Origin: an uncultured Candidatus Peribacteria bacterium | Lineage (GTDB): Bacteria; Patescibacteriota; Gracilibacteria; Peribacterales; Peribacteraceae | NCBI GenBank assembly: GCA_964623835.1 | Contig: CAZUVN010000001.1 | Coordinates: forward strand, 1 to 50,033 | DNA length: 50,033 nt | Reading direction: 5' to 3' | Part shown: positions 1 through 50,033 of the stretch, in pieces | Layout: each line of letters begins with the position of its first letter | How positions within the stretch are numbered: the stretch's first letter is position 1 | The notes under the pieces: model-generated | Database searches by the model: none | Seen by the model: only the letters and a program-made list of their open reading frames with translations | Told to the model about the DNA's origin: nothing | Position numbers and translations under genes: made by a program

Positions 1-29
1 TTAAGCACCTTGTCCCTTACCTTTAACCC

Positions 30-374
30 ATGCGAGTAAAGCGCGGAATCGTCCGACACCGCCGGCACAAGAAGATGAAGAAGCTCGCAAAGGGCTATCA
101 GGGTCAGGGTCACTCAACCTTCATTCATGCCAAGGAGCGCGTTATTAAGGCTGGTCAGCATGCATACATGGATCGCAAGAAGAAGAAGCGCAACTTCCGC
201 TCACTCTGGATCATCCGCCTCAACGCGGCTGTCCGTGCAAACGGAGGCAAGTACAGCGTCTTCATCAACGGTTTGAAGAAGCAGGGAATCGACCTCGATC
301 GCAAAGTGCTGTCCGAACTCGCTATCCACGAGCCGGAGGCATTCAAGAAGATCGTGGAGATGGCATCAAAGTAA
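30..374 (+). CDS. rplT: 50S ribosomal protein L20
   Basis: 114-aa ORF, strongly basic, N-terminus [15 protein letters not shown] and L20-like sequence throughout. Confidence 0.95.
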
Positions 375-401
375 GCTTCTAAGCTACAAAGCTTCCAAGC
401 T
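373..401. repeat. AGCT-type periodic arm (aagcttctaagctacaaagcttccaagct)
   Basis: Tandem AGCT-containing units overlapping the rplT stop codon, followed by a T7 run. Complementary to 924-954. Confidence 0.8.
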
Positions 402-431
402 CCCTAGTTTTTTTAATGGTATCCTCTTTTT

Positions 432-923
432 ATGGAGATCGTTATTCGCGAATATCGGCCAGACGATCGAGTAGGGTTGATCGATTGTATGAATGGATTG
501 CAGGGGTTTATTGCTGCCATCGATCCCTTAGAGCGCAATCGCGGTACGGGGGAGTTTGATGCAGCAGCGTACACGGACGTTATTTTGGATAGTGTTAAAA
601 AACGAGATGGTATTATCTATATTGCAGAACGGAACAACGCCGTTGTCGGTTGTATCGCCGGCTGGTTAGTTCCAGAAGAGGATCAGGACTTAATTGCATC
701 GAATCCATCCAGAACGGGACGCATTGCGGAATTGTATGTCGCTGAATCGGTACGAGGTCAGAAGCTGGGATCAAAACTGACAGCACTCATGGAGTTGTGG
801 CTGAAAGAAAAAGGATGTGATTCGGTACGTGTGGAGGTGTTTTCTCCAAACGAAGGAGCAGCCGATTTCTATCGCAAATGTGGATATACCGATCGATGTA
901 TCGACATGCTCAAGATGCTCTGA
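432..923 (+). CDS. GNAT-family N-acetyltransferase
   Basis: 163-aa ORF with acetyl-CoA-binding-type motif VRGQKLGSKL and GNAT-like layout. Family-level call only. Confidence 0.8.
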   Translation: MEIVIREYRPDDRVGLIDCMNGLQGFIAAIDPLERNRGTGEFDAAAYTDVILDSVKKRDGIIYIAERNNAVVGCIAGWLVPEEDQDLIASNPSRTGRIAELYVAESVRGQKLGSKLTALMELWLKEKGCDSVRVEVFSPNEGAADFYRKCGYTDRCIDMLKML

Positions 924-954
924 GAAGCTTAGAAGCTAACCAGCTAAGAAGCTT
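924..954. repeat. AGCT-type periodic arm (gaagcttagaagctaaccagctaagaagctt)
   Basis: Starts right after the GNAT stop codon. Its reverse complement matches about 23 of 29 positions of 373-401. Confidence 0.8.
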
Positions 955-1689
955 TTACCGATTCGTTACGTGCCCTGTGGGCCGGAAGTGCTTGTAAGCC
1001 AGAATAAGGCTGAACAAATAGACCGTGAGCGCTGCGGAGAAGAGAATGCTCGATGCGACTTCGGCTGAGAGTAGTGCGGCAGGGGGAAGGCCTTCTGCCA
1101 TCAGCGAGAAGAACGCTGCGAGGATTTGCGCTGGCATCAGTGTCAGCAGGCCCAGGCACATTACCGTGAGAGTGACTTGCCAGAATTGACCACGGACAAT
1201 GTTGGCACTTTCCTGCAACGCAGGTCGGTACGACGTGCCTTCACATGCAACAATGACAGGGGAGAAGATGGTGCGGATGAAATATACGATGCCGGGGATA
1301 ACTAGCAGGATGGCCCAGAGCAGCGTCAGGATGTTTCGTAGAATGCTGGTCAGGACATACGGAATAATCAGTGATGCCGCCTCTCTACGCACTACTTTGA
1401 ACGACGTACGTGAACGTCCGGATTTGGCCTGCAGCAGGCGCTTTCCAATCACCAGCAGACAGATGGTTCCCCAGACGAGAATCAGTGAGAGAATGATCTG
1501 AATCAGGATCAGCACGAGTGCTGTTTCCGGACGCACGGTCATCAAATCTTTATGGTCCATCTGATAATCGAGAACCAGACCGGTCACCACGCTGGGCAGA
1601 AATATCAGCCACATCGATGCGTGCCACACGACCTGCTGCTTACGCGCGAAGTCCCATGCCTCACCGATGAGGGCGAAGACATTCGGCAT
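955..1689 (-). CDS. multi-pass membrane protein, function unknown
   Basis: 244-aa ORF with several long hydrophobic segments. Its start overlaps the stop of the upstream NIF3-like gene (TAATG), implying an operon. Confidence 0.6.
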   Translation of the reverse strand: MPNVFALIGEAWDFARKQQVVWHASMWLIFLPSVVTGLVLDYQMDHKDLMTVRPETALVLILIQIILSLILVWGTICLLVIGKRLLQAKSGRSRTSFKVVRREAASLIIPYVLTSILRNILTLLWAILLVIPGIVYFIRTIFSPVIVACEGTSYRPALQESANIVRGQFWQVTLTVMCLGLLTLMPAQILAAFFSLMAEGLPPAALLSAEVASSILFSAALTVYLFSLILAYKHFRPTGHVTNR

Positions 1690-2651
1690 TATTTTCTCTT
1701 CACGCGAATAAAGCCGGAGACAGGCAACACATCAAGTTTCTTCTCTTCCTTCGAGAGAATATCCAGCAGCAAGTTGATACCCATCGCATCGGATGCCATG
1801 TGGCTGCACTGAATCATGTTCACGCCGTGCTTTTTGGCTTCATCAAGCGTTTTCTCTGTGACGTGCATGCTCAAGATCGTGCCAACGCCGGCGCGGCTCT
1901 GGCTTTCCAAGAAGTCCTCGGGTCCGTTGGTGCCGCCGGTGAATTCCGTTGCAACCACTTTACCCGGGCGTGAGCTTCCGCTGCCGTTCACAATGATTGG
2001 CGGATTACCTTTCTTGGCGTAGTAGCGGTATTCCTCCAGTTCCATCAGCGCGTTCACAATTTCATTAAGATCATCGTACTCACGCTTGCAGATCGTCTTC
2101 TCAATAAAGCGCCAGACGAGGTTATCGGTAACGGTGTGGCAGGTGAATGCGGGAATGCCAAGCAGCTCCGCAGCGCGTTCTGTTCGGAAGAGGTTATCTG
2201 CGTGAATGGAGCGCCAAATGCGGTCCATACGTGGGCGCAACTGTGACTCCGAGTGGTTGACGGGAACGCCATGCGTTGCGAGCAAATCAACCTGCAGTGG
2301 CATCACTTTCTCTAAGTCTGCGAGTGCGCGACCTTCTGGGTGGTGAATCATGATCGCATCGATCTTCTCGCCTTTTTCGCGAAGGCGGTCGGCCAGAAGA
2401 ATCTCCGGTGTCTCAATATCGATACCAATCATCAGACGCTTAATTTCTTCGTCACCGGTACCGTTCAAAATGCGGCTATCGGCGTAGGGGTTCCAGGTGC
2501 GTTCCTCATCGAACATCTCTTTTTCTTTGCCTTCGAGTTTCTTGTAACGGTCGGCTTGTTTCTTCAGCATCTTATCGAGCTGCTTTTTGCCGCGGACGTC
2601 GGCTTCCATGCCGATTTCAATAGTGCGTTTGTAGAGGGTTTTGAGCTTCAT
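1689..2651 (-). CDS. NIF3-family (GTP cyclohydrolase 1 type 2 homolog-like) dinuclear metal centre protein
   Basis: 320-aa ORF. Has IDAIMIHHPEG, a CHTVTDN region and C-terminal CSHMASDAMG, typical of the NIF3/YbgI family. Confidence 0.7.
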   Translation of the reverse strand: MKLKTLYKRTIEIGMEADVRGKKQLDKMLKKQADRYKKLEGKEKEMFDEERTWNPYADSRILNGTGDEEIKRLMIGIDIETPEILLADRLREKGEKIDAIMIHHPEGRALADLEKVMPLQVDLLATHGVPVNHSESQLRPRMDRIWRSIHADNLFRTERAAELLGIPAFTCHTVTDNLVWRFIEKTICKREYDDLNEIVNALMELEEYRYYAKKGNPPIIVNGSGSSRPGKVVATEFTGGTNGPEDFLESQSRAGVGTILSMHVTEKTLDEAKKHGVNMIQCSHMASDAMGINLLLDILSKEEKKLDVLPVSGFIRVKRK

Positions 2652-2748
2652 GTGGGGGGTCGGGAAAATGTCTTTGTAAGACTAAAGCGGAATCGTCAAA
2701 CAGTAAAGGAATGTCGTAATACTATTTTGGAGGCTCCGTAGCTCTTTA

Positions 2749-3149
2749 CCCTTTCTTGTCTCCCATACAAGAAAGGGTGGAAAGAAAATCACCGTGCGCC
2801 AAAGCTCCTCCACCCGGCTCTGTATCTCCTCATCGATTCCTCCAAGGCTTCGGAATCGATTCGTCGATAGACGATCAGAGCCTTCCTCAACACCCCCATG
2901 GCGCACGGAAGCCGCCAGGTACGCATCTTATCGAAATCACCTTATTTCCAAGAAGTACTGAGAGATATAGATGACAAGCAGCTTTGAATGATTCAGTGCT
3001 TGAAGCGGTGATTTCCGTCGTTCGTCAGGAGGGTTGAGGGGTTGTTAGGGGGTGAAGGGAACCCCTAAAGGGACTGCGCATCTAGCCTCTCACTACGTTC
3101 GAGAGCTAGCTGCTGGGAGCCGGACAAGGTTCCCTAGCCCCCTGACAAA
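2749..3149 (-). ncRNA. unclassified structured RNA-like repeat, copy A (paralog of 23241-23587)
   Basis: The reverse complement aligns with 23241-23587 and the 119-nt core 2790-2908 is about 95% identical. Nested complementary segments, and a terminal hairpin 2749-2777 whose sequence differs from copy B but still pairs. The repeat itself is certain. The RNA-gene interpretation is inference. Confidence 0.45.
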
Positions 3150-5207
3150 TCAAATCACCACCTTCGCATCAGCAACCATCACGCCGTCATTGCGGACGAG
3201 GACCGGGTTTAAGTCGAGTTCGGTAATAGATGGATTTTCCAGCATCATCCGCGAGACGTTCACGATCACCTGTGCCAGCGCGTCGATGTCAGCCTGCGGT
3301 TTACCGCGCATGCCGAGGAGGAGTTTCCACGATTCCAATTCACTGAGCATCGCGTATGCATCTGCACTGTTTACCGGAGCAATCCGGAAAGCAGAATCTT
3401 TGAAAAGTTCGGTGTAGATACCGCCGAGTCCGGCCATAATCAGCGGACCGAAGGACGGATCGCGTACAGCTCCGACAATAAATTCATTGCCGACGGGCAA
3501 AAATTGCTGAATCAGCACACCCTTCACATGTGATGAATGCGCGTGGCCGTTTTTCAGAATGTCATTGAACGCCGTAATAACATCGGCTGCACTCTGTAGA
3601 TTTGCCCGTACGCCACCGACATCTGTTTTATGAAGAATGTCCGGCGAGCTGATTTTCGCAATCACCGGATACCCGATCTGCTCCGCAATGTGCACTGCTT
3701 CTTCGGCGGTTGTTGCAAGATCTTGCTTGGGGAGAGGGAGGTTGTAGGCGTTGAAGAGTTGTGTGGTTGTTGATTCATCGAGGAGGCCGGATTTGTCGTT
3801 GAGAATGGAGATGGTGTCATGGTGAGCCCGACGAACCATGACATTTGTCGCATGTCGCCCTTCGTCGAGCTCAGGGTGACATGCTAGTGCCTTCATCGCC
3901 CGCACCGCCCTCTCCGGCGTTGCGAATGTGGGAATAGTCGCCACGCGCAGAATCTTTTTTGCTTCACGTACGCTGTCACCACCCATGAATGCTGTGACGA
4001 TGGGCATGAGAGGGGACTCTTTCTTTTTGCGAACGATCAACTCTGCAATCTCATTCACCGGTGTCATCACCTGTGGCGTCAGAATAATCACAAGGCCATC
4101 GATATTCGGATCGTTCTGGCATGCGTCTATTGCCGCTTCATAACGGTCTGCACCTGCATCGCCGATTACATCGATGGGGTTTTGGGTTGATGCGGCTGCA
4201 GGAAGTTTTGGTTTGAGCGTCTCTGTAATAGCGTCAGACAGCGATGGCAAATCAAGCTTTGCCGATTCGGCCGCATCTGTTGCAAGAATGCCTGGCCCAC
4301 CAGCATTGGTGATGATGCCGATTCGATTACTGAGCAGCGGCGGTTCCATGCTCAGCACGCTCAGGAGATCCAAAAATTCTTCGGTTGAACGTGCACGGTG
4401 AATACCAGTCTGCGCGCACAATGCATCAATAGCGGCATCACTTCCTGCAAGGGCACCGGTATGCGATGACGCGGCTTTGCGACCGTGTTCGGAGACGCCT
4501 GCTTTCAGGAGAACAATCGGCTTCTTCGATGCACGTGCAATCTCCATGAATCGGCGTCCGTCTTTGATGCTTTCCAGATAGAAGCCGATCACATGCGTGT
4601 GTGCATCATGCATAAGTAGTTCCAGTGCGTTCGATTCATCGAATGCTGCTTTGTTTCCAATAGAGAGAAATGCGGATAGTCCGAGTCCGAATGATGCAGC
4701 GCCATCCATCAGCGCCACACCAACGGCGCCCGATTGGCTCACGAAGGCGATGTTTCCTGCAGGCGGAAGCTCTTTGGCGAACGATGCGTTCATCTTCGCA
4801 TGTGGTCGAACGACGCCGAGGCAGTTGGGACCGAGGAGGTTGATGGAGTGTTTCTTCGTGATTGCGACTAACTCTTCCTCGAGTTTCTTTCCTTCGTCGG
4901 TATGCACTTCACCGAAACCGGCGCTGATGACCACCACATTCTTGATGTCTTTCTCGCCACACTCGGTTAGTGCCTGGGGAACGGCAGTTGCGGGAATGAC
5001 AATCACCGCGAGTTCGGGAATTTCGGGAATGTCTGCGATCGACGTGTAGACCGTTGCACCCAGAATGTCCCCACCTTTCGGATTCACCGGAAAGATCTTT
5101 CCCGTGTAACCTTGGGTCAGCAGGTTTTTCAGGATGTCATGACCGACCTTTCCCGGGGTTGCCGAGGCGCCTATCACCGCGATGCTCTGGGGGTCCAGAA
5201 TTGCCAT
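3150..5207 (-). CDS. acetate--CoA ligase (ADP-forming), fused alpha/beta (NDP-forming acyl-CoA synthetase)
   Basis: 685-aa ORF. N-terminal CoA-binding/succinyl-CoA-synthetase-like part (IAVIGAS..GKVGH, VSQSGA, SSHTGALAG) is fused to a C-terminal ATP-grasp part. Confidence 0.9.
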   Translation of the reverse strand: MAILDPQSIAVIGASATPGKVGHDILKNLLTQGYTGKIFPVNPKGGDILGATVYTSIADIPEIPELAVIVIPATAVPQALTECGEKDIKNVVVISAGFGEVHTDEGKKLEEELVAITKKHSINLLGPNCLGVVRPHAKMNASFAKELPPAGNIAFVSQSGAVGVALMDGAASFGLGLSAFLSIGNKAAFDESNALELLMHDAHTHVIGFYLESIKDGRRFMEIARASKKPIVLLKAGVSEHGRKAASSHTGALAGSDAAIDALCAQTGIHRARSTEEFLDLLSVLSMEPPLLSNRIGIITNAGGPGILATDAAESAKLDLPSLSDAITETLKPKLPAAASTQNPIDVIGDAGADRYEAAIDACQNDPNIDGLVIILTPQVMTPVNEIAELIVRKKKESPLMPIVTAFMGGDSVREAKKILRVATIPTFATPERAVRAMKALACHPELDEGRHATNVMVRRAHHDTISILNDKSGLLDESTTTQLFNAYNLPLPKQDLATTAEEAVHIAEQIGYPVIAKISSPDILHKTDVGGVRANLQSAADVITAFNDILKNGHAHSSHVKGVLIQQFLPVGNEFIVGAVRDPSFGPLIMAGLGGIYTELFKDSAFRIAPVNSADAYAMLSELESWKLLLGMRGKPQADIDALAQVIVNVSRMMLENPSITELDLNPVLVRNDGVMVADAKVVI

Positions 5208-5246
5208 AATCCTCTTATTATACCAGAGAATTGGCTTTTTAACGAA

Positions 5247-5465
5247 TTATTTTAGGGGCGAATCCGGGGGTATAACGTACTGTCCGGGCACATCCACATC
5301 GGGCATAAACAACGGGTGGCCATTTGCCTTCGGCCCCAGGTGCTGATAATGCTCAAAAAAGGTCGATTGGACCTGTTGTATGCCCCTTTGTGTCATGCAA
5401 ACCACGCCATGAGGGCTCTCCTTTTCTGCCAAGCTATGTTCGAAATCGACGGGATATTTGCGCAT
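5247..5465 (-). CDS. small hypothetical protein
   Basis: 72-aa ORF that fills the gap between the divergent acetyl-CoA synthetase and flavodoxin genes. No recognisable motif. Coding status uncertain. Confidence 0.3.
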   Translation of the reverse strand: MRKYPVDFEHSLAEKESPHGVVCMTQRGIQQVQSTFFEHYQHLGPKANGHPLFMPDVDVPGQYVIPPDSPLK

Positions 5466-5533
5466 GGGGCATAGTTTTCCCGTTTTCTTATCTTTTGCGC
5501 AAGAGGGAAGGATGACGGGATTCGTTCTGACGC

Positions 5534-5539
5534 TACAAT
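5534..5539 (+). promoter_or_regulatory. -10 box TACAAT, 6 nt upstream of the flavodoxin GTG (leaderless-type)
   Basis: TACAAT, then 6 nt (atcccc), then GTG at 5546. No Shine-Dalgarno sequence between them. Confidence 0.4.
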
Positions 5540-5545
5540 ATCCCC

Positions 5546-6004
5546 GTGTCTTCTCTGCAGATCATCTACGCCTCAACCTCCGGTCACACGGAATACGTTG
5601 TCGATCAGGCGATTGCTGCCCTCAAAGGCGTAGCGGTCGAAAAGCTGCGCGCCGAACAGACACAAGCTGCAGATCTGTTGAAAGGCGATGTTCTCCTGCT
5701 CGCATCTGGCAGTTGGAACACCGGTGGTGTCGAAGGTCAGTTGAACCCGCACATGCACGAGCTCCTCAAGAAGCGCGCGGCCGATCTTGATCTGAGTGGG
5801 AAGAAGGTCTTGTTGATCGGACTTGGGGATGATCGTTATCGGTACACAGTCGGTTGCATGCAGCATCTTGTTGAATTTGTTGCATCACATAATGGTGTTG
5901 TGATTGAACCGACGCTTAAAATTGTGAATGAGCCGTACGGACAAGAGAAGAAAATAGAAGAGTGGACAGCTGCCATTTCCAAAAATCTAAAAGCTAAAAG
6001 CTAA
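5546..6004 (+). CDS. flavodoxin (short-chain)
   Basis: 152-aa ORF. N-terminal IIYASTSGHTE FMN-phosphate-binding loop and flavodoxin-like length. Confidence 0.85.
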   Translation: MSSLQIIYASTSGHTEYVVDQAIAALKGVAVEKLRAEQTQAADLLKGDVLLLASGSWNTGGVEGQLNPHMHELLKKRAADLDLSGKKVLLIGLGDDRYRYTVGCMQHLVEFVASHNGVVIEPTLKIVNEPYGQEKKIEEWTAAISKNLKAKS

Positions 6005-6010
6005 AAGCTA
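5987..6010. repeat. CTAAAAG x3 tandem repeat
   Basis: ctaaaagctaaaagctaaaagcta encodes the last residues and stop of flavodoxin and fills the gap to the next gene. Confidence 0.85.
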
Positions 6011-6016
6011 TCAACT

Positions 6017-7780
6017 ATGTCTCGTGTTTCTCTCAAAGTCACCGGCGCTCAAGGACAGGGTGTGAACTCTGTCGGAGAGCTGTGCGCGAAGGGACTTAAG
6101 CGCGCTGGTTACTGTGTGTTCGGCTACCGTGAATACAACTCGCTGATCAAAGGTGGACACAGCAGCTATCAGCTCGATGCATCAACGGACAGAGTTCGCA
6201 GCAGCGAAGAACTGGTCGATATTCTCGTTTGCTTCAATCATCACGGATTGGAATTGAACACCAACGATGTGAAAGACGGGGGCATCATTCTGCACCAGTC
6301 GGAGGACTGGGAATTTTCCGATGCCGAGAAAAAGAATTTGAAAAAGCGCGATATCTCTGTCGTCTATCTTCCGACTGATGATTTCTTAAAGCAGCTCAAA
6401 GCGCCGGCAATCATCGGAAACATTCTCATCACCTCCGTTGTCTGGACGCTCATCGATCGTGATCCGGACATGCTGCGCGATATGGTGAAAGAGCAGTTCG
6501 GACACAAAGGCGAGAAGGTTGTTGCGCAGAACTTTGCAGCGTTGGATGTGGCCGAGCAGTGGTCCAACGAGCAGAATATCCGTGCGCTCTGGAAAGGCGC
6601 GTTGCCCAAGCCCGATGCGAAGTGGAAGGATGATCTGCTGCTCACCGGTAGCCAGGCGATGGGGCTTGGCGTGGTGCATGCCGGTGTCCGTTTCTATGCC
6701 GGCTATCCGATGACGCCGTCATCGCCACTGCTGACCTACATCGCCGAGATCCAGAACGAGACCGGCATGGCTATCAAACAAGCGGAGGATGAAATCACCG
6801 CTATTCAAATGGTGAGCGGTGCCATGCATATGGGGACACGCGCACTGACTGGTACATCCGGCGGAGGGTTTGATCTGATGACCGAGACGCTTTCCCTCAA
6901 TGGCATTATCGAAAATCCGTGCGTCGTTGTGCTGGCACAGCGACCGGGCCCTGCAACGGGTCTTCCAACGTGGACTGCGCAGGGCGATTTGATGCTCGCG
7001 ATTCACAGCGGTCACGGCGAGTTTGCTCGGTGTGTGCTCAGCGTCAGCGATAGTGATGATGCATTCAGTTTGATGAATGAGGCGTTCAACATTGCCGAGG
7101 AATATCAGACGCCGGTGATTGTGATGACCGACAAGCACATTGCCGAAGGCATCTATACGCAGAAGCCGTACGACGATGCAGCTTTTAGGGGTCAGCTTTC
7201 AGCCATCAATAGAGGGAAGCTTGTCACAAAATCTGCTGAGCTGAAAAAACTGAAGAGCAGCGATCGCTATGACCCGTCTGCAAAAGATGGTATTTCTCCA
7301 CGATGGTTACCGGGTTCAGAAGCAGCGACCTATGTTGCACAGGGCGATGAACATCGTGCCGATGGCTCGGTAGATGAATCGGCTTCTAATGCAAAGGCGC
7401 AGATGGAGAAGCGACTGAAGAAGCTCGAGGTGATGAAGAGCAATCTGCCGGATGCAGAACTGATTGGTCATCAATCTCCGGAGGTCTTGCTGGTCGGCTG
7501 GGGGTCAACGAAGGGAATCATTGAAGATGTCTTGAAGGATCCTGCACTCAAGCATGCAAAGATTGGATATCTGCACTACACCTATCTCTGGCCACTCAAA
7601 ACTGAGCGCTTCGAGAAGCTTTCTGCCAAAGCAGAAAAGGTGCTATTCATCGAAGGAAATGCCACAGGTCAGTTGCAGATGTTGATGAATCAGCCACAGG
7701 CTGTGCATATTCGTAAGTACGATGGTCGACCGTTCTTCTACAACGAATTGCTGAAAGAGATTTCTTCCCACTGTTCCTGA
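6017..7780 (+). CDS. 2-oxoacid:ferredoxin/flavodoxin oxidoreductase, alpha (fused gamma-alpha) subunit
   Basis: 587-aa ORF. N-terminal gamma-like domain (GAQGQGVNS), then a GYPMTPSS alpha-domain motif. Directly followed by the TPP-binding beta subunit. Confidence 0.9.
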   Translation: MSRVSLKVTGAQGQGVNSVGELCAKGLKRAGYCVFGYREYNSLIKGGHSSYQLDASTDRVRSSEELVDILVCFNHHGLELNTNDVKDGGIILHQSEDWEFSDAEKKNLKKRDISVVYLPTDDFLKQLKAPAIIGNILITSVVWTLIDRDPDMLRDMVKEQFGHKGEKVVAQNFAALDVAEQWSNEQNIRALWKGALPKPDAKWKDDLLLTGSQAMGLGVVHAGVRFYAGYPMTPSSPLLTYIAEIQNETGMAIKQAEDEITAIQMVSGAMHMGTRALTGTSGGGFDLMTETLSLNGIIENPCVVVLAQRPGPATGLPTWTAQGDLMLAIHSGHGEFARCVLSVSDSDDAFSLMNEAFNIAEEYQTPVIVMTDKHIAEGIYTQKPYDDAAFRGQLSAINRGKLVTKSAELKKLKSSDRYDPSAKDGISPRWLPGSEAATYVAQGDEHRADGSVDESASNAKAQMEKRLKKLEVMKSNLPDAELIGHQSPEVLLVGWGSTKGIIEDVLKDPALKHAKIGYLHYTYLWPLKTERFEKLSAKAEKVLFIEGNATGQLQMLMNQPQAVHIRKYDGRPFFYNELLKEISSHCS

Positions 7781-7781
7781 C

Positions 7782-8663
7782 ATGGCCATCAAACTCGACA
7801 TGACCGGCCCGTCGATGAGCGACTACCACAATGAAAATCGTTGCACATGGTGCGATGGTTGCGGTGACTACGGTATCTGGACAGCGGTGAAGCGTGCGCT
7901 CGTCGAAATGAAAATCGAGCCTTGGCAGGTCTTGCTCTGCTACGACGTCGGTTGTCATGGCAACACCAGCGATAAAATTAACGGCTATCGCTTCCATGGC
8001 CTCCATGGTCGTGTGCTGCCGTTTGCTGCCGGTGCAGCTCTCGCAAACCGCAATGTTCCCGTCATGGCCTTTGGTGGCGACGGTGCGAGCTTCAGCGAAG
8101 GTGTCGGTCATCTCGTCCATTCCATCCGCTCCAATTATCCGGTGACGTTTGTTCTCCACAACAACGCAAACTACGGTCTAACGACGGGGCAGGCGAGTAG
8201 TCTGACGTGGCAGGATCAAAAGATGAACACTGCGCCCAATGGCATTCCGGAACACACATTGCCGAGCATGGACTTCGTCTTCAGCTTACAGCCGACGTTT
8301 GTTGCCCGAGGATTTTCCGGCAACATTCCGCAGATGGTCGAGATCTTCAAAGCGGCTATCCAACATCGCGGGTTTGCCTTCGTCGATATTCTTCAGGCAT
8401 GTCCGACCTACAACCACTTTGCAACGCACAACTATCTGCTGGAGAAGTGTTATCAAGTTGAGAACCACGACACATCAGATTTTGAGAAAGCGCGGAAGCT
8501 CGCCGTCGATACATCGGAACGAATCGCGACGGGCATCTTGTATCAGAACGAACATATTCCGGGTTTCGATGAGCGCTTGGTTCCTCGGCAGGGGAAAACG
8601 ACACAGTTGATAGATGAGGTTGTTCCACAGAACGTCAGCGGGCTGATGAAGGCGTTTATCTAG
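7782..8663 (+). CDS. 2-oxoacid:ferredoxin/flavodoxin oxidoreductase, beta (TPP-binding) subunit
   Basis: 293-aa ORF with CxGCGD-type N-terminus (WCDGCGDYG) and GGDGA..NN.NYGLTTGQ TPP-binding motifs. Confidence 0.9.
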   Translation: MAIKLDMTGPSMSDYHNENRCTWCDGCGDYGIWTAVKRALVEMKIEPWQVLLCYDVGCHGNTSDKINGYRFHGLHGRVLPFAAGAALANRNVPVMAFGGDGASFSEGVGHLVHSIRSNYPVTFVLHNNANYGLTTGQASSLTWQDQKMNTAPNGIPEHTLPSMDFVFSLQPTFVARGFSGNIPQMVEIFKAAIQHRGFAFVDILQACPTYNHFATHNYLLEKCYQVENHDTSDFEKARKLAVDTSERIATGILYQNEHIPGFDERLVPRQGKTTQLIDEVVPQNVSGLMKAFI

Positions 8664-9615
8664 TCCAGAGAGCTCTCCATAGTGCCCCTAACACCAACCA
8701 GGGATGCCGCAGTGCGAACTTCTTGAAATTCCCACCGGCTGTTCCGCCTTGGGCAATAATCTTCCCGCCTTTGCGAATCTTCTTAAGGAATTTTCCGGCC
8801 ATGTCGGTCAATGCATCGTTGCGTGATTGAATGACAAGATTGCGATCATTCCCAGAGATGTGTTTCAGTAATTCTTCAAAGCAGCGGAAGCGATCGAACG
8901 CGCCGATGCCCTCGCGCTGGTTTGTCTCGCTGACGGAGCCGGGGTGTACACGGAAGCTGCCGCAGATGTCGGGAATGTAGTACCAATTGCTGATAAGCAA
9001 ACAACGCAGCGCGTATTCTTCATCAAGGTTCTGTTTCATGTCTTCCAAATACCATCCCGCTTTTTCGACGACGCTGCGTCGCAACATCACGAAGTCCGGT
9101 TCGCCGACGATATTCGGGTGAATGCCGCGCCTCACCCACCAACGGAATGTCTCGCGTCCATCGTGCACACCGGGCTTCAAGTTCTCCTTCCGGAAGGTTG
9201 CAGGATATTCGTAGAGCGTGAGTGACGGATTCGGCTCATCAGAAAAATAGCGATGCTCTAGTGACACAATGCCAACCGACGGATGCTCTTCCATTGCCTT
9301 CAGCCCCTTCGCCAGAAAAGCCGGTTCCCACACATCATCGGGGAAGAGGAATTGGATGTACGGCGCTGAGCCGAGTTTCATCGTCGCATTCCAGTTTCCG
9401 CCGATCCCTAATTTTTTACTGTTCGGATGCCAGCTGATGCGCGGATCGGAGAGATAGGGCTTCACCATCGCTTCCATGTCCACGGTCGATGCATCATCGT
9501 GGATGTACATCCGCCAGCGGGTTTCGGTCTGGGCCAGGGCACTGTCGATAGCCTGCTTAAAGTATGCAGGATTGCAGTTCCAGACCGGCACGCAGATGTC
9601 GATTAAGGCTCTCAC
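8656..9615 (-). CDS. family-2 glycosyltransferase
   Basis: 319-aa ORF. N-terminal ICVPVWNCNPAYFKQAIDSALAQT...IHDDAST is a typical GT-A/GT2 signature. Confidence 0.8.
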   Translation of the reverse strand: MRALIDICVPVWNCNPAYFKQAIDSALAQTETRWRMYIHDDASTVDMEAMVKPYLSDPRISWHPNSKKLGIGGNWNATMKLGSAPYIQFLFPDDVWEPAFLAKGLKAMEEHPSVGIVSLEHRYFSDEPNPSLTLYEYPATFRKENLKPGVHDGRETFRWWVRRGIHPNIVGEPDFVMLRRSVVEKAGWYLEDMKQNLDEEYALRCLLISNWYYIPDICGSFRVHPGSVSETNQREGIGAFDRFRCFEELLKHISGNDRNLVIQSRNDALTDMAGKFLKKIRKGGKIIAQGGTAGGNFKKFALRHPWLVLGALWRALWTR

Positions 9616-9621
9616 ACGCTC

Positions 9622-9702
9622 AGCTTATAGTTTTTAGGTTTTAGCTTCCAGAAGGGATTTTCCGGCTTTTCCCTGAAAGCTGAAAGCTATAAGCTGAAAG
9701 CT
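9622..9702. repeat. AGCT-type periodic-arm hairpin
   Basis: Left arm agcttatagtttttaggttttagcttccag and right arm tgaaagctgaaagctataagctgaaagct are imperfectly complementary. Lies between divergent gene starts. Confidence 0.8.
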
Positions 9703-9706
9703 CCGT

Positions 9707-10375
9707 ATGCGCATCGACGTGATCACCCTATTCCCGGCAATGTTCCAAGGACCCCTCACAGAGTCCATCCTCAAACGTGCTCAGGAGGAGAAGCTCCTAG
9801 AGATCAACTTCCATGATCTTCGGCAGTTCGGCGAAGGGAGTTATAAGCAGATTGATGACCGGCCGTACGGCGGCGGGGCGGGAATGGTGATGATGTGTGA
9901 GCCGATTGTGAAAGCGATTGAAACGATTACGGAAAACGGAAAACAGACATCGGATAGCAATCCGTATCGCATTTACTTCTCACCCCGCGGTGAACGTCTT
10001 GAGCAGCAGAAAGTTGAGCAGCTTGCGCAGAAACATGACTGGCTGATTCTGCTCTGCGGTCACTACGAAGGAATCGATCAACGAATTATTGATGGGGGAT
10101 GGATCGACGAAGAGATTAGCATCGGCGATTATGTGCTGACCGGTGGTGAGCTGCCGGCAATGGTACTGATTGATGCGGTCGCACGGCATATTCCCGGCGT
10201 GCTTGGCAAAGACGAATCTGCGCAGGACGAGAGTTTTTCTAAGTCTTTGGATCGTAAAAAAGAGTATCCGCATTACACCCGTCCCGAGGAGTTTCAGGGG
10301 CTAAAAGTGCCGGAAATTCTCCTTTCCGGAGACCACAAAAAGATCGCAGAATGGCGCAAATCGAAGATTCAGTAA
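9707..10375 (+). CDS. trmD: tRNA (guanine37-N1)-methyltransferase
   Basis: 222-aa ORF. MRIDVITLFPAMF, DDRPYGGGAGM, CGHYEGIDQR and SIGDYVLTGGELPAM are classic TrmD motifs. Confidence 0.95.
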   Translation: MRIDVITLFPAMFQGPLTESILKRAQEEKLLEINFHDLRQFGEGSYKQIDDRPYGGGAGMVMMCEPIVKAIETITENGKQTSDSNPYRIYFSPRGERLEQQKVEQLAQKHDWLILLCGHYEGIDQRIIDGGWIDEEISIGDYVLTGGELPAMVLIDAVARHIPGVLGKDESAQDESFSKSLDRKKEYPHYTRPEEFQGLKVPEILLSGDHKKIAEWRKSKIQ

Positions 10376-10393
10376 GAAAATCGAGATGTGTTC

Positions 10394-10422
10394 TTGACTT
10401 TACATTTGTCGGACGCTTAAAT
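10394..10422 (+). promoter_or_regulatory. sigma70-like promoter TTGACT-17-TTAAAT
   Basis: Hexamers read directly. Located just after the trmD stop and upstream of a small ORF that has a GGGAGG ribosome-binding site. Confidence 0.45.
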
Positions 10423-10500
10423 GCCGCATTCTTCCGCGGAGTTGCGGTAGAAATCAGGATGGTTGTTCTTTCAGTTGGAGACATGCGTATGTTGGGAGGC

Positions 10501-10764
10501 ATGACGATGCAGCAGATTGGCGAGCAGCACGCACAGTTGCATGCGAAGTTGTACGGAAAGTATCGTCCGGCGACTCCGGATGATCCTTGGTTCGCTGCGC
10601 CGAATCAGCCTGGCTGCTGTTACTCAGGTTGGTACGCTGCCTATCTGCGTGCATATCGTGTGACTTGTCAGAAGTTCGGAATCGCTCTCGGAAATGCCGC
10701 GGACTGTGCATACAGCCGCTTCGGTGTTCATCCGATTTCTCTGAGCATTCTCTCTCATGCCTGA
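10501..10764 (+). CDS. small hypothetical protein
   Basis: Internal start of the 137-aa ORF, preceded by GGGAGG. ATG at 10501 or 10507. No recognisable family. Followed by a strong hairpin. Confidence 0.35.
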   Translation: MTMQQIGEQHAQLHAKLYGKYRPATPDDPWFAAPNQPGCCYSGWYAAYLRAYRVTCQKFGIALGNAADCAYSRFGVHPISLSILSHA

Positions 10765-10792
10765 CGGTTCTCGTCAGGTAACAACTCCACCC

Positions 10793-10826
10793 AAGCCCCT
10801 CGTCGATGACGAGGGGCTTAATTTTA
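10793..10826 (+). terminator. intrinsic terminator-like hairpin
   Basis: aagcccctcgtc-gat-gacgaggggctt (12-bp stem) followed by aatttta. Confidence 0.6.
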
Positions 10827-10900
10827 CATTTGACTGCTTAAAAAGGAGGGGTAGCCTAACGGATTAGTTCTGCTCCTTTCAGCCTCTTGGGAGAATCAAA

Positions 10901-11056
10901 ATGTTCCAGCGTCTGCTGATTCTCGCTCAAAAATTGTGGCAAGCCGGTGATCTGTCTTCTTCGCATCAGAAGCGGCCCCGTCGTGAAGTCGACAAGCATC
11001 CGAGGCCGTCGAGTGTAAAGGTAGTCCGGGCGCCCGCACACTTCGTGCGTCGTTGA
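10901..11056 (+). CDS. possible 51-aa basic micro-ORF
   Basis: ATG preceded by GGGAGA at 6-nt spacing. Ends 14 nt before hairpin 11070-11099. Below the ORF-track cutoff and has no homology evidence. Confidence 0.2.
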   Translation: MFQRLLILAQKLWQAGDLSSSHQKRPRREVDKHPRPSSVKVVRAPAHFVRR

Positions 11057-11069
11057 AAGGTACGGCAAA

Positions 11070-11099
11070 GACCCCCTCGTCGCGGATGACGAGGGGGTC
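11070..11099. terminator. GC-rich hairpin between convergent genes
   Basis: gaccccctcgtc-gcggat-gacgagggggtc. The stem sequence is near-identical to the 10793-10819 hairpin. Weak T-run. Confidence 0.45.
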
Positions 11100-11116
11100 A
11101 TCTTCAATCATCAATA

Positions 11117-11782
11117 TTATTTAATTTGAGAAGTTGTCTTGGATGGCAGATTTTCCTTGTCTGCTTTTAGGCGATACATAATTTCGGCCATCTGTCCGCG
11201 GGTGATAACGCCATCGAAGCGTTCGATGCTGGTCGGGATTGCGCGGCGCTTCGCAAGTGCGTCAACGTACGGAATAAACCAGCGCTCATCGGTTTCACTG
11301 GTCGTGGTCTGTAGTGCGAATGTGCTTACGATAATCTTGGCAGCCTCGGCAAAGTTCAAATTGTTGCCCGGCTGGAAGGTGTTGTCGGGGTATCCGCTGA
11401 CAATCTTTTTCGTATGTGCCAGACACAGCTCAGGTCCGTACCATGCGTCGCGACGGACGTCGGAGTAGAAGATATTGTCATCATCCTCTTCAACGTGCTC
11501 GGTGAGACATTCGTTCAAACGTGCGGTGTCCAAAATAAACGGGTTTGCAATCAGCTTTACCATTTCGGCGCGGTTAATACGTGCGTCGGGACGGAACGTG
11601 CCATCCTCGTAGCCTTTCAAAACTTTCTGCTGCCGGAGATATTCAATACCTTCATAAAACTGGTGGGTTGTCGGAACATCCGAAAAAGGCTTGGTAGGCC
11701 AGGTTGTGTCTTGTGCAAAGGCGACACTTGAGCCAAGGACAGCCCACGCCGAAGCGAATGCAATAAGGGAATAGCGTTTCAT
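11117..11782 (-). CDS. secreted S-layer-homology (SLH) domain protein
   Basis: 221-aa ORF with a signal peptide (AFASAWAVLGSSVAFA). Repeated SLH-like blocks: F.DVP..H.FYEGIEYL...KVLKGYEDGTFRPD..INRAEM and GYPDNTFQPGNNLNFAEAAK. Confidence 0.8.
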   Translation of the reverse strand: MKRYSLIAFASAWAVLGSSVAFAQDTTWPTKPFSDVPTTHQFYEGIEYLRQQKVLKGYEDGTFRPDARINRAEMVKLIANPFILDTARLNECLTEHVEEDDDNIFYSDVRRDAWYGPELCLAHTKKIVSGYPDNTFQPGNNLNFAEAAKIIVSTFALQTTTSETDERWFIPYVDALAKRRAIPTSIERFDGVITRGQMAEIMYRLKADKENLPSKTTSQIK

Positions 11783-11864
11783 AGGGAGAAGGGGGAGAAA
11801 GATAAGGCCGAGAATGACCTCGGTACTAGCTGACGGATGAGTGTTACTATTCTTACAGCCAATA

Positions 11865-12143
11865 ATGATAGACCCCGTTCTCCAACGGCTTCAACAGGAA
11901 GGACGGATTGATCTATTGGTCCGCGTACGTCCGCATGCGGCGCAGTCGCGACTTGTTGCAGTACTGGATGACGGCAGTCTCAAAATCGACATTGCCGCTC
12001 CGGCGGAAGACGGACGGGGGAACACGGCGCTCGCAAAATTTCTTGGGGAGACGTTCCATGTCTCTGCATCTTCGGTGAAGATTCTTTCCGGCAAAACCGC
12101 GAGATTAAAATTGGTGCGGATTACCGCTTCAGAGCTTCATTGA
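11865..12143 (+). CDS. DUF167/YggU-family protein
   Basis: LLVRVRPHAAQSRL...LKIDIAAPAEDGRGNTALAKFLGETF..SASSVKILSGKTARLKLVRI matches the YggU pattern. ATG at 11865 preferred over GTG at 11841. Confidence 0.7.
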   Translation: MIDPVLQRLQQEGRIDLLVRVRPHAAQSRLVAVLDDGSLKIDIAAPAEDGRGNTALAKFLGETFHVSASSVKILSGKTARLKLVRITASELH

Positions 12144-12729
12144 TTTGCCCTCTCAGATCCGCAAATTCCGGTAGTCCTGTAAAGCGCATACCATTGATGA
12201 AGTATGTTGGCACGAGCGTTACATCGAGTGTTCCAATTGTCTCGTGTTGAATGGCCATGATGTTTTGCAGAACATCGTCATTGGTCAGACAGGAGGAGAG
12301 TGCCGGATAGGTTGTGCGTCCCGTGAAGAGAAGGCGATGTACGTCTGCACCACTTCCGGCCAATACGCCGCATATGACAGCATGAGCTTGTGAGTCGCTC
12401 TGCGGATATTTCTGCAATGGGACCGAAACGATGGTGATACGAAGATGACCGGGCTGAATGAATTCGGCATCGAGTCGTGGCATCAGCACTCGCTCAAAAT
12501 CAACGCTGTAGGGAGAGTTGTAGTTCATGAACAGCAGCATCGATACCGGGGCGTTCGATGGCCCCAGTGTGAGGGCGCCGGAGACAGTCTGTGGAATGAA
12601 CGGTGCTACAGAACTCATACTCATCGCAGCACCGGATGCAGAAGAAGGTGCCTGTTGTATGGGCGCCTGGAGAGTGGTGCAGCTTACGCACAATGCGCCA
12701 AGTCCGATGATGAACAGATGATTGCGCAT
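12121..12729 (-). CDS. DsbA-like thioredoxin-fold lipoprotein lacking the CxxC motif
   Basis: 202-aa ORF with lipobox LGALCVSC. DsbA-like layout including C-terminal VPTYFINGMRF.G, but the active-site position reads NSPYS instead of CPxC. Confidence 0.6.
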   Translation of the reverse strand: MRNHLFIIGLGALCVSCTTLQAPIQQAPSSASGAAMSMSSVAPFIPQTVSGALTLGPSNAPVSMLLFMNYNSPYSVDFERVLMPRLDAEFIQPGHLRITIVSVPLQKYPQSDSQAHAVICGVLAGSGADVHRLLFTGRTTYPALSSCLTNDDVLQNIMAIQHETIGTLDVTLVPTYFINGMRFTGLPEFADLRGQINEALKR

Positions 12730-12732
12730 TTG

Positions 12733-12812
12733 AGCTTTCAGCTTATAGCTTTTAGCTTTCAGAACAAAGTAAATGCAGCGCTAGAAGCTAGCAGCTAGAA
12801 GCTATAAGCTTT
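12733..12812. repeat. AGCT-type periodic-arm hairpin
   Basis: Left arm agctttcagcttatagcttttagctttcag and right arm ctagaagctagcagctagaagctataagcttt are imperfectly complementary. Lies between divergent gene starts. Confidence 0.8.
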
Positions 12813-12816
12813 CGAT

Positions 12817-13569
12817 ATGAAACGCGTGATTATCCTTGGAATTCCGGTTGATGCTCTAACCCGCTCACAGGCGCTGGAGCGCATCAAATCCATGCTTGGC
12901 GAGTCACGGTTTCATCATGTGATGACGCCCAACAGTGAAATGCTCGTGGAGGCATCCAAGAATCCGCCATTTCATCAGCTCCTTCAACGTACAGATTTGA
13001 ACATTGCCGATAGCACAGGGCTGGTCTGGGCAGCTCGAAAGACCCATCAACATCTTCCCGAACGTGTGACAGGTGTTGATACGACGATCGACCTTTGCAG
13101 TACTCTGACATCCGATCATCCGGTGTTTCTGCTTGGTGCATGGGGAGATACGGCAAAGCGAGCGGGGGAGATCCTCAAACAGAAGAACCCGCAGTTGGTG
13201 ATTGCGGGGGCACTCAGCGGTTCGCCAAAAGAGGAGGATGCCGCAGATATCATCACGCAGATCAATAACAGCGGCGCACAGGTACTTCTTGTTGCCTTCG
13301 GTGCGCCAAAGCAGGATGTGTGGATCGACCGACATCGTGATCAGCTGAAGCACATTCGTGTGGCAATGGGCGTTGGGGGAACATTCGACTTTATTGCAGG
13401 TGTCCACAAACGGGCACCCACGTTGATGCAGAATCTGGGGTTAGAGTGGTTGTGGAGAGTGGTGAGGGAGCCACGGCGAATCGGACGGATTATCAATGCG
13501 GTGATTATCTTCCCGCTATCCGTTATCCGTTATCAGACGGCAAACGGTAAACGGAAAACGGATCACTGA
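12817..13569 (+). CDS. WecG/TagA/CpsF-family glycosyltransferase
   Basis: 250-aa ORF. ILGIPVD.....AL..I, MTPNSEML, NIADSTGLVWA, GAPKQDVWI and LGLEWLWRVVREPRR are family hallmarks. Confidence 0.85.
   Translation: MKRVIILGIPVDALTRSQALERIKSMLGESRFHHVMTPNSEMLVEASKNPPFHQLLQRTDLNIADSTGLVWAARKTHQHLPERVTGVDTTIDLCSTLTSDHPVFLLGAWGDTAKRAGEILKQKNPQLVIAGALSGSPKEEDAADIITQINNSGAQVLLVAFGAPKQDVWIDRHRDQLKHIRVAMGVGGTFDFIAGVHKRAPTLMQNLGLEWLWRVVREPRRIGRIINAVIIFPLSVIRYQTANGKRKTDH
13516..13563. repeat. CCGTTAT-type periodic-arm hairpin
   Basis: ctatccgttatccgttatc / caaacggtaaacggaaaacggat are complementary arms. They encode the last ~17 codons of the TagA-like CDS and sit at a 0-nt convergent junction. Confidence 0.8.
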
Positions 13570-13899
13570 TTATTCCCGCATTCTCTCAATGTATCCGACT
13601 TCCCACTCGCCATCGGTATTTTTGACGAGCTTCACCAACTTTGGCCCGTCCTTTGTCTCGGCCAAGTAGTCACGAACGGTATCCGTCTCACGCAGGAGCG
13701 TTGTCTGGCCGATTTCTTCCTCGGGCAGAAGCAGATAAATCGCGACATCCGGTTTATCAGTCAGCGCGGCTTTAAAGTTCTTGGTTGCACGACCGAGGAG
13801 GGCAGAACACACCACAATCGCAATGCACAAAAACACCGACCACACGACAGTCCGCATGTAGTTTCGGCGTGACAGCGAGTGGACGTGGAATTTGCTCAT
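13570..13899 (-). CDS. membrane-anchored hypothetical protein
   Basis: 109-aa ORF with one N-terminal hydrophobic helix. No recognisable family. Confidence 0.5.
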   Translation of the reverse strand: MSKFHVHSLSRRNYMRTVVWSVFLCIAIVVCSALLGRATKNFKAALTDKPDVAIYLLLPEEEIGQTTLLRETDTVRDYLAETKDGPKLVKLVKNTDGEWEVGYIERMRE

Positions 13900-13960
13900 A
13901 TCAGGATATTATAGCACGAAACACGTGTTTTCTCCAATAGCGTATGCTAGGCTGACGCAC

Positions 13961-14626
13961 ATGTCGACACTTATATTACTCCGGCACGGGCAGTCTCAGT
14001 GGAACTTGGAAAACCGTTTTACTGGATGGACCGATGTGCCTCTTACTGAGCAGGGAATGTCCGATGCTGCGAAATCTGCAGAAGTATTGCGTGAGTTCCG
14101 GTTTGATGTTGCGTTTACCTCGCGCCTGCAACGTGCCAACCAGACGCTCGATATTATTACAAAGACGCTCGGTCAGTCGCCGGAGACGGTATACGATTCC
14201 GCACTCAATGAACGTCATTACGGCGATCTGCAGGGGCTCAACAAAGCAGAGACTGCGGAAAAGTACGGGGTAGAACAGGTGCAGCTTTGGCGTCGCAGCT
14301 ACGCGACCCGTCCGCCGAACGGCGAAAGTATGGAAGATTGCGAACACCGCACATTGCCGTTCTTCAAGCAGTACATTCTTCCTCATCTGATTTCTGGCAA
14401 GACCGTCGTTGTCGTTGCACATGGAAACAGTCTGCGCCCCATCATCAAGCATCTGGAAGGATTGAATCCTGAGGCTGCTGCCAGCATGGAAATCGGCCTT
14501 GTTACGCCGTACATCTACACACTCGATGGTGAAACAATGACGAACAAAGAGATCCGCGAAGTCCCCGGCATCATCACGAAAGGATCGTCTCTGACGGAGA
14601 AGAAGGTTGAGGGAGGTCGGGTGTAA
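13961..14626 (+). CDS. gpmA: 2,3-bisphosphoglycerate-dependent phosphoglycerate mutase
   Basis: LILLRHGQSQWN..NRFTGW.DV.LT, the RA.QT region and VAHGNSLR are histidine-phosphatase/GpmA motifs. Start trimmed to the ATG at 13961. Confidence 0.9.
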   Translation: MSTLILLRHGQSQWNLENRFTGWTDVPLTEQGMSDAAKSAEVLREFRFDVAFTSRLQRANQTLDIITKTLGQSPETVYDSALNERHYGDLQGLNKAETAEKYGVEQVQLWRRSYATRPPNGESMEDCEHRTLPFFKQYILPHLISGKTVVVVAHGNSLRPIIKHLEGLNPEAAASMEIGLVTPYIYTLDGETMTNKEIREVPGIITKGSSLTEKKVEGGRV

Positions 14627-14945
14627 TAGCTCTCCATAGGATCAATCTGCTTGCGCGCAAAAGCTGTATCAATCTGGTGACACTTTCCTGTGGTCCTTCC
14701 ACAGTCACTTCGCCGACACCAGCTCGTTCGTGGATAATCCGTATACCGGTGTTGTCGCAGAACGCGTGGATATCAGCAAGTACAGTGAGAAAGTGATCAC
14801 GCATTTCATGAATTTGCTTCGTGTCACGCGTGAAAAAATTGATGTGTGGTGGAGCTGCCAGCGTTAGTAACTCGCATCTTTCGGCAGGGGCAATTGGTGC
14901 AACCATGCCGAGCATTCTACCCTGTTTTTTGGCTGATTCCAGCGG

Positions 14946-14951
14946 TATAAT
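14946..14951 (+). promoter_or_regulatory. -10 box TATAAT, 6 nt upstream of the wecB ATG (leaderless-type)
   Basis: TATAAT, then ccctttt-type 6-nt spacer, then ATG at 14958. No Shine-Dalgarno sequence. Confidence 0.4.
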
Positions 14952-14957
14952 CCCTTT

Positions 14958-16295
14958 ATGGACGCCATAACCTATCGCTCTCCAACGTTTTTTGATGACT
15001 TGGCCGGACATCCTGACAAGCATGTGCATCTTATTTTGATTGCGACCAAGCCGGATATCATCAAACAGATACCGTTGTATCTGGAGCTGAAGCGTCGCGG
15101 TCATTTGGTGCTTCTGGGTCATACCGGACAGCATTACGATGAGAATTTGAGTGGCGGCATGCTGAAAGAATTCGGTGTCGAGCCGGACTTCAATCTGAAT
15201 GTTCGCGGAGCGATGCACGAGGTGGTCAGTCAGATTATCGGGCGACTCGGGTATCTGATTGGTGAGCTGAAAGAGAAAGGGAAGATTGTGATTCCGTACG
15301 TTCACGGCGATACGACGACAGCGATGGCTGCGAGCAATGCCGGGTATTGTCATGGATTTGCATCGGTCCACGTGGAGGCTGGCATCCGCACACTAACGCC
15401 GAAGTATGCAGATTTCAGTTCTCAGATGTCAGATGACAGCACGGATGGGTTTGATGTCGATGCGTGGCGCACATTCCTGATGGATCCTAATAACTGGGAG
15501 CGCGGATCGCAGGAGCCGTTTCCCGAGCAGTTCAACACGCGATGCAGCGAAGCGGCGACCGGTGTGCACCTCGCTCCTGTTGAGCTGGATGCGATTTTCA
15601 TGCGTGACGAAGGCTTTGCCGATGATCGAATTTTCGTCGTTGGTAATTCGGTGGTCGATGCGACTATGGACGCATTGAATCGTGCAAAAGATTCCACGGT
15701 CTTCGATCGATATCCTGCACTTGCCGACGGTGATTTTGTGCGTTTCTGCATTCACCGTCGTGAGAACTGCATCAGCGAGGTTCGTTTTATGGCCATCTAC
15801 AATGCAATGAAAGGACTGATTGAAGACGGGCGCACGGTGTTGCTGATTAGCCTCTTTCAGACTGAAGCGGCCATCGATCGTTTCGGTCTTCGTGCAGAAG
15901 TCGAGGGGCTGGTGAAGCATCATCCGAATTTCATCTACTCACCGGTTTGGCCGGAGTACGTCGATGTGATTGCGGCCATGAACAAGGCAGCTGTCTGTGC
16001 GACGGATAGCGGATCGATGCAGGAAGAGATGAACGTCCTCGGTGTTCCGTGCGTGACCTTGCGTTTCGGCTCCGATCGCAGCGAATCGGCGATGATGGGC
16101 GGTAACCTGATTGCTCCTCCGGTCGACGGCGGTCTCATTAAAAAAATGATCGAGTACGCTTGGAATAATGCCGATATGCGCGCCACTAAGAAGATTTACG
16201 GTGAAAACGTCAGTGCCAAATGCATTGATGCAGTGGAGGATGTGCTGAAGAAAGGGGAGATCTTCCGCGATGAGGAAAAGCGACTTGGACTCTAA
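14958..16295 (+). CDS. wecB: UDP-N-acetylglucosamine 2-epimerase (non-hydrolysing type), with an extra internal segment
   Basis: 445-aa ORF. TGQHYD, HVEAGIRT, PFPEQFNTR and later GSMQEE-type motifs of the epimerase_2 family. About 40 aa longer than I expect between RT and PFPE. Confidence 0.85.
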   Translation: MDAITYRSPTFFDDLAGHPDKHVHLILIATKPDIIKQIPLYLELKRRGHLVLLGHTGQHYDENLSGGMLKEFGVEPDFNLNVRGAMHEVVSQIIGRLGYLIGELKEKGKIVIPYVHGDTTTAMAASNAGYCHGFASVHVEAGIRTLTPKYADFSSQMSDDSTDGFDVDAWRTFLMDPNNWERGSQEPFPEQFNTRCSEAATGVHLAPVELDAIFMRDEGFADDRIFVVGNSVVDATMDALNRAKDSTVFDRYPALADGDFVRFCIHRRENCISEVRFMAIYNAMKGLIEDGRTVLLISLFQTEAAIDRFGLRAEVEGLVKHHPNFIYSPVWPEYVDVIAAMNKAAVCATDSGSMQEEMNVLGVPCVTLRFGSDRSESAMMGGNLIAPPVDGGLIKKMIEYAWNNADMRATKKIYGENVSAKCIDAVEDVLKKGEIFRDEEKRLGL

Positions 16296-16297
16296 GT

Positions 16298-16328
16298 CAC
16301 TAGCTACTAGCCACTAGCTGCTAGTACC
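16298..16328. repeat. CTAG/AGCT periodic repeat
   Basis: cactagctactagccactagctgctagtacc lies in the 41-nt gap between wecB and the next gene. Confidence 0.8.
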
Positions 16329-16336
16329 ATTAGCCC

Positions 16337-17755
16337 GTGCTTCAGCGTCTCCGCGAATCATTGGCGTTGTTCCTGATCGCGCTCCTGCCGTTCCATGCAT
16401 TTATCGTGACGGTGAAGACGCGGTTTCTGCTGGGGCCGGGTCATGCGCCCATGGGGGAGATTGCGATCTGGAAAGAGGCGGTGCTGGCGGTGATATTGTT
16501 GATAGCGGTGATCGAGCTTTTATTCAGAATTAAGAATGCAGGATTCAGAATTAGATTCGATCGAATCGATATTCTGATTAGTGGGTTGTTCGTTTTGGGA
16601 ATGTTGGTTTCGCTCGTCAATTCTCAATTCTCAATTCTCAATTCTCAATTTATCTACGGCATCAGGTATGACTTCGTCCCGCTCCTGAGCTTCGTACTAC
16701 TTCGCCGTGTCCCGTGGTCCGATCTCTTTTTTCAGCGTATCCGGAAAGTATTGATCACGGTCGGATCGATTGTTGCCGCCTACGGCATTCTCAGTTTCTT
16801 CCTGCCGCAGGCATTTTTCACATGGCTCGGATACAACGATTTACATTCACTCTATGTTCCGGATAGCCCCATCGCTCCGTTTCAGCAGATTGGCGGCACG
16901 GCACTGCGCCGTATTCAAAGTGTGATGAGTGGTCCGAATCAGTTGGGATTGTGGTTGCTCGTGCCGCTCGCTGCGGTACTCGCAAAGATCCAAGATCCAA
17001 GCCACAAGATCCAACAGAAAGTTTTGGATCTTGGAATGTGTCTCTTGGTTCTTACAGCTCTGCTGTTATCGTTCTCCCGTGCTGCCTGGATTGGTGCTGC
17101 TGTGATTATTGGTCTGAGCTTTTGGCCGGTTTTGCAATCGATGACGCGCAAAAAAGTGACGGGGCTCATCTCGTTACTTGTGTGCCTGATTGTCATTGCG
17201 GTGTTGATGTTCCCGTCTATCTTCCTTCGTTTTGCCTCATCACGTGGCCACATCGAGAATCCCATTCGAGCGATTGAGACAATGATCAATCATCCATTGG
17301 GTCTGGGGCTTGGCACTGCCGGTCCGGCATCCAATCGCACCAGTGATGCATGTGTCATGCTTGATGAGGGGAGTGATGCAAGTTGGGCGACGGCACATCC
17401 GAATCTGTGTGTCTTTGTCGGACAGGCACAGGTGCAACCAAGTAATCGCGATTGTCAGTGCCCATTCCTGCCCGAAAACTGGTATCTGCAGATTGGGGTG
17501 GAGATGGGGTGGATTGGTTTAGCGATGTATCTGGCATTGGTCATTGTTGTCATTCAGCGGTTATGGCGAATTCGATATCCGATATCCGATATCCGTTATC
17601 AGATATCTAAAACTGTTCTTGTACCCGCATTCCTTGCGCTCAGCATCGCAGCAATGTTTCTCCACGCATGGGAGGACAGTGCAGTGGCGTACACAGTGTG
17701 GATCTTGATGGCTACGGTGCTAACACCGCACGCAGTTCGTCATCTGCGAACATGA
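16337..17755 (+). CDS. O-antigen ligase/polymerase-like (Wzy_C-type) membrane protein
   Basis: 472-aa ORF, polytopic, with LLSFSRAAWIGAAVI typical of the O-antigen-ligase domain. GTG start. Contains three embedded periodic repeats. Confidence 0.65.
   Translation: MLQRLRESLALFLIALLPFHAFIVTVKTRFLLGPGHAPMGEIAIWKEAVLAVILLIAVIELLFRIKNAGFRIRFDRIDILISGLFVLGMLVSLVNSQFSILNSQFIYGIRYDFVPLLSFVLLRRVPWSDLFFQRIRKVLITVGSIVAAYGILSFFLPQAFFTWLGYNDLHSLYVPDSPIAPFQQIGGTALRRIQSVMSGPNQLGLWLLVPLAAVLAKIQDPSHKIQQKVLDLGMCLLVLTALLLSFSRAAWIGAAVIIGLSFWPVLQSMTRKKVTGLISLLVCLIVIAVLMFPSIFLRFASSRGHIENPIRAIETMINHPLGLGLGTAGPASNRTSDACVMLDEGSDASWATAHPNLCVFVGQAQVQPSNRDCQCPFLPENWYLQIGVEMGWIGLAMYLALVIVVIQRLWRIRYPISDIRYQISKTVLVPAFLALSIAAMFLHAWEDSAVAYTVWILMATVLTPHAVRHLRT
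16522..16650. repeat. GAATT-type periodic-arm element inside a CDS
   Basis: Left arm attcagaattaagaatgcaggattcagaattagattc (16522-16558). Right arm aattctcaattctcaattctcaattctcaatt (16619-16650). Read in frame as FRIKNAGFRIRF ... NSQFSILNSQF. Confidence 0.8.
16985..17053. repeat. AAGATCC-type periodic-arm hairpin inside a CDS
   Basis: aagatccaagatccaagccacaagatccaac / ttttggatcttggaatgtgtctcttggttctt are complementary arms. In frame (KIQDPSHKIQQKVLDLG...). Confidence 0.75.
17573..17607. repeat. GATATCC/CCGTTAT-type tandem repeat inside a CDS
   Basis: cgatatccgatatccgatatccgttatcagatatc, in frame (RYPISDIRYQIS). Confidence 0.8.
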
Positions 17756-18110
17756 TTGTCGCCTTCTGAAGAGCATCTGGCATTTGTTCAAGGAGTTTTC
17801 TGTGCAGTATTTCCGGAATGATCTGTTGCAGACAGAACAGAACACCGAAGGCCTCTGTATCCACAGTAATGCCGGTGGTTTTTTCGCGCCATCGTGCTCT
17901 TTCAAGACCTTCATCAAAATCAAGGCCAGGTGAAAAAGGGTATGCCCTAAGTTCGGGAATCAACCCATGCAATTCATTTAGCATTTCTCGAGACATGCCC
18001 AAGATTGTCTCTTCAGTTACATTAAAGCGATACTTAGCATGCAAATAGTTCAATCGTTCCACAGTGGACTCACAGTCAGCTTCCGATGTCTGATCGGGCG
18101 TTATGGTCAT
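17712..18110 (-). CDS. hypothetical protein
   Basis: 132-aa ORF. Its convergent 44-nt overlap with the ligase-like gene is the only context available. No recognisable motif. Confidence 0.4.
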   Translation of the reverse strand: MTITPDQTSEADCESTVERLNYLHAKYRFNVTEETILGMSREMLNELHGLIPELRAYPFSPGLDFDEGLERARWREKTTGITVDTEAFGVLFCLQQIIPEILHRKLLEQMPDALQKATIMFADDELRAVLAP

Positions 18111-18198
18111 GATCTAGAAATGTACTCGCTCGTGGTGGAAAATCAATAATGACATTTCAAAACAGAATCGTATACTGCTTCAAACAGATTCTGATCGT

Positions 18199-18226
18199 TT
18201 GACGGCCGAGCGATTTTGCATACAAT
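18199..18226 (+). promoter_or_regulatory. sigma70-like promoter TTGACG-16-TACAAT, 6 nt upstream of the guaA ATG (leaderless-type)
   Basis: Hexamers and spacing read directly. ATG at 18233. No Shine-Dalgarno sequence. Confidence 0.55.
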
Positions 18227-18232
18227 CCCTTC

Positions 18233-20074
18233 ATGGAAGCCCAGATTCACTCCGGCTCGATTGTCATTCTGGATTTCGGCGGACAGTACGCCCATCTCAT
18301 TGCCCGTCGTGTTCGCGAGAGTGGGGCTTTTTCGCAAATTCTTCCTGCCGAAACGCCGGTTGATCAACTCAAAGAAGTTGCCGGCATCATTCTGTCCGGT
18401 GGACCCCAGAGTGTGTATGACGCAGGAAGTCCGCAGGCCGATCCTGCCATTCTCGAACTCGGTGTTCCGGTGCTCGGTATCTGTTACGGACACCAGTGGC
18501 TGGCACAGACAATGGGCGGAAAAGTCAGCGGCGGAAAGACGAAGGAGTATGGTCATACGCCTATCCGCGTGACTCAGGGTGGCACACTCTTTAATGGATT
18601 GCCGAATGAATTTGTCGTGTGGATGTCCCATGGAGATGAGGTATCGGAGATGCCCTCGGGGTTCGTGCAGGCTGCGTCATCGGACAGCTGTACCAATGCG
18701 GCAATGGCAAATGAGAGTAGGCATATCTATGGTGTGCAGTTTCATTTGGAAGTCGTTCACTCGCAGTACGGCGCGGATATTCTGAAGCGGTTTGTTGATG
18801 TATGTCATGCAACGCCATGGTCAATCGAAGGCTATGCACAGCGCATCGGAACCGAAATTCTCAATGAGATCGGCGATCGCAGAGTGTTCATGATGGTCAG
18901 TGGTGGCGTTGACTCAACTGTTGCATTCACGGTGCTCAACGAAGTACTCGGTCCGCACCGTGTGCAGGGCTTGTTGGTTGATACGGGTTTGATGCGTAAG
19001 AACGAAGTCCGCAACATCAAGAACGCATTCGATCTGTTCGGCATCGATAACCTGCGTATTGTCGACGCGTCTGATGAGTTCTTCGCGAATTTGAAAGGCG
19101 TTACCGACCCCGAGAAAAAGCGCCAGATTATTGGTGATACGTTCTTGGCCGTGCAGAAACGCGAGAGCGATGCGATGAATCTGAAACTGGAAGATGGTTG
19201 GATGCTGGGGCAGGGGACCATTTACCCCGACACGATCGAGACCGGTGGTACCAAGCATGCTGATAAAATTAAGACGCATCATAACCGTGTCGAGGCCGTG
19301 CAGAAGATGATCGATGCGGGGTTGGTGATTGAGCCGTTGAAAGATCTGTACAAAGACGAAGTCCGCAAACTCGGCGAAGAACTGCGCCTTCCTCCGCCAC
19401 TCGTGTGGCGTCATCCGTTCCCAGGTCCGGGGCTTGGTGTGCGTATTCTGTGTGGCGATAAATCGGACGAATTAAGAATGCAGAATGCAGAATTAAGAAT
19501 TCCGAATGCAGACGGACATAATTCTCAATTCTCAATTCTCAATTCTGAATCATATCGTGTGATGCCGGTGAGGAGTGTAGGAGTGCAAGGAGACGGTAGG
19601 ACGTACCGTCATGCCATTGCATTGTTCCATGAGCATGCATGTCGAGTGACAGAGGAAGACCGTCGACTGGCAACTCAAGTACCAAATGTAGTTCCAGAAC
19701 TGAATCGCGTGCTGCTCTGTACGTCGCACGACCATCCTGTCGATTTCATCTTCACTGCTTCCACCATCACACGCGAGCGTGCAACGCTGTTGCAAGAAGC
19801 CGATGCGATTGTCGACGAAGAGATGCACCGCGCCGATCTCTACGATCGCATTTGGCAGTTCCCGGTTGTGCTCGTGCCGTTTGGAACATCGGAAGGGGGA
19901 GAGTCGATTGTGCTGCGCCCCATCGATTCACAGGAAGCCATGACCGCCGAGGCGATTGCCCTGCCAGAAGATGTCCTCAAACGGATGACCGATCGGTTGC
20001 TCCAGCTCGATGGCATCGATTGTGTGTTCTTGGATCTGACGAACAAACCGCCCGCTACCATTGAGTGGGAGTGA
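18233..20074 (+). CDS. guaA: GMP synthase (glutamine-hydrolysing)
   Basis: 613-aa ORF. GATase domain (ILDFGGQY, GICYGHQ), ATP-PPase loop SGGVDSTV, HPFPGPGLGVR and C-terminal KPPATIEWE. Confidence 0.95.
   Translation: MEAQIHSGSIVILDFGGQYAHLIARRVRESGAFSQILPAETPVDQLKEVAGIILSGGPQSVYDAGSPQADPAILELGVPVLGICYGHQWLAQTMGGKVSGGKTKEYGHTPIRVTQGGTLFNGLPNEFVVWMSHGDEVSEMPSGFVQAASSDSCTNAAMANESRHIYGVQFHLEVVHSQYGADILKRFVDVCHATPWSIEGYAQRIGTEILNEIGDRRVFMMVSGGVDSTVAFTVLNEVLGPHRVQGLLVDTGLMRKNEVRNIKNAFDLFGIDNLRIVDASDEFFANLKGVTDPEKKRQIIGDTFLAVQKRESDAMNLKLEDGWMLGQGTIYPDTIETGGTKHADKIKTHHNRVEAVQKMIDAGLVIEPLKDLYKDEVRKLGEELRLPPPLVWRHPFPGPGLGVRILCGDKSDELRMQNAELRIPNADGHNSQFSILNSESYRVMPVRSVGVQGDGRTYRHAIALFHEHACRVTEEDRRLATQVPNVVPELNRVLLCTSHDHPVDFIFTASTITRERATLLQEADAIVDEEMHRADLYDRIWQFPVVLVPFGTSEGGESIVLRPIDSQEAMTAEAIALPEDVLKRMTDRLLQLDGIDCVFLDLTNKPPATIEWE
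19469..19551. repeat. GAATT-type periodic-arm element in frame inside guaA
   Basis: gaattaagaatgcagaatgcagaattaagaattccgaatgcaga ... aattctcaattctcaattctcaattctgaatc. The right arm shares 27 identical nt with 16619-16645. Confidence 0.85.
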
Positions 20075-20141
20075 TGTGACGAATCATCTTCTGCATCGTA
20101 TACAGTTCTCAATCTAATTTCCCTGTATACTCGTATCTACG

Positions 20142-20705
20142 ATGGCTCTTCCCGAATTACCGGAGGCTGAATTGCAGAAACTGATTGCGCAGGCCCAAGA
20201 GGGCGATACCGAGGCTTTTGCCAAGGTTTACGATCAGTTCTTCCTGCCCGTATACCGCTACTGTGCGTTTCGTCTGCCCAAAGAGGTAGCCGAAGACACG
20301 ACAGCGGATATTTTCGTGAAAGCCTGGGAAAAGCTGCACACCTACAAATTGCACAAAAATGTGCCGTTCGGGGCGTGGATCTTCCGTATTGCCCGCTACA
20401 GCGTCATCGACGTGTACCGCAGTCAGCGTGGATTTGAAGAGGTGTCCGATGAAACGCCGGATACCGATCAGCTCAACAGCGCCGAAGATCGTTTGCATCG
20501 CGGTGAAACCCTGAGAATCGTCCGTTCTGCGCTCGATCAATTGCCGCAGCGATACCGCGAAATTTTATTGCTCACCTACGTGTCAGAACTGCCCTATAGC
20601 GAGGTTGCACGGGTTCTGCGGATGTCCGAAGGAGGAGTCCGTATCCTCAAGATGCGCGCACTACGAAAATTTGAGGCCCTTTTACCGCCGGAAATGCGGG
20701 AATAG
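20142..20705 (+). CDS. ECF-type RNA polymerase sigma factor
   Basis: 187-aa ORF. Region 2 (FRLPKEVAEDTTADIFVKAW, IARYSVIDVYR) and region 4 (LPYSEVARVLRMSEGGVRILKMRAL). Confidence 0.9.
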   Translation: MALPELPEAELQKLIAQAQEGDTEAFAKVYDQFFLPVYRYCAFRLPKEVAEDTTADIFVKAWEKLHTYKLHKNVPFGAWIFRIARYSVIDVYRSQRGFEEVSDETPDTDQLNSAEDRLHRGETLRIVRSALDQLPQRYREILLLTYVSELPYSEVARVLRMSEGGVRILKMRALRKFEALLPPEMRE

Positions 20706-20747
20706 CCCGTAACAGACTGTCCCTTTTTCCGTTTTACCAAGCGAATA

Positions 20748-22625
20748 ATGCCGGAATCCCGTCTACGCAGGCTCTCAGCTGAACTCACCCCTTCCGAGGA
20801 GGCAAAAGACCGTATGCGGACATCCATGATGGCGAGAATTGGGCATCCATCAGCATTGGACGTGGCAAAGAAGGCTCTGGATCCCACCGTCGGAACAGCA
20901 GATCATGTCTGGAGTCGCATCCTTTCCCGTATCGAGGCGCCAGCCGTTTCCTCGGTGTTTGACCGTTTGAAGGGCTTGCTGGACCCGAGCGATGCCGATT
21001 TGGCCCACAATCTTCTGCGTGCCCGCTTGGCCCCGGTAGAAGCTCGTGCTCCGTATGGCCGCATGAAATGGGTAGCTGCATTCGCATTGGTTCTTGTTGC
21101 GATACGCGCGACACCAGCTGTTTTCCTTGCCCCTAAAACCATTGCCGAGTCTCGTGTGTTGCTGGTCCCGACAACCGGCGACGTCGAAGTATCTTTGCAC
21201 GGATTATGGCAGCCGGTAAAGACGGAAACCGCTCTGAATGAACAGGTCCAACTGCGCACCGCCGACGGAGAGGCGACCATTCTGCTCCACGATGACGGTA
21301 CCATCCGCTTGGCCGATCGCACGACGGTCACACTCCACGATCTGACCGATCGTCCAGAACCTGCGCTCGATGGAGCGACGTTCACGCTCTCCGAAGGAAA
21401 TCTGTGGCTCCAGGGATTCGTTCCCCGGTCCGTGCGTCCGGTTTCCGTGGCAACGGTCTTTGGAACGGTATCGATGTATGATGGCAGCGCAGCGCTTGCC
21501 ATTGAGGATGGTTACCTGACGATTCGGGTATTCGATCGTAGCGTAACGGTGCAGCAGGGCGACACAGAGACGGTTCTTGTAGCAGGAGAGAAAGCACGAT
21601 TCAGTACCAATGGTGTTGCGGGCACCACCGCACGCATCTCCGACGCCGAGTATGACGATGCATGGGTAAAAACAAATCTCCAGCGTGATGCCGTTCACCG
21701 CCGTGAAGTGGCGCAGATGCAGCGTGAGCGCAGTGCCGCACGCGCAGGTATTTTGCCGACATCTCCGCTCTACACCGTGAAGCGTGTTGCAGAGCAGGTT
21801 GATGTGCTGTTTACCATCGATCCGGCTGCAAAAATCCAGAAGCAGATCGATCTCGCATCCACCCGTCTGAACGAAGCCGCCGCTCTCATTGCCGCCGGAG
21901 GATCGGGTGCTGCAGCACCGCTGCAGGAGTACAAAGATACGCTACTGACGCTTGCGAGCGGCAGCGGTGGAGACAGTGTCATGCAGTTCCTGCTGCGTCA
22001 GGAAGTGGCGGAGAATGCCGCCGCACTCAGCGCCACGGATCCAACCGATGAACTGTATGAACTGAAGAAAGTCGTGCTGCAGGCCAGTGCCGATTTGCCC
22101 GATCTTGCGAATTCCGCGGATATCGAAGGCATGATTCTGGTCGATGCACTGGATGCCTTGCATGAGGCGATTGCCGCAGGGGATACGGCCAAGGCAACCG
22201 CAATCTATGCATCCGTCGAGTCATCGCTGCCGTTGCTTCAGAGCGGATCGCTGGCAATCGACGTGCAGAAGGAGGCTCAGGCTCTTCTGACGCAAGCTGC
22301 CGATCAAATTCAGGCTGGCACAGGTGCCGATGCAGAGGAGCTTGCGGCTGACCTGAAACCGTTCTTGCCGGTTATTGCTCCGGAACTTCCCTCCATTCGT
22401 CATCTGACCGATGAAGAGGTGGTGGATGCCGCCAATCAGATTCTCTCCCGTGTCTATAAGTTCAACCAGCCGCGTCCACGTCTGAATCAGCTTGTGTATG
22501 AGATCAACCAAATGAGCAATCACCCGGATGCCGCGCGTATTCTGCGCAGCCTATACCGCATTGTGCCGGCCGGCGATGCTCTATCCCGTGCTGTTCGCCA
22601 GGGGATTCAGGAGTACAGAGAATAA
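20748..22625 (+). CDS. anti-sigma-like membrane protein with FecR-type domain and long helical C-terminal region
   Basis: 625-aa ORF immediately downstream of the ECF sigma gene. Single TM helix (WVAAFALVLVAI), a beta-rich FecR-like segment (LRTADGEATILLHDDGTIRLADRTTVTL) and an Ala/Leu-rich helical tail. Confidence 0.65.
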   Translation: MPESRLRRLSAELTPSEEAKDRMRTSMMARIGHPSALDVAKKALDPTVGTADHVWSRILSRIEAPAVSSVFDRLKGLLDPSDADLAHNLLRARLAPVEARAPYGRMKWVAAFALVLVAIRATPAVFLAPKTIAESRVLLVPTTGDVEVSLHGLWQPVKTETALNEQVQLRTADGEATILLHDDGTIRLADRTTVTLHDLTDRPEPALDGATFTLSEGNLWLQGFVPRSVRPVSVATVFGTVSMYDGSAALAIEDGYLTIRVFDRSVTVQQGDTETVLVAGEKARFSTNGVAGTTARISDAEYDDAWVKTNLQRDAVHRREVAQMQRERSAARAGILPTSPLYTVKRVAEQVDVLFTIDPAAKIQKQIDLASTRLNEAAALIAAGGSGAAAPLQEYKDTLLTLASGSGGDSVMQFLLRQEVAENAAALSATDPTDELYELKKVVLQASADLPDLANSADIEGMILVDALDALHEAIAAGDTAKATAIYASVESSLPLLQSGSLAIDVQKEAQALLTQAADQIQAGTGADAEELAADLKPFLPVIAPELPSIRHLTDEEVVDAANQILSRVYKFNQPRPRLNQLVYEINQMSNHPDAARILRSLYRIVPAGDALSRAVRQGIQEYRE

Positions 22626-22679
22626 TCGCTGACGGCTGGTATTGCCTAAATCGGGCTCTGCGGCTACTCTGCGAGCCCT

Positions 22680-23240
22680 ATGTACGAAATTACCGAACTG
22701 AAACCCGGCCGCGCAATTCAGCTTGATGGCGAGCCATACGTCGTTGTTGCATCTGTGTTCGGACGCAAAAGCATGGCCAAGGCCAACATGCAGTGCAAGT
22801 TAAAGAACCTCATTACAGGGGCTATTGTTGCGCGTAACTTCCAGGGAAGTGAGAAGATTGAACCGGCAGATGTCGGTTACAAGAAAGTGCAGTTTCTCTA
22901 CGGCGATGGCGAGCGTTTCACATTCATGGATCTGCAGAGCTACGATCAGTTTGAGCTGAGCGCCGATGTGATTGGCGATGCTGCGGGGTACCTTCTCGAA
23001 GGTTCGGAAATTGATGCATTGATGTTTCAGGACAAGCCGATTGGCATTCAGGTGAAGGCAACGGTCGATTTGAAAGTTGTCGAAACGATTCCCGGCGTGA
23101 AGGGCGATACGGCAACCGGCGGTAACAAGCCTGCAAAGCTCGAAACCGGTATTACGGTGAACGTGCCGCTTTTCATTAATGAAGGCGACAAGGTGAAGGT
23201 GAATACGGAGACGGGCCTCTATATGGCTAGAGCAAACTAA
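22680..23240 (+). CDS. efp: translation elongation factor P
   Basis: 186-aa ORF. LKPGRAIQLDGEPYVV and later VPLFINEGDKVKVNTETGLY are EF-P signatures. Confidence 0.95.
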   Translation: MYEITELKPGRAIQLDGEPYVVVASVFGRKSMAKANMQCKLKNLITGAIVARNFQGSEKIEPADVGYKKVQFLYGDGERFTFMDLQSYDQFELSADVIGDAAGYLLEGSEIDALMFQDKPIGIQVKATVDLKVVETIPGVKGDTATGGNKPAKLETGITVNVPLFINEGDKVKVNTETGLYMARAN

Positions 23241-23587
23241 TTTGTCAGGGGACTAGGGAACCTTGTCCGGTTCCCTCCGTCCCCCGACACCCCCGTTACC
23301 CTCCTGACTGACGACGGAAATCACCACTTCAAGCACTGAGTCATTCAAAGCTGCTTAGCAGTATTTACTCATAGTTCTTCTTGAACATATGGTGATTTCG
23401 ATAAGTGAAAATACTGAAGGAATCCCGTGCGCCATGGGGGTGAAGGGGAAGGCTCTGATCGTTTATTGACGAGTCGATTCCGAAGCCTTGGAGGAATCGA
23501 TGAGGAGATACAGAGCCGGGTGGAGGAGCTTTGGCGCACGGTGCACTTTTCTTTCGACTATTTCTTTTGGGCAAGCAAAAGAAATAG
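23241..23587 (+). ncRNA. unclassified structured RNA-like repeat, copy B (paralog of 2749-3149)
   Basis: Starts at the first base after the efp TAA. Outer stem ccgtgcgcca(23425-23434)/tggcgcacgg(23532-23541), nested ggctctg/cagagcc and tcgattcc/ggaatcga, terminal hairpin 23558-23587. Differences from copy A keep pairing as G-U only in this orientation. Confidence 0.45.
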
Positions 23588-23613
23588 TCCCTGTGGAGAA
23601 ATCTTCTCTTAAC

Positions 23614-23636
23614 AAAAAAGACACCTTTCGGTGCCC
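23614..23636 (-). terminator. short intrinsic terminator-like hairpin (minus-strand reading ggcacc-gaaa-ggtgtc + T6)
   Basis: Read directly. Also followed by T-rich sequence on the plus strand, so possibly bidirectional. Confidence 0.4.
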
Positions 23637-24217
23637 TTTGTGTGTTTGTCTTCCTCCGACAGTTATCGACGACTCTTTTGGTCGTTGAGCTGGATTGAAG
23701 GGTGACGGAGACGAGAAGTCTCAACTTTCTGCCGTGCTCTGGTCTCTTGTTTAACCTCGGGACCGTGCCGAGTTCTCCGTGACGGTTCGACGCAGAGTCT
23801 TGCGACTAAGGCGAACACTGGAGAGAAGGGGGTGTGTACGAAGGAGTCTCAGGCCCGTCGTACGGATCTTTGCAGAGCAGAGAGGAGAGTGGCCACTTCT
23901 TAAGTGGTGAAAACCATGATCACGTGCCTATACCCAGAAGTGTGCAAAGTGGTTGCAAAGGTTGGCCGGGAGGAACGCGCGCGATTCTCAACTAATGACC
24001 ACTCCTCTCTCTGTATGTTGTCGGTGATGTGAAGGAAGCGTGTGTGTCTTGGTTGGTGTGTTTCCCTGCGCGTCAGGTTTCATATCATCGTACTCAGCAG
24101 TGTCCGCATCCGCAACTTTCTGCGGTGGAGAGTTATCCACAGTGGTGATATGAATATATTTTGTATACAGGTTTAGTCGTTGCTTTTTGGTCCTAAAAAA
24201 GGGATCCTGCAGCCAAT

Positions 24218-24838
24218 ATGTCGCTTTCGGAACTGTCGGCACAGTATGCTACTGGCAAAACGAAAAGATTGTTCGATTTGTACGAAGAAGTACTGGGAGA
24301 CAGACGAACGGAGCCTGTAACAGTGCTTGAGCTGGGCATCGAAAAAGGTGGATCACTCCAGCTCTGGCGGGATTATTTCCCATCAGGAACCATCATCGGG
24401 CTCGATAGCGCACACGTTGCGATTGACGATCATTCGGGAAGAATTCATCAATACACAGGTCCACAGCAGGATACCACTCTTTTAGATCAAATCATCCGCG
24501 AACGTGCGCCGGATGGATTCGATATCATCATCGATGACTGTTCACATATTGCGGCGGATGCGCGAGTAAGTTTCTGGCATCTTTTTCCCATGTACGTTCG
24601 TAGCGGTGGTTTGTATATGATCGAGGATTGGGCGACAGGGTATTGGGATACGTGGCCGGATGGCAAAAAATATGACGGATCGAATCATCAAGCGGGGATG
24701 GTTGGATTTATTAAGGAATTGGTTGATGAATGCGAGGCATGGACGATCACGCATGAGACACACGGCATTCCGCCGCATCGTGCGACACACATTCAATCCC
24801 TGCGGATTTTCCCCGGTTTAGTTGTGGTACAGCGCTAA
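24218..24838 (+). CDS. class I SAM-dependent methyltransferase
   Basis: 206-aa ORF. VLELGIEKGGS (motif I-like), IIGLD and IIIDDCSH...GGLYMIEDW are typical of the Rossmann-fold methyltransferase layout. Substrate unknown. Confidence 0.65.
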   Translation: MSLSELSAQYATGKTKRLFDLYEEVLGDRRTEPVTVLELGIEKGGSLQLWRDYFPSGTIIGLDSAHVAIDDHSGRIHQYTGPQQDTTLLDQIIRERAPDGFDIIIDDCSHIAADARVSFWHLFPMYVRSGGLYMIEDWATGYWDTWPDGKKYDGSNHQAGMVGFIKELVDECEAWTITHETHGIPPHRATHIQSLRIFPGLVVVQR

Positions 24839-24852
24839 TCCGGAAGACACGT

Positions 24853-25260
24853 TTACAACGATTTCAGGTCTTCCCACTCGCCGTATCCCGATTCTTCGTC
24901 CACTGTGCGGTGGCGAATGGTTGCTTGTTCCGCTTCGCCAATGAAGAGAGCGTAGTCATCGCCTCCGCCAGCCCACCAACAGCGAATGTATGCCGGGCTT
25001 TCTGCTAAATCGGCGATATCGGCAACCTGCGTCGTGCCGATACACGTTGTCGAAAAGAGCTCTTCTTTTGCTCCCACTACCTTCAGGGCAATTCTATTCT
25101 GCGGAATACCATCCTGCTCTCCCTCGCTGTAGGCATACCACTCCATGGCCATTCGCTTGGCGGCAGGCGGCGTGTCGGGTTGAACATGAGTAACGGGGCT
25201 CGGTTCGGCGCATGCAGAAAGAGCCAGGGTGATGATGGCAAGAGGGAGGATGTGTTTCAT
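24853..25260 (-). CDS. hypothetical lipoprotein
   Basis: 135-aa ORF with signal peptide and lipobox (LALSAC). Confidence 0.55.
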   Translation of the reverse strand: MKHILPLAIITLALSACAEPSPVTHVQPDTPPAAKRMAMEWYAYSEGEQDGIPQNRIALKVVGAKEELFSTTCIGTTQVADIADLAESPAYIRCWWAGGGDDYALFIGEAEQATIRHRTVDEESGYGEWEDLKSL

Positions 25261-25332
25261 GCGACAATCATACCCTCAGGAAAGCTTCACGCGAAGTATC
25301 CTTCGACGAGCTCAGGATGACATTTCTTCCTG

Positions 25333-26778
25333 CTATTGCAGTTTATTGCGAAGAAGCTCATTTATCTTACCTGGATTAGCCTGACCCTTCGTCTCTTTCA
25401 TGATCCACCCGACCAATGCACCGAGTGCTGCCTGCTTGCCGGCTTTGTAGTCGGCGACGGACTTATCGTTTGCGGCAATTGCCTTATCGACAATTTCTGC
25501 CAACGCGCCTTCGTCGGAAATCTGCTTCATGCCCGATTCCTCAATAATCTGTTGTGCGCTTTTACCGGTCTCGACCATTTTCGTGAGTACTTCTTTACCG
25601 GTGTTGGCCGAAATGGCACCACTATCGATTGCTCCAATCAGTTGCAGAATCGCCGCTGCATCAGGACCATCTGCAATGGTTTTCTCTTGTGCCTTCAACG
25701 CGCCTAACAATTGTGTCAGAACAATGCCCGATGCCCGACCGGCATCATTGGTTTTCGTGTATACCGCATCGAAGATTGATCGCAGCTGTGCATCATCGGA
25801 TAGCTGTAACGCCTGCGATCCTGTCAGTCCCATATCCGCATAGACCTTGCGCTGTGCACGTGGCAGAGCGGGAAGTGAAGAGCGGACATGCGCGATCTGC
25901 GATTCCTCAAAATGCAACGGCGGAATGTCCGGCTCGGGGAAGTAGCGGTAATCCTGTGCATCTTCTTTGTCGCGGAGCATGCGGGTCGTGCCTTCATCAT
26001 CCTGCCATCCCACGGTGATGCTGCCTTTTAGGGGGCCGCCGTCTTGTTCCCACAAATCACGCAGTCGCTTTTCCTCATACTGTAGTGCGCGCTCCAGTGC
26101 TTTAAACGAGTTGAGGTTTTTGATTTCACTGCGCGGATTCAGTTTCTCTGTGCCAACCTCACGCAGGGAGATCGACGCATCAAAGCGCATCATGCCTTTG
26201 AACATGTCCGCGTCCGATGCATCGACGCTGATTAACATCCGTCGCAGCTCTTGAGCGAATGCAACAGCTTCATCGGCGCTACGCAAATCCGGCTCGGTCA
26301 CAATTTCCATTAATGGCGTGCCGGCGCGGTTGTAATCACACAGTGTCGTGGACCCGATATGCGTCAGCTTTCCCGCATCGTTTTCCATGTGCAGACGAGT
26401 GATGCCGCAGACTTTCTCGCCGATAATCTTGCCTGATGCGTCGATTACGTCGTAGGTGACGGATCCGCCCTTCGCGAGCGGGAAGTCGTACTGTGAAATC
26501 TGAAAGCCCGATGGCAGGTCGGGGTAGAAATAATGTTTGCGGTCGAAATGATTATCCTTCTGGATGGCGCACCCCAGCGCTAGTGAGGCTTTTAAAGCCT
26601 TGGCGACAGCTTCGGCGTTTACCACCGGCAGCGTGCCAGGATGTCCCATACAGATGGGGCAGACAGTCGTGTTTGGCGCTTTTTCGAATGCGTCATTGTC
26701 GCACGAGCAGAACATTTTGGTCTTGGTGCTCATTTGCGCGTGGACTTCTAGGCCGATAATCGCTTCTAGATGCGGCAT
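25333..26778 (-). CDS. gatB: Asp-tRNA(Asn)/Glu-tRNA(Gln) amidotransferase subunit B
   Basis: IGLEVHAQM..KTKMFCSC, CPICMGHPGTLP and the C-terminal YqeY-like tail. Start trimmed to the ATG at 26778, which has GGAGG 4 nt upstream. Confidence 0.95.
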   Translation of the reverse strand: MPHLEAIIGLEVHAQMSTKTKMFCSCDNDAFEKAPNTTVCPICMGHPGTLPVVNAEAVAKALKASLALGCAIQKDNHFDRKHYFYPDLPSGFQISQYDFPLAKGGSVTYDVIDASGKIIGEKVCGITRLHMENDAGKLTHIGSTTLCDYNRAGTPLMEIVTEPDLRSADEAVAFAQELRRMLISVDASDADMFKGMMRFDASISLREVGTEKLNPRSEIKNLNSFKALERALQYEEKRLRDLWEQDGGPLKGSITVGWQDDEGTTRMLRDKEDAQDYRYFPEPDIPPLHFEESQIAHVRSSLPALPRAQRKVYADMGLTGSQALQLSDDAQLRSIFDAVYTKTNDAGRASGIVLTQLLGALKAQEKTIADGPDAAAILQLIGAIDSGAISANTGKEVLTKMVETGKSAQQIIEESGMKQISDEGALAEIVDKAIAANDKSVADYKAGKQAALGALVGWIMKETKGQANPGKINELLRNKLQ

Positions 26779-26858
26779 TTCGCCTCCAGAGTGCCTTATA
26801 TTGTTCGTATTCGCAACGTGCTTGACGCACACATAAAGAGGATTAGGCTGCCTGACCA

Positions 26859-27437
26859 ATGCAGGAAATGATGGAATCCTCATCGGCCGATCTGGTGATC
26901 GCAATGCAGCAGGGCTCCGGAGAAGCATTCCGAGAGTTATACCAACAATATTGGCCGACCGTATTTGGTGTTGCCATGAGACGTTGTCGCAATAGAACAA
27001 AAGCTGAAGAGGTAACCCAGCATGTGTTTATGATTGTTCATCATAAAAGGTCTCAATTGCGCGAGCCGGAACATTTTCCAGGATGGCTGAAAAGAATTGC
27101 AGTACGTACATCTATTAATTACATGACGCGTGGACCACAGGAAGATCCGATGGAGTTCATGGGGGAGTTCTACGAGGCTGATTCTGAAACTCCGGATATT
27201 GATGTTCTACGACGCGAACAAGCGGTGCATGTCAGAATTGTTCTTGAGAATGATGTTAGAGCGTTAGATCGCGATACCATTCAAGCCTTTTATTTCGACG
27301 GACTATCGCTCAAGGAAATGTCAGAAAAGTTTTCGGCTCCTGTGGGAACCATTAAGAGAAGACTGCACACGGCACGCCAGCGATTCGCAGAGAGCTTACT
27401 GCGAGCGGGTGTTGTTGAACCTGGTGAAGAGTTTTAG
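26859..27437 (+). CDS. ECF-type RNA polymerase sigma factor (no adjacent anti-sigma gene)
   Basis: 192-aa ORF. Region 2 (AEEVTQHVFMIV, GWLKRIAVRTSINY) and region 4 (LSLKEMSEKFSAPVGTIKRRLHTARQRF). Confidence 0.85.
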   Translation: MQEMMESSSADLVIAMQQGSGEAFRELYQQYWPTVFGVAMRRCRNRTKAEEVTQHVFMIVHHKRSQLREPEHFPGWLKRIAVRTSINYMTRGPQEDPMEFMGEFYEADSETPDIDVLRREQAVHVRIVLENDVRALDRDTIQAFYFDGLSLKEMSEKFSAPVGTIKRRLHTARQRFAESLLRAGVVEPGEEF

Positions 27438-27892
27438 AGCGCTTTCCCGTGTGGGCCGTAATCGACAATCAATTTGCCGTCGAGGTGATCAACTTCGTGC
27501 TGGATCACTCGTGCGTCCATTGCCGAGAACATTCGCTCTTGTTCCGCCCCTTTTCCATCCAGATAGGTGACGCGAATGGACGTGGAGCGGGGGACTTGCA
27601 CCCAGATACCGGGCAAACTCAGACACCCTTCTTCGGCATATTCCTGCTCTTCACTGCGTTGCGTAATCAGCGGGTTCACCATTGGCATCAGCTTTCCGCC
27701 AATATAGACAATGCACAGACGTTCCGTCCGTCCGATTTGTGGTGCGGCAAGACCTAGGCCATCGGCGACAATAGTCGTCTCTTGCATGTCTTTCAGCAGT
27801 TTCTGAATCTCCTTGGTCACCTTTGTAACTGGCTTAGTCTTGGTGCGGAGAATGGGCGTATCTGCGCCGGTGATAATGGGTAGAACGGACAT
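27434..27892 (-). CDS. def: peptide deformylase
   Basis: 152-aa ORF with the GLGLAAPQIG, EGCLSLPG and HEVDHLDG motifs. Confidence 0.95.
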   Translation of the reverse strand: MSVLPIITGADTPILRTKTKPVTKVTKEIQKLLKDMQETTIVADGLGLAAPQIGRTERLCIVYIGGKLMPMVNPLITQRSEEQEYAEEGCLSLPGIWVQVPRSTSIRVTYLDGKGAEQERMFSAMDARVIQHEVDHLDGKLIVDYGPHGKAL

Positions 27893-27912
27893 CGGGTATA
27901 GGGTAAAGGGAA

Positions 27913-27996
27913 AATGCAGAATTGAGAATTCAGAATTAAGAATTAAATAGAGATTCCGCTTAAAAATTCTGAATCCTACATTCTGAATTCTGAATC
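27913..27996. repeat. GAATT-type periodic-arm hairpin (intergenic copy)
   Basis: aatgcagaattgagaattcagaattaagaatt ... aattctgaatcctacattctgaattctgaatc are complementary arms. Same family as 16522-16650 and 19469-19551. Confidence 0.85.
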
Positions 27997-28575
27997 TTAT
28001 CTACCCGCAGTTTGCATAATTCCCGCCTTTCGTCGCAGTTCATCCATCGACTGAATTCGGCCTTCGTTGAGCATTTTCAGCAGAATCTTTGCCGTCTGAA
28101 TCACATCCGGCAGCGCACGGTGGCGGTTTTCCGGCAGTGAAAGACCGAAGCGCTCGCTTAAAATATCGAGATTATGACGGAAAGCAGTGGGATACAGGTT
28201 CTGGCTCAGTCGCATGGTACAGACACACTCCGGCAGCTCGATATACCCCCAGCAGAACTCCTTTTCACATTCCAAAAAGCCCATATCAAACTGTGCGTTG
28301 TGAGCGACCAAAATCGATCCCTTTGCGAATTCCAGGAACTCCGGAAGCACGGTCATGATGGTCGGCGCATCGGCGACGTCCGATTCATCGATTTTGTTTA
28401 TCTGTTTCGCTTCCCACGGAATATCGCGTTCTGGGTTCACAAATGTCGAGAATGTCCGGTCTTCCAAAATAATGCCGTTTTCAATGCGAACGCCCGCAAT
28501 TTCAACAATCCTGTGCCCTTTGCGTGGGTCCAGTCCGGTCGTCTCGGTATCGAAAACAGTCAGCGGAGGAAGCAT
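27997..28575 (-). CDS. DnaQ-like 3'-5' exonuclease (DNA polymerase III epsilon family)
   Basis: 192-aa ORF. Exo I VFDTETTGLDP, Exo II LVAHNAQFDMGFL and Exo III HRALPDV. Confidence 0.85.
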   Translation of the reverse strand: MLPPLTVFDTETTGLDPRKGHRIVEIAGVRIENGIILEDRTFSTFVNPERDIPWEAKQINKIDESDVADAPTIMTVLPEFLEFAKGSILVAHNAQFDMGFLECEKEFCWGYIELPECVCTMRLSQNLYPTAFRHNLDILSERFGLSLPENRHRALPDVIQTAKILLKMLNEGRIQSMDELRRKAGIMQTAGR

Positions 28576-28663
28576 GGGCGAGAACTATAGCTGACCCGGC
28601 GGCAGGCAACAGAAAGTTCCTTGTACATTTGGCAATCAAGCGTTGCGAAATCATAAAAGTATG

Positions 28664-28730
28664 AAATTGCTAAACTGTTAAATTGTTAAATTGCTCGGTA
28701 TCTGTTAACAATTTAGCAATTTAACAAATT
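28664..28730. repeat. TTAAATTG-type periodic-arm hairpin
   Basis: aaattgctaaactgttaaattgttaaattgct / tgttaacaatttagcaatttaacaaatt are complementary arms, 5 nt upstream of the nth ATG. Confidence 0.8.
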
Positions 28731-28735
28731 CTATC

Positions 28736-29464
28736 ATGCCGCCTCGTTCGGATGCCGTCCCACTGGATCGAGTCATGAAGGAGTTAGATGCGTTGTACGA
28801 TCCGCCAAAGACATTTCTGCATTTCCGAACGCCGGTCGATTTGATGGTTGCGGTTATTTTGAGTGCGCAGTGTACCGATGCCCGCGTGAACATCGTGACG
28901 GAGACAATTCTCTACCCGAAATATAAGACCGCGAAGGATTACGTCGATGTGCCCCGTAATGAGCTGGAGAAAGATATCCAGAGCTGCGGAACGTTTCGCA
29001 TGAAGGCGAAGTATATTCAGGAAGCGTGTGCCATGTTGATCAATCGTTTTAACAATGACATGCCGCGAACCATTGCAGAGTTAACCCAGATGCCCGGTGT
29101 CGGTCGTAAAACCGCATCGGTGATTCTTGCCGCCGCGTTCGATATCAACGAGGGGATTGCAGTCGACACCCATGTGCAGCGTGTTGCTCAACGACTTGGA
29201 CTTTCTGCTTCGTCCGACGTGAAAAAAATCGAATTAGATTTGATGGCAGCTGCGCCGCAAAAACGTTGGCGTGAGGTGACCACGTTGATTATCAGTCATG
29301 GACGTGCGGTTTGCACGGCGCGTGCACGGAAGTGTGGGGGGTGCGTCTTCAAAGAAGATTGCCCGTCATCGCTGGTGATGGGGCGAAGCGATAAGGCTGC
29401 TCCCCGCCTACGCCGAGGCTTTGGCGAGCAGGCGAAGAAGAGTGGGATGGGGCGCAAAAAATAA
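28736..29464 (+). CDS. nth: endonuclease III
   Basis: 242-aa ORF. HhH-GPD (LTQMPGVGRKTASVIL), catalytic D in IAVDTHV and a C-x6-C-x2-C-x5-C Fe-S cluster loop. Basic C-terminal tail. Confidence 0.9.
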   Translation: MPPRSDAVPLDRVMKELDALYDPPKTFLHFRTPVDLMVAVILSAQCTDARVNIVTETILYPKYKTAKDYVDVPRNELEKDIQSCGTFRMKAKYIQEACAMLINRFNNDMPRTIAELTQMPGVGRKTASVILAAAFDINEGIAVDTHVQRVAQRLGLSASSDVKKIELDLMAAAPQKRWREVTTLIISHGRAVCTARARKCGGCVFKEDCPSSLVMGRSDKAAPRLRRGFGEQAKKSGMGRKK

Positions 29465-29488
29465 CCGCCTTCCCTATAGAGAAGGCGG
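29465..29488 (+). terminator. hairpin after nth (ccgccttc-cctataga-gaaggcgg)
   Basis: 8-bp stem directly after the stop codon. No T-run. Confidence 0.3.
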
Positions 29489-29657
29489 TGGATAAACGGA
29501 CTCCGATATGAAAGCCGGCGTATGAACTGAACTTTGGAGTCCGGTGCCAGACATTCTCGTGATTTTCTATTCCGTGTCAAACACTATCTATGAGAAGAAT
29601 ACGGCCATTTTGAAGTCCAAACGGCTGCATTCTTTTGCATTAAAACCGTATTTTCTC

Positions 29658-29685
29658 TTTACATGGGTCAAGTAATTCATACAAT
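29658..29685 (+). promoter_or_regulatory. sigma70-like promoter TTTACA-16-TACAAT
   Basis: Read directly. The -10 box ends 14 nt before the ATG at 29700, and no Shine-Dalgarno sequence lies between. Confidence 0.4.
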
Positions 29686-29699
29686 TTGCCGCACATTCC

Positions 29700-30638
29700 A
29701 TGAACGCATCCCTGACAACGGCGGCTTTTGATGTATCAACTGAGTCCAGAAATCTGGAATCGATCAGTTATACGCTTGAGAATCTGAGTTCGTCTCCGCG
29801 TCTTCCAGTCGATTTGACGCTGGTGATGATTGAAATCCGCAAGAAACTTGGTTGGACGACTGAATTGATCAATTCCACTCTGCTTGAAGGTATCGGAGAG
29901 GGGTCTCTGAATCCGGTCAGTGGCAAGCTCATTGCTTTAGAGGGTTCAATTGAGGCATTCGTTCTGGCTGATGGTACAGCGGCCACGATTCGTATTCATC
30001 CGTCTCACACGACGATTGAGTCCATTAATGAGAGTGAGGTCCGTCAGATGATCGAATCATCCACCCCCTTTGTGCCTTCCATGACTGATCCTACTTGGAC
30101 GCAGCCGGGGCTTGATGATCCGTTCATGCGCAAAGATCCACAGTCACAAGATCCCCGCAGTGCGGAGATTGGCTGGCCTGAAAATTACGTTATGCCGGAG
30201 AAATACATGCGCATGGGACAGGAAGTGAATGGTGATCTGTGGGAGTGCGTAAATCTACCTGATGATCCTGAATCGATGTTCATGGCGATGATCAATGCCG
30301 CCCGCGAAACGCGCGTATCGATTATGGGCGCGATATTCCAGCGATTCGGTCGGAATCTTCATGGCTCTTTGGCAATTAGTGAATCGGATATGGAGTTGGT
30401 GGTGTATCCGGACGATCGTTTTGCACAAGCATCGTTCTTTACGTGCGGCAATTCAAACCCACGCCCATCGTTAGATTATCTACATACTGCATTCGATGCT
30501 GCCATCACACATGTTCGCGGATTCGTTCGTGGTCGTGCGGTGCCCTTCTCGTATGTGGGAATTGCAGTTCGCGGTGGAAGCGGAAGTACTGTGTGGCAAG
30601 GAGCGGTGGAAAATGATAATGAACTAATAAGTGCTTAA
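29700..30638 (+). CDS. protein with C-terminal S-adenosylmethionine-decarboxylase-like (pyruvoyl-enzyme fold) domain and unknown N-terminal region
   Basis: 312-aa ORF. Residues ~178-285 read WEC...FQRFGRNLHGSLAISESDMELVVYPDDRFAQASFFTCG, which parallels the bacterial SpeH pattern yEC...HrF.P.GvSGvvliSESHl.iHTWPE.gyaa.D.FTCG. Confidence 0.55.
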   Translation: MNASLTTAAFDVSTESRNLESISYTLENLSSSPRLPVDLTLVMIEIRKKLGWTTELINSTLLEGIGEGSLNPVSGKLIALEGSIEAFVLADGTAATIRIHPSHTTIESINESEVRQMIESSTPFVPSMTDPTWTQPGLDDPFMRKDPQSQDPRSAEIGWPENYVMPEKYMRMGQEVNGDLWECVNLPDDPESMFMAMINAARETRVSIMGAIFQRFGRNLHGSLAISESDMELVVYPDDRFAQASFFTCGNSNPRPSLDYLHTAFDAAITHVRGFVRGRAVPFSYVGIAVRGGSGSTVWQGAVENDNELISA

Positions 30639-30725
30639 AAAAAGTGAACAATAATTGCTATGTTCCGCCCTTTATTCGCCTTATACTAGGCGTTCGTAGT
30701 TTTTTGTTTTCTTCTTTCTTATCCT

Positions 30726-30989
30726 ATGTCCAAGAAACTTTTTGCGGCGTTGTCCGTTTCCGTTCTTCTCGCCGCTTGCCAGGGTGCTGTTACGACAGAC
30801 GATGGCATGATGGATGATGATAGCGCTATGTCTGAATCCATGATGATGGATACGTCGTCTGACGATTCCATGATGATGGATGAATCTTCCTCGTCATCCG
30901 AAGATGCGATGATGATGGATGAGAGCAGCAGCTCGGTTGATGGAATGTCCGCTTCGGTTGGCGTTCAGGCCAGCGTTTCCGCTCAGTAA
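30726..30989 (+). CDS. small Met/Asp/Ser-rich lipoprotein
   Basis: 87-aa ORF with lipobox LLAAC. The mature part is dominated by repeated MMMD / SSS blocks. Followed by a strong terminator. Confidence 0.6.
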   Translation: MSKKLFAALSVSVLLAACQGAVTTDDGMMDDDSAMSESMMMDTSSDDSMMMDESSSSSEDAMMMDESSSSVDGMSASVGVQASVSAQ

Positions 30990-31010
30990 GTCTCGTTAGT
31001 TCTACGAAGA

Positions 31011-31041
31011 CCCCGTACGCGAAAGCGCTGCGGGGTTTTTT
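31011..31041 (+). terminator. rho-independent terminator
   Basis: ccccg..cgc-gaaa-gcg..cgggg stem followed by T6. Confidence 0.7.
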
Positions 31042-31043
31042 CG

Positions 31044-31052
31044 TGGTATAAT
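31044..31052 (+). promoter_or_regulatory. extended -10 promoter element TGgTATAAT
   Basis: Read directly, 22 nt upstream of the ATG at 31074. Confidence 0.4.
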
Positions 31053-31073
31053 TCGGAAGTTCCCCCTTCTCTC

Positions 31074-31766
31074 ATGCATCGTATTGTTCTGCTCATCGGC
31101 AGTCTGTCATTGGCGCTTCTTTCCGCATGCACACCGGAGCAGCAACAAGTCATCGATGACATCACGGAACCGGGTAATAGCGGTGGGTGTGTGATTGGCG
31201 GTTGTAGCGGGCAGTTGTGTATCGAAGAAGGAGATGATGGTGTGAGCACTTGTGAGTTTCGTGAGGAATATGCGTGTTATGGTTCTGCTTCCTGCGAACG
31301 GCAAGCAGATGGACAGTGCGGTTGGACACAAACCGATGAATTGACATCGTGTCTTCAAAACCCGCCGTCGATGATGCAGGGAGAGACGGAAATTGAAGCG
31401 CCTGAGGATATGCGCACGCGTAGCATGTATTCGCTCTACGCCCCCTCGGTCCTTGTAGACGGACAAACCAAAGTACTGTTTTTCCACGCGTCGTGGTGTC
31501 CTGTGTGCCGGAAGGCAGATGACACGCTTCGCGGTATCTACAATCAGTGGGATGGATCCGATCTCTCTTTCGATGAGCTGCACGCGCTGTTGCCGCAGTA
31601 CTCCGTCTACAAAGTCGATTACGATACTGAGGCGGATCTTAAAGCCAAGTACGGCGTTACGTATCAGCATACGTTTGTGTTGGTCGACGGGCAGGGGAAT
31701 GCACTGAAAACAATTCAGGGTCCGTCCGATGCAGTACTGAAAGAACTTATCGGTGCCAAATCATAG
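31074..31766 (+). CDS. lipoprotein with N-terminal eight-cysteine domain and C-terminal thioredoxin domain
   Basis: 230-aa ORF with lipobox LLSAC. Eight Cys lie in ~60 aa (GGCVIGGCSGQLC...TCEF...ACYG..SCE...GQCGW...SCL). Thioredoxin motif FFHASWCPVC. Confidence 0.75.
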   Translation: MHRIVLLIGSLSLALLSACTPEQQQVIDDITEPGNSGGCVIGGCSGQLCIEEGDDGVSTCEFREEYACYGSASCERQADGQCGWTQTDELTSCLQNPPSMMQGETEIEAPEDMRTRSMYSLYAPSVLVDGQTKVLFFHASWCPVCRKADDTLRGIYNQWDGSDLSFDELHALLPQYSVYKVDYDTEADLKAKYGVTYQHTFVLVDGQGNALKTIQGPSDAVLKELIGAKS

Positions 31767-31768
31767 CT

Positions 31769-33559
31769 ATGACACTCGCACTCACTCTCTTTGCCGCCGG
31801 CCTTCTCACTATTCTGCTACCGTGCATTCTGCCGCTGATTCCCATTGTTCTGGGCGTGTCGGTAACGGGGCAAAACAAATGGCGGCCGCTTCTGGTGATT
31901 ACGGGCATGCTCGTCAGCTTTGTCGGATTTACGTTCTTACTGCAGACGGTGCTGCGCAGTTTTATCGAACTGGCGGATGTACTGCGCATTGCGACGTATT
32001 ACGTTCTTCTGCTCTTCGGGTTGGGGTTCTTCACACATCGAAAAGCGGTGCAGTTTGGCGGGGCGATACTCGGTGCATTGTTCTTTTGGGATAAGGGCAT
32101 CTCGACGGTGATTGGTGCGGCCATCCTCGGTGTGCTCGCAATGGAAGTCGGTGGAACAATTGCAGCAAAAATTCAGCAGCTTGGATCAACTTTGCAGCAA
32201 GATGTTCGCTCTTCCCTGGGCAACGAGTCACCGCTCACAGCGTTTATCATCGGCCTCACACTCGGCTTGGTATGGGTGCCCTGTGCTGGCCCTGCATTGG
32301 GTTTTGCACTGACATTGGTTCGCGATGAGCCAAGTCTTGCCGCGGCGGGGTATCTCTTCGCCTACGGCCTTGGAACGGCCGTGCCGTTGCTTCTCATCGG
32401 CTACGGCGGACAGGCTGCCGTGCACCGTGTACGGGCCATTACGCCGTATACCGGCGTCATTAAACAGGTATCAGGTGCAGTGCTCATTGCTACGGCCATC
32501 ATGCTGCACTTCCATGCTTTTGAGCGTCTGCAGATCTGGCTGCTCGACAACACATCGTTTGGTGATCTTGGCACCCGCATTGAGGAGAATCTCTTTGGCG
32601 AAGACATGGAGGAGAGTATGTTCGAGAGTGTGCTTCCCAAAATTATTCGTGCACCGGAGTTCGCCAGTGCCGGACCATGGCTGAACAGTCAGCCGCTGAC
32701 GATGGCAGAGCTAAAGGGGAAAGTGGTACTCATCGACTTCTGGACGTACAGCTGCATCAACTGCATTCGTACACTTCCATACATTCAGGGTTACTGGGAA
32801 AAGTTTAAAGACTCGCCGTTTGTGTTGGTTGGCGTGCACACGCCGGAGTTCGTCTTCGAGCAGAAAACGGAAAACGTTGAAGATGCGATTGCGCGTCACG
32901 GCCTCACGTATCCGGTGGTCCAAGACAACGACTTCGGTACATGGAGGGCATTCAGTAACCGCTATTGGCCGGCAAAGTATCTGATTGATGCGGACGGGTA
33001 TGTCCGTTACACGCATTTTGGAGAAGGAGCGTACGAGGAGACGGATCTGGCGATTCAGAGTTTATTGGCGGAGATTGGGGTGACCGTTGATGGCGAAGAG
33101 GGCACAGGAGAGACAGAGGGTATACAAGAGACTGGACGACGCGATCAGTCGCCCGAGACGTATTTGGGCGAGCGATCGTGGCCGGCACTGGGTAATGCCC
33201 AAGGTGAGCCGAGTGATGAGACTGTGACGTATACCGCTCCGACATCACTGCCTCTCAATAAGTACGCGCTTGTCGGCGACTGGAAACTGGAAGACGGTGA
33301 AAGACAGACCCTTCAAAGTGACACAGGGGAAATCCGGATGACGTGGATCGGCGGTGAAATCAATCTTGTCCTTGGCCCGGGAGCTTCGACGACACCTGTT
33401 ACCGGTGAAGTGTGGATCGATGGAACAATGGTCAAAACCATCACGATCGACTTTCATGATCTCTATGTGCTCTACGATGGCAAATATGGGCAACACGAGT
33501 TGGTCTTGAAGTTGAAGGGGAAGGGGGTAGAGGGGTATGCGTTTACGTTTGGGCAGTGA
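31769..33559 (+). CDS. DipZ-like protein: CcdA/DsbD transmembrane domain fused to thioredoxin-like and C-terminal beta-rich domains
   Basis: 596-aa ORF. Polytopic N-terminus with conserved membrane Cys (LPCILPL, VWVPCAGP), then VLIDFWTYSCINCIRTLPY...VGVHTPEF redoxin domain and a C-terminal domain. Confidence 0.85.
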   Translation: MTLALTLFAAGLLTILLPCILPLIPIVLGVSVTGQNKWRPLLVITGMLVSFVGFTFLLQTVLRSFIELADVLRIATYYVLLLFGLGFFTHRKAVQFGGAILGALFFWDKGISTVIGAAILGVLAMEVGGTIAAKIQQLGSTLQQDVRSSLGNESPLTAFIIGLTLGLVWVPCAGPALGFALTLVRDEPSLAAAGYLFAYGLGTAVPLLLIGYGGQAAVHRVRAITPYTGVIKQVSGAVLIATAIMLHFHAFERLQIWLLDNTSFGDLGTRIEENLFGEDMEESMFESVLPKIIRAPEFASAGPWLNSQPLTMAELKGKVVLIDFWTYSCINCIRTLPYIQGYWEKFKDSPFVLVGVHTPEFVFEQKTENVEDAIARHGLTYPVVQDNDFGTWRAFSNRYWPAKYLIDADGYVRYTHFGEGAYEETDLAIQSLLAEIGVTVDGEEGTGETEGIQETGRRDQSPETYLGERSWPALGNAQGEPSDETVTYTAPTSLPLNKYALVGDWKLEDGERQTLQSDTGEIRMTWIGGEINLVLGPGASTTPVTGEVWIDGTMVKTITIDFHDLYVLYDGKYGQHELVLKLKGKGVEGYAFTFGQ

Positions 33560-33624
33560 TAGAATTGATCCCTTGCTGCATGTCGCAGCAGGGGAAGTGA
33601 TCATTGCACATAGAGGGGCATGTG

Positions 33625-33918
33625 ATGGATGCTGTTCTTGCGTGGGTAATGCTTGTTCTTGCGATTGGGGGAACAATCGGGGGCTGTGTCTGCGTTATTC
33701 TGGATTGGGATGATGCCCAGATCCCATTCCTTGTAGCCGCAGGAATCGGCTTCATGATGATCTTCGTATGGGGGCAGGCGCGTGACTATGAAGCGAAGAA
33801 TGAGCGCATGAAAGTACGTGCTGAACGCCAGGCGAGGGGTGACCCGGTATCCGAAGAATCGCCAAGTTCATCCTCTTCGGGTCTTCGACCCGTTATCCTC
33901 ATTCCTCGTCGCCGATGA
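33625..33918 (+). CDS. small two-helix membrane protein, hypothetical
   Basis: ATG preceded by GAGGGG. Two hydrophobic helices and a charged tail. Ends at a terminator. Confidence 0.45.
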   Translation: MDAVLAWVMLVLAIGGTIGGCVCVILDWDDAQIPFLVAAGIGFMMIFVWGQARDYEAKNERMKVRAERQARGDPVSEESPSSSSSGLRPVILIPRRR

Positions 33919-33923
33919 TTACT

Positions 33924-33952
33924 GCCCGCGGACAACCGCGGGCTTCTTTTTA
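33924..33952. terminator. terminator hairpin shared by convergent genes
   Basis: gcccgcgg-acaa-ccgcgggc followed by ttcttttta. Overlaps the mscL stop codon. Confidence 0.6.
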
Positions 33953-34336
33953 TTTCTTCATCTCAGCTTTCTTCGCATCTGCTGCATCTTGTTTTTCCTG
34001 CTTGCGGCGGATGCGATTCATGACTTTTACCATCAAAAACAGTGCCCAGGCGACAATCAAAAACTCGATCACGTTGTTGATGAACAAACCGTAGTTCAAT
34101 GTGGCTACACCTTGAGTTTTTGCATCAGCCAATGACGCGACTGTTGTATCGGACAAGTTCACAAAGCGGCTGCTGAAGTCGACATTGCCCATCAGCGCGG
34201 CAATGGGGGGCATAATGATGTCGTTGACCAGCGAGTTCACGATTTTCTGGAACGAGGCACCAATGACCACACCGATGGCCAAGTCCATCACATTGCCTTT
34301 GACGGCAAACTCTTTGAATTCGGAGACGATACTCAT
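33950..34336 (-). CDS. mscL: large-conductance mechanosensitive channel
   Basis: 128-aa [38 protein letters not shown] is the canonical MscL N-terminus. Confidence 0.95.
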
Positions 34337-34451
34337 GCTGTGGAGTGTATAACGTACTGCTTTCAGCTTCTAGTTTTTTCCCGATATGCTAAGGTGTTTT
34401 TCCGATGAAGCAGTACCACGACCCTTCGACTACGCTCAGGGTGACAATCCT

Positions 34452-35372
34452 ATGAAACAATACCTCGATCTTCTCAGGCATATACTGGAAAATGGTCACA
34501 AGAAAGATGACCGGACCGGGACCGGCACTATCAGCGTGTTCGGCTACCAGATGCGCATTCCATTGAATGAGGGATTCCCCCTACTCACCACAAAAAAGAT
34601 GGCGACGCGGGCGATTTTCCACGAGCTACTCTGGTTTTTGAAAGGCGATACGAACATCAAATACCTAGCCGATAACGACGTGCACATTTGGGATGAGTGG
34701 CCGTTTCAAGACTACTTAATTGCCAATAAACTCACGGAGCAGTTTCCGATGTACTCGGAAGCTTGGATGACGGAGAAAAAGACGTTCATTGAGCGTATTA
34801 AGACCGATGCTGATTTTGCACAGAAATGGGGGGATTTGGGTCCGGTCTATGGCAAGCAGTGGCGACGGTGGGAGGGGCCGGATGGCAAAACATACGACCA
34901 GCTTGGAATGGCTGTCGAACAGATTAAGAAGAATCCCGATTCCCGCCGTATTATCGTCTCTGCCTGGAATGCATCAGATGTGGCAGGTCATCATAAAACT
35001 GCTCCGCCGCTCTGTCACACACTGTTTCAGTTCTATGTGTCCGACGGCGTCCTCAGCTGCCAGTTGTATCAGCGCAGCGCAGATGTTTTCCTCGGTGTGC
35101 CGTTTAACATCGCATCCTACAGCCTGCTGACACACATGATTGCCCAGGTTTGCGATTTGAAAGTGGGGGATTTTATTCACACGTTCGGTGATGCGCATTT
35201 GTATCTCAATCACCTCGATCAGACCCATGAACAGCTCTCTCGGGAACTGCGTCCGTTGCCAACCCTCAAGCTTAACCCCGCCATCAAGCGTCTTGAAGAC
35301 TTCACGATGCAAGATATTGTCATTGAAGGATACGATCCGCATCCGGCAATCAAGGCGCCCATTGCAGTATGA
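34452..35372 (+). CDS. thyA: thymidylate synthase (ThyA type)
   Basis: [35 protein letters not shown] and [12 protein letters not shown]. Start trimmed to the ATG at 34452. Confidence 0.95.
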
Positions 35373-35416
35373 TGTCTGCGTAGCTTTTCATCCGCCACTC
35401 CAGAATAATACGGCAT

Positions 35417-37510
35417 ATGAATATCATTCTGGTGAATGGGATATTGTTGCTGGCGGGTGCCGTACTGGCGTTGCGGCTGCTTCCTGAAACACGGTCCAAC
35501 AGCTGGGGGCTGCTGGCTCTCGCAGGCTTTCTGTATGTCTGTCTGATAGTTGCTATTCAGTCCGTTCTTGGCTGGGCCGACATGCTTTCGCGTACGTCCG
35601 TTTCCGTTGCATCCTATGTTGTTGGCGGTTTTGTCCTGCTGCGATGGGGGATGGATTCCATGCGCTCTGTTTCAGGAATGAAATTCGATACGGATCGGTT
35701 GACGCGCTTTATCATCGGAGCGGGTTTGATGCTGCTGATTCTTGAATTGTTTAATGCATTGATTACTCCCGTTTGGGAGTATGACAGTATCGCGTATCAC
35801 TTGCCGATGGCGCGGCACTGGTACCTGAGCGGTTCACTGCGGTCCGTTGCATTTTCGGTGTTCGCCGGACCGGTAAGTTACTATCCCGGAACAGGTGAAT
35901 TACTGACGCTATGGACAATGCTGCTGCAAGGCACAGATCAGTATGCCAATGTCCCGAACGTTCTCTTATTCCCGCTGTTCTTTGTGACGGGGGTTTTCGC
36001 TCTGCAAAACAGGGGAATACCGGTGCGGTACGCGGTCTTCTTTCCGGCGCTGTTCTTGCTGACGCCGCTTGTGCTGAAGCAAATCGGCACGCCGCTTGTC
36101 GATCTTCTCTTTGCGTACGAGTTCCTCTGCATGCTTCTTTTTCTTGATATCTTCATACGCGAAAAGCGCCCCGAGGCCTTGGCGTTGTGCGTGGCCGGGT
36201 TGGGGCTCTTCATCGGTACTAAGTATCTGGCCATTCCCTATGCTCCTATTATTTTGGTGCCCCTTGGTATTGCAGTTGTGTTGCACTTGATGCGACCGAC
36301 AACACGCCGCCGCCCTCTTACCATTGCGCTCATAGCGGGATGCATTGCAGCACTGCTACTGGGTGGCCACTGGTATTTCCGTAACTTCCTGCTAACGGGC
36401 AATCCGCTGTTTCCCGCGACTGTCAGCATTGGTTCTCTGACGTTGTTGGAAGGATACGGTGCGTATATGGATCAGATTGTGGATTTATCGTATCTCCGGC
36501 AGCAGTCTTCCTTTAGCCAGGACGATAAAGAAGTGATTAATGCCGTCCTGTTCCGGCGCGTCGGATACGGCCTATTCGCTTTTTTGGCTGCATATATTTC
36601 CGCGCTTGTGATGCTGGCGAAAACGCCGATTGCTTATACGAAACATGTGGCACAACACTCGCTATTTTTACTCTTCATCGTCATTGCTCTGCCGTACGGG
36701 GTGTATATGTATATCTCTGCTCCGTATACGGCGAATTTTGATGCGAATCTACGATACATTTTGCCGGTACTGCTGTTGGCCTATCTTCTCTTGGTCGAAC
36801 TTTGCAGCCGAGCGCGTGGAGCGGGATACTGGTTGCTGGTGACTATTCTGGTAGCCGAGGTTCTATCGGTTATTGGGTTTGTACATGGAACCGATCTGCC
36901 ATTCGAGGCGTTTACCTTCCGATATGTATTCCAGTCGCCGTGGCTCTTTGTGGGATATGCAGTCACCGTCTTTTTATGTGTCATCTGGTCTTTTGCATTG
37001 TGGCGCTTTCTTCCACGCGTCGGCCTTCCTGTCCTGTTTCTTCTTGTGCCTACGGCTCTCCTCAGCGGGACAGAATCCATAGCGCAAGTCCGTGTAGCAA
37101 CTACGTACGAAACACTGACACACAAGTATCCTTTTCAGTCGCATCTCTTCGATGCGTTTGAATGGATCGATCAGCATTCCGATGCAGATTCCGTTATTGC
37201 CTACACCGGGTTCCATCTGCAGTATCCGTTGTTTTATCGCTCATTGCATCGCGATGTTCGGTGCGTACCGGTGAATGATTGTGTTGATTGTGACTATGCC
37301 GACTTCCGATCCCATGATGAGGGAATTTTTGCAAACGCAGACCCAGAAATATGGCTGCAGAATTTGCAGAATGCACGTGTCGCGTATCTTGTGTATTACG
37401 ACAATATGGCGTTGCAACGCCATGTATCGGCATGGATAGCGCAGTTCCCGCGGCATTTTACGGTGGCCTATCTTTCCGGTGAGGTGACGGTGTATCAATT
37501 CATTCCCTGA
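35417..37510 (+). CDS. large polytopic membrane protein, GT-C (ArnT/PMT)-like glycosyltransferase candidate
   Basis: 697-aa ORF with more than 12 hydrophobic segments, an early loop with WEYDSIAYHLPMARHW and a soluble C-terminal domain. The family call is tentative. Confidence 0.5.
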   Translation: MNIILVNGILLLAGAVLALRLLPETRSNSWGLLALAGFLYVCLIVAIQSVLGWADMLSRTSVSVASYVVGGFVLLRWGMDSMRSVSGMKFDTDRLTRFIIGAGLMLLILELFNALITPVWEYDSIAYHLPMARHWYLSGSLRSVAFSVFAGPVSYYPGTGELLTLWTMLLQGTDQYANVPNVLLFPLFFVTGVFALQNRGIPVRYAVFFPALFLLTPLVLKQIGTPLVDLLFAYEFLCMLLFLDIFIREKRPEALALCVAGLGLFIGTKYLAIPYAPIILVPLGIAVVLHLMRPTTRRRPLTIALIAGCIAALLLGGHWYFRNFLLTGNPLFPATVSIGSLTLLEGYGAYMDQIVDLSYLRQQSSFSQDDKEVINAVLFRRVGYGLFAFLAAYISALVMLAKTPIAYTKHVAQHSLFLLFIVIALPYGVYMYISAPYTANFDANLRYILPVLLLAYLLLVELCSRARGAGYWLLVTILVAEVLSVIGFVHGTDLPFEAFTFRYVFQSPWLFVGYAVTVFLCVIWSFALWRFLPRVGLPVLFLLVPTALLSGTESIAQVRVATTYETLTHKYPFQSHLFDAFEWIDQHSDADSVIAYTGFHLQYPLFYRSLHRDVRCVPVNDCVDCDYADFRSHDEGIFANADPEIWLQNLQNARVAYLVYYDNMALQRHVSAWIAQFPRHFTVAYLSGEVTVYQFIP

Positions 37511-37624
37511 GCTGTCCGTCTCTGTTACAGTCGTCCTGCATTCTTTGAGACTCTCTCATCCTCGGTTAGTGAAGACATTCTTGTGGCACCTGTGCACCGG
37601 TTCGCCGTGGACGGTTTTCAGCGA

Positions 37625-37630
37625 TATACT
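37625..37630 (+). promoter_or_regulatory. -10 box TATACT, 6 nt upstream of the folA ATG (leaderless-type)
   Basis: TATACT, then cgcacc, then ATG at 37637. No Shine-Dalgarno sequence. Confidence 0.4.
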
Positions 37631-37636
37631 CGCACC

Positions 37637-38149
37637 ATGATTTTGTCTGTTATCGCGGCTGTTTCGGAAAACAATGTGATCGGCAAAGGGAATGATCTTG
37701 CGTGGAAGCTTCCCGCCGAGCTCGCATATTTTCGATCGGTTACGAAGGGGAAGCCGGTGATTATGGGACGTAAAACTGCGGAGTCGATTATGAAAGTCCG
37801 TGACGGCAAGCTGCTACCAGGACGTCACAACATCGTTGTCAGCCGCAGCGGCATCGAAGCGCCGGAAGCGGATGTCGTTTCGTCCGTCGAGGAAGCGGTC
37901 GAACTTGCCCGTGGTGACGATGCCGAGGAGGTGTTCGTCATCGGTGGCGGGCAAATTTATGCCGAAATGCTGCCGCATGCAGATCGTCTCTATCTGACCC
38001 GCGTTCACACAGCGATCGAAGGTGGCGATACATTCTTTCCGTCGTTCGATGAAACGGAGTGGGAGTTGCAGCGGAGTGATGATCATGAGGTCGATGGGGA
38101 GAATGCGATTCCGTTTACGACAATGGTGTACGAGAGAAAGAAGCCATAG
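37637..38149 (+). CDS. folA: dihydrofolate reductase
   Basis: MILSVIAAVSENNVIGKGNDLAWKLPAELAYFRSVTKGKPVIMGRKT and VIGGGQIY are classic DHFR motifs. Start trimmed to 37637. Confidence 0.9.
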   Translation: MILSVIAAVSENNVIGKGNDLAWKLPAELAYFRSVTKGKPVIMGRKTAESIMKVRDGKLLPGRHNIVVSRSGIEAPEADVVSSVEEAVELARGDDAEEVFVIGGGQIYAEMLPHADRLYLTRVHTAIEGGDTFFPSFDETEWELQRSDDHEVDGENAIPFTTMVYERKKP

Positions 38150-38211
38150 AGAACAAAGAGCGAATAGAAGAGAAAAGTCGAGCAATTCATGATCTTCAGT
38201 TTTCTATCGGA

Positions 38212-38217
38212 TATACT
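38212..38217 (+). promoter_or_regulatory. -10 box TATACT, 7 nt upstream of the ATG at 38225 (leaderless-type)
   Basis: Read directly. Argues for 38225 rather than 38189 as the start codon. Confidence 0.35.
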
Positions 38218-38224
38218 GTGGTGG

Positions 38225-38842
38225 ATGGACTATCAGACATTTGAAACGGCCGAGGATCTCATCAACCAATCGGTGCTGGAGGGCGACTCATCGTCAGAGA
38301 TTTTGGCGTCGATCGATAGTGGCAAGGAACACTTGGAAGCGCAGGAGCGCGCAACAATCGATTCGTACATTGCTGCCATGCGGCCGATTTACGCGGCGAT
38401 GGTTGTCGATGAATTCAGCGGAAATATCGCTGGACTGTACGATGGCTCACAGATCTACGTCGACCAAGCTGTCATGATGGTAGGCGAGTCGGTTGACACG
38501 ACTATCGCTCAAGCTCAGGAAGTCTATGACCACGAGACCTATCATCAGGCGAACAATCATCTGGCACCGATGAAAGTAGTCGCTGGTATGCGTGACGGCG
38601 TGTATGCGGTAATCGGTGGTGTCGCTTTCACACAGACGGAACTGATTGAAGGCCTGACCGTTGCCGAGACCGGCAATCAGTTTGTCTCGGCCGAGTACAA
38701 AGCACATGAACGGGCAATCCGCAAAGCGGCGGATGCATCGGGGGAAGGCATTAGCGGCATTGCAGAGGCGGTGAATAACAAGAAGGACCTAACGCTGATC
38801 GACGATCGAGCGAAGGCCCCTCTGACGACGTTATCAATATAA
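38225..38842 (+). CDS. hypothetical protein with HExxH motif
   Basis: 205-aa ORF (217 aa from the alternative start at 38189). Single HETYH motif. No other recognisable feature and no signal peptide from the 38225 start. Confidence 0.45.
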   Translation: MDYQTFETAEDLINQSVLEGDSSSEILASIDSGKEHLEAQERATIDSYIAAMRPIYAAMVVDEFSGNIAGLYDGSQIYVDQAVMMVGESVDTTIAQAQEVYDHETYHQANNHLAPMKVVAGMRDGVYAVIGGVAFTQTELIEGLTVAETGNQFVSAEYKAHERAIRKAADASGEGISGIAEAVNNKKDLTLIDDRAKAPLTTLSI

Positions 38843-38845
38843 GAC

Positions 38846-41236
38846 TTACCGGTTGAATGCAGGAGATGCCGCAGCCTTTCGCAGGAGCCAGCGGGCAATC
38901 ACCATACCCGTGAACATCGAGATCACGACACCAAGTCCTAGGGTAACCGCGAAGCCGCGGACAATCGACGAACCGATAATGAACAGCAGGAGACAGGTGA
39001 TGATCGTCGAGATGTTGCTATCGCGGATGCTTGGCCATGCCTTCTCGAAGCCGATCTCCACTGCGGATTTTAAGCTCTTACCCTTCGCGCGCTCTTCGTT
39101 CATGCGTTCGAAGACCAGCACGTTGGTGTCGACGGCCATACCCATCGAGAGGATGGCTCCGGCGATACCTGCAAGTGTCAGCACGATGTACTGGTCGGTA
39201 ATCAGCAGCAACGGGAGTTTAAACAGCGCGAGGAAAATCAACGCGTAGATTGCCAGTGCGATGTTCGCGAAGACGCCGAGCAGGCGGTAGCGGACGAGGA
39301 GATACAGCATACAGATGATTGTGCCGATGAGAGCTGCAAGCAGAGACGAACGCAGGGCGTCAGCACCGAGCGTCGGCTCAACGGTGCGCTGGCCGCTCAG
39401 GTAGATAGGAGCGGGGATGGCACCGGTGTTGAGGTCTTGTGCAAGTAACTGCGCTTCTTGGACGTTGCGGCTACCGGTGATGACTGCTGATCCTCCGGTG
39501 ATTTCTCCTTGGACGGTGGGAGCCGATACCAGCTCGCCGCCGACGAAAATCGCGATGCGCTTACCGATGTTGTTCTTCGTTAGTTCCTGGAACAATTTGC
39601 CACCTTCTTCATCGAACAGAATCTGTACGACCGGGAGGTTCGTGGTCGGGTCCAATGTCACCGATGCGCTGCGGAAATGCTTGCCGTCCAGCTGTGTGTC
39701 TTTCCAGCCTGTCGGTTCCAACGAGAAGAAGAGTGTGCGCAGACGAACAGCTTCTTCTTCGGATGTGATCTTGCCGGTTTGAAGGCGGGAAAGAAGGTCG
39801 TCAGCGCGGACTTTTGCATTTGCACCGGTAACAGACAGCTCATCAAAGTTTGCTTTGTCCGGCGTCTGGTACGGAGCTTTGTCGACACGGATCAGGTGGT
39901 AGCCGAATGGCGTCTCAACCGGATCACTGATGATGCCCGTGGTCTGCGTGAAGGCGACATCCTCAAAGGACGGCACCAATTCCCCGCGGGCGATGCCGAG
40001 CAACTTTCCGCCGTTTGCACGGGATGTTCCGTCGGACTGCGTGCGAGCGATATCTTCGAACGTCGCTCCTGCTGCAATCTGATTCTTCAAGTCCTGCGCA
40101 CGTGCCAGTGCCTCTTCTTTGGTGCGAGTCACGTCGGTCGGAGCGGCATTCGCGCCCTTGTATGCGACAAGAATATGGCTGACATCGACCTGCTGGCGAC
40201 CGGCGGTAAAGAGGCGGAGGAACACAATGCTCGCCGAGCCGTCTTCTTTTTCGATGGCTTGCAGATCTCCCTGCTTCATATTGCGCAGCGCTCCTATCAA
40301 GCGAACGGAGAGAGGCGCATCGAGCGTAACATCGTTGCGGTAGGCCTGCGTGGTACCGGTTTCAATCTGTGTGATGCGTTCAAAGGCTTTGGATGCCTCC
40401 TGAATTACGCGGCCGGTCTGCGTGCGAGCCTGCAGCACTTCCACCAAGAAGATGCCGCTCATGGTTTGAATGACTGTCTGGCCGTTCTGATCCTGAACCG
40501 GTACATCGATGGCGCCGTTTATGCGCTGGACCCCTGCGGATGGTTGCAGGTTCCACATGCGGTCTAGGCCTGACGGAAGTTCGTCGCGGAAGAACCAGTG
40601 GTCCGGCTGGTAGCCGGTGCCGAGGTTGCTCATCATGTCTTCGCCGATCACTGCCAGCGAGACGCCGCTGCCGGTAATGCGCTTCTGTGCTGCATCGACA
40701 TTGGCGATGACGGACTGCACGTATTCTGCACTTGCCTCCGTCTCCTCTTCTTTAAATTCCAAGCGAATCGTTTTTCCAACCGTGTCGATACATTCCTGCA
40801 CGTCGATGACGCCGGGACACTCAACCAGCAGGTGCTTCTCGTCGCCGACGTAGGACGGCGTAATGGTTGCTTCGCTGACGCCCAGACTGTTGATGCGTCG
40901 CTCCAGTACGGTGCGGATTGCTTCAACAAGATTGCGGCCCTGCTCCTCAATAGCCGCTTTTTGTACACGGAGCTGATCGGCACGCTCGCCACCTCCTGCC
41001 GCTTCTGCTTCTGCAAGCTGTGCATTGATTTCATCCAGCTGCTGGCGGATCTCTTCTTCCGAGATGCGGAAATCGAGTTGTGTTCCACCGGCAAGATCGA
41101 GTCCCAAGTGGAAGCCCGGCCGTAGCCATGCAGGTGCCCAGCCAGCTTTGACGCTGTCTGGAAGTGCGACGATCACCAGAAGTGCCGCCAAAACGACGGT
41201 AAGGATCGTGCGTGGAGAAACAGTATTCTTGGCCAT
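38846..41236 (-). CDS. secD: protein translocase subunit SecD with an embedded parvulin-type PPIase domain
   Basis: 796-aa ORF. N-terminal TM, LGLDLAGGTQL, canonical IAIFVGGELVSAPTVQGEITGG...G and C-terminal TM bundle. Residues ~349-454 (VSHILV...FEDIA...GG.LG....LVPSFEDVAF....G.IS.PVETPFGYHLIRV) are rotamase-like. Confidence 0.85.
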   Translation of the reverse strand: MAKNTVSPRTILTVVLAALLVIVALPDSVKAGWAPAWLRPGFHLGLDLAGGTQLDFRISEEEIRQQLDEINAQLAEAEAAGGGERADQLRVQKAAIEEQGRNLVEAIRTVLERRINSLGVSEATITPSYVGDEKHLLVECPGVIDVQECIDTVGKTIRLEFKEEETEASAEYVQSVIANVDAAQKRITGSGVSLAVIGEDMMSNLGTGYQPDHWFFRDELPSGLDRMWNLQPSAGVQRINGAIDVPVQDQNGQTVIQTMSGIFLVEVLQARTQTGRVIQEASKAFERITQIETGTTQAYRNDVTLDAPLSVRLIGALRNMKQGDLQAIEKEDGSASIVFLRLFTAGRQQVDVSHILVAYKGANAAPTDVTRTKEEALARAQDLKNQIAAGATFEDIARTQSDGTSRANGGKLLGIARGELVPSFEDVAFTQTTGIISDPVETPFGYHLIRVDKAPYQTPDKANFDELSVTGANAKVRADDLLSRLQTGKITSEEEAVRLRTLFFSLEPTGWKDTQLDGKHFRSASVTLDPTTNLPVVQILFDEEGGKLFQELTKNNIGKRIAIFVGGELVSAPTVQGEITGGSAVITGSRNVQEAQLLAQDLNTGAIPAPIYLSGQRTVEPTLGADALRSSLLAALIGTIICMLYLLVRYRLLGVFANIALAIYALIFLALFKLPLLLITDQYIVLTLAGIAGAILSMGMAVDTNVLVFERMNEERAKGKSLKSAVEIGFEKAWPSIRDSNISTIITCLLLFIIGSSIVRGFAVTLGLGVVISMFTGMVIARWLLRKAAASPAFNR

Positions 41237-41243
41237 GAGAAAA

Positions 41244-41912
41244 TCAGGGAACCGGAGTAAACGTTACGTGGATGCCGACATTCACGTCTTCCGCAAACAC
41301 TTCCGCAAGCTCAAGGCTTGGGATCTGGCGGATGACAATATCGTCCTGCAGTACGTCGGTCTCAACTTGCAGAAGGCTGATCAATTGTCCGCGGACAAAA
41401 ATCCCGATGTTCTTTCCTTTCATTTGCTTAAACAATTCGGACATTTTCGTGCGTCCTTCTTCCGAGAACACCAAGCGAACGGCACCTAAATCGGAATCAT
41501 TCTCTTTACCGGCTTCGACCCAGATCAAATCATCGTGGGTGATACCCGTATTCACGAAGCCTCCGTGTCTCTCCACCGTAATATCCGCTTCCTCATCTGC
41601 AGACACCTGTGACATAACCCGCAAATCAAACGGTTCCTGCAGGTCGGTGATAAGTGCATCAAGTGCTTCCTGATGCTCTGCTCCAATAGTAATGAGCGCA
41701 CCTGAGCCATTTGGCTGGATGTTGCTCTTCAGGGGCTCTTCTCCCATCGATTCGAGCCGACGCTGCACGACGTTCAAGCTCTGCGTCAGAACTGTCTGAC
41801 GCTGCACCTGTCCTTCTACACTGATGACATCTGCGCGAAAGGAGATAGTCGGTGTCTCTCCGCAGGCAGAGAGCAGCAGAACGGCGAATGAAAGGGGAAT
41901 GAGGCGTTTCAT
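41244..41912 (-). CDS. lipoprotein resembling the SecD periplasmic head domain
   Basis: 222-aa ORF with lipobox LLLSAC. VVQRRLESMG and KGKNIGIFVRGQLISLLQVETDVLQDDIVI parallel SecD periplasmic motifs. No C-terminal TM bundle. Confidence 0.5.
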   Translation of the reverse strand: MKRLIPLSFAVLLLSACGETPTISFRADVISVEGQVQRQTVLTQSLNVVQRRLESMGEEPLKSNIQPNGSGALITIGAEHQEALDALITDLQEPFDLRVMSQVSADEEADITVERHGGFVNTGITHDDLIWVEAGKENDSDLGAVRLVFSEEGRTKMSELFKQMKGKNIGIFVRGQLISLLQVETDVLQDDIVIRQIPSLELAEVFAEDVNVGIHVTFTPVP

Positions 41913-42060
41913 GGGGTGGACGGAGTGTAGGGGAGGGTTGCCTGGAAGGCAATTCTATCGAGGGATAGGTAATCAAAGGATACAAGGACACAATCCACAA
42001 GTCGTCCAAAGAATCACCAAATTTCAACTGTTGTATCTTTGTTGATTGAGTCCTTCGTTT

Positions 42061-43014
42061 TTACGCTCTCTTGAGCGTCGTTCCCGCCCGCAGCATTTTT
42101 CCGGTCAGATCAATACCTTTCAGGACGCATCCGTCATCGATGACACAATCGCGCAGAACGCAGTCTTCAATCACGCAATCCTCAAATATGACGGTGTTTT
42201 CCAGTTCGCTCTGCCGTACCTGCGATCGTGCGCCAATCACCGCACTGCCAATACGTTCACAGTTCTCCACTGTCGCTGTCTCATCTTGTAAAAAGCGGTC
42301 GCCGACAATTGCCCGTGTTGCCTCCAAATACGTCGTAAAGGAGCCGATATCGAACCAAGGATCTTCAAATCGGAAGCAGTGCACGGACTTTCCCAGCCGC
42401 AGCAGTTCCTCAAAAATCCCACCCATGTTATCGGGTTTAATCTGTGCGAATGCGAGAAGATCTGGAATGGTCGAGCGGGGGAGAATGGCACAGCCGGTGC
42501 TGACCAATGTGCTCTTGGGTTCTTTCGGTTTTTCTTCGAAGGACGTCACATGGCCCGCGGCATCGGCGATGATGGTGCCGAAAGAGCTGGCCTGTTCCAG
42601 TGAACCGATGTCATGCGCAGCAATGAGGGCAGATGTGCCATCGAACTGTGCACAAAATTTATTCATATCGAACCCGAGCCAGTTGTCGCCGGTCAGAAGC
42701 AGGATGTCATCGTCGATCTTCTCCATCTGAATCCACTGAGCTGTTGCACCGAGAGTGCCAAGTTTCTCGTCATCGCTGCGAGTCTGTTCAATCCGCACGG
42801 TTACATTTGGCCGATCAATCGTCTTTTTCCAGACGTCGAATGCTTCTTCAAATGCAGAGTTGGTGCTGACGACCACTGGAATATCCGCAGGGATCTTTTC
42901 AATAATCCAGCTGAGCATCGGCTTACCAGCAACCGGCAACAACGGTTTTGCCCTATGTTCGGTCAGTGGCCAAAGCCGTGTTGCAAAGCCGCCAGCGAGA
43001 ATAAATGCGTGCAT
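42061..43014 (-). CDS. sugar-phosphate nucleotidyltransferase with C-terminal left-handed beta-helix
   Basis: 317-aa ORF. MHAFILAGGFATRLWPLTEHRAKPLLPVAGKPML signature. C-terminal hexapeptide-like repeats (VIFEDCVIEDCVLRDCVIDDGCVL). Confidence 0.85.
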   Translation of the reverse strand: MHAFILAGGFATRLWPLTEHRAKPLLPVAGKPMLSWIIEKIPADIPVVVSTNSAFEEAFDVWKKTIDRPNVTVRIEQTRSDDEKLGTLGATAQWIQMEKIDDDILLLTGDNWLGFDMNKFCAQFDGTSALIAAHDIGSLEQASSFGTIIADAAGHVTSFEEKPKEPKSTLVSTGCAILPRSTIPDLLAFAQIKPDNMGGIFEELLRLGKSVHCFRFEDPWFDIGSFTTYLEATRAIVGDRFLQDETATVENCERIGSAVIGARSQVRQSELENTVIFEDCVIEDCVLRDCVIDDGCVLKGIDLTGKMLRAGTTLKRA

Positions 43015-43016
43015 AA

Positions 43017-43820
43017 TTACCGGAAAAACCAGCCCAGGAATGAGTCTTTTGGACGGACGGTCGTCACCTGTTGTCCTTCAATCACGTCGATCCGTTCGTC
43101 GCCTTCAATAATCCCGAAGACCGACGGGAGAATGATGTAGCTGATACCGCGATTGCGGCATGCAGAGAGCAGATTGAGCGCCTGTTCCGGTTCATCGCAT
43201 TGAATGAGGTGTGTGATCTTGTGCTTGGTAATCGTCTCTTCCAGCTTGTTCAGTTTTCCCTCCACCGATACGCCACCGATTTCTTTCTCCTTTGCGCCGC
43301 GACCGTCGAGAATTGCAACCGGGGTCAGTGGGCTATGGTTCTTCTGCAGACGTTCAATCAGTCGCGTTGCCTCTCGTGTCGTTCCGATGATCAACGTCGG
43401 GTAGGTCGGATGTTTGCCACGCATCATCAGCCGCGACATAAAGCCAAACAGCAGATGCCAGGTCCACGGCAGAATGATGCTGAGGACGAATGCTTGAACG
43501 AGCAGTAATCGGCTAAAGAAGAGTCCGTAGATGAAGTAGTAGGACAGCGTGAACAGTGAGAGTGCAGCAATTGCGGCAACGCCGATGTACGCGAGTGTGC
43601 GGAGGCTGAGCTGTTTGCGGAGTAGTGCGAATGTGCGTGTGCCAATCAGCAGCAGCAGCCAGACAGGGCTCACTAAAAGCGTGATCATTAAATACCGATC
43701 AATCGGGAAGTCTGTTGAGAAGATGAAGCCGACGCGCAAAAAATATGCCAATGCATAGGCACCGATAAAAATCAGAAGATCGCTGATCAGCCAAATCGTG
43801 AGGAGGAGCGAGCGGCGCAT
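43017..43820 (-). CDS. N-terminal (4-TM plus Rossmann-like) portion of a WbaP/WcaJ-type phosphoglycosyltransferase, catalytic domain absent
   Basis: 267-aa ORF with four N-terminal helices and then LIIGTTREA..L......SPLTPVAILD. Stops before where the Bac_transf domain would begin. Confidence 0.55.
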   Translation of the reverse strand: MRRSLLLTIWLISDLLIFIGAYALAYFLRVGFIFSTDFPIDRYLMITLLVSPVWLLLLIGTRTFALLRKQLSLRTLAYIGVAAIAALSLFTLSYYFIYGLFFSRLLLVQAFVLSIILPWTWHLLFGFMSRLMMRGKHPTYPTLIIGTTREATRLIERLQKNHSPLTPVAILDGRGAKEKEIGGVSVEGKLNKLEETITKHKITHLIQCDEPEQALNLLSACRNRGISYIILPSVFGIIEGDERIDVIEGQQVTTVRPKDSFLGWFFR

Positions 43821-43824
43821 GGGT

Positions 43825-43894
43825 AAAGCTTATAGATTATAGCTTTTGGCTTCTAGGTTCTCTTCTAAAAACTAACAGCTAGAAGCTAGAAGCT
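43825..43894. repeat. AGCT-type periodic-arm hairpin
   Basis: aaagcttatagattatagcttttggcttctag ... agctagaagctagaagct. The right arm supplies the final codons (ASSF*) of the 43879-44721 CDS. Confidence 0.8.
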
Positions 43895-44721
43895 GTGAAC
43901 GGCAACTTCGTCACGTCCCACGGTACCGTCTTCTCCCATACATACCGACTCGTTCCGAGGGCATTGTTGTTCATCGGTAAATTCATCTTCATCCACTCAA
44001 GTTTCGCGGCAATGGCAGTATTCGTCTTTGCCCGTTCCTCAAACGCATCGCGGTGGAGGATGTACATCGCAAAGGTTTCTGCAAAGTCTTCAAACGCATC
44101 GCTCATGGCATAGCCGGAGACGAAGTCATTCTTCTTTGATTCGCGTTTCAACAGATCTGCTTCAGTCCAGCTGATGGAGAAGAATGCGGCAATCGGTGAA
44201 TCGTTATAGAACGGATCTGCGCCATCGACGAATGCGCTTTTACCGGAGAGAGGGGATCCTGGCATGTTGCTGTGAATAACGTGGGCACACTCGTGAATCA
44301 GCAGTCCAGTGAACTCTTCATCGGGAACATTGCCGGCCAGAATGATGGTCGTCTTTCCACCCAACCCGCGGTTCTTCGGGTTTTTGTACTGCACGAAGAA
44401 GTTTCGGAGGTGATCGCGGCAACCGCTTGGTAGAGCGCGAAGGACGGAATCGGCAAGTTTCTGGTGTGCCGGGGTGATATCCGACTTTTCGACTGCGGGA
44501 AGCAGTCGCTCCTGATCATTCGTTAACAGGGCCGCTGCCAGTCGCTTGCGCTTTTGACTGGAAGAAACCTTTTTGGGCGAAGCAACCGCATGATCGGCAT
44601 CATTCTGCGGAATGTTGGCTTCTACGCTTGTCACACGGGGAGTCAGCGCTATACTGGCGCTCAGAGCGAGTGCCCCCGAGAACATGATCGTAAGCCCGAT
44701 AATCGCCGTTTTACGGAACAT
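43879..44721 (-). CDS. secreted HExxH protein, possibly ATLF-like zinc metallopeptidase
   Basis: 280-aa ORF with an N-terminal signal/anchor, HECAHVIH, and a downstream AFEDFAETFAMY resembling the third-ligand EFFAE motif of lethal-factor-like peptidases. Confidence 0.5.
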   Translation of the reverse strand: MFRKTAIIGLTIMFSGALALSASIALTPRVTSVEANIPQNDADHAVASPKKVSSSQKRKRLAAALLTNDQERLLPAVEKSDITPAHQKLADSVLRALPSGCRDHLRNFFVQYKNPKNRGLGGKTTIILAGNVPDEEFTGLLIHECAHVIHSNMPGSPLSGKSAFVDGADPFYNDSPIAAFFSISWTEADLLKRESKKNDFVSGYAMSDAFEDFAETFAMYILHRDAFEERAKTNTAIAAKLEWMKMNLPMNNNALGTSRYVWEKTVPWDVTKLPFTASSF

Positions 44722-44778
44722 AGGAGAGCGTATATGGTGATTGCCAAAAGGAGTAATTTATATACTATTATCGTTTAA

Positions 44779-46230
44779 ATGTCAAATACTGCTGATCGCC
44801 CGGTTCACAACGGGCAGGAATATACGGTGACAATCGACAAAGTCACCCACGGAGGGTCTGGAATGGCCCAAATCGACGGTTTTCCTGTCTTTATACCCGG
44901 TTCTATTCCCGGGCAGCAGGTCAAAATCGTCATTACGAAGAACAAAGACCGCTATGCCGAAGGTAAGGTTTTAAAGGTCGTGCGTAAGGCCTTTGACGAA
45001 ATTCAGCCCCGTTGCCCGCATTTTGGCGAATGTGGCTGCTGTACGTGGCAGAATCTGCCGTATAACAAGCAACTGGTTTATAAGGAGGATATTGTCCGCG
45101 AGACACTGGAACACCTGACACCGGGTGATGAAGCGGTCCGCAAGCAGCTTCCCGGCCGCGTGCTGAAAATTATCCCCAGCCCGCAGGTCTTCTATTATCG
45201 GAACAAGCTGGAGATGAGCTTCGGGTACACGTCGATGCGAACGGAAGAGAAGAACGGGAAGCGTGTCTACATCGACGAAGGTCCGACCATCGGATTTCAT
45301 CGTCCGAATGACTGGTCCACGGTCTTGCCGATGTCCGACTGTCATTTGTATGACGAGACACTCCCATCTCTGTTGCTGGACGTAAAACGTTTTATGGAAG
45401 AGACGAAGTTCCCCGTGCACAACCCAAAGACGCATAAGGGACTCCTTCGCACGTTGCTCCTGCGCCGAGGTGTTCACACCGGAGAGAACATGATTTGTTT
45501 CTTGGTAAATGCGCGAAAGAAAGAGTTGGAACCGATGTTCCAGCAGTTCATGCGCTTTGCGGGACGTCCCGGACTCGCGTCGCTGATGCTGATTGAAAAC
45601 ACCGGGCTCAATGACAAGCCCGATGCGCCGGTCATTCATCCGTTGGTCGGTAAGCAGACCATTACCGAGCGATTGTTCGATCTTGAATTTGATATTTCAC
45701 CCTTCTCGTTCTTCCAGACAAATACCTTGGCAGCCGAAAAGTTGTATCAGGCGATTTCCGACGGCGCCGAACTGACGCAGCGCGATACCGTGCTCGATGC
45801 GTACTGCGGCATGGGAACAATCGGTCAGTATCTTGCACGCTACTGCCAGAAAGTTGTCGGTATCGAGAGTCATCCGTCCGCGGTGGAAGATGCGTTGAAG
45901 TCCGCAGGCAAGAACCGCATCGGCAATATCAGCTTCTACAAAGGACGTGCGGAGCAGATTTTGAACGATCAGCTGAAGGCAGGCGGTAAGTATCACTTCG
46001 ATGCGATTGTTGTTGATCCGCCACGAGCAGGCATGCACCCCGATGCATTGCGCGCGTTGATTGCGCATAACGCTCCTAAGTTAGTGTACGTCTCCTGTAA
46101 TACGGCAACGTTTGCACGCGATTTGGGTGAGTTACTAAAAGCCGGATACGAACTGCGGACGGTCCAGCCGGTCGACATGTTCCCGCACACGCCGCATATT
46201 GAGACGGTGAGTGTGCTGCAGAAGAAGTAA
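44779..46230 (+). CDS. rlmD: 23S rRNA (uracil-5-)-methyltransferase, RumA/RlmD family
   Basis: 483-aa ORF. N-terminal TRAM domain, Fe-S cysteines CPHFGECGCCTWQ, SAM-binding DAYCGMGTIG and C-terminal VYVSCN..T.ARD. Confidence 0.85.
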   Translation: MSNTADRPVHNGQEYTVTIDKVTHGGSGMAQIDGFPVFIPGSIPGQQVKIVITKNKDRYAEGKVLKVVRKAFDEIQPRCPHFGECGCCTWQNLPYNKQLVYKEDIVRETLEHLTPGDEAVRKQLPGRVLKIIPSPQVFYYRNKLEMSFGYTSMRTEEKNGKRVYIDEGPTIGFHRPNDWSTVLPMSDCHLYDETLPSLLLDVKRFMEETKFPVHNPKTHKGLLRTLLLRRGVHTGENMICFLVNARKKELEPMFQQFMRFAGRPGLASLMLIENTGLNDKPDAPVIHPLVGKQTITERLFDLEFDISPFSFFQTNTLAAEKLYQAISDGAELTQRDTVLDAYCGMGTIGQYLARYCQKVVGIESHPSAVEDALKSAGKNRIGNISFYKGRAEQILNDQLKAGGKYHFDAIVVDPPRAGMHPDALRALIAHNAPKLVYVSCNTATFARDLGELLKAGYELRTVQPVDMFPHTPHIETVSVLQKK

Positions 46231-46694
46231 TGCATAAGATTAATCTCATCTGTATCGGCAATCTCCGTGAATCTTGGACGAAAGAGGCATCCAAGTTATA
46301 CGTTGATCGCCTGAAGCATGCGTTCGATTTTCGCGTGACTGAACTCATTCCCAGTCATCAACCCAATGCATCCGGACAGAAAGTAGAAGAGTCTGAGCGC
46401 TTGCTGGTCTCCGCACAAAAAACCGGCGGTGCACTGTGGATACTCGATGAAACAGGGGAAGAAATGACCTCGCAGGAATTTGCGAAGGCGATTGAAGCGA
46501 TGCGCGACCGCGGCGAGCCGATCACGTTTATCCTCGGTGGAAGCTACGGTCTCACTGACAATGTCCGTCAGGCGGGAAAGAAAATCATTCGCCTCAGTTC
46601 CATGACTCTGCCCCATGAGTTGTGTCGGGTGGTGTTTTTGGAGCAGTTGTATCGGGCGGCGGAAATTATGAAGGGGAGTGGGTATCATCATTAA
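46230..46694 (+). CDS. rlmH: 23S rRNA (pseudouridine1915-N3)-methyltransferase
   Basis: 154-aa SPOUT-type ORF with ILGGSYGL and SSMTLPHEL..V.LEQLYRA. Its start overlaps the rlmD stop (TAATG). Confidence 0.9.
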   Translation: MHKINLICIGNLRESWTKEASKLYVDRLKHAFDFRVTELIPSHQPNASGQKVEESERLLVSAQKTGGALWILDETGEEMTSQEFAKAIEAMRDRGEPITFILGGSYGLTDNVRQAGKKIIRLSSMTLPHELCRVVFLEQLYRAAEIMKGSGYHH

Positions 46695-46695
46695 A

Positions 46696-46729
46696 AGAGC
46701 TTTTAGTTGTCAGAAATTAGCTTTTGGAG
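46696..46729. repeat. AGCT-type periodic sequence
   Basis: agagcttttagttgtcagaaattagcttttggag lies between rlmH and the tRNA promoter. Confidence 0.6.
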
Positions 46730-46731
46730 TA

Positions 46732-46759
46732 TTGATCGATGTAAAACCTGCTTTATACT
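46732..46759 (+). promoter_or_regulatory. sigma70-like promoter TTGATC-16-TATACT upstream of tRNA-Glu
   Basis: Read directly. The -10 box ends 14 nt before the tRNA 5' end. Confidence 0.4.
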
Positions 46760-46773
46760 AGCGCGGCTATTTT

Positions 46774-46848
46774 GGCCCTATCGTCTAACGGTTAGGACAG
46801 CAGGTTCTCATCCTGCAAATCGGGGTTCGATTCCCCGTGGGGCTGCCA
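46774..46848 (+). tRNA. tRNA-Glu (anticodon CUC), CCA encoded
   Basis: Cloverleaf folded by hand. Acceptor GGCCCTA/TGGGGCT, D stem GTCT/GGAC, anticodon stem GCAGG/CCTGC with loop TTCTCAT, T arm CGGGG-TTCGATT-CCCCG, discriminator G plus CCA. Confidence 0.9.
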
Positions 46849-46852
46849 CATC

Positions 46853-47434
46853 TCACTCATGCCCGTGCACTGCGCGTTCAATTCGCTGATCTGGAATCAT
46901 CCACATCAACGCGACTATGACGTACATGCCGAGGGCGATCCACGGACTCCAGAATGAAGCGGGGATACCAAGGAGGTATAGACCAATCGAGATCTCCTCT
47001 TTTTTTGAATGTACGATCGCATCACGAAGTTGCTGGTTGGCGTCGCAGTGAGCGAGGATGGTTTTTTGCAGAATGTAGTAGGCGATGGCACCGAGGAGAA
47101 GAACGCCGCCGTAGAGGGCGGTTGGGAGCATTGCGAAACCACTCTCGGACATCCAGCCGGTGCTGAAGGGAATCAGTGACAGCCAGAAGAGCAGATGCAG
47201 GTTCGCCCACATGATCGCTCCATCGATGTGATCGGTTGCCGCAAGCATGTGATGATGATTGTTCCAGTAGATCGCCAGGTAAATGTAGCTTAGGACATAC
47301 GCGAGGAACGTCGGAATCAGCGGCCGGAGATCGGCCCACGTTTCACCATGTGGAATTTGCAATTCCAACACCATGATGGTCATGGCAATAGCAATGACGG
47401 CGTCTGAGAAGATTTCGAGGCGGGAAGTATTCAT
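46853..47434 (-). CDS. TMEM175/DUF1211-family potassium channel-like membrane protein
   Basis: 193-aa ORF. The N-terminal RLEIFSDAVIAIAMTIMVLEL signature helix is followed by five more hydrophobic helices. Confidence 0.8.
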   Translation of the reverse strand: MNTSRLEIFSDAVIAIAMTIMVLELQIPHGETWADLRPLIPTFLAYVLSYIYLAIYWNNHHHMLAATDHIDGAIMWANLHLLFWLSLIPFSTGWMSESGFAMLPTALYGGVLLLGAIAYYILQKTILAHCDANQQLRDAIVHSKKEEISIGLYLLGIPASFWSPWIALGMYVIVALMWMIPDQRIERAVHGHE

Positions 47435-47459
47435 GCTTCACATAGTAGCATAACCGACT

Positions 47460-47963
47460 TCACTGATTGTTTACCCCGACCCCTAACGTAATACTGGTTG
47501 TCTCACCATCGCTTATAGCCTGCAAGGACAGTATGCGATTGTCTTTTTCGGCGCTGAGCATGTGGATCCCATTCATGTTTGCCGTTCCTGTAATTTCCCA
47601 GCCTTCAGCTGCTACCGCCGATTCGTAATATGCGATTACATCATTCGCTGATGCACTAGTTTGCAGCGACAGCATGGCGAAATTTTCATTATTCTGATTC
47701 GAGGTGCCAGAGAATGTCGCCGTTGAACCGGGGAAAATCGGGGCATCGGAGGGCCAGTCAGAAGGGATTTCGGCATTTGTTGAGATGCTGACATCGTTCA
47801 CTTCAAATTGCATGGAGCCGTCTTCCTCGATGTTCACTTCGGCATCACGTCCCATCTCTTCCTCCATCTTCGTTTCAATCATTGTTTCTATGCTTTGAGT
47901 ACAGCTCGCAAGTACCAATGAAAGGACGGAGAGAGCTGTTAGGGAGGAGGCAGTGATACGCAT
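47460..47963 (-). CDS. hypothetical lipoprotein
   Basis: 167-aa ORF with lipobox LVLASC. Acidic N-terminal region. Confidence 0.55.
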   Translation of the reverse strand: MRITASSLTALSVLSLVLASCTQSIETMIETKMEEEMGRDAEVNIEEDGSMQFEVNDVSISTNAEIPSDWPSDAPIFPGSTATFSGTSNQNNENFAMLSLQTSASANDVIAYYESAVAAEGWEITGTANMNGIHMLSAEKDNRILSLQAISDGETTSITLGVGVNNQ

Positions 47964-47972
47964 GAGAAAAGA

Positions 47973-47983
47973 GGGGGGGGGGG
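47973..47983. repeat. G11 homopolymer (C11 on the coding strand)
   Basis: Eleven consecutive G residues, 9 nt upstream (minus strand) of the ATG of the 47460-47963 lipoprotein gene. Confidence 0.95.
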
Positions 47984-47988
47984 AGTGA

Positions 47989-49317
47989 TTAACGGTGAGT
48001 AACTTGATAGGTCTTATCCATGGCTATCCAGAAGACACGGTTATCAATACACAGAGGATTATTGCCGGCATCTTTACAGTCGCCGTTTTCAATAATATTT
48101 CCGTGCTTCACGAAGCCGCTGTTGGGGTTATCCTCGTACGGATTTTCTTTCACGTTCTGCACAGTCGCTGCGTGGATCTGTTCTGCAGACCAGTCGGGGT
48201 GGGCCTGTGAAATACTGTCACGCTGGCGGTTGTATGCGGCAGCGAGGCCGACGAACATTTCTTGCTGTGCTGCATCTTTGAACGACGTCAGTGCGTTGTC
48301 GACAATACCGACTACAACGAACGCATCGCCTGCGACCGTCTTTGCGATATCTTCAACCGACTCCTTTAGCTTTCCAGACACTTCATCTTTTGCCTTACCG
48401 ACCAATGTTTCTGTCACGCGATCCAACCGACCTTGTTGTAGGAAGTCATTGTCTTTTTGCTGTTCGAGCATAGCCGCATACACGGTCAGAGCATCCTCCG
48501 CTTTCGAGCGTTCTGTTGGTGCGTCTTCACCCACCAGTTTGTCCTTCATGCGATCAAAGAAGCCTTTGCTGAGAATGTCAGAGGCGGACATATTCTTGAC
48601 CGCGTCTTTTGGATCGTAACTGTCGATGAAGAGTTTCTTCAGTTCCTGTAGCTGATCGAATGTTGTCGAGACACTATCCATTTTTTCACCGGCACTCTCC
48701 AAAAACTCTTTGTAGTTCTGCAGTCCGGCCAAGCGATCGGGATCGGTCTCATGCTCAATGTCCCAATCGAGCAGCTGCATATAGCCGCTCTTTCCTGCAT
48801 CACCAATCGTATTCAGATCTTCTTTCACTTTATCATTCTCAAACGGGTTCTCGGTCGGAGTGGTCTCGGGCTTTGGTTCTGGTTTCACACATGCGCCGTC
48901 TTTGAATTCGTAGCCATCGCCACATCCTTTCCCGTTGCGCGCCCAGGCTGCACGACATGCTGCTTCATCTGGTGCCTTCGTACAGTCTTCAACGTTGTGA
49001 TTTCTAAATGCATTCTCTAGGCACTCTTCTTTTGAGTAGCTCATGAATCCGCCCTCCACTCCATCGCATGCCGTCGGGTCTCCTGTGTTTCCCGCAATCT
49101 GCAAAAAGCACTTATCGCGTGGCGGGTTGCTGCCGGTAAATCCTTCGCCAGCGATTTTCTCGCAGTTGTCCGGCTCGCTGTCTTGCACTGCAGCTGCTTG
49201 GTAACAGTGGTCGGGATCGGGGCCGACTTCACAGAAAATTTCCATGATGTCGCCCAAGCATCCGCTCAGTAAAAGTGATGAGGGAAGGACTGCCAGCAGA
49301 GCAAGGCGACCGATCAT
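47989..49317 (-). CDS. Cys-rich hypothetical lipoprotein
   Basis: Start trimmed to MIGRLALLAVLPSSLLLSGC (lipobox), which gives an ATGA overlap with the upstream gene. About 14 Cys in the first 140 mature residues, then a helical region. Confidence 0.55.
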   Translation of the reverse strand: MIGRLALLAVLPSSLLLSGCLGDIMEIFCEVGPDPDHCYQAAAVQDSEPDNCEKIAGEGFTGSNPPRDKCFLQIAGNTGDPTACDGVEGGFMSYSKEECLENAFRNHNVEDCTKAPDEAACRAAWARNGKGCGDGYEFKDGACVKPEPKPETTPTENPFENDKVKEDLNTIGDAGKSGYMQLLDWDIEHETDPDRLAGLQNYKEFLESAGEKMDSVSTTFDQLQELKKLFIDSYDPKDAVKNMSASDILSKGFFDRMKDKLVGEDAPTERSKAEDALTVYAAMLEQQKDNDFLQQGRLDRVTETLVGKAKDEVSGKLKESVEDIAKTVAGDAFVVVGIVDNALTSFKDAAQQEMFVGLAAAYNRQRDSISQAHPDWSAEQIHAATVQNVKENPYEDNPNSGFVKHGNIIENGDCKDAGNNPLCIDNRVFWIAMDKTYQVTHR

Positions 49318-49754
49318 TTCTTGGCGGGGAAGAGGAGGGGAATGCTCAGTAGAATCGTCAGAATTATCGCAATCAAAGATCCCCAGAGAAGCGGACGTGC
49401 CGCAAAGTCGATGACCACACGGGCAATAGGCGTATAGCGCGGTTCGCCGGTGACCTGCCATCCGAAGGCGAACCAGGGTGCGATGCTCGCAAGGACTACC
49501 ATTGGATGAAGCAGAGTGGTCTTTCGTAGACGAACAATGCGTCGAATCAGATTCAAGATACCTGCCACAATCATCGAAAGAATTCCTGCGATAGGACCAA
49601 TACTCCACGCGGTATAGGTTGCGATCTGTTGAATTTGTCCATTGCCGATATCATCACCTGTTGGCTGCAGCACCGCGTAGGCAATTGTGCTCACCACTGC
49701 CAAGTCGAGGCAGATGCAGAAGGGGAACCAAGCAGAAGCAAGGAAGCGGCGCAT
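49314..49754 (-). CDS. small polytopic membrane protein, hypothetical (start uncertain: 49754 or 49865)
   Basis: Four hydrophobic helices. The longer ORF version would overlap the upstream hydrolase-like gene. Confidence 0.4.
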   Translation of the reverse strand: MRRFLASAWFPFCICLDLAVVSTIAYAVLQPTGDDIGNGQIQQIATYTAWSIGPIAGILSMIVAGILNLIRRIVRLRKTTLLHPMVVLASIAPWFAFGWQVTGEPRYTPIARVVIDFAARPLLWGSLIAIILTILLSIPLLFPAKK

Positions 49755-49821
49755 AGATCGTTTGGAAGTGTGATCCTGCCGCGTGACCTCTGCAAGGTGT
49801 TTCAGGGCGCTGACCAGTGAA

Positions 49822-50033
49822 TCATGTGTCGCGGATATGACGTCGTCTGAAATCGACAATCGCATCTGCGGTGAGGTCTGCATGCTGGATGAAGAAATCA
49901 TGGCCGCCGGGAATGCGTTCTCTTTCAAGCCGAGGGTATGATTTTTCCATGTTGTCGTAGGATGATGCGGGGAATAATCCGTCGGTCTCACTGGTCAAAA
50001 GCATCGTTGATTTGCCGGTTGCCCGAATGCGTT
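49822..50033 (-). CDS. C-terminal fragment of an alpha/beta-hydrolase-like protein (continues beyond the window)
   Basis: The frame is open to the window edge. ...LLTSETDGLFP......RIPGGHDFFIQHADLTADAIVDF resembles the catalytic-His end of alpha/beta hydrolases. Confidence 0.45.
   Translation of the reverse strand, partial: RIRATGKSTMLLTSETDGLFPASSYDNMEKSYPRLERERIPGGHDFFIQHADLTADAIVDFRRRHIRDT

What the first reader, a model, noticed from the sequence alone, without database searches (positions are those of the whole stretch)
2749..3149. Copy A of a 350-400 nt non-coding-looking element that starts at the first base after a stop codon
The reverse complement of 2749-3149 aligns with 23241-23587. 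The shared 5' end (tttgtcagggg.ctagggaaccttgtccgg) begins immediately after the TGA of the acetyl-CoA synthetase here, and immediately after the TAA of efp in copy B. The 119-nt core (2790-2908 versus 23425-23543) differs at only 6 positions. Copy A carries about 55-60 extra nt inside a segment closed by gtcagg/cctgac pairing, the kind of variable-loop expansion seen in structured RNAs. By eye I cannot match it to RNase P, tmRNA, SRP, 6S or common riboswitch signatures. No transposase or reverse transcriptase gene is nearby.
Basis: partly seen in the sequence, partly recalled or inferred. Interest (0 to 1): 0.6.

Follow-up and report, generated by a model that had tools for sequence, protein, structure and literature searches.

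The report
Structured G-rich intergenic repeat of Peribacteraceae
Copy A is one member of an undescribed family of non-coding, elaborately folded repeat elements scattered between the genes of one lineage of tiny-genome (CPR) bacteria, and their orientation follows DNA replication rather than the neighbouring genes.

Summary
Window 2749-3149 (-) and 23241-23587 (+) are two copies of one element, each starting right after the stop codon of the upstream gene (acyl-CoA synthetase, EF-P). The element is modular: a palindromic hairpin module, a second stem module, a 117-nt multi-helix core, and a pyrimidine/purine 3' hairpin. The 1.14-Mb genome has 4 full cores, one composite copy and contig-end fragments. 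A covariance model finds the core in 44 of 101 genomes (38 of 84 genera) of the window's family (Candidatus Peribacteraceae by record titles), at 1 to 35 copies each. It finds none in 109 genomes of 32 other families of the class, none in viral contigs, and no Rfam family matches. Pairing is strongly supported: 95% of cells paired, 23 of 31 pairs with changes on both sides, 0 of 500 shuffles as good. No transposase, TnpB, reverse transcriptase, RAYT-like protein or CsrA co-occurs with it. Copies favour gene 3' ends. Their G-rich strand lies on the C-rich genome strand (16 of 18, 17 of 22, 71 of 102), whatever the direction of neighbouring genes. Best reading: a new REP/BIME-like structured repeat acting through a single-stranded fold, probably at the DNA level. 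RNA function is not excluded and expression could not be tested.

The parts
3150..5207 (-). Upstream gene of copy A: ADP-forming acyl-CoA synthetase, 685 aa. Its stop codon (TGA, 3150-3152) abuts the element.
   Evidence: ORF list and Pfam domains. In two congeners without the element the ORF runs 1 or 2 codons further.
3024..3146 (-). Copy A, module M1: a long near-palindromic hairpin with a C-rich tail. Three T-rich bases (3147-3149) precede it.
   Evidence: arms 3049-3063 / 3128-3142. The same hairpin recurs in 20 of 101 family genomes, 8 of them without the core.
3064..3121 (-). 58-nt extra block inside the M1 hairpin of copy A. It is absent from copy B.
   Evidence: Global alignment of A and B. 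The same block is present in G000 contigs C13 and C3.
2927..3023 (-). Copy A, module M2: a stem-closed segment seen only in this genus.
   Evidence: and inverted repeat I7 (2933-2941 / 3007-3015).
2792..2908 (-). Copy A, core fold. P1 2899-2908/2792-2801. G-rich joiner J1/2 2883-2898. P2 2876-2882/2816-2822. P2b 2866-2869/2823-2826. Symmetric purine-rich internal loop 2861-2865/2827-2831. P3 2852-2860/2832-2840 with a conserved 11-nt loop 2841-2851. G-rich joiner J2/1 2802-2815.
   Evidence: Consensus fold and pair counts, covariance model hit at 142 bits, and inverted repeats I1 and I4. Coordinates were worked out.
2748..2789 (-). Copy A, 3' module: a pyrimidine strand (2779-2789) followed by a 12-bp pyrimidine/purine hairpin (2748-2778). 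The pyrimidine strand mirrors the hairpin's 5' arm.
   Evidence: I2, 100% complementary; covarying arms; mirror relation.
22680..23240 (+). Upstream gene of copy B: elongation factor P. Its stop codon TAA is at 23238-23240.
23241..23612 (+). Copy B, whole insert relative to a congener's empty site. M1 23244-23308. M2 23309-23405. Core 23425-23541. Pyrimidine strand 23544-23555. 3' hairpin 23556-23589. Tail 23590-23612.
   Evidence: In G004 the efp stop codon is followed directly by the sequence that follows 23612 here. The covariance model scores 139 bits.

Best explanation
Copy A is a long, composite member of an undescribed, lineage-specific family of non-coding, non-autonomous interspersed repeats. 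Its modules are M1, M2, the core and the 3' hairpin. The conserved heart is a roughly 120-nt multi-helix fold of the G-rich strand, followed by a pyrimidine/purine hairpin. The family has multiplied within genomes. It settles in intergenic DNA, mostly at gene 3' ends; here it clips the last codon or two of the synthetase gene and supplies its stop codon. It persists under selection for its single-strand fold. I judge it most likely that the fold matters in single-stranded DNA during replication, as a REP/BIME- or attC-like structured DNA element recognised by an enzyme not yet identified. On this reading the G-rich strand is kept off the strand that is exposed at the fork. Being transcribed into 3' untranslated regions would then be a side effect. 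Shown: the fold, the copy number, the lineage limit, the absence of known partners, and the strand bias. Inferred: the DNA-level mechanism, mobility as the means of spread, and which strand is leading.
For: Multi-copy and modular. The genome has 4 full cores, a composite copy and contig-end fragments.

It was found in 0 of 109 genomes of 32 other families. All 80 record titles shown name Peribacteria-type bacteria or, twice, the Patescibacteria group.

The fold is well supported. On a plain MAFFT alignment 95.3% of cells are paired, 23 of 31 pairs change on both sides, 0 of 500 shuffles do as well, and slid controls give 30-44%.

One strand is the folded one. G-T pairs outnumber A-C 31 to 7 and 104 to 30. 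The G-rich strand folds better in 97 of 98 cores.

Spread within genomes is supported. The nearest relative of a core lies in the same genome for 35 of 48 cores, against 5.2 expected. Congeners lack the element at both window sites.

Structure is kept after copies diverge. Within one genome, 8-12 of 31 pairs show changes on both sides while 93-95% of cells stay paired.

Placement favours gene ends. There are 35 convergent, 49 tandem and 11 divergent contexts among 95, against 69, 212 and 102 in the genome's own intergenic background.

Orientation follows strand composition. In the element's orientation, local GC skew is negative for 16 of 18 cores, 17 of 22 and 71 of 102. In tandem gene contexts the core agrees with its neighbours only 29 to 20.

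No conserved promoter was found, and the consensus scan finds no terminator in or beside either copy.

Loops of the variable hairpin are rarely of the RNA-typical kinds: 4 GNRA and 0 UNCG of 69, against 13 C(GNA)G.
Against: No enzyme that could move or recognise the element was found, so mobility is inferred only from distribution.

A multi-helix fold with long, highly conserved unpaired purine stretches and a symmetric purine-rich internal loop is more typical of functional RNAs than of known DNA repeats.

If the usual skew rule holds, the folding strand sits on the leading-strand template. That is the strand least exposed as single-stranded DNA. It fits selection against folding better than folding-dependent activity.

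Copies within a genome are only about 76% identical, so there is no sign of a recent burst. Some sites are occupied across genera.

Gene calls were crude greedy ORFs. The background was taken from one genome only. The large alignment was fitted to the model. Copies are related, so the p values overstate.
Confidence: 0.45

Rival explanations
1. The element works as RNA in cis. It is transcribed with the upstream gene. The P1-closed fold plus the 3' hairpin (possibly a U.A-U triple helix) would form a nuclease-resistant or terminator-like 3' end. Such a role would be useful in genomes that appear to lack Rho.
For: Copies favour gene 3' ends and often start within about 5-20 nt of a stop codon. 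The G-rich strand folds better, and G-U pairs outnumber A-C. The full copy A folds with z -3.15. A Rho RNA-binding domain was found in 0 of 5 genomes. The pyrimidine strand before the 3' hairpin matches the purine arm in parallel register better than reversed in 35 cases, worse in 2 and equally in 57, among 94.
Against: In tandem contexts orientation agrees with the genes only 29 to 20, and 2 to 3 in G047. Orientation follows strand composition instead. The consensus scan finds no terminator in or beside either copy. A mere stable hairpin would not need the conserved unpaired stretches. One third of copies (46 of 140) have a 3' hairpin with no triplex potential.
Confidence: 0.27
2. It is a family of genes for an independent, trans-acting structured RNA. 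Candidates are a new ribozyme, a protein-sequestering RNA, or a 6S-like RNA with a closing stem, a large central bubble and a terminal arm.
For: Covariation is strong and the unpaired nucleotides are highly conserved across 38 genera. Structure is preserved in diverged copies within one genome. The architecture is a closing stem, two long joiners and a long arm.
Against: The 5' flank shows no conserved promoter. Copy number ranges from 0 to 35 and the element was not found in 57 of 101 family genomes. Single-copy genomes carry it at unrelated loci. The G-rich strand is head-on to the presumed replication direction in about 80% of copies, unusual for a highly expressed RNA. CsrA does not co-occur: 27 of 44 core-positive against 38 of 57 core-negative genomes. 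No Rfam family matches, including 6S.
Confidence: 0.15
3. It is a remnant or non-autonomous derivative of a known mobile element. Candidates are a MITE of an insertion sequence, an IS200/IS605 end with its guide RNA, an IS110 bridge RNA, a retron RNA, or a prophage end.
For: It is dispersed and multi-copy, breaks assemblies, and shows presence/absence differences between congeners. The 3 bases before insert B are repeated as its last 3 bases.
Against: TnpB was found in 0 of 5 and IS110 transposase in 0 of 5 high-copy genomes. Y1 transposase was found in 2 of 5 and reverse transcriptase in 2 of 5, and in different genomes. A RAYT-like protein is in 19 of 44 core-positive and 22 of 57 core-negative genomes. 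A near-complete chromosome with 18 cores has no multi-copy protein family larger than 3 members. The 207 flanking proteins form 168 clusters and none is a recurring mobile gene. Copy A has no terminal inverted repeats. Viral contigs gave 0 hits.
Confidence: 0.08

Closest known systems
REP/BIME elements of enterobacteria and pseudomonads (REPIN-RAYT systems)
   Same: Both are extragenic, multi-copy and built from palindromic units combined as mosaics. Both sit at gene 3' ends, persist for long periods in a lineage and lack a transposase within the element. Module M1 is a REP-like palindrome.
   Different: The core is a roughly 120-nt multi-helix fold with long conserved unpaired stretches, not a 20-40-nt palindrome. 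A RAYT-like gene does not co-occur with it. The properties of REP elements are recalled, not tested here.
Modular small repeats such as pneumococcal BOX and Neisseria Correia elements (MITE-like)
   Same: Both are modular, have variable internal blocks, are intergenic and are predicted to fold when transcribed.
   Different: No terminal inverted repeats were found, no parent insertion sequence, and no sequence similarity to any Rfam entry. Conservation spans at least 38 genera. The properties of the known elements are recalled.
Integron attC sites
   Same: In both, a structure-defined (covarying) single-strand fold lies directly after ORFs. In both, strand orientation relative to replication is thought to limit folding.
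   Different: Copies are not in cassette arrays and the flanks are housekeeping genes. The unpaired sequence is highly conserved. Integrase association was not tested. The properties of attC sites are recalled.
IS200/IS605-family ends and their non-autonomous derivatives
   Same: Both involve folding of single-stranded DNA and an orientation bias tied to replication.
   Different: TnpB was found in 0 of 5 and Y1 transposase in 2 of 5 high-copy genomes. The bias appears opposite in sign to that recalled for these elements.
MALAT1/ENE-type triple-helix 3' ends
   Same: In the larger subfamily a pyrimidine strand, a pyrimidine arm and a purine arm could form a U.A-U / C.G-C triplex at the element's 3' end.
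   Different: About a third of copies lack it. The same mirror repeat is equally an H-DNA motif. No evidence shows that an RNA end lies here.

Membership tests
Any Rfam 15 RNA family | Match to the family's covariance model at or near its gathering score | tested here: not met
   The whole window at gathering thresholds gave only a tRNA at 46774-46845. Copy A at E up to 10 gave only chance hairpin hits far below gathering. Twelve diverse copies at E up to 0.05 gave nothing on the cores.
MITE | Terminal inverted repeats at the two ends | tested here: not met
   All 10 inverted repeats in 2700-3200 are internal stems. None joins the two termini.
MITE | Parent insertion sequence with matching ends in the same or related genomes | tested here: not met
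   No recurring flanking gene was seen. No multi-copy protein family was found in a near-complete chromosome. The Pfam searches found no consistent partner.
MITE | Target-site duplication | tested here: inconclusive
   At the efp site the 3 bases before the insert recur as its last 3 bases. Only one clean empty site was available.
REP/BIME with RAYT | Co-occurrence with a RAYT (Y1 transposase) gene | tested here: not met
   A RAYT-like protein is in 19 of 44 core-positive and 22 of 57 core-negative genomes. Pfam Y1_Tnp was found in 2 of 5 high-copy genomes.
REP/BIME with RAYT | Short extragenic palindromic units combined in mosaics | tested here: inconclusive
   Module M1 is such a palindrome and occurs before or after cores and alone. 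The core itself is not a simple palindrome.
IS200/IS605 guide RNA (TnpB omega RNA) or IS110 bridge RNA | Presence of the partner protein in the genome | tested here: not met
   PF07282 was found in 0 of 5 and PF01548 in 0 of 5 high-copy genomes, four of them 95-99% complete. Controls rang in 8 and 6 of 14 genomes.
Retron or other RT-associated RNA | Adjacent reverse transcriptase gene | tested here: not met
   RVT_1 was found in 2 of 5 high-copy genomes. None appears among 207 flanking proteins.
Riboswitch or cis-regulatory leader | Upstream of, and co-oriented with, a consistent set of genes | tested here: not met
   The downstream gene is co-oriented in 43 and opposed in 60 cases. Flanks fall into 168 clusters. 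Single-copy genomes carry it at unrelated loci.
CsrA-sequestering RNA | CsrA present wherever the RNA is present | tested here: not met
   CsrA is in 27 of 44 core-positive and 38 of 57 core-negative genomes.
Intrinsic terminator | G+C-rich hairpin directly followed by a T run | tested here: not met
   The consensus scan found 0 sites in 2500-3400. In 23000-23900 it found only one, inside efp.
Triple-helix 3'-end element (ENE-like) | A pyrimidine strand that matches the purine arm in parallel register, with covariation | tested here: inconclusive
   Among 94 copies with a purine-run arm, the mean parallel run is 6.0, against 5.6 reversed and 3.5 shuffled. Parallel is better in 35 and worse in 2. 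The 46 other copies show no signal.
Expressed RNA of any kind | A transcript in RNA sequencing | not testable with these tools
   No RNA holder was listed for this stretch.

The most novel reading that the evidence does not exclude
The core is a new class of structured nucleic-acid element with its own biochemistry. One possibility is a catalytic or protein-scaffolding RNA carried in many copies. The other is a single-stranded-DNA fold that is copied or recombined at the replication fork by a host enzyme, with no dedicated transposase. The second would be a new way for repeats to spread in minimal genomes.
Probability: 0.25. Interest if true: 0.85.

Novelty: new variant of a known kind. Interest (0 to 1): 0.64.

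Why it matters
CPR bacteria have tiny genomes with little room for non-essential DNA. Yet many members of this family carry up to 35 or more copies of an elaborately folded 170-400-nt element, and its pairing is maintained even between diverged copies in one genome. No such element has been described for them: four literature searches found nothing, and the one paper examined (by term search only) shows no mention. It gives a ready candidate for a new RNA or DNA structural family with abundant covariation. It offers a marker for assembly breaks in these genomes. Its replication-linked orientation bias can be tested on complete genomes. If the fold is an RNA with an activity, or a DNA substrate of an unknown enzyme, it would open a new mechanism. 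If it is merely a selfish repeat, it still shows that such repeats thrive in minimal genomes.

Tried and rejected
Known RNA family: rejected. Rfam gave nothing.

Phage or prophage origin: the core pattern had 0 matches in viral contigs.

Expression: no RNA holder was listed, so nothing can be said either way.

Laying DNA contigs of 4 runs: contigs break inside the element. A related strain's contigs enter the element from both flanks at the same site. No empty-site joint was seen.

Partner enzymes: TnpB, IS110, Y1 transposase and reverse transcriptase were not consistently present. A RAYT-like protein found through a paralogue screen of one chromosome does not co-occur with the core.

CsrA sponge: no co-occurrence.

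A 'home' locus: single-copy genomes carry the core beside unrelated genes. The synthetase site is occupied in at least two other groups of genomes but empty in two congeners.

Small peptide in the 3' module: copies A and B each show an 18-codon frame there. The would-be start is not conserved in other genera and indels shift the frame, so I dropped it without a formal test.

Own promoter: nothing is conserved upstream beyond about 10 nt, and the consensus scan is empty.

Pseudoknot between the P3 loop and the first joiner, and pairing of the M1 tail with the first joiner (I5): both are possible, but the columns vary too little to test.

Replication origin of G047: skew, the rRNA and ribosomal-protein genes, and the dnaA-like gene disagree by 0.1 Mb or more. 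I therefore report local skew only.

Supplements of papers were not seen. The one paper examined was queried for terms only.

Some G handles may be the same genomes as named records. I did not resolve this, so the pooled count and the counts may overlap.

Full report
**The observation.** The minus strand of 2749-3149 aligns with the plus strand of 23241-23587. The 119-nt core differs at 6 positions, and copy A has a 58-nt extra block inside the first hairpin. The gene upstream of A (3150..5207, minus strand) carries the domains of an ADP-forming acyl-CoA synthetase. The gene upstream of B (22680..23240) is EF-P. Each copy begins at the base after the stop codon and points the same way as that gene.

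**Anatomy.** Comparing all copies in the window's genome shows separable modules. The genome is G000, 1.14 Mb in 119 contigs and 88% complete.
- M1 is a long near-palindromic hairpin with a C-rich tail.
- M2 is a stem-closed segment seen only in this genus.
- The core is about 117 nt.
- The 3' module is a pyrimidine strand followed by a hairpin whose arms are a pyrimidine run and a purine run.

A and B have all four modules. Copies on contigs C57 and C9 have only the core and the 3' module. Contigs C13, C45, C96 and C39 end inside copies. On contig C3, M1 and M2 are followed by about 480 nt that carry a small gene. After that comes a 'mini-core' that keeps P1 and both joiners but lacks the long arm.

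**The fold.** I made a plain MAFFT alignment of 28 cores from 12 genomes. RNAalifold gives the following structure:
- a 10-bp closing stem P1;
- a 16-nt G-rich joiner;
- a 7-bp P2;
- an optional variable hairpin;
- a short P2b;
- a symmetric purine-rich internal loop with one central pair;
- a 9-bp P3 capped by a conserved 11-nt loop;
- a 14-nt G-rich joiner back to P1.

Of 31 pairs, 23 show changes on both sides and 95.3% of cells are paired. None of 500 column shuffles reaches any of the five measures. Sliding the partners gives only 30-44% pairing. G-T pairs outnumber A-C by 31 to 7, and by 104 to 30 in a model-fitted alignment of 101 distinct cores. The G-rich strand folds more stably than its complement in 97 of 98 cores, though its 44% G content helps. 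The whole of copy A folds with z -3.15.

**Distribution.** A covariance model of the core hits 44 of 101 genomes and 38 of 84 genera of the window's own family. It hits none of 109 genomes from 32 other families of the class. The 80 titles shown all name Candidatus Peribacteraceae, Peribacteria, Peribacter or Peregrinibacteria, or twice the Patescibacteria group. The same pattern found nothing in viral contigs. No Rfam family matches copy A or 12 diverse copies. Four literature searches found no description of such an element in these bacteria. I queried the paper on five complete Peribacteria genomes for terms only; it mentions one direct repeat region and short repeats at the origin.

**Behaviour as a repeat.** The nearest relative of a core lies in the same genome for 35 of 48 cores, against 5.2 expected. 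Mean identity is 76% within genomes and 66% between them. Within single genomes, 8-12 of 31 pairs show changes on both sides while 93-95% of cells stay paired (on the model-fitted alignment). So structure is maintained after copies diverge.

At the efp site, one congener (G004) has the stop codon followed directly by the sequence that here follows 23612. That defines a 372-nt insert whose last three bases repeat the three before it. Other congeners hold a different, a decayed or a full core at the same site.

At the synthetase site, two congeners have no element and their ORF runs one or two codons further. In this genome the element therefore replaced the end of the gene and supplies the stop codon. 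Yet in other genera a core sits 7-8 nt after the stop codon of the same gene.

**Context.** I took 112 distinct cores with crude greedy ORF calls; 95 of them have a called gene on both sides. Of those 95:
- 35 lie between convergent genes;
- 29 lie in tandem genes in the same direction;
- 20 lie in tandem genes in the opposite direction;
- 11 lie between divergent genes.

The genome's own intergenic background is 69 convergent, 212 tandem and 102 divergent. The 207 flanking proteins fall into 168 clusters, and none is a recurring mobile gene. Genomes with a single copy carry it beside unrelated housekeeping genes.

**Search for a partner.** I searched five high-copy genomes. TnpB and IS110 transposase were absent from all five. 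Y1 transposase and reverse transcriptase were each present in two, and in different genomes. A near-complete 1.38-Mb chromosome with 18 cores has no paralogous protein family larger than three members. Its pair of RAYT-like proteins belongs to a family present in 19 of 44 core-positive and 22 of 57 core-negative genomes. CsrA is present in 27 of 44 against 38 of 57. I considered CsrA because the element is full of Shine-Dalgarno-like purine runs. No Rho RNA-binding domain was found in the five genomes.

**Orientation.** This was the most informative result.
- In the near-complete chromosome, 16 of 18 cores have negative GC skew in the flanking 50 kb when read in the element's own G-rich direction.
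- In 0.93 Mb of a second genus the count is 17 of 22.
- In the pooled short loci it is 71 of 102.
- The first genome has no gene-strand bias, and half of its cores lie between convergent genes.

Orientation therefore follows replication-linked strand composition, not transcription. By the usual rule that the leading strand is G-rich (recalled, not shown here), the folding strand lies on the leading-strand template.

**Other features.**
- The loops of the variable hairpin are seldom of the RNA-typical kinds: 4 GNRA and 0 UNCG of 69. Thirteen are C(GNA)G triloops, which I recall as very stable DNA mini-hairpins.
- In 94 of 140 copies, the pyrimidine strand before the 3' hairpin is a mirror image of the hairpin's pyrimidine arm. 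Parallel matching to the purine arm beats the reversed control in 35 copies and loses in 2. This fits an RNA triple helix and an H-DNA motif equally well.
- M1 occurs in 20 of 101 genomes, 8 of them without cores. It can lie before or after a core, and once it has an inverted loop.

**Reading.** The element is a new, lineage-specific, structured interspersed repeat. It resembles REP/BIME and modular MITE-like repeats in life style: it is extragenic, mosaic, sits at 3' ends and has no gene of its own. It fails their defining tests (no terminal inverted repeats, no RAYT or parent element), and its conserved fold is far more elaborate.

Strand choice follows replication and not genes. I found no promoter and no RNA-type loops. 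I therefore put the single-stranded-DNA reading first, at about 0.45. A cis-acting RNA 3'-end structure comes second at about 0.27, and an independent RNA gene third at about 0.15. Expression could not be tested, so these odds are soft.

That it is a real, conserved, structured and undescribed family I hold at above 0.9.

Noticed in passing
window 23613-24217: About 600 nt without a long ORF, conserved in DNA across five congeners. It ends in a canonical hairpin plus T-run terminator on the minus strand, exactly at the 3' border of copy B. It has no Rfam, tRNA or tmRNA match, and RNase P RNA lies on another contig. It is a candidate unknown non-coding RNA.
   Followed up: partly
G000 contig C3 about 7735-8550 (-), locus L004:1098-1286 (-) for the ORF: A composite copy carries, between M2 and a mini-core, a small gene with a promoter-like site, a ribosome-binding site and a terminator. 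The gene encodes a 62-residue Cys-rich peptide. Only one homologue (58% identity, 61 aa) was found among 5.8 billion proteins.
   Followed up: partly
five genomes of the family (G000, G017, G023, G046, G047): No Rho RNA-binding domain was found in any of them, four being 95-99% complete, while the control rang in 9 of 14 known genomes. The family may lack Rho.
   Followed up: no
G047:C1:1009665-1010687: Three CsrA genes lie in tandem in a 1.4-Mb genome. CsrA is present in 65 of 101 family genomes.
   Followed up: no
G047:C1:50589-51137 and 1341385-1341927; G000:C18:17080-17595: Small (about 180 aa) RAYT-like proteins score only weakly, or not at all, against Pfam Y1_Tnp. They are present in 41 of 101 family genomes and are unrelated to core presence.
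   Followed up: yes
G047:C1: The dnaA-like gene lies at 338 kb, far from both extremes of cumulative GC skew (about 0 or 1160 kb, and 490 kb). A core sits 76 nt after it on the opposite strand.
   Followed up: no
locus L045:1501-1759: One core lies 55 nt upstream of a tRNA gene on the same strand.
   Followed up: no
G000 contig C6 8327-8350: A solitary 3'-module-type hairpin has no core beside it, so this module also occurs alone.
   Followed up: no

What the first reader, a model, noticed from the sequence alone, without database searches (positions are those of the whole stretch)
16522..17607. One membrane-protein gene carries three different periodic hairpin elements in frame
The O-antigen-ligase-like CDS contains three elements, and all keep the reading frame open.
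- A GAATT-type element with arms at 16522-16558 and 16619-16650.
- An AAGATCC-type hairpin at 16985-17053.
- A GATATCC/CCGTTAT-type repeat at 17573-17607.

The GAATT arms are shared nearly verbatim with guaA and with an intergenic copy, so these are insertions or expansions rather than ancestral coding sequence. Tolerance of three such inserts in one polytopic protein suggests they fall in loops, or that the gene is decaying.
Basis: seen in the sequence. Interest (0 to 1): 0.65.

Follow-up and report, generated by a model that had tools for sequence, protein, structure and literature searches.

The report
Translated heptamer repeats in membrane-protein loops
An intact 12-helix sugar-ligase-like membrane protein of an uncultured Peribacteria bacterium reads through several ~30-base blocks of 7-base repeats that sit in the loops between its membrane helices, and 80 related genomes carry different repeat blocks at the same loops, so these are fast-changing tolerated additions rather than signs of gene decay.

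Summary
CDS 16337-17755 (472 aa, Wzy_C; best structural match WaaL) contains period-7 arrays at all three places; codon shuffles give 0.0015 arrays per gene.

- Elements 1 and 2 can fold as hairpins (z -3.05 and -4.03). Element 3 is a plain array with no partner (z -0.44).
- The 60 nt between the arms of element 1 is not an inserted loop. It encodes a conserved transmembrane helix (TM3).
- An AlphaFold model (pLDDT 89) puts the arrays in three cytoplasmic loops and one external loop.
- In 81 orthologous genes, period 7 gives 79 arrays against 1-7 for every other period from 4 to 12. 115 of 119 arrays fall in these same loops, with at least 17 different units per site.
- Arrays mostly run 30-33 nt. 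Array-free orthologs have shorter loops at three of the four sites.
- Whole ~32-nt modules, irregular units included, recur in both orientations within one gene.
- The gene is under purifying selection (dN/dS about 0.1), so it is not decaying.

This is one instance of the Peribacteria heptamer-module phenomenon already noted in this scan, a variant of known bacterial heptamer repeats. How the modules are made is not settled. I favour slippage plus template switching or gene conversion, filtered by selection.

The parts
16337..17755 (+). CDS for a 472-aa, 12-TM O-antigen-ligase-like (Wzy_C / WaaL-fold) membrane protein, which hosts the arrays
   Evidence: ORF. Pfam Wzy_C E 7.8e-11, above the curated cut-off. 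AlphaFold2 model pLDDT 89, pTM 0.90. Best PDB match is WaaL 7TPG at E 9e-6, followed by RodA/FtsW. 628 homologs, the named ones almost all Peribacteria.
16523..16558 (+). Array 1a: degenerate AGAATTN heptamers encoding F63-F74 (FRIKNAGFRIRF). It covers the end of TM2 and the cytoplasmic TM2/TM3 loop.
   Evidence: Sequence. The family pattern matches here with 0 mismatches, against 0 matches expected by chance in the window. Loop 67-75 in the model. 23 orthologs hold a period-7 array here, with 18 different units.
16559..16618 (+). Conserved TM3 coding segment (D75-V94) lying between arrays 1a and 1b. It is not part of any insert.
   Evidence: D75, D78 and I81 are conserved in 90% or more of 48 homologs. 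Helix 76-94 in the model.
16617..16650 (+). Array 1b: TCAATTC x4.9, perfect, encoding N95-F105 (NSQFSILNSQF) in the external TM3/TM4 loop. It is roughly complementary to array 1a.
   Evidence: TRF 100% matches. 27 nt identical to the guaA arm at 19520-19546. The 1a/1b pairing appears in the minimum-energy fold, z -3.05. The same unit sits at this site in L002 and L081, which are about 64% identical in protein.
16985..17053 (+). Element 2: an AAGATCC-type hairpin. Arm a is 16985-17014 (K217-Q226, end of TM6 plus the cytoplasmic loop). A 9-nt spacer follows. Arm b is 17024-17053 (L230-L239, the start of TM7).
   Evidence: Inverted repeat of 30 nt, 73% complementary, with a 12-nt perfect core. 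Fold z -4.03, 0 of 200 shuffles as good. Loop 219-224 and helix 225-245 in the model. Nearly identical in L001.
17573..17607 (+). Element 3: a single direct array, CGATATC x5.0, encoding R413-S424 (RYPISDIRYQIS) in the cytoplasmic TM10/TM11 loop and the start of TM11. It has no inverted partner.
   Evidence: TRF. Fold z -0.44. Loop 412-418 in the model. Identical in L001. At this site other orthologs carry complete hairpins built from other units.
16299..16324 (+). ACTAGCT x3.7 array in the 41-nt spacer between the epimerase stop codon and the start codon of this gene
   Evidence: TRF; sequence.
19469..19551 (+). Sister copy of the AGAATTN / AATTCTC module pair, translated within guaA
   Evidence: Absent from the closest relative L001, which has 37 nt where the window has 85.
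27913..27996 (+). Intergenic sister copy of the same module pair. Its b arm, read on the minus strand, shows the same order of variant units as array 1a.
   Evidence: Compare 27965-27991(-) AGAATTCAGAATGTAGGATTCAGAATT with 16526-16552 AGAATTAAGAATGCAGGATTCAGAATT.

Best explanation
**What it is.** The gene encodes a working 12-TM WaaL/Wzy_C-type glycan ligase or polymerase. Four of its inter-helix loops have been colonised by the ~31-nt heptamer-repeat modules that litter Peribacteria genomes. The loops are TM2/3, TM6/7 and TM10/11 on the cytoplasmic side and TM3/4 on the outside.

**Why the frame stays open.** A 7-nt repeat cycles through all three frames every 21 nt, so any frame gives the same 7-residue periodic peptide. 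The frame survives only if the unit contains no stop codon in any frame. That is true of AATTCTC, GATATCC and AAGATCC. It is not true of the exact complement GAGAATT, which is why arm 1a is degenerate. Together the modules add roughly 40 residues of heptapeptide-periodic loop.

**How I think it arises (inferred).**
1. Arrays are born by a lineage-specific preference for 7-nt slippage.
2. Complete modules are then copied, in either orientation, to nearby and distant sites. The likely routes are replication template switching and gene conversion between arrays of the same family. This produces complementary pairs even across a conserved helix.
3. Selection keeps only copies that are stop-free, preserve the frame and suit the local topology. 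Purine-rich arms encoding K and R sit in cytoplasmic loops. T-rich arms encoding F, S, I and L sit at helix starts and in the outer loop.

I infer that the arrays have no necessary function in this protein. They are tolerated passengers that turn over quickly.
For: **Shown directly**
- Period 7 is specific. The 81 ortholog CDSs hold 79 period-7 arrays, against 7 for period 8 and 1-2 for every other period from 4 to 12.
- 115 of 119 arrays fall in five hot spots that make up 18% of the protein (binomial P about 1e-82).
- Each hot spot shows at least 17 different units.
- The model places the sites in loops or at helix ends. The topology agrees with the charged loops and with the Cys-rich conserved domain lying outside.
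- Loops are longer when an array is present at sites 1a, 1b and 3 (P from 6e-6 to 6e-11).
- Turnover is fast. At 80-90% background protein identity, only 3 of 25 array-bearing site comparisons share a unit.
- dN/dS is about 0.1 outside the arrays.

**Evidence for copying rather than independent slippage**
- In L033 one 32-nt module with an irregular unit (AATGGAG) occurs at 1a and 3a. It is mirrored in 1b and 3b.
- Units at 1a/1b are complementary in 6 of 12 orthologs (2.6 expected, p 0.012). At 3a/3b the figure is 8 of 12 (2.3 expected, p 0.0002).
- Arrays more than 300 nt apart in one genome share a unit 6.8% of the time, against 0.7% between genomes.
- Array 1a and the intergenic arm at 27965-27991(-) share the same order of variant units.

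**Other support**
- Array length peaks at 30-33 nt, with almost none above 35.
- Composition sorts by topology. Site 1a is 81% purine with K+R 29%. Sites 1b and 3b are 27-29% purine with K+R 1-2%.
- Template switching is known to create and homogenise hairpin arms, including in coding genes (PMC8794818, PMC8604942; titles and abstracts seen).
Against: - The generating mechanism was not observed.
- A sharply peaked length of about 31 nt is not what simple slippage predicts.
- Gene conversion needs homology that already exists, so it does not explain how a new unit family first reaches a site.
- The ligase-like gene holds 1.41 arrays per kb, against 0.39 per kb in the surrounding DNA, which includes the spacers. 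Loop tolerance alone may not account for that.
- In two orthologs, perfect palindromes that are not heptamer arrays occupy the same hot spots (L025, L051). This could mean that a hairpin as such is favoured there.
- Arrays at sites 2 and 3, with their flanks, are 95-99% identical to L001 while the rest of the gene is about 70-76% identical. Either recent lateral exchange or selection on the nucleotide sequence is needed to explain that.
Confidence: 0.68

Rival explanations
1. The elements are miniature mobile elements, like MITEs, Rickettsia palindromic elements or REPINs. Each would be inserted as a preformed hairpin by a transposase and would happen to land in frame.
For: - The same arm sequences occur at three or more loci in the window, plus at least one locus outside it.
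- Unit families are genome-specific.
- Module size is uniform at about 31 nt.
- The guaA copy is a clean 48-nt presence/absence difference from L001.
Against: - The arms of element 1, and of six orthologous complementary pairs, bracket a conserved TM helix. They therefore cannot have arrived as one unit.
- The Wzy, guaA and intergenic copies share no loop sequence or termini beyond the arrays. I saw no target-site duplication, but I did not test for one formally.
- 288 arrays use 155 different units. Families driven by a transposase have one or a few consensus sequences.
- Single arrays without a partner are common, element 3 among them.
Confidence: 0.12
2. The hairpins are functional cis-elements kept by selection. 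They might be mRNA structures that pause ribosomes so that the neighbouring TM helices insert co-translationally, or DNA/RNA binding sites for a protein that recognises heptamer periodicity.
For: - Hairpins recur at the same loops, directly before or around TM helices, in many orthologs.
- Complementarity between arms is kept more often than chance allows.
- Non-heptamer palindromes occupy the same sites in L025 and L051.
- Sites 2 and 3 are conserved at synonymous positions against L001 (dS about 0.05 versus about 1).
- The gene is 3.6 times richer in arrays than the DNA around it.
Against: - 17 of 81 orthologs have no array at all, and only about 25-50% of orthologs have one at any given site.
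- Element 3 and many other arrays have no partner.
- Units and presence change between close relatives.
- The same modules occur in the soluble enzyme guaA and in spacers.
- The high-identity tracts reach 60-100 nt beyond the arrays, which fits a recombination tract better than selection on a stem.
Confidence: 0.1
3. The arrays are phase-variation switches. Gain or loss of one 7-nt unit shifts the frame and turns a surface-glycan gene off and on.
For: - A 7-nt unit is not a multiple of three, so a one-unit slip would shift the frame.
- Surface-glycan genes are classic contingency loci.
- Heptanucleotide phase variation is described in Haemophilus (PMC8262952, listed).
Against: - All 79 ortholog frames that could be read to their end are open.
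- Copy number is low and uniform, mostly 4.3 to 4.9.
- No length variant appeared in the contigs of four runs, though contigs hide rare variants.
- The same arrays sit in the housekeeping gene guaA.
Confidence: 0.03
4. The gene is a decaying pseudogene that is accumulating repeats.
For: The repeat load in one gene is unusually high.
Against: - The 472-aa frame is full length.
- All 65 columns that are invariant among 48 homologs are retained.
- dN/dS is about 0.1.
- The model is confident, with pLDDT 89.
- The ortholog is present and intact across the class.
Confidence: 0.01

Closest known systems
Heptameric simple-sequence repeats of prokaryotes: the long SSRs of Mrazek et al. 2007 as summarised in PMC4679880, cyanobacterial STRR, Xanthomonas GGGAATC and Nostoc GGGGAYT arrays (PMC4692102), and Beggiatoaceae TAACTGA (PMC4679880)
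   Same: - They are short tandem arrays of a 7-nt unit, far more common than other periods, and dispersed along the chromosome.
- Xanthomonas has 70-75 convergent ('tandemly inverted') pairs able to form stem-loops.
- About a third of the Nostoc arrays lie inside genes.
- A polymerase-footprint slippage origin has been proposed for the 7-nt preference.
   Different: - Those genomes use one dominant unit. Here 288 arrays use 155 units.
- Their array length varies widely, up to 14-26 units. Here it is held at about 4.5 units, or 30-33 nt.
- Here arrays are routinely translated inside conserved genes, at recurrent loop hot spots, and whole modules are copied in both orientations.
Rickettsia palindromic elements (RPE; Ogata et al. 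2000, recalled from my own knowledge)
   Same: Palindromic repeats are inserted in frame into conserved protein-coding genes, are translated, and sit where the protein tolerates them.
   Different: - RPEs are 100-150-nt elements with a family consensus that is inserted as a unit.
- Here there is no consensus beyond a 7-nt unit.
- The arms can flank ancestral coding sequence, and single arms are common.
Template-switch mutations and quasipalindrome correction (PMC8794818, PMC8604942, PMC7202029)
   Same: A replication error copies a nearby stretch in reverse complement. It overwrites the target, so it creates or perfects hairpin arms in one step without target-site duplication. It is documented in coding genes. 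This matches the mirrored irregular units in L033 and the arm pairs at variable spacing.
   Different: Template switching is short-range. It does not explain the 7-nt periodicity, the fixed module length of about 31 nt, or the sharing of modules between loci kilobases apart.
REP/REPIN elements mobilised by RAYT transposases (own knowledge)
   Same: They are inverted pairs of arms about 30 nt long, occur in many copies per genome, and form genome-specific families.
   Different: - REPs are extragenic.
- Each REP arm is itself an imperfect palindrome, not a tandem array.
- A genome has one or a few families, each tied to a RAYT gene. That link could not be checked here.
DNA uptake sequences within Haemophilus and Neisseria genes (own knowledge)
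   Same: A DNA-level drive spreads a short motif, often as inverted pairs. Inside genes the motif accumulates in the least constrained parts of proteins.
   Different: There is one fixed motif per species and it is not tandemly repeated. No link to DNA uptake is shown here.

Membership tests
Prokaryotic heptameric SSR / LSSR (STRR-like) | Tandem head-to-tail copies of a 7-nt unit, longer than chance allows | tested here: met
   TRF. Codon shuffles give 0.0015 arrays against 3 observed.
Prokaryotic heptameric SSR / LSSR (STRR-like) | Period 7 specifically over-represented compared with neighbouring periods | tested here: met
   79 arrays at period 7 against 1-7 at every other period in the 81 ortholog CDSs. 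In 574 kb, 288 arrays at period 7 against 32 at period 6, 48 at period 8 and 55 at period 9.
Prokaryotic heptameric SSR / LSSR (STRR-like) | One or a few dominant units per genome, and variable copy number, as in Xanthomonas, Nostoc and Beggiatoaceae | tested here: not met
   155 units among 288 arrays. At least five unit families occur in this window. Length is clamped at 30-33 nt.
MITE / Rickettsia palindromic element | Element inserted as one unit, with a conserved internal sequence, terminal inverted repeats and, for MITEs, a target-site duplication | tested here: not met
   The arms of element 1 bracket the conserved TM3. The loops of the three AGAATT copies are unrelated. I saw no target-site duplication by eye.
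REPIN / RAYT system | A cognate Y1 (RAYT) transposase gene in the genome | not testable with these tools
Phase-variable contingency locus | Repeat-number polymorphism that switches the reading frame within a population | tested here: inconclusive
   No insertions or deletions appear in the contigs of four runs, but contigs drop rare variants. All 79 ortholog frames that could be read to their end are open.
Wzy_C / WaaL O-antigen-ligase superfamily (the host protein) | Match to the Wzy_C profile above the curated threshold | tested here: met
   42.4 bits against a cut-off of 31.7, covering residues 234-399.
Wzy_C / WaaL O-antigen-ligase superfamily (the host protein) | Polytopic fold of about 12 TM helices with a large external loop, like the solved WaaL structure | tested here: met
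   The model has 12 long helices and an external Cys-rich domain at 301-381. The best PDB match is 7TPG WaaL, E 9e-6, TM-score 0.53/0.60.
Wzy_C / WaaL O-antigen-ligase superfamily (the host protein) | Ligase or polymerase activity on a lipid-linked glycan | not testable with these tools
   Inferred only from the family and from neighbouring genes. A UDP-GlcNAc 2-epimerase gene lies directly upstream.

The most novel reading that the evidence does not exclude
Peribacteria may possess an active copy-and-overwrite process. It could be an unusually switch-prone replisome or repair pathway, or a dedicated enzyme not yet recognised. The process would write measured modules of about 31 nt (three helical turns, 4.5 heptamers) and their reverse complements into permissive DNA, open reading frames included. 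It would then be a continuing source of new peptide segments in conserved proteins. The identical arrays it leaves behind could also act as portable homology, promoting the short recombination tracts seen around arrays 2 and 3.
Probability: 0.2. Interest if true: 0.8.

Novelty: new variant of a known kind. Interest (0 to 1): 0.55.

Why it matters
The result shows, in a natural series of 81 orthologs, that a non-triplet repeat class can be written into a conserved polytopic membrane protein again and again and still be translated. Membrane topology then decides which strand of the module survives at which site.

This makes the gene a clean test bed for three questions:
- how heptamer repeats arise, which has stayed unexplained since the cyanobacterial STRRs were described;
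- how hairpin arms are created and kept complementary;
- how DNA-level drive supplies new loop sequence to proteins in bacteria with reduced genomes.

For annotation, such periodic peptides in genes of candidate-phyla-radiation (CPR) bacteria should not be read as frameshifts, assembly errors or pseudogenes.

Tried and rejected
- **Length polymorphism.** Only Logan contigs were available for the runs that hold the sequence. They show no insertions or deletions. The single 'joint' from 16553 to 16619 is the guaA copy mapping onto the ligase arms. This does not settle the question.
- **Transcription.** No RNA run holds the stretch.
- **Palindromic restriction-site-like cores in the units (AATT, AGCT, GATC, GATATC).** There is no enrichment over shuffled units: 96 observed against 94.5 expected for 4-mers, and 30 against 26.6 for 6-mers. 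Rejected.
- **Stop-free units as a general property.** 92% of units are stop-free on at least one strand, against 86% of shuffled units. The effect is weak and is explained by selection within CDSs.
- **Coding versus intergenic split of arrays across the loci.** My simple ORF caller assigned 94% of the DNA as coding, so I do not use that split.
- **Elevated flank identity around shared arrays as a general rule.** It is clear for the window versus L001 and for L040 versus L044, weak for L004 versus L013, and absent in the other 17 pairs. It is not general.
- **Metagenome scan for the irregular 1a arm.** It returned only two hits, and the one whose flanks I inspected for composition is G+C-rich and unlike this genome. 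Uninformative for mobility.
- **DNA for P0002,** the ortholog closest to the window in the site-1 cassette, could not be fetched.
- **The period-9 TRF row at 16478-16512** (69% matches) lies in the conserved TM2. I take it as chance.
Full report
**The observation**

The open frame 16337-17755(+) encodes 472 residues. It matches Pfam Wzy_C above the curated threshold. Tandem Repeats Finder reports three period-7 arrays inside it:
- TCAATTC x4.9, perfect, at 16617-16650;
- AAGATCC x4.3 at 16985-17014;
- CGATATC x5.0 at 17573-17607.

A fourth array, ACTAGCT x3.7, lies in the 41-nt spacer just upstream of the start codon. Shuffling the codons of the gene 2000 times gives a mean of 0.0015 such arrays, so the arrays are real.

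The b arm has 27 bases identical to the guaA arm. The a arm shares 15-16-nt blocks with the guaA and intergenic copies. A family pattern finds six arms at three loci, where none is expected by chance.

**Are they hairpins?**

- Element 2 is one. It has 30-nt arms, 73% complementary, 9 nt apart. Its fold is better than all 200 shuffles (z -4.03).
- Element 1 pairs in the minimum-energy fold (z -3.05). The pairing is imperfect.
- Element 3 has no partner and folds no better than shuffles (z -0.44). 'Three hairpins' is therefore really two hairpin-capable pairs and one single array.

The exact complement of AATTCTC is GAGAATT. When tandemly repeated it contains TGA. A 7-nt repeat cycles through all three frames every 21 nt, so a perfect complementary arm could not be translated. 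That explains why arm 1a is degenerate. It also explains why the 'open frame' is a product of selection and not a coincidence.

**Where the arrays sit in the protein**

An AlphaFold2 model built on 48 homologs is confident (pLDDT 89, pTM 0.90). Its best solved match is the WaaL O-antigen ligase 7TPG, followed by RodA and FtsW.

The model has 12 long helices and a conserved Cys-rich domain at residues 301-381. Placing that domain outside, and the K/R-rich loops inside, gives a consistent topology:

| Array | Residues | Location |
|---|---|---|
| 1a | F63-F74 | end of TM2 and the cytoplasmic TM2/TM3 loop |
| 1b | N95-F105 | external TM3/TM4 loop |
| 2 | K217-L239 | cytoplasmic TM6/TM7 loop and the start of TM7 |
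| 3 | R413-S424 | cytoplasmic TM10/TM11 loop and the start of TM11 |

The 60 nt between arms 1a and 1b encode TM3, with D75, D78 and I81 conserved in at least 90% of homologs. Element 1 is therefore two arrays flanking ancestral coding sequence, not one inserted hairpin.

**Orthologs**

The protein has hundreds of homologs; those that carry a source name are almost all Peribacteria. I fetched 80 orthologous loci.

- Across the 81 genes, arrays of period 7 number 79. Period 8 gives 7 and every other period from 4 to 12 gives 1-2.
- At a looser threshold, 115 of 119 arrays fall in five hot spots that coincide with the window's sites and cover 18% of the protein.
- Each hot spot shows at least 17 different units.
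- Orthologs with arrays have longer loops at sites 1a, 1b and 3. The shortest array-free forms are 11, 19, 24 and 30 residues, against 16, 28, 37 and 45 in the window. The arrays are therefore net additions of roughly 40 residues.
- Where distant orthologs share the peptide NSQFSIL, their DNA is also an AATTCTC array.
- 64 of 81 orthologs carry at least one array. The gene holds 1.41 arrays per kb, against 0.39 per kb in the surrounding DNA.

**Dynamics**

At 80-90% background protein identity, only 3 of 25 array-bearing site comparisons share a unit.

The closest relative, L001 (81% identical in protein), shows both extremes.
- Sites 2 and 3 are almost identical in sequence, flanks included. 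Tracts 16880-17066 and 17464-17700 are 95-99% identical, with dS about 0.05, while the rest of the gene is about 70-76% identical with dS about 1.
- The cassette 1a-TM3-1b cannot be aligned across its arrays. It is only 37% identical in protein to L001, yet 71% identical to P0002, a relative that is more distant overall.
- The guaA hairpin is simply absent from L001.

The gene is therefore a recombination mosaic, with arrays inside or at the edges of the exchanged tracts. On the window's side, one Logan contig of uniform depth spans both high-identity tracts, so they are not an assembly chimera there. I could not check L001 in the same way.

**Copying versus independent slippage**

- In L033 a 32-nt module containing one irregular unit (AATGGAG) occurs at both 1a and 3a, and its mirror image occurs in 1b and 3b. 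Independent expansion cannot produce that.
- Units at 1a/1b and at 3a/3b are complementary more often than when partners are shuffled among orthologs: 6 of 12 (p 0.012) and 8 of 12 (p 0.0002).
- Arrays far apart in one genome share a unit about ten times more often than arrays from different genomes.
- Over 574 kb from 81 genomes there are 288 period-7 arrays with 155 distinct units. Their lengths peak sharply at 30-33 nt, with almost none above 35.
- Composition sorts by topology. Arrays at 1a are purine-rich and encode K and R. Arrays at 1b and 3b are T-rich and encode F, S, I and L.

**Interpretation**

With high confidence, these are translated, loop-located, lineage-specific and rapidly replaced heptamer modules in a functional gene. 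dN/dS is about 0.1 and all 79 ortholog frames that could be read to their end are open.

With moderate confidence, they arise by 7-nt slippage plus copying of whole modules through template switching and gene conversion. Selection for stop-free, frame-preserving, topology-compatible peptides then filters them. Template switching is documented to make and homogenise hairpin arms, including in coding sequence (PMC8794818, PMC8604942).

Four things remain unexplained:
- the clamped module length of about 31 nt;
- how a new unit family first reaches a site;
- why this gene is so array-rich;
- why non-heptamer palindromes occupy the same hot spots in L025 and L051.

**Comparison with what is known**

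Over-representation of heptameric repeats in prokaryotes is established, and so are convergent pairs in Xanthomonas, intragenic copies in Nostoc and TAACTGA arrays in Beggiatoaceae. Those systems use one dominant unit and variable copy number. This one uses very many units at a fixed length, and it is routinely translated at recurrent loop sites.

The one Peribacteria genome paper I opened does not mention this repeat class. Earlier notes of this scan describe the same class in more than 40 Peribacteria genomes. They include the guaA copy in this window and an ortholog of this very gene. I treated those notes as leads and re-derived the points used here.

**Limits**

- Reads were available only as contigs, and no RNA data exist for the stretch.
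- Topology is inferred from a model and from charge distribution, not measured.

Noticed in passing
window 16880-17066 and 17464-17700, against L001: Two tracts of about 200 nt that contain arrays 2 and 3 are 95-99% identical to the closest relative (dS about 0.05). The rest of the gene is about 70-76% identical (dS about 1). The 1a-TM3-1b cassette is closer to a relative that is more distant overall (71% to P0002, 37% to L001). Together these indicate short recombination tracts associated with the arrays.
   Followed up: partly
L025 site 3 and L051 site 2 (orthologous loci): Perfect palindromes that are not heptamer arrays occupy the same loop hot spots: TGTAGGGGCGCAACATGTTGCGCCCCTACA (30 nt) in L025 and TCCCCTCCCTCGAGGGAGGGGA (22 nt) in L051.
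   Followed up: no
81 loci, 574 kb: Period-7 array lengths peak sharply at 30-33 nt, about 4.5 units or three helical turns, with almost none above 35 nt. This is not the monotonic decay expected from simple slippage.
   Followed up: partly
window 16299-16324: An ACTAGCT x3.7 array fills the 41-nt spacer between the UDP-GlcNAc 2-epimerase stop codon and the start codon of the ligase-like gene. L001 has about 380 extra bases at this junction instead.
   Followed up: no
window 19469-19551 (guaA), against L001: The guaA hairpin is absent from the closest relative. L001 has 37 unrelated bases where the window has 85, a net difference of 48 nt (16 codons).
   Followed up: partly
window 17712-18110 (-): A 132-aa ORF converges on the ligase-like gene and overlaps its last 44 nt. 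The whole stretch from 17713 to 18190 has no counterpart in L001.
   Followed up: no
L082 and L083 (metagenome contigs): AGAATTC-type heptamer arrays with the same irregular units occur on two unrelated metagenome contigs. The flanks of L082 are G+C-rich, unlike this genome. In L083 the array forms a perfect palindrome, AGGATTCAGAATTCTGAATCCT, at the 3' end of a gene.
   Followed up: no
L020 and L042: Two loci with typical Peribacteria orthologs of this gene come from MAGs labelled Methanobacteriota archaeon and Kiritimatiellales. This is probably binning contamination.
   Followed up: no
run X1, window 16747-16971: A second, lower-depth strain (4.4 against 23) that is about 86% identical is present in the same sample.
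   Followed up: no
window 13513-13562 and 17590-17603: The fourth unit of array 3 (CGTTATC) and the bases after it match the CCGTTAT array at the 3' end of the TagA-like gene; both contain ATCCGTTATCAGA. Different unit families therefore exchange pieces.
   Followed up: no

Follow-up and report, generated by a model that had tools for sequence, protein, structure and literature searches.

The gene guaA of an uncultured Candidatus Peribacteria bacterium contains, within an intact reading frame, a segment made up of 7-base repeats, arranged in two tracts that are largely complementary to each other. The question raised by this locus is whether the segment is a discrete palindromic element inserted as a unit, as the initial annotation proposed, or a pair of repeat arrays that grew where they now lie. 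The window analyzed here is a stretch of 50,033 nucleotides (contig CAZUVN010000001.1), in which genes were called as greedy ORFs of at least 90 amino acids, so that the split between coding and intergenic DNA is approximate. The favored reading, at a probability of about 60%, is that two imperfect tandem arrays of heptanucleotides, translated with the rest of guaA, make up the segment, and that they are derived from slippage and belong to a class-wide repeat system.

The heptamer arrays of guaA

The host ORF matches solved GMP synthases (PDB 5tw7 and 1gpm, E ~1e-116), and its homologs are named GMP synthase of Candidatus Peribacteria/Peregrinibacteria. The segment comprises the following parts:

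18233-20074, + strand: guaA, glutamine-hydrolysing GMP synthase, 613 amino acids, host gene of the element
19469-19512, + strand: left heptamer array, units GAATTAA, GAATGCA, GAATGCA, GAATTAA, GAATTCC, GAATGCA, then GA
19513-19519, + strand: loop CGGACAT, 7 nt, separating the two arrays
19520-19551, + strand: right heptamer array, AATTCTC three times, AATTCTG, AATC

The sequence of the segment (19469-19551), its in-frame position, and its flanking blocks are as first described. It reads ELRMQNAELRIPNADGHNSQFSILNSE, between HPFPGPGLGVR and PVRSVGVQGDGRTY, and is, judged from the DNA, presumably translated; the tryptic peptides expected from the insert sequence are MQNAELR and IPNADGHNSQFSILNSESYR. 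The left array holds six GAAT(T/G)NN units (ELRMQNA ELRIPNA in translation) and is itself a 21-nt, three-unit duplication, GAATTAA-GAATGCA-GAATGCA followed by GAATTAA-GAATTCC-GAATGCA, which TRF reports both as period 7 (5.4 copies) and as period 21 (2.1 copies). The right array, of period 7, 4.4 copies, and 95% matches in TRF, encodes NSQFSILNSE.

The proposed complementarity of the arms holds: 25 of 32 positions (78%) are complementary, a value reached by none of 2000 shuffles. The RNA fold of the element amounts to -28.2 kcal/mol vs -19.8 ± 3.3 for shuffles (z = -2.5). The hairpin is an imperfect palindrome in which 5-bp helices alternate with 2x2 internal loops; it stays below the thresholds of an inverted-repeat finder. 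An intrinsic (Rho-independent) terminator was considered and rejected, the element being rich in A+T, devoid of a T run, and situated 520 nt before the stop codon. An intein, an intron, or a translational bypass was likewise discarded, the segment being stop-free, in frame, and of a net length that is a multiple of three.

Comparison with orthologous genes defines two further features:

19504-19551, + strand: net gain of 48 nt (16 codons) over the closest insert-free orthologs, made up of the final unit of the left array, the loop, and all of the right array
19574-19760, + strand: tract adjoining the element on its 3' side and grouping the window with the L081 genome, not with its sister L002; putative recombinant segment

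The insert-free genomes L002 and L025 display a clean 48-nt gap at 19504-19551 in the DNA alignment, and in the protein alignment GuaA measures 613 amino acids here vs 597 in the closest insert-free orthologs. The left arm aligns with a weaker, NNCAGNN-periodic array present in L002 and L025, and the boundaries of the 48-nt gain fall inside this pre-existing array. The alignment indicates that the left array is ancestral at the site. The claim of an insertion is therefore upheld for 16 in-frame amino acids that the closest orthologs lack, in a variable linker, and abandoned for a discrete palindromic element of 83 nt, the left arm not being extra.

The linker in question follows the ATP-pyrophosphatase core (HPFPGPGLGVR) and precedes the first C-terminal β-strand (LPVxSVGVQGDGRTY). 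It is hypervariable, most often 26 amino acids long vs 42 here, and probably disordered, with AlphaFold pLDDT values of 54-62 for residues 411-440 and of at least 77 on either side. Heptamer periodicity, defined as a lag-7 self-identity of at least 0.45 (lags 4, 5, and 8-11 give 0), is found in the linker of 17 of 63 Peribacteria species, with differing units. GAATT-type arrays occupy it in L006, L011, L044, L057, L021, and L202, while unrelated palindromic inserts, for example C-rich/G-rich hairpins, do so in L003, L029, L053, and L064.

The orthologous insert is also carried by L081, a distant lineage, with arms that are 44% complementary, which is background level; the guaA hairpin is not conserved in this insert. 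Its units have changed in concert (AATTCTC to AATACTC, AGAATGC to AAGATGC), and the left arms of the window and L081 align with a gap of ~20 nt, close to three 7-nt units. In the tree, the insert-bearing guaA lineages are not sisters. Sliding identity reveals a switch of affinity in the tract 3' of the insert: 16 informative sites at 19574-19760 unite the window with L002 and 33 unite it with L081, vs 180 and 101, respectively, in the three segments of guaA outside 19291-19760. Phylogeny is thus incongruent around the insert, and a recombinant tract that brought the right arm with it would best account for the occurrence of the insert in both the window and L081.

Related arrays in the window and in the class

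The guaA segment is one of several such arrays in the window, which holds ten strong arrays of period 7 as compared to 0, 0, 1, and 0 of periods 5, 6, 8, and 9. The other arrays and hairpins are:

16525-16651, + strand: paired GAATT-type arrays in a Pfam Wzy_C (O-antigen-ligase-like) gene
27913-27996, no strand: intergenic GAATT-type hairpin in the peptide deformylase / RNase T-like spacer, inverted repeats 83-94% complementary
9620-9702, no strand: AGCT-type paired heptamer hairpin filling the divergent spacer between a GT2 glycosyltransferase gene and trmD
12729-12810, no strand: AGCT-type paired heptamer hairpin filling the divergent spacer between a thioredoxin-like gene and wecG
13513-13562, + strand: in-frame pair of CCGTTAT (3 copies) and ACGGAAA (3.7 copies) at the WecG/TagA glycosyltransferase C-terminus
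15409-15439, + strand: in-frame TCAGATG-type array in the UDP-GlcNAc 2-epimerase gene
16985-17053, + strand: in-frame AAGATCC-type hairpin in the Wzy_C gene, fold of -27.3 kcal/mol
17573-17607, + strand: in-frame GATATCC array in the Wzy_C gene
28664-28731, no strand: octamer-array hairpin AAATTGTT / TTAACAAT in a divergent spacer, conserved in L002
923-953, no strand: AAGCTT-type 8-mer hairpin in a convergent-gene spacer

The suggestion that other loci use different k-mers within the same architecture is borne out by TRF and by the folds. Three loci are of GAATT type, and all 13 occurrences of GAATTNNGAATNNNGAAT (at most one mismatch) lie in them, 0.11 being expected. The Wzy_C pair consists of a left array (16525-16556), which contains GAATTAAGAATGCAG at 16527-16541, and a right array of 4.9 AATTCTC copies (16617-16651), with ~60 nt of coding sequence between the arms. 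The reported 27-nt identity of the guaA right arm with 16619-16645 and the GAATTAAGAATGCAG shared by the left arms are both real, and so is the resemblance to the hairpin at 27913-27996 (~75% over 83 nt, with 84% complementarity to the guaA left arm). What the three copies have in common is the heptamer units: their loops, terminal sequences, and flanks are unrelated, and the ~75% similarity is repeat-driven. The 27-nt identity is no proof of a common mobile origin, since a metagenome scan with the exact 27-mer found exact AATTCTC arrays of 3.9 copies in more than 120 unrelated contigs of 32-71% GC. The 27-mer was accordingly rejected as a marker of an element family, its matches coming from very different organisms.

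At orthologous sites, arrays are kept across at least 20% divergence while their units change. Besides guaA, four orthologous sites carry units that differ between genomes. The Wzy_C right array is AATTCTC in L025, AATACTC in L003, and ATCAACA in L002. The array at 17573-17607 corresponds to a two-arm GAAAATT/AATTATC hairpin in L001 and to a CATTCTC/AATTCTC array in L025, and the UDP-GlcNAc 2-epimerase site harbors in L003 a two-arm GGACTTA/TAAGTCC hairpin that adds 11 amino acids. Some intergenic relatives, such as that at 372-415, end in T runs.

The preference for seven nucleotides extends to the whole class. In the favored reading, the system consists of short arrays, 3-6 heptamers long and often paired into a hairpin, that occupy spacers and also lie in frame in the loops of numerous housekeeping proteins. 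Over all loci fetched, TRF detected 369 arrays of period 7 vs 67 of period 6 and 110 of period 8, and period-7 arrays are almost absent from the controls outside Peribacteria. The 1.26 Mb of Peribacteria DNA contains 295 period-7 arrays of at least 2.8 copies, 184 of them in long ORFs (median host of 473 amino acids), the density being 4.6 times higher in intergenic DNA. Of the coding arrays, 24-30% have a complementary partner array at a distance of at most 120 nt, as do 44-60% of the intergenic arrays, vs 0 in the control. Units that are stop-free in all frames account for 82% of coding arrays on the sense strand, 57% on the antisense strand, and 49% of intergenic arrays; stop-free sense-strand units are enriched in coding arrays. 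Families of units with an AATT or AATG core recur across the class. Palindromic 4-nt cores as such are not enriched in the heptamer units (0.35 overall vs 0.325 in shuffled units), the intergenic arrays alone being higher (0.50). An Rfam scan of the whole window returned tRNA only, and no RNA family at any hairpin.

Origin of the arrays and rival explanations

According to the favored reading, a GAAT-type heptamer array would be old at the guaA site. Its left array would have grown by the 21-nt, three-unit, frame-preserving duplication, then the loop and the complementary AATTCTC array would have been added (48 nt, 16 codons), and this 48-nt part may have been exchanged among lineages by homologous recombination. 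Genes for recA and Ruv recombination proteins have been reported for Peribacteria (PMC4736985). In general, replication slippage and concerted homogenisation would generate arrays and drive their turnover, and sequence would now and then be copied from similar arrays at other loci. Within ORFs, the survivors would be changes by multiples of three nucleotides in stop-free combinations of unit and frame, and the coding copy may be an imperfect palindrome because only such combinations survive. A (GAGAATT)n array, the perfect complement of the right arm, meets an in-frame TGA within 21 nt in every phase, and three copies of GAATTAA place a TAA in frame. We infer that the arrays are generated by slippage and spread by recombination, and that they are neutral; the guaA element is most likely a tolerated passenger rather than a functional module.

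To note, slippage alone gives no account of a complementary second array arising beside the first, nor of the same AATT- and AATG-core families recurring across the class. The elements of guaA and Wzy_C, which lie 3 kb from each other, also have left- and right-arm unit types in common, an observation that counts against the favored reading, and the L003/L081 clade displays AATACTC arrays at these two sites (Wzy_C in L003, guaA in L081). The sharing of units between guaA and Wzy_C points to a possible exchange between the loci.

An unlikely alternative is that guaA and other loci received copies of a discrete non-autonomous mobile palindromic element of the RPE, MITE, or REPIN kind, with heptamers as a family feature and a copying enzyme encoded elsewhere in the genome. 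Similar hairpins do form families, GAATT-type at three loci and AGCT-type at six or more, both arm types occur in the same order in guaA and Wzy_C, and unrelated palindromic inserts occupy the guaA linker of other lineages. At 12729-12810, the entire 80-nt hairpin is missing in L002, which has a ~20-nt spacer; L003 has an octamer-array hairpin there. This presence or absence in close relatives looks like copy-and-paste and not like growth in situ. The hairpin at 923-953 and its near-copy 3' of efp in L001 (6106-6139; 31 nt, 2 mismatches) are one case of near-identical copies at non-orthologous loci, as expected of these elements; the similarity is otherwise at the level of units. Yet the copies have no loop, terminal, or flank consensus in common, no target-site duplication flanks the 12729-12810 hairpin or the 19504/19551 gain, and neither the guaA segment nor the hairpin has the defined ends with terminal inverted repeats of MITEs and REPINs. 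A mobile element also fits poorly with a left arm homologous to sequence of insert-free orthologs, with arrays that persist at orthologous sites as their units change, with the loss of the hairpin in L081, and with identical arrays in unrelated taxa. Finally, Pfam identified no transposase, RAYT, integrase, or reverse transcriptase in the 49 long ORFs of the 50-kb window.

A more ambitious proposal, tentative and about as doubtful as the mobile element, is that paired complementary heptamer arrays constitute a distinct, self-propagating class of hairpin repeats for which no element-encoded transposase is required. An array would seed its complementary partner, for example by template switching, and recombination would homogenise the units and copy them between loci, so that spacers and loops of essential enzymes would have been colonised across a whole CPR class. 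If true, such repeats would generate new protein loops and place frameshift-prone sites in essential genes, a source of both that had not been recognised before.

Selection of the hairpin or heptad array for a function is clearly improbable. The candidates are an mRNA structure pausing the ribosome at the domain boundary, a signal for RNA stability or processing, or an array bound by a heptad-recognising protein. Arrays and hairpins recur in the guaA linker of many species, but most close relatives function without the insert, only 7 of ~65 linkers fold better than z = -2, and the hairpin cannot form in L081. The 126-nt linker is identical in the window and L001; this identity says nothing about constraint, because the central 1.4 kb of the L001 gene is 100% identical to the window. 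Intergenic arrays fill whole divergent promoter spacers, and the hairpin at 9620-9702 is better conserved in L002 (89%) than its flanking genes (~81%); units nevertheless vary freely between species at the same site, and therefore no single binding specificity is conserved.

An assembly artefact at the guaA site is extremely improbable: short low-complexity repeats can mislead assemblers and the L001 gene is mosaic relative to the window, but a second MAG from a separate assembly (CAYXNG010000040.1) carries the identical 126-nt linker in a gene differing elsewhere, contradicting the chimera that the initial annotation had envisaged, an unrelated JGI contig has a homologous insert, the frame is exactly preserved with the conserved domain continuing downstream, and the 83-nt element is shorter than a typical read.

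Relation to known repeats and significance

The Rickettsia palindromic elements (RPEs), reportedly described by Ogata et al. in 2000, are dispersed repeats whose copies follow a conserved consensus at least 100 nt long (about 100-150 nt). Like the arrays studied here, they are palindromic repeats located between genes and in frame in housekeeping protein genes, where they are read through as an extra surface-loop peptide that does not destroy the enzyme; the in-frame gain of 16 codons in guaA also falls at a structurally tolerant, low-pLDDT position. The parallel drawn with them at the outset is apt as to the outcome, namely a housekeeping enzyme whose gene is translated through a palindromic repeat, and fails as to membership and mechanism. 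Unlike RPEs, the Peribacteria copies share 7-nt units only, without a long family consensus; their arms are tandem arrays, one of which pre-existed at the guaA site; the guaA hairpin is lost in the orthologous insert (78% complementarity in the window, 44% in L081); and the host belongs to the CPR Peribacteria, not to Rickettsia.

The STRR heptamer repeats and small dispersed repeats of cyanobacteria, reportedly the subject of work by Mazel (1990) and Elhai (2008), appear similar in forming tandem-heptamer families across the genome and in their association with hairpin-forming contexts and with small elements that show recent mobility but have no obvious transposase; they differ in phylum and in units.

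As PMC4679880 summarises an earlier survey, heptanucleotide repeats are the most abundant class of long simple repeats in prokaryotes, and slippage is the explanation given. The same paper deals with the TAACTGA repeats of Beggiatoaceae and cyanobacteria, and discusses how heptamer arrays could be translated as 7-amino-acid repeats and how stop codons limit their orientation. Shared with Peribacteria are short 7-nt tandem arrays of 2-6 copies, far commoner than neighboring periods and mostly intergenic, with replication slippage as the proposed generator. Peribacteria differ by having many units per genome instead of one favored heptamer, by arrays that commonly form hairpins as complementary pairs, and by the location of ~60% of the arrays by count in frame in long ORFs, including those of central-metabolism enzymes. 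Arrays similar to those of Peribacteria occur in other phyla.

Each REPIN family has its own conserved sequence of ~20 nt; REPINs lie outside genes and are accompanied by a RAYT gene (PMC3116915). They resemble the intergenic copies as short hairpin-forming repeat doublets in spacers; neither a ~20-nt family sequence nor an extragenic restriction was found here, nor was a RAYT gene within the 50-kb window. No account of heptamer repeats in Patescibacteria or Peribacteria turned up in the literature searched. The Peribacteria arrays are best read as a variant of heptanucleotide simple repeats and in-frame palindromic repeats, both known kinds.

In these small-genome, uncultured bacteria, 7-nt arrays are not confined to spacers but are read through in loops of GMP synthase, UDP-GlcNAc 2-epimerase, WecG, and a Wzy-type ligase. 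As seven is not a multiple of three, the slip of a single unit would put an important gene out of frame. Survival would be limited to steps of three units and to stop-free combinations of unit and frame, and the visible marks of this selection would be a superperiod of 21 nt, spacers with mismatches, and a bias in orientation. In CPR genomes, annotation based on alignment and the comparison of strains can both be misled by such arrays. They also offer a natural experiment in the making and remodelling of protein loops by simple repeats, in the origin of hairpin repeats where no transposase is obvious, and in how far recombination reaches in moving such segments between lineages.

Anatomy and coding frame of the guaA element

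The element lies in an ORF that hits GMP synthases of known structure (E about 1e-116) and whose homologs are GMP synthases of Peribacteria and Peregrinibacteria:

18233-20074, + strand: guaA, GMP synthase ORF, 613 aa, enclosing the element

The left half of the element (19469-19512) is composed of GAATTAA, GAATGCA, GAATGCA, GAATTAA, GAATTCC, GAATGCA and GA, followed by a CGGACAT loop and by a right half made of three AATTCTC units, AATTCTG and AATC, ending at 19551. Both halves have period 7, and Tandem Repeats Finder (TRF) also identifies a period-21 duplication in the left one. The complementarity of the halves (25/32) is reached by none of 2000 shuffles, and the fold is evaluated at -28.2 kcal/mol, compared to -19.8 ± 3.3 for shuffles. 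The anatomy described in the initial annotation is thus confirmed, as are the 27-nt identity of the right arm with 16619-16645, the presence of GAATTAAGAATGCAG in both the left arm and 16527, and the likeness to 27913-27996. The guaA element is a weaker palindrome than its intergenic relatives, since it pairs as 5-bp helices broken up by 2x2 loops while the latter are 83-94% complementary.

(GAGAATT)n, which would pair with the right arm without mismatch, runs into TGA in all phases within 21 nt, and (GAATTAA)x3 contains an in-frame TAA. A translated copy therefore needs mismatched spacers and a 21-nt superperiod, both of which the guaA element possesses. In coding arrays the consensus unit lacks stops in all three frames in 82% of cases on the sense strand and 57% on the antisense strand, as compared to 49% for intergenic arrays; such a filter would be expected of translated arrays, and it also accounts directly for the guaA anatomy.

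Heptamer arrays in the window and in the class

The window contains ten strong arrays at period 7, versus 0, 0, 1 and 0 at periods 5, 6, 8 and 9. The majority of the period-7 arrays are complementary pairs filling intergenic spacers, listed here together with an octamer version and the in-frame copies:

9620-9702: paired heptamer array, intergenic
12729-12810: paired heptamer array, intergenic
27913-27996: paired heptamer array, intergenic
43833-43898: paired heptamer array, intergenic
28664-28731: octamer-version hairpin
Wzy_C ligase gene: three in-frame elements
UDP-GlcNAc 2-epimerase gene: in-frame array
WecG C-terminus: in-frame array

The spacers between divergent genes at 9615-9707, 12729-12817 and 28575-28736 are almost wholly repeat hairpin, with no obvious space for two promoters, and TATAAG/TATAGT-like strings occur within AGCT-type arms. 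Elsewhere, the 796-aa ORF 38846-41236 (- strand) joins SecD/SecF domains to a PpiC-type peptidyl-prolyl isomerase (rotamase) domain (residues 347-452), an unusual fusion.

Over all loci fetched by GuaA homology, TRF returned 369 period-7 arrays versus 67 at period 6 and 110 at period 8; eight non-Peribacteria loci have almost no period-7 arrays. A census of 1.26 Mb of Peribacteria DNA, limited to arrays with 2.8 copies or more, counted 295: 184 inside ORFs (hosts of median length 473 aa), 90 intergenic and 21 at gene edges, the density being 4.6 times higher in intergenic DNA. Within 120 nt, a complementary partner array accompanies coding arrays in 24-30% of cases and intergenic ones in 44-60%; the reversed-sequence control gives 0.

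The variable GuaA linker and the history of its insert

Within this class no other part of the protein varies as much as the region between the GLGVRI and SVGVQGDGR blocks, which holds the element; its modal length is 26 aa, against 42 aa in the window. Its DNA has a lag-7 self-identity of at least 0.45 in 17 of 63 species (at least 0.5 in 12), while lags 4, 5 and 8-11 give 0/63. The unit varies by lineage:

Heptamer units and palindromes in the linker of guaA orthologs
L022: GGAATCA
L032: GGGAATG
L006, L011, L044, L057: GAATTGA/AAATTGA
L018, L050, L074: GGACTTA
L037: GCGGATA
L202: GAATTAA/GAATGAA
L003:11216-11332, L029:3257-3343, L053:11210-11356, L064:7973-8101: C-rich/G-rich palindromes

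The last, e.g. CCCCTCTCCCCC...GGGAGAGGGGG, represent an in-frame hairpin of another, unrelated kind, translated as a Pro/Ser-rich stretch followed by a Gly/Arg/Glu-rich one. In the AlphaFold GuaA model (mean pLDDT 80), residues 411-440 score 54-62, with at least 77 on either side, consistent with a flexible loop. The C-terminal dimerisation domain appears to be duplicated, as in eukaryotic GMP synthases, because residues 404-458 and 512-560 both align to one region of E. coli GMP synthase (411-466 and 416-525); in the first copy the variable linker replaces the long helix.

The claim of an insertion holds in part. Relative to the closest homolog (L002/P0002, 597 aa, 86-89% identical), the window has an extra 48-nt block, 19504-19551, made up of the final unit of the left array together with the loop and right array. 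The remainder of the left array aligns with sequence already present in the insert-free orthologs L002 and L025, which has a weak heptamer periodicity of its own, NNCAGNN.

An orthologous insert, NNTQYSILNIQYYRV, is found in the distant JGI contig L081 (protein P0004). Its units (right AATACTC, left AAGATGC) are all altered in concert relative to the window, and complementarity has vanished, 15/34 being background. In a GuaA tree computed with the linker left out, the window clusters with the insert-free L002 and P0003, while P0004 belongs to a different clade, adjoining the insert-free P0009. Along guaA the window is nearer L002, except in the tract 19574-19760 immediately 3' of the insert, which is nearer L081: informative sites shared with L002 and L081 are 16:33 there, compared to 180:101 in three guaA segments outside 19291-19760. 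The tree placement and this switch of affinity suggest that the right arm and the downstream tract were exchanged by homologous recombination. Recombination genes have been reported in Peribacteria (PMC4736985).

A local assembly artefact is ruled out by a second MAG (L001, CAYXNG010000040.1), whose 126-nt linker is identical to that of the window. L001:454-2295 is 100% identical to 18233-20074 over ~1.4 kb (18400-19800), 81-90% at both gene ends and ~86% beyond, with 58 differences, all synonymous; this block points to recent recombination or a sweep affecting the segment, or else to a chimeric co-assembly, and its identity makes L001 uninformative on constraint. Downstream, guaA is separated from the ECF sigma factor gene by 68 nt in the window (20074-20142) and by ~500-700 nt in L001:2293-3008 and L002:11792-12300; in the P0003 contig an opposite-strand 130-aa ORF is called at this position.

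Persistence, possible copying and known repeat systems

Comparison of orthologous sites points to arrays that stay in place while their unit turns over:

Units at orthologous array sites
Wzy_C site 17573: GATATCC (window, L002); GAAAATT/AATTATC two-arm hairpin (L001); CATTCTC/AATTCTC (L025); AATTATC (L003)
Site 16617: AATTCTC (window, L025); AATACTC (L003); ATCAACA (L002)
UDP-GlcNAc 2-epimerase site: TCAGATG (window, L002); in-frame GGACTTA/TAAGTCC hairpin, +11 aa (L003)

The spacer hairpin 9620-9702 is likewise 89% identical to that of L002, above the identity of the flanking genes. The L003 epimerase hairpin (L003:6021-6150; GGACTTA-type left arm, GTCCTAA-type right arm, between conserved VHVEAGIRTLTP and DVxAWR) closely parallels the guaA case in another enzyme.

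There is also evidence for copying of arrays and hairpins between loci. Both arm types are common to guaA and Wzy_C of the window genome; a 31-nt hairpin whose central unit is irregular is found in L001 (3' of efp) and again in the window, where other genes flank it; the 80-nt hairpin 12729-12810 is missing in L002, whose spacer is about 20 nt; and units with AATT and AATG cores recur class-wide.

The evidence argues against a classical transposable element. The copies have no common loop or terminal consensus, no target duplications were found, no domain of a transposase, RAYT or reverse transcriptase was detected in the 49 long ORFs filling the window, and the hairpins match no Rfam family (a tRNA gene, 46774-46845, + strand, is the window's sole Rfam match). 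Moreover, more than 120 metagenome contigs, of 32-71% GC, contain exact (AATTCTC)x3.9 arrays, several with complementary GAGAATT arms. In L120, L128 and L159, metagenome contigs from a 27-mer scan, (AATTCTC)n lies directly upstream of GTACCTTTGCA-like strings, which resemble Bacteroidetes promoter motifs; similar heptamer arrays would thus stand at promoters in unrelated phyla.

The mechanism proposed in the initial annotation is not the best supported. Its precedent, the Rickettsia palindromic elements, stands for the outcome, namely housekeeping proteins in which a palindromic repeat is read through, but membership fails on consensus and host. Cyanobacterial STRR and small dispersed repeats may be closer to the guaA element than the following simple repeats. 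The substrate of the guaA element resembles TAACTGA arrays, known from Beggiatoaceae and cyanobacteria, and prokaryotic heptanucleotide repeats, which in an earlier survey outnumbered all other long simple-repeat classes and for which slippage was put forward as the cause (both as summarised in PMC4679880). The Peribacteria genome paper, which does not mention heptamer or hairpin repeats of this type, notes that strains differ chiefly by protein indels of tens of bp (PMC4736985), and our search of the Patescibacteria literature for heptamer repeats found no report. The guaA element is not a lone odd insertion: it belongs to a system, found across the class, in which heptamer arrays and hairpins are translated.

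What the first reader, a model, noticed from the sequence alone, without database searches (positions are those of the whole stretch)
23241..23587. Copy B: differences from copy A preserve base pairing and indicate the transcribed strand
- **Nested pairing.** ccgtgcgcca/tggcgcacgg encloses ggctctg/cagagcc, which encloses tcgattcc/ggaatcga. A distal stem gaaatcacc/ggtgatttc is present in both copies.
- **Compensated hairpin.** The 3' hairpin is ctatttcttttg/caaaagaaatag here but ccctttcttgt/acaagaaaggg in copy A. The sequence differs while the helix is kept.
- **Strand-specific substitutions.** Three core substitutions (cgtC to cgtT pairing with gacg, and Atcga to Gtcga pairing with tcgaT) convert Watson-Crick pairs to G-U. 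This holds only if copy B is read on the plus strand, co-directional with efp.
- **Caveat.** An antisense ORF shares 41 aa between the copies, and 3 of the 6 core differences are synonymous in it. However, indels of 1 nt on one side of the core and 2 nt on the other break that frame while nucleotide similarity continues.
Basis: seen in the sequence. Interest (0 to 1): 0.65.

Follow-up and report, generated by a model that had tools for sequence, protein, structure and literature searches.

The report
Structured insertion repeat behind efp
Copy B is a 369-base non-coding insertion between the efp stop codon and its terminator in an uncultured Peribacteria bacterium; it belongs to an undescribed multi-copy family whose multi-helix fold is kept by compensatory mutations, so it behaves as a small mobile structured repeat and not as a two-copy RNA gene.

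Summary
The nested helices, the compensated 3' hairpin and the G-U-making substitutions are all at the stated coordinates.

- **Fold.** Twelve copies from six Peribacteria genomes give strong covariation: 97.7% of cells are paired, against 26-44% when partners are slid. Fifteen of 31 pairs change on both sides.
- **Not coding.** One-base indels between lineages rule out the antisense 41-aa frame.
- **Folded strand.** G·T outnumbers A·C by 10 cells to 1, so the folded strand is the efp-sense strand.
- **Not a two-copy RNA gene.**
  - Relatives have an empty site: 372 nt are missing, with TAA on both sides.
  - The same subtype sits at other loci in other genomes.
  - The efp-to-terminator gap is an insertion hot spot.
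  - One diverged copy lies in frame inside a Wzy-type membrane-protein gene.
  - Assemblies fragment at the element, and summed depth rises 7-15 fold.

The conserved unit is about 165 nt: a three-helix rod with a G-rich bubble, a U-rich tract and a pyrimidine/purine hairpin. Here a 177-nt 5' module is attached to it.

There is no Rfam match, no promoter or terminator hit, and no transposase in the window. No RNA-seq run could be listed.

Best reading: an undescribed non-autonomous, RPE/ERIC/REP-like structured repeat, co-transcribed with efp. How it moves, and whether RNA or single-stranded DNA is what matters, remain open.

The parts
23238..23240 (+). TAA stop codon of efp; left copy of the 3-nt direct repeat that flanks the insertion
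   Evidence: sequence; contigs of relatives join 23237 to 23610, with 3 letters that fit either side.
23241..23609 (+). Whole inserted segment of copy B, 369 nt. It is absent from the same site in relatives.
   Evidence: X4 record 9 (4959 nt) and X5 record 15 skip 372 nt (TA..CT). Their flanks are 84-94% identical to the window.
23241..23417 (+). 5' module. It contains the conserved end tttgtcagggga, hairpin gggaacc/ggttccc (23256-23262 / 23269-23275), a C-rich tract (23273-23306) and a long hairpin closed by gaaatcacc/ggtgatttc (23317-23325 / 23391-23399).
   Evidence: It occurs only attached to the core (copy A, copy B, L003, L006). It is absent from the core-only copies L005, L008, L013 and L010.
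23425..23541 (+). Core rod. P1 23425-23434/23532-23541; G-rich 5' bubble 23435-23450; P2 23451-23457/23511-23517; small hairpin P2a 23459-23463/23468-23472; P3 23473-23481/23493-23501 with apical loop GAAGCCUUGGA 23482-23492; 3' bubble GGGUGGAGGAGCUU 23518-23531.
   Evidence: 97.7% of cells are paired; 5, 4 and 5 pairs in P1, P2 and P3 change on both sides; 0 of 500 shuffles reach the observed score.
23547..23554 (+). U/C tract UUUUCUUU (Y1). It mirrors the 5' arm of the following hairpin and runs parallel to its purine arm AAAAGAAA.
   Evidence: parallel T·A/C·G run of 8, shuffle p = 0.004. Present on the element-sense side only.
23556..23589 (+). P4: perfect 14-bp hairpin with a pyrimidine 5' arm and a purine 3' arm, loop ggcaag
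   Evidence: ten different stem sequences across the family, all perfectly paired.
23590..23609 (+). 20-nt tail of the insertion (cctgtggagaaatcttctct). It is loosely similar to the tails of some other copies.
   Evidence: inside the skipped segment. (tails tcctcgaagcgaa in L008 and cctctgcgaagcaaa in X1).
23610..23612 (+). Right copy of the TAA direct repeat
23614..23648 (.). Conserved terminator-like hairpin (aaaaaagacacc tttc ggtgcc ctttgtgtgtttg) that follows efp directly in genomes without the insertion
   Evidence: the same hairpin is in L015 (perfect stem) and L013; the simple scan did not score it as a terminator, probably because of the stem mismatch.
2743..3149 (-). Copy A: core plus P4 at 2743-2915, 5' module at 2916-3149. 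The module carries a nested 58-nt insert at 3062-3119. Copy A starts right after the TGA of an ADP-forming acetyl-CoA-synthetase-like gene.
   Evidence: relatives have 65 unrelated letters in place of 2666-3152, and other copies lack 3062-3119.

Best explanation
Copy B is one copy of a Peribacteria-specific, non-autonomous, insertion-type structured repeat.

**Shown**
- A 369-nt segment sits between the efp stop codon and the conserved efp terminator hairpin. It is flanked by TAA on both sides and is missing from that site in related genomes.
- The family-wide unit is about 165 nt: a 10-bp GC-rich stem P1 that encloses a purine-rich bubble and, in full copies, helices P2, P2a and P3; then a U/C tract; then a perfect pyrimidine/purine hairpin P4.
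- The fold is preserved through compensatory changes between subfamilies.
- The unit occurs with or without a 177-nt 5' module. It also occurs as 'mini' versions, as head-to-head pairs, and once in frame inside a gene.

**Inferred**
- The element spreads by insertion. The enzyme is unknown and is not encoded in this window.
- The fold forms on the element-sense strand.
- Copies A and B each lie directly behind a stop codon and are co-oriented with the upstream gene. Copy B also lies upstream of that gene's terminator. They are therefore carried into the 3' end of the upstream mRNA.
- I lean about 60:40 to the RNA form over single-stranded DNA as the form the fold is selected in. P4 would then act as a 3' barrier or processing structure, as in ERIC or Correia-type elements.
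For: **Insertion and mobility**
- Empty site with a TAA/TAA repeat at efp, and the same element at another locus in the same metagenomes.
- The copy A locus is also unoccupied in relatives.
- The copy-B subtype lies between dnaA and thrS in JBGAVO (L003). The copy-A subtype, with the 58-nt insert, lies behind valS in CAYXNG (L006).
- The gap between efp and its terminator holds different inserts in L015 (250 nt), L017 (about 895 nt) and L013 (its own diverged copy).
- L010:3378-3562 matches the model (40 bits with R1, 60 with R2). It is translated in frame as an insertion of about 60 aa in a Wzy_C gene, relative to five orthologues.
- In the runs that hold this genome, summed depth over the core is 7-15 times that of the flanks. 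Several other left flanks join the same 5' end TTT(G/C)GTCAGG.

**Fold**
-, as summarised above.
- Ten distinct, perfectly paired P4 stems.

**Strand**
- G·T 10 cells against A·C 1.
- The G-rich bubbles and the U/C tract lie on one strand only.

**Orientation**
- GC skew is positive across the whole window. Copies A and B point opposite ways, and each follows its upstream gene.
- Among single copies, 8 of 10 are co-oriented with the upstream gene or tRNA.

**Non-coding and unclassified**
- Indels.
- No Rfam family.
Against: - No transposase, integrase or HUH gene is in the 50-kb window. Clear terminal inverted repeats could not be defined.
- The TAA repeat rests on a single filled/empty pair and could be microhomology.
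- Compensatory change over the entire 165 nt is more than a DDE-type MITE would need. It fits a functional RNA, or a single-strand recognition structure, as well as it fits selfish DNA.
- Two single copies (L008, and the weak hit in L020) and the paired CAYSPY copies are antisense to their neighbours.
- No RNA-seq was available.
- No promoter or terminator signal lies in the element.
Copy number and genome-wide orientation statistics are therefore missing.
Confidence: 0.5

Rival explanations
1. A true multi-copy small RNA gene family. An RNA of about 165-175 nt is transcribed from its own promoter, an A/T-rich box 8-14 nt upstream of P1. It is stabilised by the P4 hairpin and acts in trans or binds a protein through its GGA/GGAGG-rich bubble and loop. 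Copies relocate by recombination, not by transposition.
For: - Covariation runs through the whole unit.
- The purine-rich single-stranded segments, with GGAGGAG, are invariant in the 9 close copies and in L013.
- A -10-like box recurs upstream of P1 in otherwise unrelated contexts: TATAAA in L008, TTATAT in L005 and L013, TAATAT in X6 and X8.
- L008 lies antisense between dnaA and thrS, so it would need its own promoter.
Against: - The sigma-70 scan finds no promoter in either window copy. The box is degenerate in copies A and B.
- P4 has no U-tail, although this lineage uses canonical terminators (L010 tRNA terminator).
- One member is translated inside a gene.
- Mini and alternative-insert versions lack P2 and P3.
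- GGAGGAG is lost in L010a.
- No RNA run holds the sequence.
Confidence: 0.22
2. A REP/REPIN- or IS200/IS605-type repeat. The fold matters only as single-stranded DNA, recognised by an HUH (RAYT/TnpA-like) or other structure-specific enzyme during replication. Any transcription is incidental.
For: - The structure is selected between subfamilies, as expected if it is needed for propagation.
- G·T is tolerated and A·C is not; this holds for ssDNA as well as for RNA.
- Head-to-head inverted pairs in CAYSPY resemble REP doublets.
- There is no convincing TIR or long target duplication.
- Earlier unverified notes of this scan describe replication-oriented repeats of about 170-185 nt in other Peribacteria.
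Against: - Copies A and B lie on one replichore by GC skew yet point opposite ways.
- The unit is far larger and more elaborate than the 20-40-nt hairpins that RAYT or TnpA enzymes recognise.
- No HUH gene was seen in the window.
- Insertion is flanked by a TAA repeat, whereas IS200/IS605 leave no duplication.
Confidence: 0.15
3. A small protein gene: either the antisense frame sharing 41 aa between the copies, or the 61-codon sense ORF at 23427-23612.
For: - Open frames exist on both strands in both window copies.
- In the antisense frame, 4 of the 6 core differences between the copies are silent.
Against: - One-base insertions and deletions at five sites separate the lineages, while nucleotide similarity and base pairing continue.
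- Substitutions follow helices, not codons.
- The G-rich sequence is poor in stop codons by composition alone.
Confidence: 0.03
4. A cis-regulatory leader or riboswitch for the downstream gene.
For: It is a structured, conserved non-coding element that lies upstream of a co-oriented gene in both window copies.
Against: - Downstream neighbours are unrelated: an unknown 320-aa protein, a conserved non-coding region, thrS, a sigma factor, a dinB-like gene on the other strand.
- Relatives keep the same genes without the element.
Confidence: 0.03

Closest known systems
Rickettsia palindromic elements (RPE)
   Same: Both are non-coding, hairpin-forming repeats of about 100-150 nt with no associated transposase. 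Both are scattered between genes, and both are tolerated in frame inside protein genes (review PMC10969869). Here the in-frame case is L010:3378-3562 inside a Wzy_C gene.
   Different: - Different phylum and no sequence similarity.
- Here the multi-helix fold is kept by many compensatory changes, and the unit is modular: core, optional 5' module, mini forms.
- Only one intragenic case was seen among 17 model matches.
ERIC/IRU and Neisseria Correia elements (bacterial MITEs that act on mRNA)
   Same: - Small non-autonomous insertions, often at the 3' ends of genes and co-transcribed.
- Their RNA hairpins alter mRNA processing or stability. ERIC at the 3' ends of Yersinia genes and RNase III cleavage of Correia are described in PMC10969869.
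- Correia can invert in place, which recalls L003 and L008 at the same dnaA-thrS spacer in opposite orientation.
   Different: - Correia and ERIC are defined by clear terminal inverted repeats (Correia also has a TA duplication). Here TIRs are not convincing and the single observed repeat is TAA.
- The conserved part is an internal three-helix rod plus a Y/R hairpin, not the termini.
REP / BIME / REPIN elements mobilised by RAYT
   Same: Both are extragenic palindromic repeats whose hairpin is kept by compensatory change. Both occur singly and as inverted doublets, and both show presence/absence differences between strains.
   Different: - REPs are 20-40 nt with a GTAG/CGTC tag. This unit is about 165 nt with asymmetric, one-strand G-rich bubbles.
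- No RAYT was found (only the window could be checked).
- The two window copies do not share an orientation relative to replication.
Class IV (pyrimidine-motif) intrastrand triplex motifs, PIT/TMECO type (Holder et al. 2015, PMC4666352)
   Same: The 3' module has the class IV order: Hoogsteen pyrimidine tract, then pyrimidine arm, then purine arm (definition). The parallel T·A/C·G runs are 6-8 long in 14 of 17 copies.
   Different: - TMECO is a G/C-rich purine-motif DNA element of Proteobacteria.
- Here the motif is A/U-rich, it is only the tail of a larger element, and it is missing in L013 and L010a.
- It conflicts sterically with the full-length hairpin, whose basal pairs covary.

Membership tests
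Any Rfam RNA family | Covariance-model match at or near the family's gathering score | tested here: not met
   Only a tRNA is found elsewhere in the window. In 23100-24300 the best hits are below 20 bits against cut-offs of 40-100.
MITE (DDE-transposase-derived) | Terminal inverted repeats | tested here: inconclusive
   The 5' end TTTGTCAGGGGA resembles the reverse complement of an internal part of the tail (TTTCTCCACAGGGA). That stretch lies 8 nt inside the right boundary, and the tails of other copies differ.
MITE (DDE-transposase-derived) | Target-site duplication at filled versus empty sites | tested here: inconclusive
   One filled/empty pair shows TAA...TAA. The copy A locus is replaced by 65 unrelated letters in relatives, so no second pair could be read.
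MITE / IS derivative | A related autonomous element or transposase in the genome | not testable with these tools
The window's genes are housekeeping, with no transposase.
REP/REPIN-RAYT | Short (20-40 nt) palindrome with a conserved GTAG/CGTC-type tag, and a RAYT gene flanked by REPs | tested here: not met
   The unit is about 165 nt with no such tag. There is no HUH gene in the window. The whole genome was not searchable.
REP-like ssDNA repeats oriented with replication (earlier notes of this scan) | Uniform orientation relative to the replication direction | tested here: not met
   GC skew is positive across all 50 kb, while copy A is on the - strand and copy B on the + strand. Only two copies could be tested.
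RPE-type selfish repeats | Copies inserted in frame in protein-coding genes as well as between genes | tested here: met
   L010:3378-3562 is read through in frame as an insertion of about 60 aa in a Wzy_C protein. The insertion is absent from five orthologues.
Class IV intrastrand triplex motif (Holder 2015) | Hoogsteen pyrimidine tract parallel to the purine arm of a following hairpin: stems 6-15 nt, loops 1-6 nt | tested here: inconclusive
   - Runs of 6-8 in 14 of 17 copies, per-copy shuffle p from 0.04 down to 0 of 5000 shuffles.
- Only 3 in L013 and L010a, and 5 in L010b.
- The reversed control scores nearly as well.
- There are 0-1 nt (3 in two mini copies) between the tract and a stem that continues 2-5 bp below the last triple.
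Intrinsic terminator | GC-rich hairpin followed by a U-run | tested here: not met
   P4 is A/U-rich and is followed by tccctg. The scans find none in either copy.
Small protein gene | Reading frame conserved across homologues | tested here: not met
   Core lengths are 117, 118, 121, 123 and 125 nt, with 1-nt indels at several sites.

The most novel reading that the evidence does not exclude
The sense-strand transcript would be the functional product: a Peribacteria-specific RNA module that spreads by insertion behind genes. Two features would be new.
Earlier unverified notes of this scan say these leaders replace Shine-Dalgarno sequences in this genome.
- Its 3' end (U/C tract plus Y/R hairpin) would fold as a U·A-U/C+·G-C triple helix that protects the RNA, a MALAT1-like arrangement not established in bacteria.
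Probability: 0.08. Interest if true: 0.85.

Novelty: new variant of a known kind. Interest (0 to 1): 0.5.

Why it matters
- **Biology.** CPR bacteria such as Peribacteria have genomes of about 1.2 Mb, and mobile elements are not what one would expect to find in them. A multi-copy, insertion-polymorphic element with a strongly covarying 165-nt fold and no visible transposase shows that structured repeats do spread in these genomes. It also poses a concrete question: which enzyme or RNA pathway moves it?
- **Annotation.** Spurious ORFs are called across the element (for example 23365..23724 on the - strand), assemblies break at it, and it can sit inside real genes.
- **If the RNA has a function.** A role in 3'-end protection, or in interplay with the unusual C-rich translation leaders, would make it a new regulatory RNA class in an uncultured phylum.

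Tried and rejected
- **Rfam.** Searched at gathering and at E <= 10. Nothing relevant.
- **RNA-seq.** No RNA run could be listed for the core, so transcription could not be tested.
- **Genome tools.** There is therefore no genome-wide census, no orientation statistics and no search for a mobilising gene.
- **Collection scans.**
  - The first metagenome contigs pattern found nothing.
  - The second gave only L009, a chance match inside a high-GC coding region.
  - Viral contigs gave nothing.
  - L007 (Bdellovibrionales) is a 23-nt chance match inside a gene.
- **Broader model.** R2 found no further copies in 273 kb of Peribacteria loci. The family, as modelled, is confined to a subset of lineages.
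- **Coding hypotheses.** Rejected on the indels.
- **Riboswitch or leader.** Rejected on the variable neighbours.
- **Replication-oriented repeat.** Not met for the two window copies.
- **Triple helix at the 3' end.** Attractive, with mirror tracts in most copies and a matching T-to-C / A-to-G change in the CAYSPY mini copies. Downgraded because it is absent in L013 and L010a, the reversed control scores almost as well, and the tract abuts a stem whose basal pairs covary.
- **Terminal inverted repeats and a general target duplication.** Could not be established.
- **tmRNA.** ARAGORN found none in the adjacent 560-nt conserved spacer.

Full report
**What is at the coordinates**

The efp ORF ends with TAA at 23238-23240. 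From 23241 the sequence aligns with the reverse complement of about 2743-3149 (copy A). The 119-nt core is 95% identical and the upstream 137 nt are 80% identical.

- P1: 23425-23434 / 23532-23541.
- P2: 23451-23457 / 23511-23517.
- P3: 23473-23481 / 23493-23501.
- Distal stem: 23317-23325 / 23391-23399.
- 3' hairpin: 14 bp at 23556-23589, replaced in copy A by a different, equally perfect 12-bp stem.

Both copies start at the first base after a stop codon: TAA of efp, and TGA of an ADP-forming acetyl-CoA-synthetase-like gene.

Of the six core differences between the copies, three lie in an unpaired bubble and one in a hairpin loop. Two (23463 and 23473) turn Watson-Crick pairs into G-U on the + strand. 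The count is therefore two, not three.

**Relatives and the fold**

A scan of one genome per species returned seven further copies in three Peribacteria MAGs (CAYSPY, JBGAVO, CAYXNG) and one chance match.

I built a covariance model from the nine copies. I ran it over about 320 kb of Peribacteria loci, fetched around efp homologues. This added several matches:
- three diverged full-length copies: L013:10646-10818, L010:7225-7399 and L010:3378-3562;
- four 'mini' copies that keep only P1, the U/C tract and the terminal hairpin;
- one partial 3' fragment cut off by the start of a locus (L001:1-93).

On the 12 full-length sequences, the four helices P1, P2, P2a and P3 (31 pairs) gave these counts:
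- 97.7% of cells form standard pairs, against 26-44% when the 3' partners are slid by 1-3 columns;
- 15 pairs change on both sides;
- 0 of 500 shuffles reach the observed covariation score.

The alignment was fitted to the model, which favours the structure. However, the nine close copies align by sequence alone and already show 12 compensated pairs.

The terminal hairpin occurs in ten different sequence versions. All are perfectly paired, and all have the pyrimidine arm 5' and the purine arm 3'.

**Coding or not**

The core is 117 nt in both window copies, 118 in L001, L005 and L008, and 121-125 in the diverged copies. One-base insertions or deletions occur at five alignment positions. No frame on either strand survives, while pairing does. 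The antisense 41-aa frame and the 61-codon sense ORF are by-products of a G-rich, stop-poor sequence.

**Which strand folds**

- In the four helices there are 10 G·T cells (about five independent events) and one A·C cell.
- The two large internal loops are both purine-rich on the same strand (UGGGGGUGAAGGGGAA and GGGUGGAGGAGCUU).
- The U/C tract before the last hairpin exists only on that side.

Free energy does not discriminate between the strands. G·T tolerance applies to single-stranded DNA as well as to RNA.

**It is an insertion**

- **Empty site at efp.** In two metagenomes, contigs of a related organism run from efp (84% identical) straight into the downstream sequence (94% identical). 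They skip 23238-23609, and three letters (TAA) fit either side. The same runs hold the element at another locus.
- **Copy A.** Its locus is likewise unoccupied in relatives.
- **Same subtypes at other loci.** The copy-B subtype lies between dnaA and thrS in JBGAVO (L003). In CAYXNG (L008) a near-identical core lies in the same spacer in the opposite orientation and without the 5' module. The copy-A subtype, including its nested 58-nt insert, lies behind valS in CAYXNG (L006).
- **Hot spot.** The short gap between the efp stop codon and a conserved terminator hairpin holds 0, 250, about 895 or 369 nt in different genomes. In L013 it holds that genome's own diverged copy.
- **In-frame copy.** L010:3378-3562 is translated in frame as an insertion of about 60 residues in a Wzy_C-type membrane protein. 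The insertion is absent from five orthologues.
- **Copy number.** In the two runs that hold this genome, contigs break at the element. Summed depth over the core is 7-15 times that of the flanks. At least three other left flanks join the same 5' end TTT(G/C)GTCAGG. The depth sum includes other organisms, so it is only a rough sign of multiple copies.

**Architecture**

The family-wide unit is P1 plus bubble, the U/C tract and the Y/R hairpin.
- What P1 encloses varies: P2-P2a-P3 in full copies, a different 75 nt in L010b, and much less in the mini copies, whose interior is shorter and differs.
- The 177-nt 5' module of the window copies occurs only attached to the core, and only in four copies.
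- In CAYSPY, each full copy is paired head-to-head with a mini copy.

**Orientation**

GC skew is positive across the whole window. Copies A (-) and B (+) therefore lie on one replichore in opposite orientation. Each follows its upstream gene.

Among unpaired copies, 8 of 10 are co-oriented with the upstream gene or tRNA. The exceptions are L008 and a weak hit in L020. This is suggestive (one-sided p of about 0.05), not decisive.

**Signals and partners**

- Simple scans find no sigma-70 promoter or intrinsic terminator in either copy.
- An A/T-rich, -10-like box recurs 8-14 nt upstream of P1 in core-only copies. This keeps an own-promoter model alive.
- The window encodes only housekeeping genes.
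- No RNA run could be listed.

**The 3' module**

The order is pyrimidine tract, pyrimidine arm, purine arm. This is the class IV intrastrand triplex arrangement defined by Holder et al. 2015 (PMC4666352).
- *For:* parallel T·A/C·G runs of 6-8 occur in 14 of 17 copies. In the CAYSPY mini copies, an A-to-G change in the purine arm is matched by T-to-C in both pyrimidine segments.
- *Against:* the motif is absent from L013 and L010a. The reversed control scores almost as well, because TTTCTTT is nearly mirror-symmetric. The tract abuts a stem that continues 2-5 bp below the last possible triple, and those basal pairs covary.

I keep the triplex as a minority reading.

**Interpretation**

The best-supported reading is an undescribed, non-autonomous, insertion-type structured repeat of Peribacteria.
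- *How it behaves.* It resembles RPE, ERIC/Correia and REP elements (PMC10969869): small, multi-copy, insertion-polymorphic, tolerated in frame, and placed at gene 3' ends where it is co-transcribed.
- *Membership.* It meets none of those families' defining sequence features.
- *What stands out.* The extent of compensatory evolution across a 165-nt multi-helix fold, with one-strand G-rich bubbles, is unusual. It argues that a single-stranded form is needed for propagation or for function. That form would be RNA on balance of the orientation evidence, though ssDNA is not excluded.

I found no paper describing such repeats in Peribacteria. The class's genome paper mentions only one direct repeat and origin-proximal short repeats.

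Noticed in passing
window 23610-24170: A non-coding stretch of about 560 nt directly after the insertion is conserved (69-82% identity) downstream of efp in at least nine other Peribacteria loci. It begins with a terminator-like hairpin. It has no Rfam match and no tmRNA call. It may be an unclassified large RNA gene, possibly on the - strand.
   Followed up: partly
window 3062-3119 (copy A, - strand): A 58-nt nested insert, itself a hairpin, sits in the loop of the first hairpin of the 5' module. 50 of its 58 nt are identical in L006 (7477-7526). It is absent from copy B, from L003 and from copies in runs X3 and X7 (joint 3061 to 3120).
   Followed up: partly
L010:3378-3562 (inside the gene at 2707-4320): A diverged family member is read through in frame inside a Wzy_C / O-antigen-ligase-like gene, adding about 60 residues in a variable loop.
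   Followed up: yes
L001:7446-7752, L002:4821-5132, L004:1155-1461: In the CAYSPY MAG every full copy is paired head-to-head with an inverted 'mini' copy of about 105 nt. The composite is bracketed by two perfect Y/R hairpins. The composite's orientation relative to neighbouring genes differs between loci.
   Followed up: partly
L003:3426-3777 and L008:7708-7884: The same dnaA-thrS spacer holds near-identical cores in opposite orientation in two genomes. This spacer may contain or adjoin the replication origin. L003 also has a GAATT-type heptamer run next to the element.
   Followed up: no
L015:1090-1339 and L017:4968-5861: The gap between efp and its terminator holds other inserts in other genomes. 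In L015 these are tandem AGCTTCTT repeats plus a small - strand ORF. L017 has about 895 nt of unknown content.
   Followed up: no
8-14 nt upstream of P1 in L008, L005, L013 and in contigs of runs X6 and X8: A recurrent A/T-rich box (TATAAA, TTATAT, TAATAT) precedes the core in otherwise unrelated contexts. It could be an element-borne -10 region. It is degenerate in the window copies (AATACT, GTACCT).
   Followed up: partly
L013:10712-10728: In this diverged copy the otherwise invariant apical loop GAAGCCUUGGA is replaced by GUCUACAUCCUCC. This carries CCUCC, the complement of the GGAGG in the element's own 3' bubble.
   Followed up: no
window 23365..23724 (-) and 23427..23612 (+): ORFs of 119 and 61 codons run across the element. 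They are artefacts of its stop-poor composition, and gene callers are likely to annotate them. In the fetched loci, gene callers placed short ORFs with no Pfam hit in the non-coding spacer downstream of efp.
   Followed up: yes
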